DNA of 16,253 nucleotides, taken from Saprospiraceae bacterium. Its GTDB lineage: Bacteria; Bacteroidota; Bacteroidia; Chitinophagales; Saprospiraceae. Every line of letters begins with the position of its first letter. Position 1 is the stretch's first letter. The notes beneath the pieces are model-generated. The model worked only from the letters and a program-made list of their open reading frames with translations, did not search any database and had not been told where the DNA came from. Both the position numbers and the translations under genes were made by a program. The stretch covers positions 3,959 to 20,211 of the forward strand of contig JAHDHF010000038.1 in assembly GCA_020631455.1 (NCBI GenBank). Reading direction: 5' to 3'. Shown piece after piece: positions 1 to 16,253 of this stretch.

Positions 1-66
1 GCGCAGCAGCGGCTAGGTTACCGTACTGCGAATAGCCCGACCGCAGCTCTGCTGCGGGCAGCCCCA
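1..66 (+). repeat. Family-B intergenic repeat, copy B1 (3' part; truncated by the window start)
   Basis: Positions 31-66 (aATAGCCCGACCGCAGCTCTGCTGCGGGCAGCCCCA) are essentially identical to 6773-6808. They include a 7-bp hairpin, CCGCAGC-tct-GCTGCGG (41-57). A copy-specific hairpin, CGCAG...CTGCG (2-30), precedes the conserved module. The element is GC-rich relative to the flanks and ends about 60 nt before the esterase start. Confidence 0.7.
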
Positions 67-125
67 CATATTTGTTTTTTGTATTCTGCTACGAACTGTA
101 TCTTCATGTCTCAATGCCTAAACCC

Positions 126-1826
126 ATGAAGCAGCTCTACGTTTTTTCACTTTTCTGTTTGTTTAGTTTTGCCATTTCGAGCTATGCGCAAGATTGTGCG
201 GGCGTCAGGTACATCGATCCGATCTTCTCAAATGTAATCGAAACGACAGGAGTGAAGTACGGCGAAGCCCGCGCCTACGGAGCTTTGTTTGATCAAGATC
301 TCAATCTTGACATCTATGAGCCTGATGGAGATACGCTCTCCAAGCGGCCAGTGATAGTCTTTATGTATGGCGGCGCATTTTTGATCGGCACTCGCAATCA
401 GCCTCCTATACCTGACTATGCGAGATATTTTGCTGAGCGCGGCTATGTGGTGGTGAGTATTCAATATCGTATTGGCTTCAATACGGTAAGCGGACAGAGC
501 GCTGAGCGAGCAGTCTATCGTGCTATTCAAGATCTCGATGCTGCTTTGCGCTACTTAGCGCAGCGCCGCTTTGGGTATCGCATCGATATAGGAAATATTA
601 TCACAACTGGTACAAGCGCAGGTAGCATTGCAGGTATTCACCACATGTTTCTGGAAGAGTCAGATCGTCCAGCTAGTACGTATGGTATTTTACTTGAGCC
701 AAATGATCTCGGTTGCTTCTCGTGTAGCGGCAATACGGATTTTGGCAGCCAACCAGTTTTTGCTAAAGCACACATCAATCACTGGGGCGCAATACTCGAT
801 ACAGCATTTATTGACGCGACTGACAATAATCCAGTACTGCATTTTCATGGCACAGGAGATGCGATCGTACAGTATGGAGCTGGCTCGCCATTTAGCTTAC
901 CGATTTGGCCATCGATGATGGGCAGCGGACTCATGCACCAACGCATGCAAAATCTCGGAATTCCATCTCAGCACACGCCGTGGTACGGCATCGGACATGA
1001 GCCAGAATTAACGAACGGCGATTATCTCGACACAATGAAATGGGAAGGTCGCGATTGGCTCTATGAAACACTCCGTCCACAGCTTGCGCCTATCTCAGGC
1101 ACAAACGCAATCTGTCAATATGAGACAATTACGTATTCTGTACCTGCTGATAATTCATCTACATTTTGCTGGGATGTCGTAGGCGGAACAATCATATCTG
1201 AAAATGCGAATGAGATCACAATCCAGTGGAATGCTGCTGGCAACTATTCAGTATCTGTAACTGAAGAAGCTTGCAATCTCTACGTGAGTGAGCAGCAATC
1301 TCTCAACATCACAGTTTATCCTGAGGCAGTTGCTGCCTTTGGTTGGGATTCGACATACTTGCAAGTTGATTTTGTCAATGGTTCTTCTACAAACAGTACT
1401 TCGTACCAATGGTCATTCGGCGATGGGACGACAAGCACGATGATGAATCCATCACACACGTATGCTGGGACAGGAAATTACCTTGTTGAGCTGATCGTGA
1501 CATCTGCTGATGGCTGCTCAGACACGACGACTCAAGTCGTGAGTGTGCAAGCTCAAATTGTCTCAACTCAAGAAGCTGCTACATTAACTGGTGTTTCAGT
1601 TGTGCCAACTCTCGTCGATCAGCAGCTCAATATCCAATTTGATGAACCACAAGATGTACAGATTCAGATCGTTGATCTACTCGGCGCAAGCATCTATGAG
1701 ATGAATTTCAATCAGGTACAAATGCAGAGCATTGATACTGATGCGTGGACTTCTGGACTTTATATTCTTGTCATTACAGCTACTGACGGCCGCCGCTATC
1801 AGCAGCAAATTGTCAAAGGAAAATAA
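126..1826 (+). CDS. Secreted alpha/beta-hydrolase (esterase/lipase, BD-FAE-like) with a PKD domain and a T9SS C-terminal sorting domain
   Basis: The long ORF 72..1826 has a signal-peptide-like N-terminus (MKQLYVFSLFCLFSFAISSYAQ). It carries the oxyanion-hole-like motif VFMYGGAF and the nucleophile elbow GTSAGS (GxSxG). A PKD-like block is present (WSFGDGTTS...NPSHTY). The last ~80 aa resemble a Por/T9SS sorting domain (...SGLYILVITATDGRRYQQQIVKGK). In-frame ATGs at 72 and 114 are alternative starts. Confidence 0.8.
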   Translation: MKQLYVFSLFCLFSFAISSYAQDCAGVRYIDPIFSNVIETTGVKYGEARAYGALFDQDLNLDIYEPDGDTLSKRPVIVFMYGGAFLIGTRNQPPIPDYARYFAERGYVVVSIQYRIGFNTVSGQSAERAVYRAIQDLDAALRYLAQRRFGYRIDIGNIITTGTSAGSIAGIHHMFLEESDRPASTYGILLEPNDLGCFSCSGNTDFGSQPVFAKAHINHWGAILDTAFIDATDNNPVLHFHGTGDAIVQYGAGSPFSLPIWPSMMGSGLMHQRMQNLGIPSQHTPWYGIGHEPELTNGDYLDTMKWEGRDWLYETLRPQLAPISGTNAICQYETITYSVPADNSSTFCWDVVGGTIISENANEITIQWNAAGNYSVSVTEEACNLYVSEQQSLNITVYPEAVAAFGWDSTYLQVDFVNGSSTNSTSYQWSFGDGTTSTMMNPSHTYAGTGNYLVELIVTSADGCSDTTTQVVSVQAQIVSTQEAATLTGVSVVPTLVDQQLNIQFDEPQDVQIQIVDLLGASIYEMNFNQVQMQSIDTDAWTSGLYILVITATDGRRYQQQIVKGK

Positions 1827-1937
1827 CCTTGTATTGCAAGACCAATGTTCATCGGATTTTTTGATACGTTTGACGTGTAGAGGATTCATTTTTCGTCTGA
1901 CTTATGCATATTCATGGCATAAATAAAGGAGGAAATT

Positions 1938-2477
1938 ATGCCTATTGTAGATCTCTTATTGTGGATTGGAATGGCGGCTGGAGGATTGATGATTCTCTTG
2001 ATGCTCGCCTCAATATTGGGCGGCCTTGACTTAGGCGGCGGAGATGTCGATATAGATATCGAAGGCGACGCAGATCCTGGACTTGGAATCGTAAAGTCCG
2101 CGCTGACATTTGTCAGCGTTGCTTCATTTACTGCACGAGCATTCATGCTCAATTCGAGTATTTCTAACGTACTCATCATTGGTGCGAGTATAATCGCTGG
2201 CAGCCTTGCCGTCATGATTTTGACTGTTGTGCTCAAGCTTTTATTGAGCAATCAAGAAACTGGAAATTGGAATATGTCCGACGCCGTCGGCTTACCAGCC
2301 AATGTCTACATCCCAATTGCAAAAAATGGCTTCGGTCGTGTCATCGTAAAGATCAATGATGCAGATCGCGAAATCAATGCGCGTAGTGAAAGTGGCAAAG
2401 CACTTTCTACCAATACCCGTGTCCTCGTTATTGATGCCAACGAAGACCACCTTACTGTTGTACCTGTTAAAGATTAA
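1938..2477 (+). CDS. NfeD-like / YqiJ-like membrane protein (flotillin-associated, C-terminal OB-fold)
   Basis: It has N-terminal hydrophobic helices and a C-terminal beta-rich segment (GRVIVKINDADREINARSESGKALSTNTRVLVIDANEDHLTVVPV) typical of NfeD short forms. It ends 13 nt before a flotillin gene, matching the yqiJ-yqiK arrangement. An SD-like AAGGAGG lies 5 nt upstream of the ATG. Confidence 0.6.
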   Translation: MPIVDLLLWIGMAAGGLMILLMLASILGGLDLGGGDVDIDIEGDADPGLGIVKSALTFVSVASFTARAFMLNSSISNVLIIGASIIAGSLAVMILTVVLKLLLSNQETGNWNMSDAVGLPANVYIPIAKNGFGRVIVKINDADREINARSESGKALSTNTRVLVIDANEDHLTVVPVKD

Positions 2478-2490
2478 AAACCCTCATTCT

Positions 2491-4107
2491 ATGAAAAAAC
2501 AACTTTTAAAATATGCTCTCATAGCGATTGCTGCATTGTCTCCGACGATGCTCATGGCACAAGATCCACTCAGCGGGATCATGTCGATTGGATTGCCTGT
2601 GATTTTTGTGATTGTCTTGATCGTCATGATTTTGTTCTTCTTCGTCAGTCGATACAAACGCTGCCCATCTGACAAAATCCTTGTCATATATGGTAAGACT
2701 GGACAAGGCTCTGCAAAATGTATTCATGGTGGAGCCGCATTCATCATGCCGATTTTTCAAGACTATCAGTACTTGGATCTTCAGCCGATGTCAATAGATG
2801 TTAATCTAAGCGATGCACTCTCCAAGCAGAATATCCGTGTCTCTGTGCCATCACAGTTTACTGTTGCGATCAGCAACAAGCCGAACTTGATGAAAGCAGC
2901 TGCCGAGCGCCTCCTTGGCATGAAGCGTCCTGCAGTCGTCAGTCTCGCAGAAGATATCATCATGGGTCAGATGCGTCTCGTTATCGCCAATATGGACATC
3001 GAAGAGCTCAACACCGACCGTGACAAATTCGTCAGCTCTGTATTTGAGCATGTTGGAAACGAGCTGCACAAAGTCGGTCTCGATTTGATCAACGTCAACG
3101 TCCGCGATATCCATGATGAGTCAGGCTATATCCGCGCACTCGGACAAGAAGCTGCTGCCAAAGCAATCAACGAAGCGAAGGTCAAAGTAGCACTCGAAGA
3201 GCGTACTGGTGCTATCGGTCAAGCATCAGCTGCACGCGAGCGCCGTACAGAAGTCGCAGCTGCCAACTCACTCGCTGAGATCGGTGAGAAAAATGCCGAA
3301 GCAGATGCGATCAAGGGTAAAAACCTTGCTGACATCCAAGTCGCCGAATCTGATGCCGAGCGTCGTCGTCAAGTCGCAGCTGCCAACTCACTCGCAGAAG
3401 TCGGTGAAAAAAATGCCGAAGCAAGCGAGATTAAAGGAAAGAACCTTGCGAACATCGACATCGCTGAATCTGACGCAGAGCGTCGAATGAAAGTCGCCGA
3501 GTCAAATCGCAGCGCCGAAGTCGCTGAAAAGACGGCAAAAGCTGCTGCTGAAAAAGCAGCCTATCTCGCGCAAAAAGATGCCGAAGAAGCAAAAGGTCTC
3601 CGCGAACTCGCAGCACGCCGTGCAGACGAAGTCGTCCACTCAGAGATTGCCAAAGAAAAGGCGATCATAGATGCACAAGCAGAAGCAGAGCGCCAGCGAC
3701 TCGTCGCACAAGGAGAAGCCGATGCCGAGCTTGCTAAGTTCAAGGCACAGGCGGAAGGTATCCGCGAAGTCCTTGATGCACAGGCAGAAGGTTTCCTCAA
3801 CCTAGTCAAAGCATCGGGCGACAATCCTGAAGCTGCGATCGGCCTCTTGCTCGTCGATAAGATCCCTGAGCTCGCGAAGATTCAGGCTGACGCGATCAAG
3901 AACATCAAATTTGACAAAGTCACTGTCTTTGACGGCGGCAATGGCGACGGCGTCAGCAATATGCTCAATGGCGTTTTCAAGTCGGTTCCTGCGCTCGAGG
4001 ATTTCCTCAAGCAGAGCGGCATGGGCTTGCCAGAATTTTTGGCGAAGACGACGTCAAACAATGATGATAAAAAACTCCCGCCAGCTGAAGACCTGAAAGC
4101 CGAGTAA
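2491..4107 (+). CDS. Flotillin family protein (SPFH/band-7 domain, YqiK-like)
   Basis: An N-terminal TM helix is followed by an SPFH domain (KCIHGGAAFIMPIFQDYQYLDLQPMSIDVNLSDALSKQNIRVSV...) and a long Ala/Glu-rich coiled-coil flotillin region. The in-frame ATG at 2581 (MSIGLP...) is an alternative start. The ORF-track start at 2356 overlaps the upstream gene and is rejected. Confidence 0.85.
   Translation: MKKQLLKYALIAIAALSPTMLMAQDPLSGIMSIGLPVIFVIVLIVMILFFFVSRYKRCPSDKILVIYGKTGQGSAKCIHGGAAFIMPIFQDYQYLDLQPMSIDVNLSDALSKQNIRVSVPSQFTVAISNKPNLMKAAAERLLGMKRPAVVSLAEDIIMGQMRLVIANMDIEELNTDRDKFVSSVFEHVGNELHKVGLDLINVNVRDIHDESGYIRALGQEAAAKAINEAKVKVALEERTGAIGQASAARERRTEVAAANSLAEIGEKNAEADAIKGKNLADIQVAESDAERRRQVAAANSLAEVGEKNAEASEIKGKNLANIDIAESDAERRMKVAESNRSAEVAEKTAKAAAEKAAYLAQKDAEEAKGLRELAARRADEVVHSEIAKEKAIIDAQAEAERQRLVAQGEADAELAKFKAQAEGIREVLDAQAEGFLNLVKASGDNPEAAIGLLLVDKIPELAKIQADAIKNIKFDKVTVFDGGNGDGVSNMLNGVFKSVPALEDFLKQSGMGLPEFLAKTTSNNDDKKLPPAEDLKAE
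3241..3480 (+). repeat. In-frame tandem duplication (2 x 120 bp; a decayed third unit may follow at 3481-3540) inside the flotillin coiled-coil region
   Basis: Units 3241-3360 and 3361-3480 are about 80% identical at the nucleotide level. They encode RRTEVAAANSLAEIGEKNAEADAIKGKNLADIQVAESDAE and RRRQVAAANSLAEVGEKNAEASEIKGKNLANIDIAESDAE. Confidence 0.8.
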
Positions 4108-4144
4108 TAATTCATTCTGTAGCATTTTCCATCAACTTATTATG

Positions 4145-4290
4145 ATGGGCCATCCGCCATCTCGACTGCGTCGAGATGGCGGTCGCTATGTTACGCAGCT
4201 CGCTATTCGCTCGGCTGCTCCAGCAGAGCTGTCGCATCTGCCGCTTTGCGGCACTGCTGCACAGCGCTTGTCCGAGGCAGCTGTCTTTGG
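4145..4290 (+). repeat. Family-A intergenic repeat, copy A1
   Basis: It starts with ATGGGCCATCC, followed by a perfect 13-bp hairpin (CCGCCATCTCGAC-tgc-GTCGAGATGGCGG, 4154-4182). The conserved core then follows: GGTCGCTATGtTaCGcaGCTCGCTATTCGCTCGGC...GCAGCGCTTGTCC. The element is GC-rich, and a GC-rich tail continues to about 4420. Confidence 0.75.
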
Positions 4291-4464
4291 CGTAGGGATG
4301 GTAAGGGGCGCGCAATGAAATGAAGCGCTCGCAAGCGTAGCGATGTGATGAGCGAAAAGCGAAACCCTGAATCAGCCCGCCGCGACGATGTGCTTGCACA
4401 AGGAGCGGACGCCCCTACTCATTCGTTTGTATCATCAAAGCTGCTTGTATCTTTACCTGAAAGT

Positions 4465-4995
4465 ATGACGACCCAAAAAACAGAAACCGCGACGCCTGTC
4501 ATCGAGACTGAGCGCCTGATTTTGCGAGAATTTCAGCTCACCGATGCTGAATTTCTCTACGAGCTCAATGCTGATCCAGAAGTCATTCAATTTACTGGCG
4601 ATCCGGCTTTTGCGTCCGTGCAAGAAGCGGCTGACTTGATCAAAAACTACGATCAGTACAAGCTCTACGGCTATGGTCGCTGGTCGGTCATCACCAAAGA
4701 GGGCAATCAATTTATCGGCTGGTGCGGGCTCAAAAATCATCCAAAAGAAGGCTTTATTGATCTTGGCTATCGCCTCTTTAAATCTGCTTGGGGCAATGGC
4801 TACGCTACCGAAGCTGCTAAGGCTTGTCTCGAGTACGGTCACTACGAGCTGGGCATGAAGGAGATCGTCGCCCGCGTCTTACCAGAAAATAAAGCAAGCA
4901 TCCGCGTGATCGAAAAAATCGGCATGACGTATTTCAAAACAGGAACATGCGGTCACGATCATGACAATGCACTCTATTATAAAAGTCTTCGCTAG
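4465..4995 (+). CDS. GNAT family N-acetyltransferase (RimJ/RimL-like)
   Basis: The N-terminus ETERLILREFQLTDAEFLYELNADPEVIQF plus the acetyl-CoA-binding region are typical of the Acetyltransf_3 GNAT family. The ORF-track start at 4345 runs through the family-A repeat, so the start at ATG 4465 (MTTQKTE...) is preferred. Confidence 0.7.
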   Translation: MTTQKTETATPVIETERLILREFQLTDAEFLYELNADPEVIQFTGDPAFASVQEAADLIKNYDQYKLYGYGRWSVITKEGNQFIGWCGLKNHPKEGFIDLGYRLFKSAWGNGYATEAAKACLEYGHYELGMKEIVARVLPENKASIRVIEKIGMTYFKTGTCGHDHDNALYYKSLR

Positions 4996-5004
4996 AACTA
5001 CATT

Positions 5005-6072
5005 ATGGCATCTTCTAAGTCAAAAATCATCTGGGCAGTTCTTACCGTTCTCTTTGTCATTGGTCTGGGTGTAGCGTGGTTTGGGTATTCGCGTATCCTC
5101 AAGCCTAATGTGCCAAGCAGCCTCAGCAATGAGATCTTACAAGTGCCTCGTGGACTCGACTACACGCAATACGTTGATCTGCTCGATGAAAAAGGAATCC
5201 TAAAAGATCGAAGCACATTTGAGTGGACTGCCAAGCAAATGAAATTTGATAAGCGGACGCCACGCAGCGGGCAGTTCAAAATTCCGGCTGACGCAAACAA
5301 TCTCGAGCTGATTCGCTTCCTGCGAAGCGCAGCACAAGAGCCAGTCAAATACACGATTAACTCAAAGCGTTTGCTTAGCGACATTGCCGCTGCCAATGCC
5401 GAGCAGCTTGAAGCTGATTCGGCTGCGTTTATGGCGGCATTTACTGATGCTGATCTGCTCAAAGAACTCGAGCTCACACCCGAAACTGTCATCGCTGCTA
5501 TCATTCCGAACACGTACAATCTGTATTGGAACATCTTGCCTGAAGATTATCTCAAGCGGATGGTCAAGGAGCGAGATGCCTTCTGGAGCAAAAATGGCCG
5601 CCTCAACAAGGCCAAAAAACTCAACATGACGCCGACGCAGGTCACGATCCTCGCGAGTATCGTACAAAAGGAAACAAACTACAATCCTGAAAAGCGACGC
5701 ATGGCTGGCGTCTATTACAATCGCTTCCTCGGCAAGCAAGGTATCCGCAAGCTGCAAGCTGATCCGACTGTTGTCTTTGCTGTTGGGGATTTTACGCTGC
5801 GCCGCGTACTCAATGAGCATCTCGAATACGACTCGCCGTACAATACGTATATGTACGAAGGGCTGCCGCCAGGCCCAATCGCGCAGCCTGATATCTACAC
5901 GATCGACGCAACATTAGAATTAGAATTACATGATTATATGTATTTCTGCGCTGCGCCAAATCACAGCGGTTCACACCTTTTTGCTCGCAGCCTCAATCAG
6001 CATAATGTCAATGCACGCAAATATCGCAGCTGGCGCTATTCGCCTGAATACGAACGATCGCTGAGGGATTGA
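5005..6072 (+). CDS. mltG: Endolytic murein transglycosylase MltG (YceG family)
   Basis: It has an N-terminal TM helix and the YceG signature region ILASIVQKETNYNPEKRRMAGVYYNRFLGKQGIRKLQADPTVVFAVGD. Confidence 0.8.
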   Translation: MASSKSKIIWAVLTVLFVIGLGVAWFGYSRILKPNVPSSLSNEILQVPRGLDYTQYVDLLDEKGILKDRSTFEWTAKQMKFDKRTPRSGQFKIPADANNLELIRFLRSAAQEPVKYTINSKRLLSDIAAANAEQLEADSAAFMAAFTDADLLKELELTPETVIAAIIPNTYNLYWNILPEDYLKRMVKERDAFWSKNGRLNKAKKLNMTPTQVTILASIVQKETNYNPEKRRMAGVYYNRFLGKQGIRKLQADPTVVFAVGDFTLRRVLNEHLEYDSPYNTYMYEGLPPGPIAQPDIYTIDATLELELHDYMYFCAAPNHSGSHLFARSLNQHNVNARKYRSWRYSPEYERSLRD

Positions 6073-6104
6073 CGTTTTTTTGACTAAATTCGTATTAACT
6101 CATT

Positions 6105-6332
6105 ATGAAATATTCTGACCGCATAACAATAGATCCAAATATCTGTCATGGCAAGCCGTGCATACGTGGTATGCGTTGGCCTGTTGAAGTTGTATTGGAT
6201 ATGCTTTTGTCTGATATGACGATTGAGACAATTCTTGAGGATCATCCAGAGCTTGAAAAAGAAGATATTCTAGCGAGTCTCGAATATGCAAAACTGCTTG
6301 TCTCGGGCAGAACAGTGAATCAGGCTGCTTAG
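6105..6332 (+). CDS. DUF433 domain protein (putative antitoxin)
   Basis: ITIDPNICHGKPCIRGMRWPVEVVLDMLLSDMTIETILEDHPELEKEDILASLEYA matches the DUF433 pattern. Its stop lies 2 nt before the next ATG. Confidence 0.75.
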   Translation: MKYSDRITIDPNICHGKPCIRGMRWPVEVVLDMLLSDMTIETILEDHPELEKEDILASLEYAKLLVSGRTVNQAA

Positions 6333-6334
6333 GA

Positions 6335-6691
6335 ATGAAAATTCTTTGCGATGTACATATATCATTTAAGATTGTGAAGTTTCTACAATCGAAAAATATT
6401 CACGCCATTCATGTAAATGATATTTTGGATGGAGACAAAACAAAAGACCAAGAAATTTGCAATTTTGCTGATCAAAATAGTTTTGTAGTATTATCAAAAG
6501 ACGCTGATTTTAAAAATAGTCATTTCATTAAAGAATCTCCCAGACAATTATTAAAAATTAATCTTGGAAATATTTCTACGAAATCATTAATTGACATTTT
6601 AGAATATCATTTGGAAGTATTAAAAACAGAATTTACTAATCCTATGTGCTGCATAGAATTATCGCAAAATAGAATTGAAATATTCAATTGA
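6335..6691 (+). CDS. DUF5615 domain protein (PIN-like/Mut7-C fold; putative toxin partnered with DUF433)
   Basis: MKILCDVHISFKIVKFLQSKNIHAIHVNDILDG...VVLSKDADF fits the DUF5615 pattern. It is translationally coupled to the DUF433 gene and is very AT-rich (about 30% GC by eye). Confidence 0.7.
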   Translation: MKILCDVHISFKIVKFLQSKNIHAIHVNDILDGDKTKDQEICNFADQNSFVVLSKDADFKNSHFIKESPRQLLKINLGNISTKSLIDILEYHLEVLKTEFTNPMCCIELSQNRIEIFN

Positions 6692-6710
6692 TATTCTTGT
6701 GCTTTTCCTA

Positions 6711-6808
6711 GGCTGAGGGATAGAAGGCGTTGTTTGAACTCAGCGCGACCTTGGAGCGCTGAGAGAGTGCCGGATAGCCCGACCGCAGCTCTGCTGCGGG
6801 CAGCCCCA
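6711..6808 (+). repeat. Family-B intergenic repeat, copy B2 (complete)
   Basis: A 5' core GGCTGAGGGATAGaAGGCgtTG is shared with 16230-16253. A copy-specific 8-bp hairpin follows (CTCAGCGC-gaccttgga-GCGCTGAG, 6739-6763). The 3' module GGATAGCCCGACCGCAGCTCTGCTGCGGGCAGCCCCA is identical to 31-66. The element ends 22 nt before the helicase ATG. Confidence 0.8.
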
Positions 6809-6830
6809 AATCATCATGTACATTTGTGGT

Positions 6831-8180
6831 ATGAGCCAAGAGGAGGTGACGACATTTGAAGAACTCGGCATACCGCGCCACTATCGCGGTGTGCTTGATG
6901 AGCAAGAGATCACGACGGCGTCTCCGATACAAGCGCGCGCCATCAAGCCGATCAAAGCTGGGCAAGATGTGATCGGGATTGCGCCGACAGGTACAGGCAA
7001 GACGCTAGCATTTTTGCTGCCAGTGATGACGCTGCTGCAGCGCCCAGATGGCGACTGGCCTCGCGTGATCGTGATGTCGCCGACCAAGGAGCTTGCGCTG
7101 CAAGTCGCTCATGTAGCAGAAGGGTTGAGCCATGCTGCTGGGCTGCGAGTCGCTTGTTTACATGGTGGACGTGGCAAGAAAAAGCAAGAAGAACTGATCG
7201 CCGAAGGACTCGACCTGATCGTTTGCACACCAGGCCGCTTGAATGAATTGGCTTATGGTAATCAGCTTTCTTTGAAAAAAGTGAAGCATCTGATCCTTGA
7301 CGAAGCAGACAAAATGATGGACATGGGCTTTTTGCCACAGCTCCATCAGTTGCTTGATATACTGCCGCGTCGGCGACAGAATTTATTATTCTCGGCGACA
7401 TTTCCTGACAAAGTCAAAGTCTTGAGTGATGACTTTCTGTTGAGCCCGACTCGTATCGAAATCGCGCCCCAATCGACGCCTGTCGAAACGGTCAAGCAGC
7501 ATATTTTTTATGTGCCCAATGATCAGACAAAACTCAATCTGCTTATTCATCTTTTGCTCGACGAAGAAGCCGTTTATCGCGTTATTGTTTTTTGCAGAAG
7601 TAAATCTGATGTCACGCGCGTAGAAGCTGGTCTCAAAGCAGCCAAAGTCATGGGCAAGCGAGCAGTCTTGCACGCCAATAAAAATATGAACACACGCATT
7701 AATGCGATGCAAGCATTTCGCGATGGCGAGATTCGGATTTTAATAACAACTGATATCGCTGCGCGTGGCATTGATGTCAAGGACGTGAGCCACGTTATTA
7801 ACTATAATGTGCCGAAATTATCAGAAGAATATGTTCACCGCATCGGTCGCACAGGGCGCATGCATCGCGATGGTATCGCCTTGACATTTGTAGATCCGAG
7901 TGAGATTTATAATCTCAAGAAAATACAAAAACTCATCGGCATGAAAATCGACGAAGCATCAATTCCTGCTGAAGTCGAGATGCCAATGACGAGCAAAGAA
8001 GAATTGATCGAACAAGCGCGCGAAATTGATCAACAGCGACGAAAAGAAGATCCGAATTTCAAAGGCGCGTTTCATCAAAAAAAACATCCCAAGAAAAAGA
8101 AATTCGAAAAAGAAAAACGCAGAAGCAAACAGCCGCAACGCTTTATAAGTAACACAAGCAAAAAGAAAAAACGCAACTAA
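6831..8180 (+). CDS. DEAD-box ATP-dependent RNA helicase with a Lys-rich C-terminal tail
   Basis: The motifs TFEELGI...PIQ (Q motif), APTGTGKT (I), LILDEAD (II), SAT (III) and HRIGRTGR (VI) are present, plus a KKKxKKEKRR tail. ATG 6831 (MSQEEVTTFEELGI) is preferred over 6816. Confidence 0.9.
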   Translation: MSQEEVTTFEELGIPRHYRGVLDEQEITTASPIQARAIKPIKAGQDVIGIAPTGTGKTLAFLLPVMTLLQRPDGDWPRVIVMSPTKELALQVAHVAEGLSHAAGLRVACLHGGRGKKKQEELIAEGLDLIVCTPGRLNELAYGNQLSLKKVKHLILDEADKMMDMGFLPQLHQLLDILPRRRQNLLFSATFPDKVKVLSDDFLLSPTRIEIAPQSTPVETVKQHIFYVPNDQTKLNLLIHLLLDEEAVYRVIVFCRSKSDVTRVEAGLKAAKVMGKRAVLHANKNMNTRINAMQAFRDGEIRILITTDIAARGIDVKDVSHVINYNVPKLSEEYVHRIGRTGRMHRDGIALTFVDPSEIYNLKKIQKLIGMKIDEASIPAEVEMPMTSKEELIEQAREIDQQRRKEDPNFKGAFHQKKHPKKKKFEKEKRRSKQPQRFISNTSKKKKRN

Positions 8181-8217
8181 AAAAGCGGCTGCTTCGAATG
8201 AAGCAGCCGCTTTTTTT
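8181..8217. terminator. Bidirectional Rho-independent terminator between the convergent helicase and DUF1573 genes
   Basis: It reads AAAA-GCGGCTGCTTC-gaat-GAAGCAGCCGC-TTTTTTT. This is a perfect 11-bp GC-rich stem flanked by an A-tract and a T-tract, immediately after the helicase stop at 8180. Confidence 0.85.
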
Positions 8218-8237
8218 AGTTCAATTCTTAATAGAAA

Positions 8238-8789
8238 CTAGAATTTCAAAACAACCTCGCCATTCATTTTGAGTACGACAGGTTTGACATTTTCTTGCGT
8301 CGTGTAGACAGTGACCAGTTTCGTAAATGGACCAAAATCAGAAGCATCATACGTCGCGACAATTTCAGCAGTTTCGCCTGGCATGATCGGTGCCTCAGGG
8401 TAGACGATATCCGTACAACCACAGGAGCCTTTTGCCTTAGTGATGATGATCGGCTCTTCAGATGTATTCGTAAATGGGTACGCCACTTTCACAGGCTTAT
8501 TGTGATCGATTGCGCCGAGATTGACGACTTCTTTATCCCAGCTCCACACGTCGATGTATTCGATTTCTTCTTCCTCATCGAGTTGGGCGACCTCAGCGTC
8601 ATCGGCTTTTTCGGCTTCATCTTTAGGTTCGAGACTTTCGACATCAGCCTTCATCTTTTCAAGAAGAGCCTTGACGGTCGAAGCAGGAGTCTCAGCGCCT
8701 TTTGCCGTAAATTCAGACTCTGCTTTTTGAGCAGACAATCCAGCTACGAGTAAAAAACAAGCGACTAAAGAACAAATAGAACGTATCAT
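8238..8789 (-). CDS. DUF1573 domain-containing secreted protein
   Basis: A signal peptide (MIRSICSLVACFLLVAGLSAQ) is followed by an acidic linker. The C-terminal DUF1573 block carries the KGSCGCTDIVYPEAPIMPGETAEI motif. Confidence 0.7.
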   Translation of the reverse strand: MIRSICSLVACFLLVAGLSAQKAESEFTAKGAETPASTVKALLEKMKADVESLEPKDEAEKADDAEVAQLDEEEEIEYIDVWSWDKEVVNLGAIDHNKPVKVAYPFTNTSEEPIIITKAKGSCGCTDIVYPEAPIMPGETAEIVATYDASDFGPFTKLVTVYTTQENVKPVVLKMNGEVVLKF

Positions 8790-8819
8790 CTCTAACAGTT
8801 TTATGCATTTTGGACGTCA

Positions 8820-8850
8820 CAAATTTAATTTGTCACGCATTTTTCAACTT
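8820..8850 (-). promoter_or_regulatory. Candidate Bacteroidota sigma-A promoter (-7 TAAATTTG, upstream TTG) for the DUF1573 gene, overlapping the inverted repeat GTCACAAATTtAATTTGTCAC
   Basis: The minus-strand TAAATTTG (plus 8820-8827) matches the TAnnTTTG -7 consensus about 30 nt upstream of ATG 8789, with a TTG 17 nt further upstream. A near-perfect 10-bp inverted repeat and a TGACGTCA palindrome overlap the same region. Confidence 0.3.
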
Positions 8851-8914
8851 CTTTTAGACTTCAAAAGTTTGACTCAGGTTGCACCTTTTCAAATCATTTA
8901 ACATCCAAACGACA

Positions 8915-9080
8915 ATGGGCCATCCCTCCATTCAAGAAGCCTCTATCGAGGCTCTTTCATGTCGGGTCGCTATGCTCCGTGGCTCGCTATTCGCTCGGCC
9001 TCATCGCTGCATTCGCAGCTTTTGAGTCTAGCCTTTCGGCTACCACTTCGCAGCGCTTGTCCAGAGCAGCTTGTTTGATC
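8915..9080 (+). repeat. Family-A intergenic repeat, copy A2
   Basis: ATGGGCCATCC is followed by an imperfect copy-specific hairpin (8924-8966). The conserved core GGTCGCTATGCTCCGTGGCTCGCTATTCGCTCGGCCTCATCGCTGCATTCGCAGC...TAGCC-tttc-GGCTACCACTTCGCAGCGCTTGTCCAGAGCAGC then follows. Confidence 0.8.
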
Positions 9081-9151
9081 CGTTGATCAAGTAAGAAGTA
9101 TGCTTCATTTTAGACAACATTCGAGCCACTTCAAACATTCCATAAACAACT

Positions 9152-10390
9152 ATGAAAATTCATATACTCACAATCGGAGACGAGCTGCTTATCGGCCAAG
9201 TACTCGACACAAATGCGCATTGGATCTCAAAGACATTAACCGAAATCGGAGTAGACATTCATTCTCGCTCGACAGTAAGCGACAATCAGCTCCTGCTCAA
9301 ACAAGAAATAGAGCGAGTTTCGCAAGAAGTTGACCTCGTACTCATGACAGGCGGCCTCGGCCCTACACGCGATGATGTCACGACAAAAGTCCTTGCAGAG
9401 CTGACAAATGACACCCTTCAATTTCACGACCAGACGTGGCTGCGCCTCAAATCCTTTCTCAATCAATACAAGCGCGAGCCAAATAATCTACATCGGCAGC
9501 AATGTCATCTACCTTCAAAAGCCACACTTCTGACCAATTCACAAGGAACAGCTCCCGGAATGTGGCTTTCGTACGGCGACACTGTTCTTTTGAGTTTGCC
9601 CGGAGTCCCTTATGAAATGAAAGCTCTCATTCATGAGCAAGTCATCCCAAAACTTCAGGCAGAATATCATTTACCACCTTCATTTCGCAAAACCATTATG
9701 ACGATCGGAATGGGCGAATCAGAAATTTCTGAAACAATAGATGATATCGAAACATCACTTCCAGATCACATTTCAATAGCCTTCTTACCGAGACTTGGTA
9801 GAGTACGCATTCGATTGACTGGCTATGGAGATGATCTAAACAACGTCAAGCAAGATGTCCTGCGCATTTCAGACCAAATCGTCAAACGGATTCAGCATCT
9901 CGTTTATGGCTTTGACGACATAGAGTTTGAGCAGCATATCATTGATATTCTCAAGCAGCATCACATGATGCTTGCCACAGCCGAGAGCTGCACGGGAGGA
10001 TTGATCGCCCGAAAGATTACTTCCATTTCTGGTTCTTCAGCAGTTTTTGCTGGCAGCGTTGTAGCATACAGCAACGACGTCAAGAAAAAACTCCTTGGTG
10101 TTCAAGCTACAACACTCAATGCTTACGGAGCAGTCAGCGAAGAAACAATTAGAGAAATGATAAATGGCGTTTTAGAAGCAACTGGTGCAGACATCGCGCT
10201 CGCTACATCTGGCATAGCTGGCCCTACTGGCGGCACTCCCGATAAACCAGTTGGCACAATTTGGATTGCAGTCGGTACAAAGGAAAACACGAAAACCAAA
10301 TTGCTTCAACTCTCGCGTGATCGAGCCAAAAATGTTGAGATCACAGCATTATTTGCAATGAATATGCTGAGGCGTTTACTAAGCGCCTAA
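9152..10390 (+). CDS. cinA: CinA family competence/damage-inducible protein (MoCF-like N-domain plus CinA/PncC-like C-domain)
   Basis: The N-terminus is the canonical MKIHILTIGDELLIGQVLDTNAHWISKTL. The C-terminal CinA domain carries LATAESCTGGLIARKITSISGSSAVFAGSVVAYSNDVK. Confidence 0.9.
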   Translation: MKIHILTIGDELLIGQVLDTNAHWISKTLTEIGVDIHSRSTVSDNQLLLKQEIERVSQEVDLVLMTGGLGPTRDDVTTKVLAELTNDTLQFHDQTWLRLKSFLNQYKREPNNLHRQQCHLPSKATLLTNSQGTAPGMWLSYGDTVLLSLPGVPYEMKALIHEQVIPKLQAEYHLPPSFRKTIMTIGMGESEISETIDDIETSLPDHISIAFLPRLGRVRIRLTGYGDDLNNVKQDVLRISDQIVKRIQHLVYGFDDIEFEQHIIDILKQHHMMLATAESCTGGLIARKITSISGSSAVFAGSVVAYSNDVKKKLLGVQATTLNAYGAVSEETIREMINGVLEATGADIALATSGIAGPTGGTPDKPVGTIWIAVGTKENTKTKLLQLSRDRAKNVEITALFAMNMLRRLLSA

Positions 10391-10451
10391 AATCGGTTAA
10401 TTTTGCAGCTTGAAACGACACCTTTTTTCCTTCATCACAGACTGAGAAAAC

Positions 10452-11789
10452 ATGGCTACGATTAATGTTATCCTCCCAAAAATGGGAGAAAGTATTACAG
10501 ACGCAACAATCCTTACTTGGGTTAAGCAAGTTGGAGATACCATCGAGCTCGACGAAACAATCGTTGAAATCGCTACAGACAAAGTTGATTCAGAAGTCCC
10601 TTCGCCTGCAGCTGGTGTTATTTCTGAGATTCGCTGCAATGAAGGAGATGTCGTTCCTGTTGGCGATGTCATCGCGGTCATCACAACAGAAGGTGGAGAG
10701 GAAACAACAAGTTCTCCTGAGACGACTCAAGAAGTATCAGAACCTCAAGAAGTTGTCGAAGTAGCTCCAATTGCAGTTGCAGAAGCTCCAGTGACATCAA
10801 ATGGTCAAGCACATACTTCGGATCGATTCTATAGCCCACTTGTCAGAAGCATGGCAAAGAAAGAAAGTATTTCGCTTTCTGAACTAGACACTTTAGCTGG
10901 ATCTGGACAAAATAATCGCTTCACAAAAAGCGATATGCTTGCATACATCGAAAACAGGGGTACAGCTCCTGCCCCACAAGCACAAGCTGCTCCGCAACAA
11001 AAAGTGGCAGTGGCTGCTGCTTCACAAGCGGCTCCTAGTAGTGACATCAACCTCAATCAGTACACATCGTCTACAGATGGCAATGTAGAGATCATTCAGA
11101 TGGATCGCATGCGCAAGCTGATCGCCGATCACATGGTCGCATCTAAGCGCATTTCACCACACGTTACTTCTTTTGTTGAAGCTGACATGACACCAATCTT
11201 CGAGTGGCGCGAAAAAAATAAAGCAGCATTCCTAGACAAATACGGTGTCAAAGTCACGTTCATGCCGATTATTATGGAGGCGATCACCAAAGCAATTGGT
11301 GATTTCCCGATGATTAATGTCTCTGTCGATGGAGACAAAATCATCAAAAAACATGATGTCAATATCGGCATGGCAACAGCTCTACCGAATAACAACTTGA
11401 TTGTACCGGTCATTAAAAATGCCGATGCACTCAATCTAGTTGGTTTAGCAAAAGCAGTTGGCGACCTTGCTAATCGTGCTCGCAATAACAAGCTCAAACC
11501 AACAGATATTCAAGACGGCACATTTACATTGACCAACGTTGGTTCATTTGGCAATCTCTCTGGAGTTCCGATTATCAATCAACCTCAAGTAGCGATCATG
11601 TCTGTTGGTGCAATCATAAAAAAACCTGGTGTAGTCGAAACAGAATTTGGCGATCTCATCGCCGTTCGCCGAAAAATGATGATCTCATTGAGTTATGACC
11701 ACAGAGTAGTCGATGGTTATCTCGGTGGCTCATTTTTACGCCGAGTGGCAGACTATTTGGAAGGATTTGATACGTCGCGTCCTATTTAA
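10452..11789 (+). CDS. 2-oxoacid dehydrogenase complex E2 component (dihydrolipoamide acyltransferase), with a single lipoyl domain
   Basis: The lipoyl-lysine motif IATDKVDSEVPSPAAG is present. An Ala/Pro-rich linker and an E3-binding-like segment follow. The catalytic domain carries SYDHRVVDG. Confidence 0.85.
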   Translation: MATINVILPKMGESITDATILTWVKQVGDTIELDETIVEIATDKVDSEVPSPAAGVISEIRCNEGDVVPVGDVIAVITTEGGEETTSSPETTQEVSEPQEVVEVAPIAVAEAPVTSNGQAHTSDRFYSPLVRSMAKKESISLSELDTLAGSGQNNRFTKSDMLAYIENRGTAPAPQAQAAPQQKVAVAAASQAAPSSDINLNQYTSSTDGNVEIIQMDRMRKLIADHMVASKRISPHVTSFVEADMTPIFEWREKNKAAFLDKYGVKVTFMPIIMEAITKAIGDFPMINVSVDGDKIIKKHDVNIGMATALPNNNLIVPVIKNADALNLVGLAKAVGDLANRARNNKLKPTDIQDGTFTLTNVGSFGNLSGVPIINQPQVAIMSVGAIIKKPGVVETEFGDLIAVRRKMMISLSYDHRVVDGYLGGSFLRRVADYLEGFDTSRPI

Positions 11790-11812
11790 TTCCTCCTTGA
11801 CGATCTTTTATT

Positions 11813-14023
11813 ATGATTCTTGCTCGACCATTTCGATCCATCATACTGTATAGTTTTCTTGTATGTTTATCAACAAATCTACTAGCGCAACGCCCAGCAG
11901 CAAATGATACGCGTCAGCTAGAATCTATCTCCAAAAAGTATTTCAACAATGCCGATTACGATAAAGCATTACCTGTTTTACTTCAAATCAGATCGATCAA
12001 AGGAAAAAGTAAATCCTTAGACTATAAAATCGGAGTTTGCTATTTCTATAAGCAAGAGTATATAAGCTCTTCGGAATACCTTGCATACGTCGCAGAACAA
12101 AAAGACCCACCTGATAGGACTTTTGACTATCTCGCTAAGATCTTACATCGCTCGCATCGATTTGAAGATGCAGCCAAGATGTACAAAGTCTACCTTGGCA
12201 AACTCAAGCTCAAAGACGAAGAGCGCATCTTCGTAAAAAACGACATTCGACGCTGTTTATCTGGAATAAAGTCTACCCTCAGCCCTGCTGATATCATTGC
12301 AGAAAATCTAGGAGACAATATCAATACAGCTGGAGACGAGTATCGCCCAGTCGAATCCAACAAACAAGAAACAATTCTTTACTTCACAGCTTTACGCAAT
12401 ACAAATACTGGTGGATTAAGTGCTGCTGGAAAAGTCGATGGCGTCAAACAGATGCGCTACAAAACTGATGTTTTTCAAACAACACTAAAGCGCGGTACAT
12501 GGTCAAAAGGTCAATCTTTAGATCGACGATACAATACTGGCTTTGACGAAGAGCTCCTTGCATTCTCAGAAGACGGTTCTCAAGCCTTTTTCTCACAATC
12601 TGCAAATAAAGAAGCTCCTGGCAAATCACTCAAAACAGCACTCTTTGACATGAGTGGTAGCGAAGAAACAAATGCTACGCTTCAACCGATGACGAGCCTC
12701 ATTGATGCTCCTGACACATGGCAAGGTGATTTCTTTGTTTTCAATGATACGACCTTTTTGTTTTCAAGCACGCGCCCAGGAGGGTTTGGCGGCAAAGATT
12801 TGTATGTAGTGACACGTAGTCCACGCACTGGCTATTGGTCCATGCCCCGCAATCTCGGAGCACAAATCAATACACCGTTTGATGAGACAGCTCCATTTCT
12901 AGCCCGTGACGGGCGCACCTTGTTTTTCAGCTCCAACAATACGCACAGTATTGGCGGCTTTGATATTTTCAAGGCAGTTTATGTTGATTCTTTACTGAAC
13001 TGGACGACACCGCAGAACATCGGACAACCGATCAACAGCGCATCAGATGACTCATATTATCGACTCGCCGACGACGGACTCAAAGCGTACTTCGCCAGCA
13101 ATCGTCACCAAGGCAATGGCGGCTGGGATATCTATCAAGGCTTCTTCAAAAAATATCAACGTGAGCACCTGTTTCCACGCAAGCCAGATGCGTTTGTCTA
13201 TGTCAATCAGCTAAACCGATACGAGATTGACGCACCAAAAGACGGCAGCATCACGCCATTCGAAGAAATCAAAACCTATATCATCGAGCCTGTTTCATTC
13301 AATGAGGACAACAATAGGCTCACACCAGCCATAAAAAAACAAGTCAACGACGTCATCAAAATGCTCATCGAGCATCCATATACTAATGTCGTCGTACACA
13401 GTCATACCGCCAATGACGCAGCCCGTCGATACAATCTCTACAGCAGCGTATTGAGAGCACGAGACATCGTTGATTACATGTCTCGCAACGGTGTCACCCG
13501 CGATCGAATCAGCATCATGGGCTTTGGAGCGACTTATCCGCTCGCTTGGGAAACCCAAGACAACGGGCAACCAAACGAGATCGCGCGCAAAGTCAATCGC
13601 AGAATCGAATTCCGTATTTACGGCACAGAAAACAGACCGCTCAAAGTCGAATACAAACGACCACTACTCAGCGGCAATATGGAAACATTTGATGCCAAGC
13701 CCTACTACGAAGCACTCGAAGGGCTCGCCTACCGCGTACAGATCACGTCAAGCAAGCAGATGTACAGCGGCGACGTCATCGAAATTTACAAAAACGTAGC
13801 CGTCGAAACCATCGCCCCAGATGACCAACTCATGCGGTACGCGATTGGACTCTTCTCTTCCTACTATACCGCCAAGTCGCTCAAAGACAAGCTCGCAGCA
13901 GATGGATTCGAAGACGCATTTATCGTCCCGTACATCAATGGTCGCCGCACCACACTCGAAGAAGCCCGAGAGTACACAGGTCTATATCCAGACCTTAACG
14001 CCTTCATCCGAGCATCCGAATAA
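11813..14023 (+). CDS. Multidomain envelope protein with a signal peptide, TPR region, TolB-like beta-propeller repeats, OmpA-like domain and a C-terminal SPOR-like domain
   Basis: The signal peptide is MILARPFRSIILYSFLVCLSTNLLAQ. TolB/WD40-like repeats are present (DEYRPVESNKQETILYFTA, FDETAPFLARDGRTLFFSSN, SDDSYYRLADDGLKAYFASNR). The OmpA C-like motif is NLYSSVLRARDIVDYM...NRRIEFRIY. The SPOR-like tail is YRVQITSSKQMYSGDV...YAIGLFSSYYTAKSLKDKLAADGFEDAFIV. Confidence 0.75.
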   Translation: MILARPFRSIILYSFLVCLSTNLLAQRPAANDTRQLESISKKYFNNADYDKALPVLLQIRSIKGKSKSLDYKIGVCYFYKQEYISSSEYLAYVAEQKDPPDRTFDYLAKILHRSHRFEDAAKMYKVYLGKLKLKDEERIFVKNDIRRCLSGIKSTLSPADIIAENLGDNINTAGDEYRPVESNKQETILYFTALRNTNTGGLSAAGKVDGVKQMRYKTDVFQTTLKRGTWSKGQSLDRRYNTGFDEELLAFSEDGSQAFFSQSANKEAPGKSLKTALFDMSGSEETNATLQPMTSLIDAPDTWQGDFFVFNDTTFLFSSTRPGGFGGKDLYVVTRSPRTGYWSMPRNLGAQINTPFDETAPFLARDGRTLFFSSNNTHSIGGFDIFKAVYVDSLLNWTTPQNIGQPINSASDDSYYRLADDGLKAYFASNRHQGNGGWDIYQGFFKKYQREHLFPRKPDAFVYVNQLNRYEIDAPKDGSITPFEEIKTYIIEPVSFNEDNNRLTPAIKKQVNDVIKMLIEHPYTNVVVHSHTANDAARRYNLYSSVLRARDIVDYMSRNGVTRDRISIMGFGATYPLAWETQDNGQPNEIARKVNRRIEFRIYGTENRPLKVEYKRPLLSGNMETFDAKPYYEALEGLAYRVQITSSKQMYSGDVIEIYKNVAVETIAPDDQLMRYAIGLFSSYYTAKSLKDKLAADGFEDAFIVPYINGRRTTLEEAREYTGLYPDLNAFIRASE

Positions 14024-14036
14024 TGACGGAATAATA

Positions 14037-14190
14037 ATGGGCCATCCCTTCATTTTCTAGTAAATATTCACTAGAAAATGAAGGGTCGCTATGCTCCGTG
14101 GCTCGCTGATCGCTCGGCCTCATCGCTGCATTCGCAGCATCTGAGTCTAGCCGAGCGGCTACCACTGCGCAGCGCTTGTCCACGCTGCTA
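14037..14190 (+). repeat. Family-A intergenic repeat, copy A3
   Basis: ATGGGCCATCC is followed by a perfect 16-bp copy-specific hairpin (CCCTTCATTTTCTAGT-aaatattc-ACTAGAAAATGAAGGG, 14046-14085). The conserved core GGTCGCTATGCTCCGTGGCTCGCTgATCGCTCGGCCTCATCGCTGCATTCGCAGC...TAGCC-gagc-GGCTACCACTGCGCAGCGCTTGTCC then follows. Confidence 0.8.
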
Positions 14191-14227
14191 CAATTCAATG
14201 CATCTTTGCAGTATAAAGAAAAACCCC

Positions 14228-15067
14228 ATGATCGAAATAGGTCAATACAACAGACTCGAAATCCTCCGCGAAACAAGCGTCGGGCTTTACCTCGGCGACG
14301 AAGAAGGCGAAGACGTTTTGCTGCCAAATAAATACTGCCCTGATCATTTTGAGATCGGAGATATGATTACCGTCTTTGTATACAGAGATTATGCAGAGCG
14401 CAAAATCGCAACAGACTTAATTCCGCATATTTATTTACATCAATTTGCATTATTAGAATGTGTCGATGTGACCGATATCGGTGCATTTATGGAATGGGGA
14501 TTACAAAAGCATCTCATGGTGCCATTCAAGGAGCAGCGACAAGAGATGACCGCTGGTCGCTGGTATGTTGTCTACCTCGATCTCGACACCGAGACTGACC
14601 GACTCTACGGCAGCAACAGATTTGAAAAATGGATCAACAACGAAACACTTACTGTACAAGAAAAAGACGAAGTCGAAGTGTTAATTTATAGAAAGACGCA
14701 GCTCGGATATCTCGCTATCATCAATAATAAACACAAAGGACTCCTCTACAAAAATGAAGTCTTTAAAGAATTAAGAATCGGCGAAAAACGAACAGCATTT
14801 ATTAAAAAAATACGCGAAGAAAATAAAATTGACCTCTCATTGCAGCCGATCGGCTACAAGCAATTTAATAGTAAAAATGCCGAGCTCATCTACAAACGCA
14901 TTGAGCAAGCTGGAGGCATGCTCTACATGACAGACAAGAGCGACCCCGATGATATTTATGACGAATTTGCTATTAGCAAAAAAGCATTTAAAAAAGCTGT
15001 CGGCGAGCTTTACAAAAATCGAAAAATAACAATTGAGAAAAAAGGGCTTCGTCTTGTCAAAGAATAA
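14228..15067 (+). CDS. CvfB/YitL-family S1-like RNA-binding protein
   Basis: MIEIGQYNRLEILRETSVGLYLGDEEGEDVLLPNKYCP and repeated S1-like segments fit the CvfB family. The ORF-track start at 14078 is an ATG inside repeat A3, so ATG 14228 is preferred. Confidence 0.75.
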   Translation: MIEIGQYNRLEILRETSVGLYLGDEEGEDVLLPNKYCPDHFEIGDMITVFVYRDYAERKIATDLIPHIYLHQFALLECVDVTDIGAFMEWGLQKHLMVPFKEQRQEMTAGRWYVVYLDLDTETDRLYGSNRFEKWINNETLTVQEKDEVEVLIYRKTQLGYLAIINNKHKGLLYKNEVFKELRIGEKRTAFIKKIREENKIDLSLQPIGYKQFNSKNAELIYKRIEQAGGMLYMTDKSDPDDIYDEFAISKKAFKKAVGELYKNRKITIEKKGLRLVKE

Positions 15068-15071
15068 TCAA

Positions 15072-16007
15072 TTAATGTTTGATAAATCGCCGAACATTAA
15101 ACTCACCTGAATCCAAAAAGAAAATGAATGAATACGAACCTGGCGGCAAATACGATACATCTACTTCTTGGGTAGAATTACTCTGTACTGGCTCTACAAA
15201 ATGCCGCTTATAGCTACCGAGGCGATCGATCAAGGCATAGTGCGTTATTGCAGCTTCTGTATCAATATATATATTGTCACTTGCCACTGTCGGATAAAGT
15301 GATAATCGACTTTCATCTGCCTCTGAAATCGACACAGGGTTTTGTAAAGAATCCAACTCCCAGAGTGTATAGTTAGCGATAACTATATTAAAGACCGAAG
15401 TAGTATCATATTGGTGTAATTGAGTTTCTCTAGAAAATTGTTGGAAAGTAGAATTCTCTAAATCAATACTTAATTCTTGTCGGTCTTTCAAAAAATGTTC
15501 GTAATAAACTCCAGAATAAGCTGGTTGCGGAAAGCCTACATAACTATAATACCAATCAATTAAAACTGTATTATCATGTGCATCATGTAATATAGGATTA
15601 TCAAACAAAGTACTATCCCAACTAATCTTGACTTCGGGTGCATTGTTTGAGTAAATCTGTACCGTGTATACCCCCAAAATAACAGCCCAAGATGAATCAG
15701 TAAAAGAATTATTCGTTGCTCGATACTTTTCCATTATTTGCTTTTTCGATTGCCATTGACCGCCCCATGTATCAAGTAGACGTACTTCAAATTCTCCTTG
15801 TATAAGCGTCGTGTCAATATTGATTTCATTAAACTGTGGCTCAATGTCATAATCAACAGCTCGCGGATCATAACCAATGGTCACTCGATCTGTATAGCCA
15901 AGATTATTTTCAAAATACAAATCAAACTCAAATTCTGGTGTCCATTGAGCAAGCAAAGGAGGGATTTGAATGAAAGCAAATAAAAAAACAATCAATAAAT
16001 TTTTCAT
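15072..16007 (-). CDS. Hypothetical secreted protein of unknown function with a T9SS C-terminal sorting domain (AT-rich gene)
   Basis: A signal peptide is present (MKNLLIVFLFAFIQIPPLLAQ). The C-terminus LSLYPTVASDNIYIDTEAAITHYALIDRLGSYKR...VDVSYLPPGSYSFIFFLDSGEFNVRRFIKH matches the type-A CTD pattern. GC content is about 35% by eye, against roughly 47% in the neighbours. It is convergent with cvfB, with a 4-nt gap between stop codons. Confidence 0.65.
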   Translation of the reverse strand: MKNLLIVFLFAFIQIPPLLAQWTPEFEFDLYFENNLGYTDRVTIGYDPRAVDYDIEPQFNEINIDTTLIQGEFEVRLLDTWGGQWQSKKQIMEKYRATNNSFTDSSWAVILGVYTVQIYSNNAPEVKISWDSTLFDNPILHDAHDNTVLIDWYYSYVGFPQPAYSGVYYEHFLKDRQELSIDLENSTFQQFSRETQLHQYDTTSVFNIVIANYTLWELDSLQNPVSISEADESRLSLYPTVASDNIYIDTEAAITHYALIDRLGSYKRHFVEPVQSNSTQEVDVSYLPPGSYSFIFFLDSGEFNVRRFIKH

Positions 16008-16018
16008 TTCACCTTGTT

Positions 16019-16162
16019 TTAATGAATAATTTGAACTTTCGTTAACTCATGCCTACCATCTTCGTACAAACCTTTAAAGAGATAAATACCATCATTTAAT
16101 GATGATGCTGGTAAATTAAATTTATAATCTGTGTTACGAAACATTCTAATATATTGTTTCAT
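16019..16162 (-). pseudogene. Orphan remnant of a T9SS C-terminal sorting domain (C-terminal half only)
   Basis: The minus-strand translation is MKQYIRMFRNTDYKFNLPASSLNDGIYLFKGLYEDGRHELTKVQIIH*. It matches the distal half of Por/T9SS CTDs (NLP..L..GIY..K.......TKK.I). The frame closes at a stop near 16187, with no upstream domain, and it ends 11 nt before the downstream ATG at 16007. Confidence 0.45.
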
Positions 16163-16229
16163 CAATAATAAAATAAAACCACTACAATATCAAGTCATTT
16201 CTTACAATTGTCGCTATATAACATTTTTT

Positions 16230-16253
16230 GGCTGAGGGATAGTAGGCAGTGCT
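16230..16253 (+). repeat. Family-B intergenic repeat, copy B3 (5' part; truncated by the window end)
   Basis: GGCTGAGGGATAGtAGGCaGTGct matches the 5' core of B2 at 6711-6734. Confidence 0.6.

Follow-up and report, generated by a model that had tools for sequence, protein, structure and literature searches.

Among the structured bacterial MITEs, Correia/NEMIS from Neisseria, bcr1 from the Bacillus cereus group and ERIC/IRU from enterobacteria are often co-transcribed with their neighbouring genes. They are non-coding elements of 100–250 bp with terminal inverted repeats and a target-site duplication, and they are found in hundreds of intergenic copies in both orientations with a predicted stable single-strand fold. 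In an ordinary MITE the ends are expected to be the best-conserved part, and an 8-bp target duplication together with terminal inverted repeats is the signature of a DDE-transposase MITE. To our knowledge neither of these two features occurs in IS200/IS605 PATEs or in REP/RAYT elements. REPs are single hairpins of 20–40 nt whose 5' end is GTAG-like and which make no target duplication, and REP, BIME and REPIN sequences are GC-rich, structured and very dense intergenic repeats that form inverted doublets and persist for a long time within a lineage. Mosaic intergenic elements such as NIME (Neisseria), RIME (rhizobia) and BOX (pneumococcus) consist of modules which vary in number and sequence and recombine between copies.

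Here we describe an intergenic repeat from the Saprospiraceae, which are common marine and wastewater Bacteroidota. Its closest known counterparts are the structured MITEs (Correia, bcr1, ERIC), REP/BIME and the mosaic elements, and apart from the differences given below it resembles each of them in the features named above. In contrast to Correia, bcr1 and ERIC, its internal core of five helices has diverged less between genera than its terminal repeats, its fold is branched whereas theirs is one long hairpin made from the ends, and its copies alternate in strand and exchange internal modules at orthologous sites. From REP/BIME it differs by 8-bp duplications and terminal inverted repeats, and while BIMEs alternate within one cluster the Saprospiraceae repeat alternates across genes. 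There is no sequence relationship to NIME, RIME or BOX, and its modules are helices of one fold and not concatenated boxes. One of these helices (P2) is reminiscent of attC, as the hairpin base alone is conserved and the centre is copy-specific and almost perfectly palindromic, but P2 is one arm of a larger fold and R''/R' core sites, a cassette array and an integrase are all missing. Like IS200/IS605 PATEs and the omega-RNA scaffolds of TnpB/IscB it is multi-copy, structured, non-coding and derived from transposon ends, but it has no Rfam match and no adjacent tnpA or tnpB, and those families carry neither inverted repeats nor a target duplication. What is ordinary about the family is that it is a transposon-derived repeat; unusual are the branched conserved core, the module exchange, the hairpin flipping and the alternating orientation. 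As full-text literature searches (sequence motifs; repeats or MITEs in Saprospiraceae) gave no relevant description, the family is apparently undescribed so far.

Results and Discussion

The window, which is the whole analysed stretch of 16,253 nt from a Saprospiraceae genome, carries housekeeping genes around the repeats (Band_7, GNAT, YceG, DEAD-box helicase, DUF1573 on the minus strand, CinA, E2 acyltransferase, PD40/OmpA protein and CvfB). Its CvfB is 100% identical to one NCBI protein and the next homologue is 67% identical; the window comes from an isolated lineage. An initial annotation had pointed out three GC-rich copies with a common start, and alignment bears this out: A1 (4145–4276), A2 (8915–9065) and A3 (14037–14184), all on the plus strand, are homologous repeats and each of them opens with ATGGGCCATCC. 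A2 and A3 have a 105-nt core with 90% identity, a 35-nt block is common to all three copies with 83–89% identity, and the GC content is 0.60 over positions 4201–4400 in the A1 region compared to approximately 0.45 in the surroundings. We built a covariance model (R1) from 17 copies, excluding those of the window and of Phaeodactylibacter luteus. It scores the three copies with 70–77 bits and E-values of about 1e-15 to 1e-17 (A1 70.4 bits, E 1.4e-15; A2 77.1 bits; A3 75.8 bits), and the model R2 gives 86.4, 89.1 and 86.8 bits, respectively. Since R1 is derived from other genomes, the similarity between A1, A2 and A3 is far beyond chance.

Three copies turned out to be too few, as the window holds seven copies of the family if partial copies at its ends are included. 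Tail-to-tail with A1 lies an inverted, diverged B-like copy at 4286–4416 on the minus strand (R1 32.5 bits, E 1.5e-6; R2 43.7 bits, E 2e-7), which reads 5' GGGGCGTCC ... CCCTACGCC 3' on this strand. The GC-rich tail behind A1 had already been suspected to resemble a second family B; it is indeed B-like, but it belongs to this separate inverted copy. A family-B copy, which is a short variant of the whole repeat family, is located at 6708–6808 on the minus strand, showing the B-type signature GGGGCTGCCC..GGTCGGGCTAT..ATCCCTCAGCC and scoring 21.5 bits (E 6e-4) with R1 when the filters are off. Two further family-B copies, both on the minus strand, are cut by the window borders: one at 1–69, of which positions 29–69 are 95% identical to 6771–6811, and the 3' end of another at 16230–16253, of which positions 16230–16247 are 94% identical to 6711–6728. 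The idea that all copies are co-oriented with their flanking genes has to be given up as well, as the DUF1573 gene (8238–8789) upstream of A2 is encoded on the minus strand.

Searches for known features were negative. ARAGORN found no tRNA or tmRNA gene over the window, Rfam 15 gave no match in the window at the gathering threshold and only chance-level matches at permissive thresholds (A1 at E<=10; five loci with 12 copies at E<=1), and no sigma-70-like promoter and no intrinsic terminator were predicted at A1. This agrees with the earlier exclusion of a CRISPR array, an attC site, a tRNA and a canonical terminator. An integron attC site is also rejected because the base of P2 does not read RYYYAAC/GTTRRRY and the copies sit between housekeeping genes with alternating strands.

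In order to find relatives we used GGTCGCTATGNTNCGNNGCTCGCT as query against one genome per species (185,579 species). The core was found at a minimum of 43 loci, which among the matches listed all belong to Saprospiraceae or Chitinophagales, with at least 17 loci in P. luteus, at least about 15 in the MAG SLDF01 and others in Saprospira grandis and several further genomes. The covariance search with R1 and R2 gave 69–70 copies in 325 kb. Three syntenic Saprospira plasmids carry 20, 21 and 22 copies per 50 kb, which is approximately one per 2.5 kb. No match to the repeat was found in viral contigs and phage records, and metagenomes that were screened with the 5' box of the window type for close relatives and empty sites gave chance matches only.

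When the copies were aligned by their invariant blocks, a long-range complementarity became visible. The comparative fold has five helices and two three-way junctions and lies on the plus strand for A1–A3. P1 is the closing helix, formed between the six nucleotides that follow the 5' TGG and the six behind CAGCGC, and it covaries among 70 copies (e.g. GCATCA/TGATGC, GGCCTA/TAGTCC, GCGTGA/TCACGC, GAACTA/TAGTTC). P2 is a hairpin of free sequence with a length between 7 and about 80 nt across the family and a base of either CCC/GGG or CCnnCAT/ATGnnGG. The long-range helix P3 (GC..TGN/N'CA..GC and CGNNG/CNNC) encloses an invariant unpaired block, GCTCGCTnTTCGCTCGG, and the two hairpins P4 and P5. 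Together with GCTCGCTnTTCGCTCGG, the blocks GGTCGCTAYG, GTCTGGC and CAGCGCT are the invariant parts of the junctions. In A1 the 5' strand of P1, GGCCAT (4148–4153), pairs with its 3' strand TTGTCC (4268–4273) around a C.U mismatch. P2 of A1 follows at 4154–4182 with a 13-bp perfect stem (arms 4154–4166 and 4170–4182, 100% complementary) and a 3-nt loop. The conserved core at 4183–4267 comprises J2/3 (TCGCTA), P3, the unpaired block GCTCGCTATTCGCTCGG (4198–4214), P4, P5 and CAGCGC, and blocks of it are invariant across genera. The hairpins are copy-specific, as had been noticed before: the one in A2 is imperfect, the one in A3 has 20-nt arms that are 95% complementary, and the distal part of P2 is unrelated between A2 and A3 despite their 90% identical core.

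Building a covariance model from the copies had been proposed as a check. In the 70-copy alignment 89.2% of the cells are paired, compared to 36–46% when the partners are slid, and the observed pairing values were reached by none of 500 shuffles. Changes on both sides occur in 30 of the 33 pairs, and 401 cells are compensatory against approximately 55 in the slid controls. As this alignment had been fitted to the covariance model, P3 was examined again on a MAFFT alignment made without regard to the structure, where one of its pairs is CG in 23, UA in 15 and AU in 2 sequences with no mismatch among the 40. The pair TAGCC-tttc-GGCTA and TAGCC-gagc-GGCTA, proposed earlier as compensatory, differs in the loop and in nothing else. 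A true compensatory change is ATG[T]T...C[A]CAG in A1 versus ATG[C]T...C[G]CAG in A2 and A3, and further ones are CGCAG/CTGC versus CGTGG/CCAC and GCCGC/GCGGC versus TAGCC/GGCTA. One pair in P4 is G.U in 68 of the 70 copies and overall G.U exceeds A.C by 121 to 30, from which we conclude that the fold is that of a single-stranded nucleic acid and specific to one strand. One variant (L003 and three others) is longer by an insertion of 160 nt, which is an expanded P5 hairpin and does not make it an autonomous element.

Some other approaches to the fold were not helpful. Minimum-free-energy folds of single sequences disagreed among A1–A3 and with the comparative fold and were therefore uninformative, and the asymmetry of UNCG tetraloops as a test for RNA versus DNA is confounded by a conserved CTNCGG within P3. 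We also rejected the possibility that the P2 arms were copied from nearby host DNA, as no words longer than 8–12 nt are shared with the surrounding 8 kb, which is chance level. A protein-coding reading fails as well: there are ORFs on both strands over A1 and A3, but their frames are not conserved between copies, the indels, including the length differences of the hairpins, do not come in multiples of three, and a conserved ORF does not exist. The earlier description as a repeat of mobile-element type that is interspersed, structured and non-coding is correct.

The class of this element can be recognised in relatives. Copies of P. luteus and of the SLDF01 MAG are still homologous outside P1 on both sides, and these extensions are imperfect terminal inverted repeats of approximately 21 bp, which are mutually homologous between the two genomes and have the consensus GGGYGYAWWY..A.WTGTCGC. 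The repeats are GGGTGTATTTCATTTTGTCGC versus the reverse complement GGGTGCATTTCAAAATGTCG in SLDF01 and GGGCGCAAACCAGATTGTCGC versus GGGCGTAAACTAAAATGTCGC in P. luteus, with GGGCGCAAACCAGATTGTCGC and GGGTGYATTTCA as end sequences in these two genomes. Complete copies have a size of 173–253 bp with a core of 100–150 nt. Both ends could be located in 13 copies, and the 8-mers just outside the inverted repeats agree in 8/8 positions in three of them (CACTATAT, CCGATTGA and AAACGATG), in 7/8 in two further copies and in 6/8 in another three, where about 2/8 are expected by chance. Because terminal inverted repeats and 8-bp target-site duplications are both present in the relatives, we infer insertion by a transposase of the DDE type, i.e. 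a MITE, with the enzyme acting in trans. The elements are below 300 bp without coding capacity and occur in many dispersed copies per genome, and the family is thus MITE-like, with the defining MITE features present in the relatives. In the 43 loci we found no autonomous IS that shares these terminal repeats and no ORF enclosed by a pair of inverted repeats.

Two young copies with perfect duplications (L029, L043) have landed, inverted, beside or within the 3' end of an older copy, and A1 together with the copy at 4286–4416 shows the same tail-to-tail geometry. In the window copies themselves terminal inverted repeats and target duplications are not recognisable. Owing to these missing ends A1, A2 and A3 look like old, immobile and end-less relics, and it is the homology to complete copies in other genera that indicates their origin as MITEs. 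Within one subfamily of the SLDF01 MAG at least 80% of the copies agree in nearly all columns of the core while the terminal repeats and P2 vary, and long perfect P2 hairpins are found in copies with decayed ends. Between genera the core has changed less than the ends, contrary to what is expected of an ordinary MITE, and this points to some function.

The three Saprospira plasmids allowed a comparison of copies at orthologous sites. Positions and strands of the copies are shared by all three, and most intergenic gaps above 100 nt are filled, including gaps inside the pur and paa operons. At several orthologous sites the 25-nt flanks have no variable column, compared to 33–46 of approximately 120 in the element. 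The orthologous copies are mosaics, and their differences are replacements of whole modules with the helices still being paired. In addition, ten orthologous hairpins at seven loci have kept the stem while the loop is reverse-complemented (e.g. AAA -> TTT). We attribute the mosaics to ectopic gene conversion, which would be frequent, and the flips to strand switching at DNA hairpins. Such a module exchange also explains why P2 has the appearance of a "hypervariable cassette".

The same plasmids clarify how families A and B are related. B-type ends (GGGGCTGCCCC..GGGTCGGGCTGT .. CCATCCCTCAGCC) surround the same central block as in A-type copies, and one orthologous site is occupied by a B-type copy in strain CCB-QB6 and by an A-type copy in strain Lewin. 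Thus, A and B are interchangeable variants of one family. The initial annotation had been right in assuming a relationship, but the two are not modules of one composite element, as copies of both types share one orthologous site.

Taken together, A1–A3 are copies of a high-copy, non-coding interspersed repeat of Saprospiraceae/Chitinophagales that probably originated as a MITE. According to this model, a complete element of approximately 175–250 bp, consisting of imperfect inverted repeats of about 21 bp around the core of 100–150 nt, would insert with the help of a DDE-type transposase supplied in trans and thereby duplicate 8 bp of the target. After insertion the ends would decay and the core would persist. 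Copies may then swap modules by ectopic gene conversion, and hairpin loops may be flipped by strand switching. In our preferred reading the compact structure might be selected in RNA upon co-transcription, so that insertions between genes and inside operons would be tolerated or even useful, for example through avoidance of polarity or protection of transcript ends. For this last part, a fold maintained by RNA-level selection in co-transcripts, we have less confidence and regard it as a tentative and rather doubtful explanation. A role in host transcripts fits poorly with a strand-specific G.U preference on the one hand and operon copies in both orientations on the other. The fold could also be kept as a platform for an unknown binding protein, as a structure needed for propagation or in an organising role at host level. 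The combination of strand-specific G.U pairs and orientation-independence in operons fits none of these readings neatly.

The orientation of neighbouring copies deserves special attention. On the CCB-QB6 plasmid 18 of the 19 neighbour pairs lie on opposite strands (P ~4e-5 at 50:50), and the two sister plasmids show 19 of 20 and 21 of 21, where the three syntenic plasmids count as one evolutionary sample. Unrelated loci from other genomes gave 18 of 22 (P ~0.002), and in the window 4 of the 6 neighbour pairs are opposite. Random insertion cannot build such an alternation, since every new copy that enters an alternating array breaks the alternation once. Neighbours resemble each other no more than random pairs do (p 0.08–0.35), which leaves recent local duplication as well as selection for mutual complementarity unsupported. 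The alternation may come from local hops with inversion by which the family spread outwards, from the loss of direct repeats that lie close together in a family with active recombination, from inversion in place or from a functional requirement.

The last of these would be met by a host system that organises the genome or processes RNA, in which the alternating copies around genes either form long-range sense/antisense duplexes within polycistronic RNA (e.g. RNase III sites) or act as oriented binding sites for a DNA-structuring or recombination protein. The excess of opposite-strand neighbours in the plasmid, in the other genomes and in the window is in line with this, and so are the position and strand kept among the three plasmids, the core kept while the ends decay and the copies in nearly every intergenic region above 100 nt. 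Against it stand the lack of greater similarity or complementarity between neighbours, the single evolutionary sample behind the three plasmids and the fact that no associated protein was found, and we consider it quite unlikely as the explanation of the repeat. A broader but still unlikely possibility is that the family is more than decaying transposon debris, namely a lineage-wide system with a conserved folded element in almost every intergenic gap, the neighbours being held in opposite orientation and all copies being continually re-templated from one another. Two forms would fit, namely RNA processing or stability through gene-flanking inverted elements, or oriented sites used by an unknown machinery that structures or recombines DNA.

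We consider it improbable that the repeats are independent small RNA genes, or leaders or riboswitches acting in cis, each with its own promoter and with the folded RNA as the product, even if the covarying multi-helix fold, the invariant junction nucleotides and the strand-specific G.U pairs speak for it. Moreover, most copies are directly preceded by an A/T-rich run ending in TTTG that loosely resembles the Bacteroidetes -7 box, but the match to TAnnTTTG, judged by eye, is imperfect. Copies in gene orientation start 1–7 nt after the upstream stop codon according to the annotation coordinates, leaving no room for a promoter, which goes along with the negative promoter and terminator prediction at A1 and with the absence of an Rfam family. 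The downstream genes are unrelated (GNAT, CinA, CvfB, pur, paa), and the copies in operons occur about equally in both orientations, five in that of the genes and four opposite to it. Co-orientation and a role as 5' leader, as assumed initially, are therefore no property of the family, and the terminal inverted repeats with their target duplications mark transposition.

The initial annotation had named REP/BIME-like or IS200/IS605-derived (PATE-like) elements among the best-fitting classes. A REP/BIME element mobilised by a RAYT, or a PATE, would move as single-stranded DNA, and its fold would be recognised by a Y1 (HUH) transposase. Indeed the fold is strand-specific, the intergenic density is very high, tail-to-tail doublets as in REPINs are found (4145/4286 in the window, L029, L043), and the loop flips imply that DNA hairpins form in vivo. 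Nevertheless, this class is very improbable, as complete copies in the relatives end in inverted repeats and are flanked by 8-bp target-site duplications. A conserved GTAG-type 5' tetranucleotide and a common target tetranucleotide are missing, and the 5' flanks show no fixed target word beyond A/T richness. A five-helix fold of 100–150 nt is also far more complex than a REP hairpin. The suggested search for a RAYT, an IS200-like tnpA or another transposase was negative, with no recurrent protein gene of any kind beside the approximately 70 copies in the 43 loci. Finally, a local duplication confined to the window, as the three visible A-type copies might suggest, is refuted by the many copies per genome and the dozens of copies in many genera.

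Conclusion

If our description holds, the Saprospiraceae harbour an undescribed repeat that fills most intergenic gaps with approximately one copy per 2.5 kb, and this repeat is a good candidate for a new class of structured nucleic acids that is absent from Rfam. Such repeats can be expected to mislead gene callers, assembly and sRNA prediction, the spurious ORFs at 4112–4399 and 14004–14327 (both on the minus strand) being examples from the window. Should the lineage-wide system be true, a transposon would carry, with the five-helix core, a functional nucleic-acid structure of a new class. Module swapping, hairpin flipping and the near-perfect strand alternation can be measured directly from genomes, and the family offers a tractable case for how transposon relics become fixed genome furniture and for the constraints on repeat orientation in bacterial chromosomes.

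Results and Discussion

Neighbouring copies of the repeat, a MITE-like, non-coding family with five helices, lie on opposite strands in 18/19, 19/20 and 21/21 pairs on the three syntenic Saprospira plasmids L064, L065 and L066, the count for L064 referring to positions 1954-47463 of the Saprospira sp. CCB-QB6 plasmid NZ_CP116809.1. In unrelated genomes (loci L004-L043) 18 of the 22 neighbour pairs alternate as well, and successive copies alternate in strand irrespective of the direction of the genes. A comparison of orthologous plasmid copies revealed 10 hairpins at seven loci with identical stems and reverse-complemented loops between the strains, as from AAA to TTT or from TGCTGCGCA to TGCGCAGCA (examples in L064: 16786-16905, 18615-18735 and 41609-41736). 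As only the loops are flipped while the stems stay unchanged, this implies an inversion by strand switching at DNA hairpins. Furthermore, one orthologous intergenic site with identical flanks is occupied by a B-type copy in L064 (42840-42961) and by an A-type copy, the other variant of the family, in the other strain's plasmid L065 (37186-37313); the replacement comprises the entire element.

One P. luteus subfamily possesses an extra segment of ~160 nt at the position of P5, a hairpin inside the conserved core. The segment is bounded by AGAGCTTTTTGGGG and CCCCAAAAAGCTCT and represents an expansion of the hairpin or else an insertion nested in it (L003 4376-4637 (-), L042 5921-6216, L006 754-1033 and L007 7165-7426). 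The Saprospira B-type copies have an additional 3' hairpin module, ACTGTGGGTTaAAACCCACAGCAA, in common (3' flanks, L064 2345 (-), 6315 (-) and 11249 (+)), which suggests that there are more subfamily-specific modules.

In the window, copies A1 and A3 are each traversed on the opposite strand by an ORF, of 95 codons at 4112-4399 (-) and of 107 codons at 14004-14327 (-), respectively. Both ORFs are mere by-products of the repeat's high GC content, and gene callers are likely to annotate them wrongly as genes. The Band_7/SPFH gene (2356-4107) contains an internal 120-nt tandem duplication (3237-3476, 80% identity) leading to a repeated Ala/Glu-rich, coiled-coil-like protein segment. A 17-bp perfect inverted repeat (AAAAAAGCGGCTGCTTC / GAAGCAGCCGCTTTTTT, 8179-8216) between the convergent DEAD-box helicase and DUF1573 genes forms a textbook bidirectional terminator and has no relation to the repeat family.

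In low-GC MAGs the long variable hairpin P2 of the repeat resembles a bidirectional intrinsic terminator, with an A-run followed by a GC stem and a T-run (L041 6264-6411, L020 1146-1345, L010 6043-6233 and L002 4115-4289), and in L041 the element takes up the entire intergenic region that separates two convergent genes. It is possible that P2 has been recruited for a terminator function.
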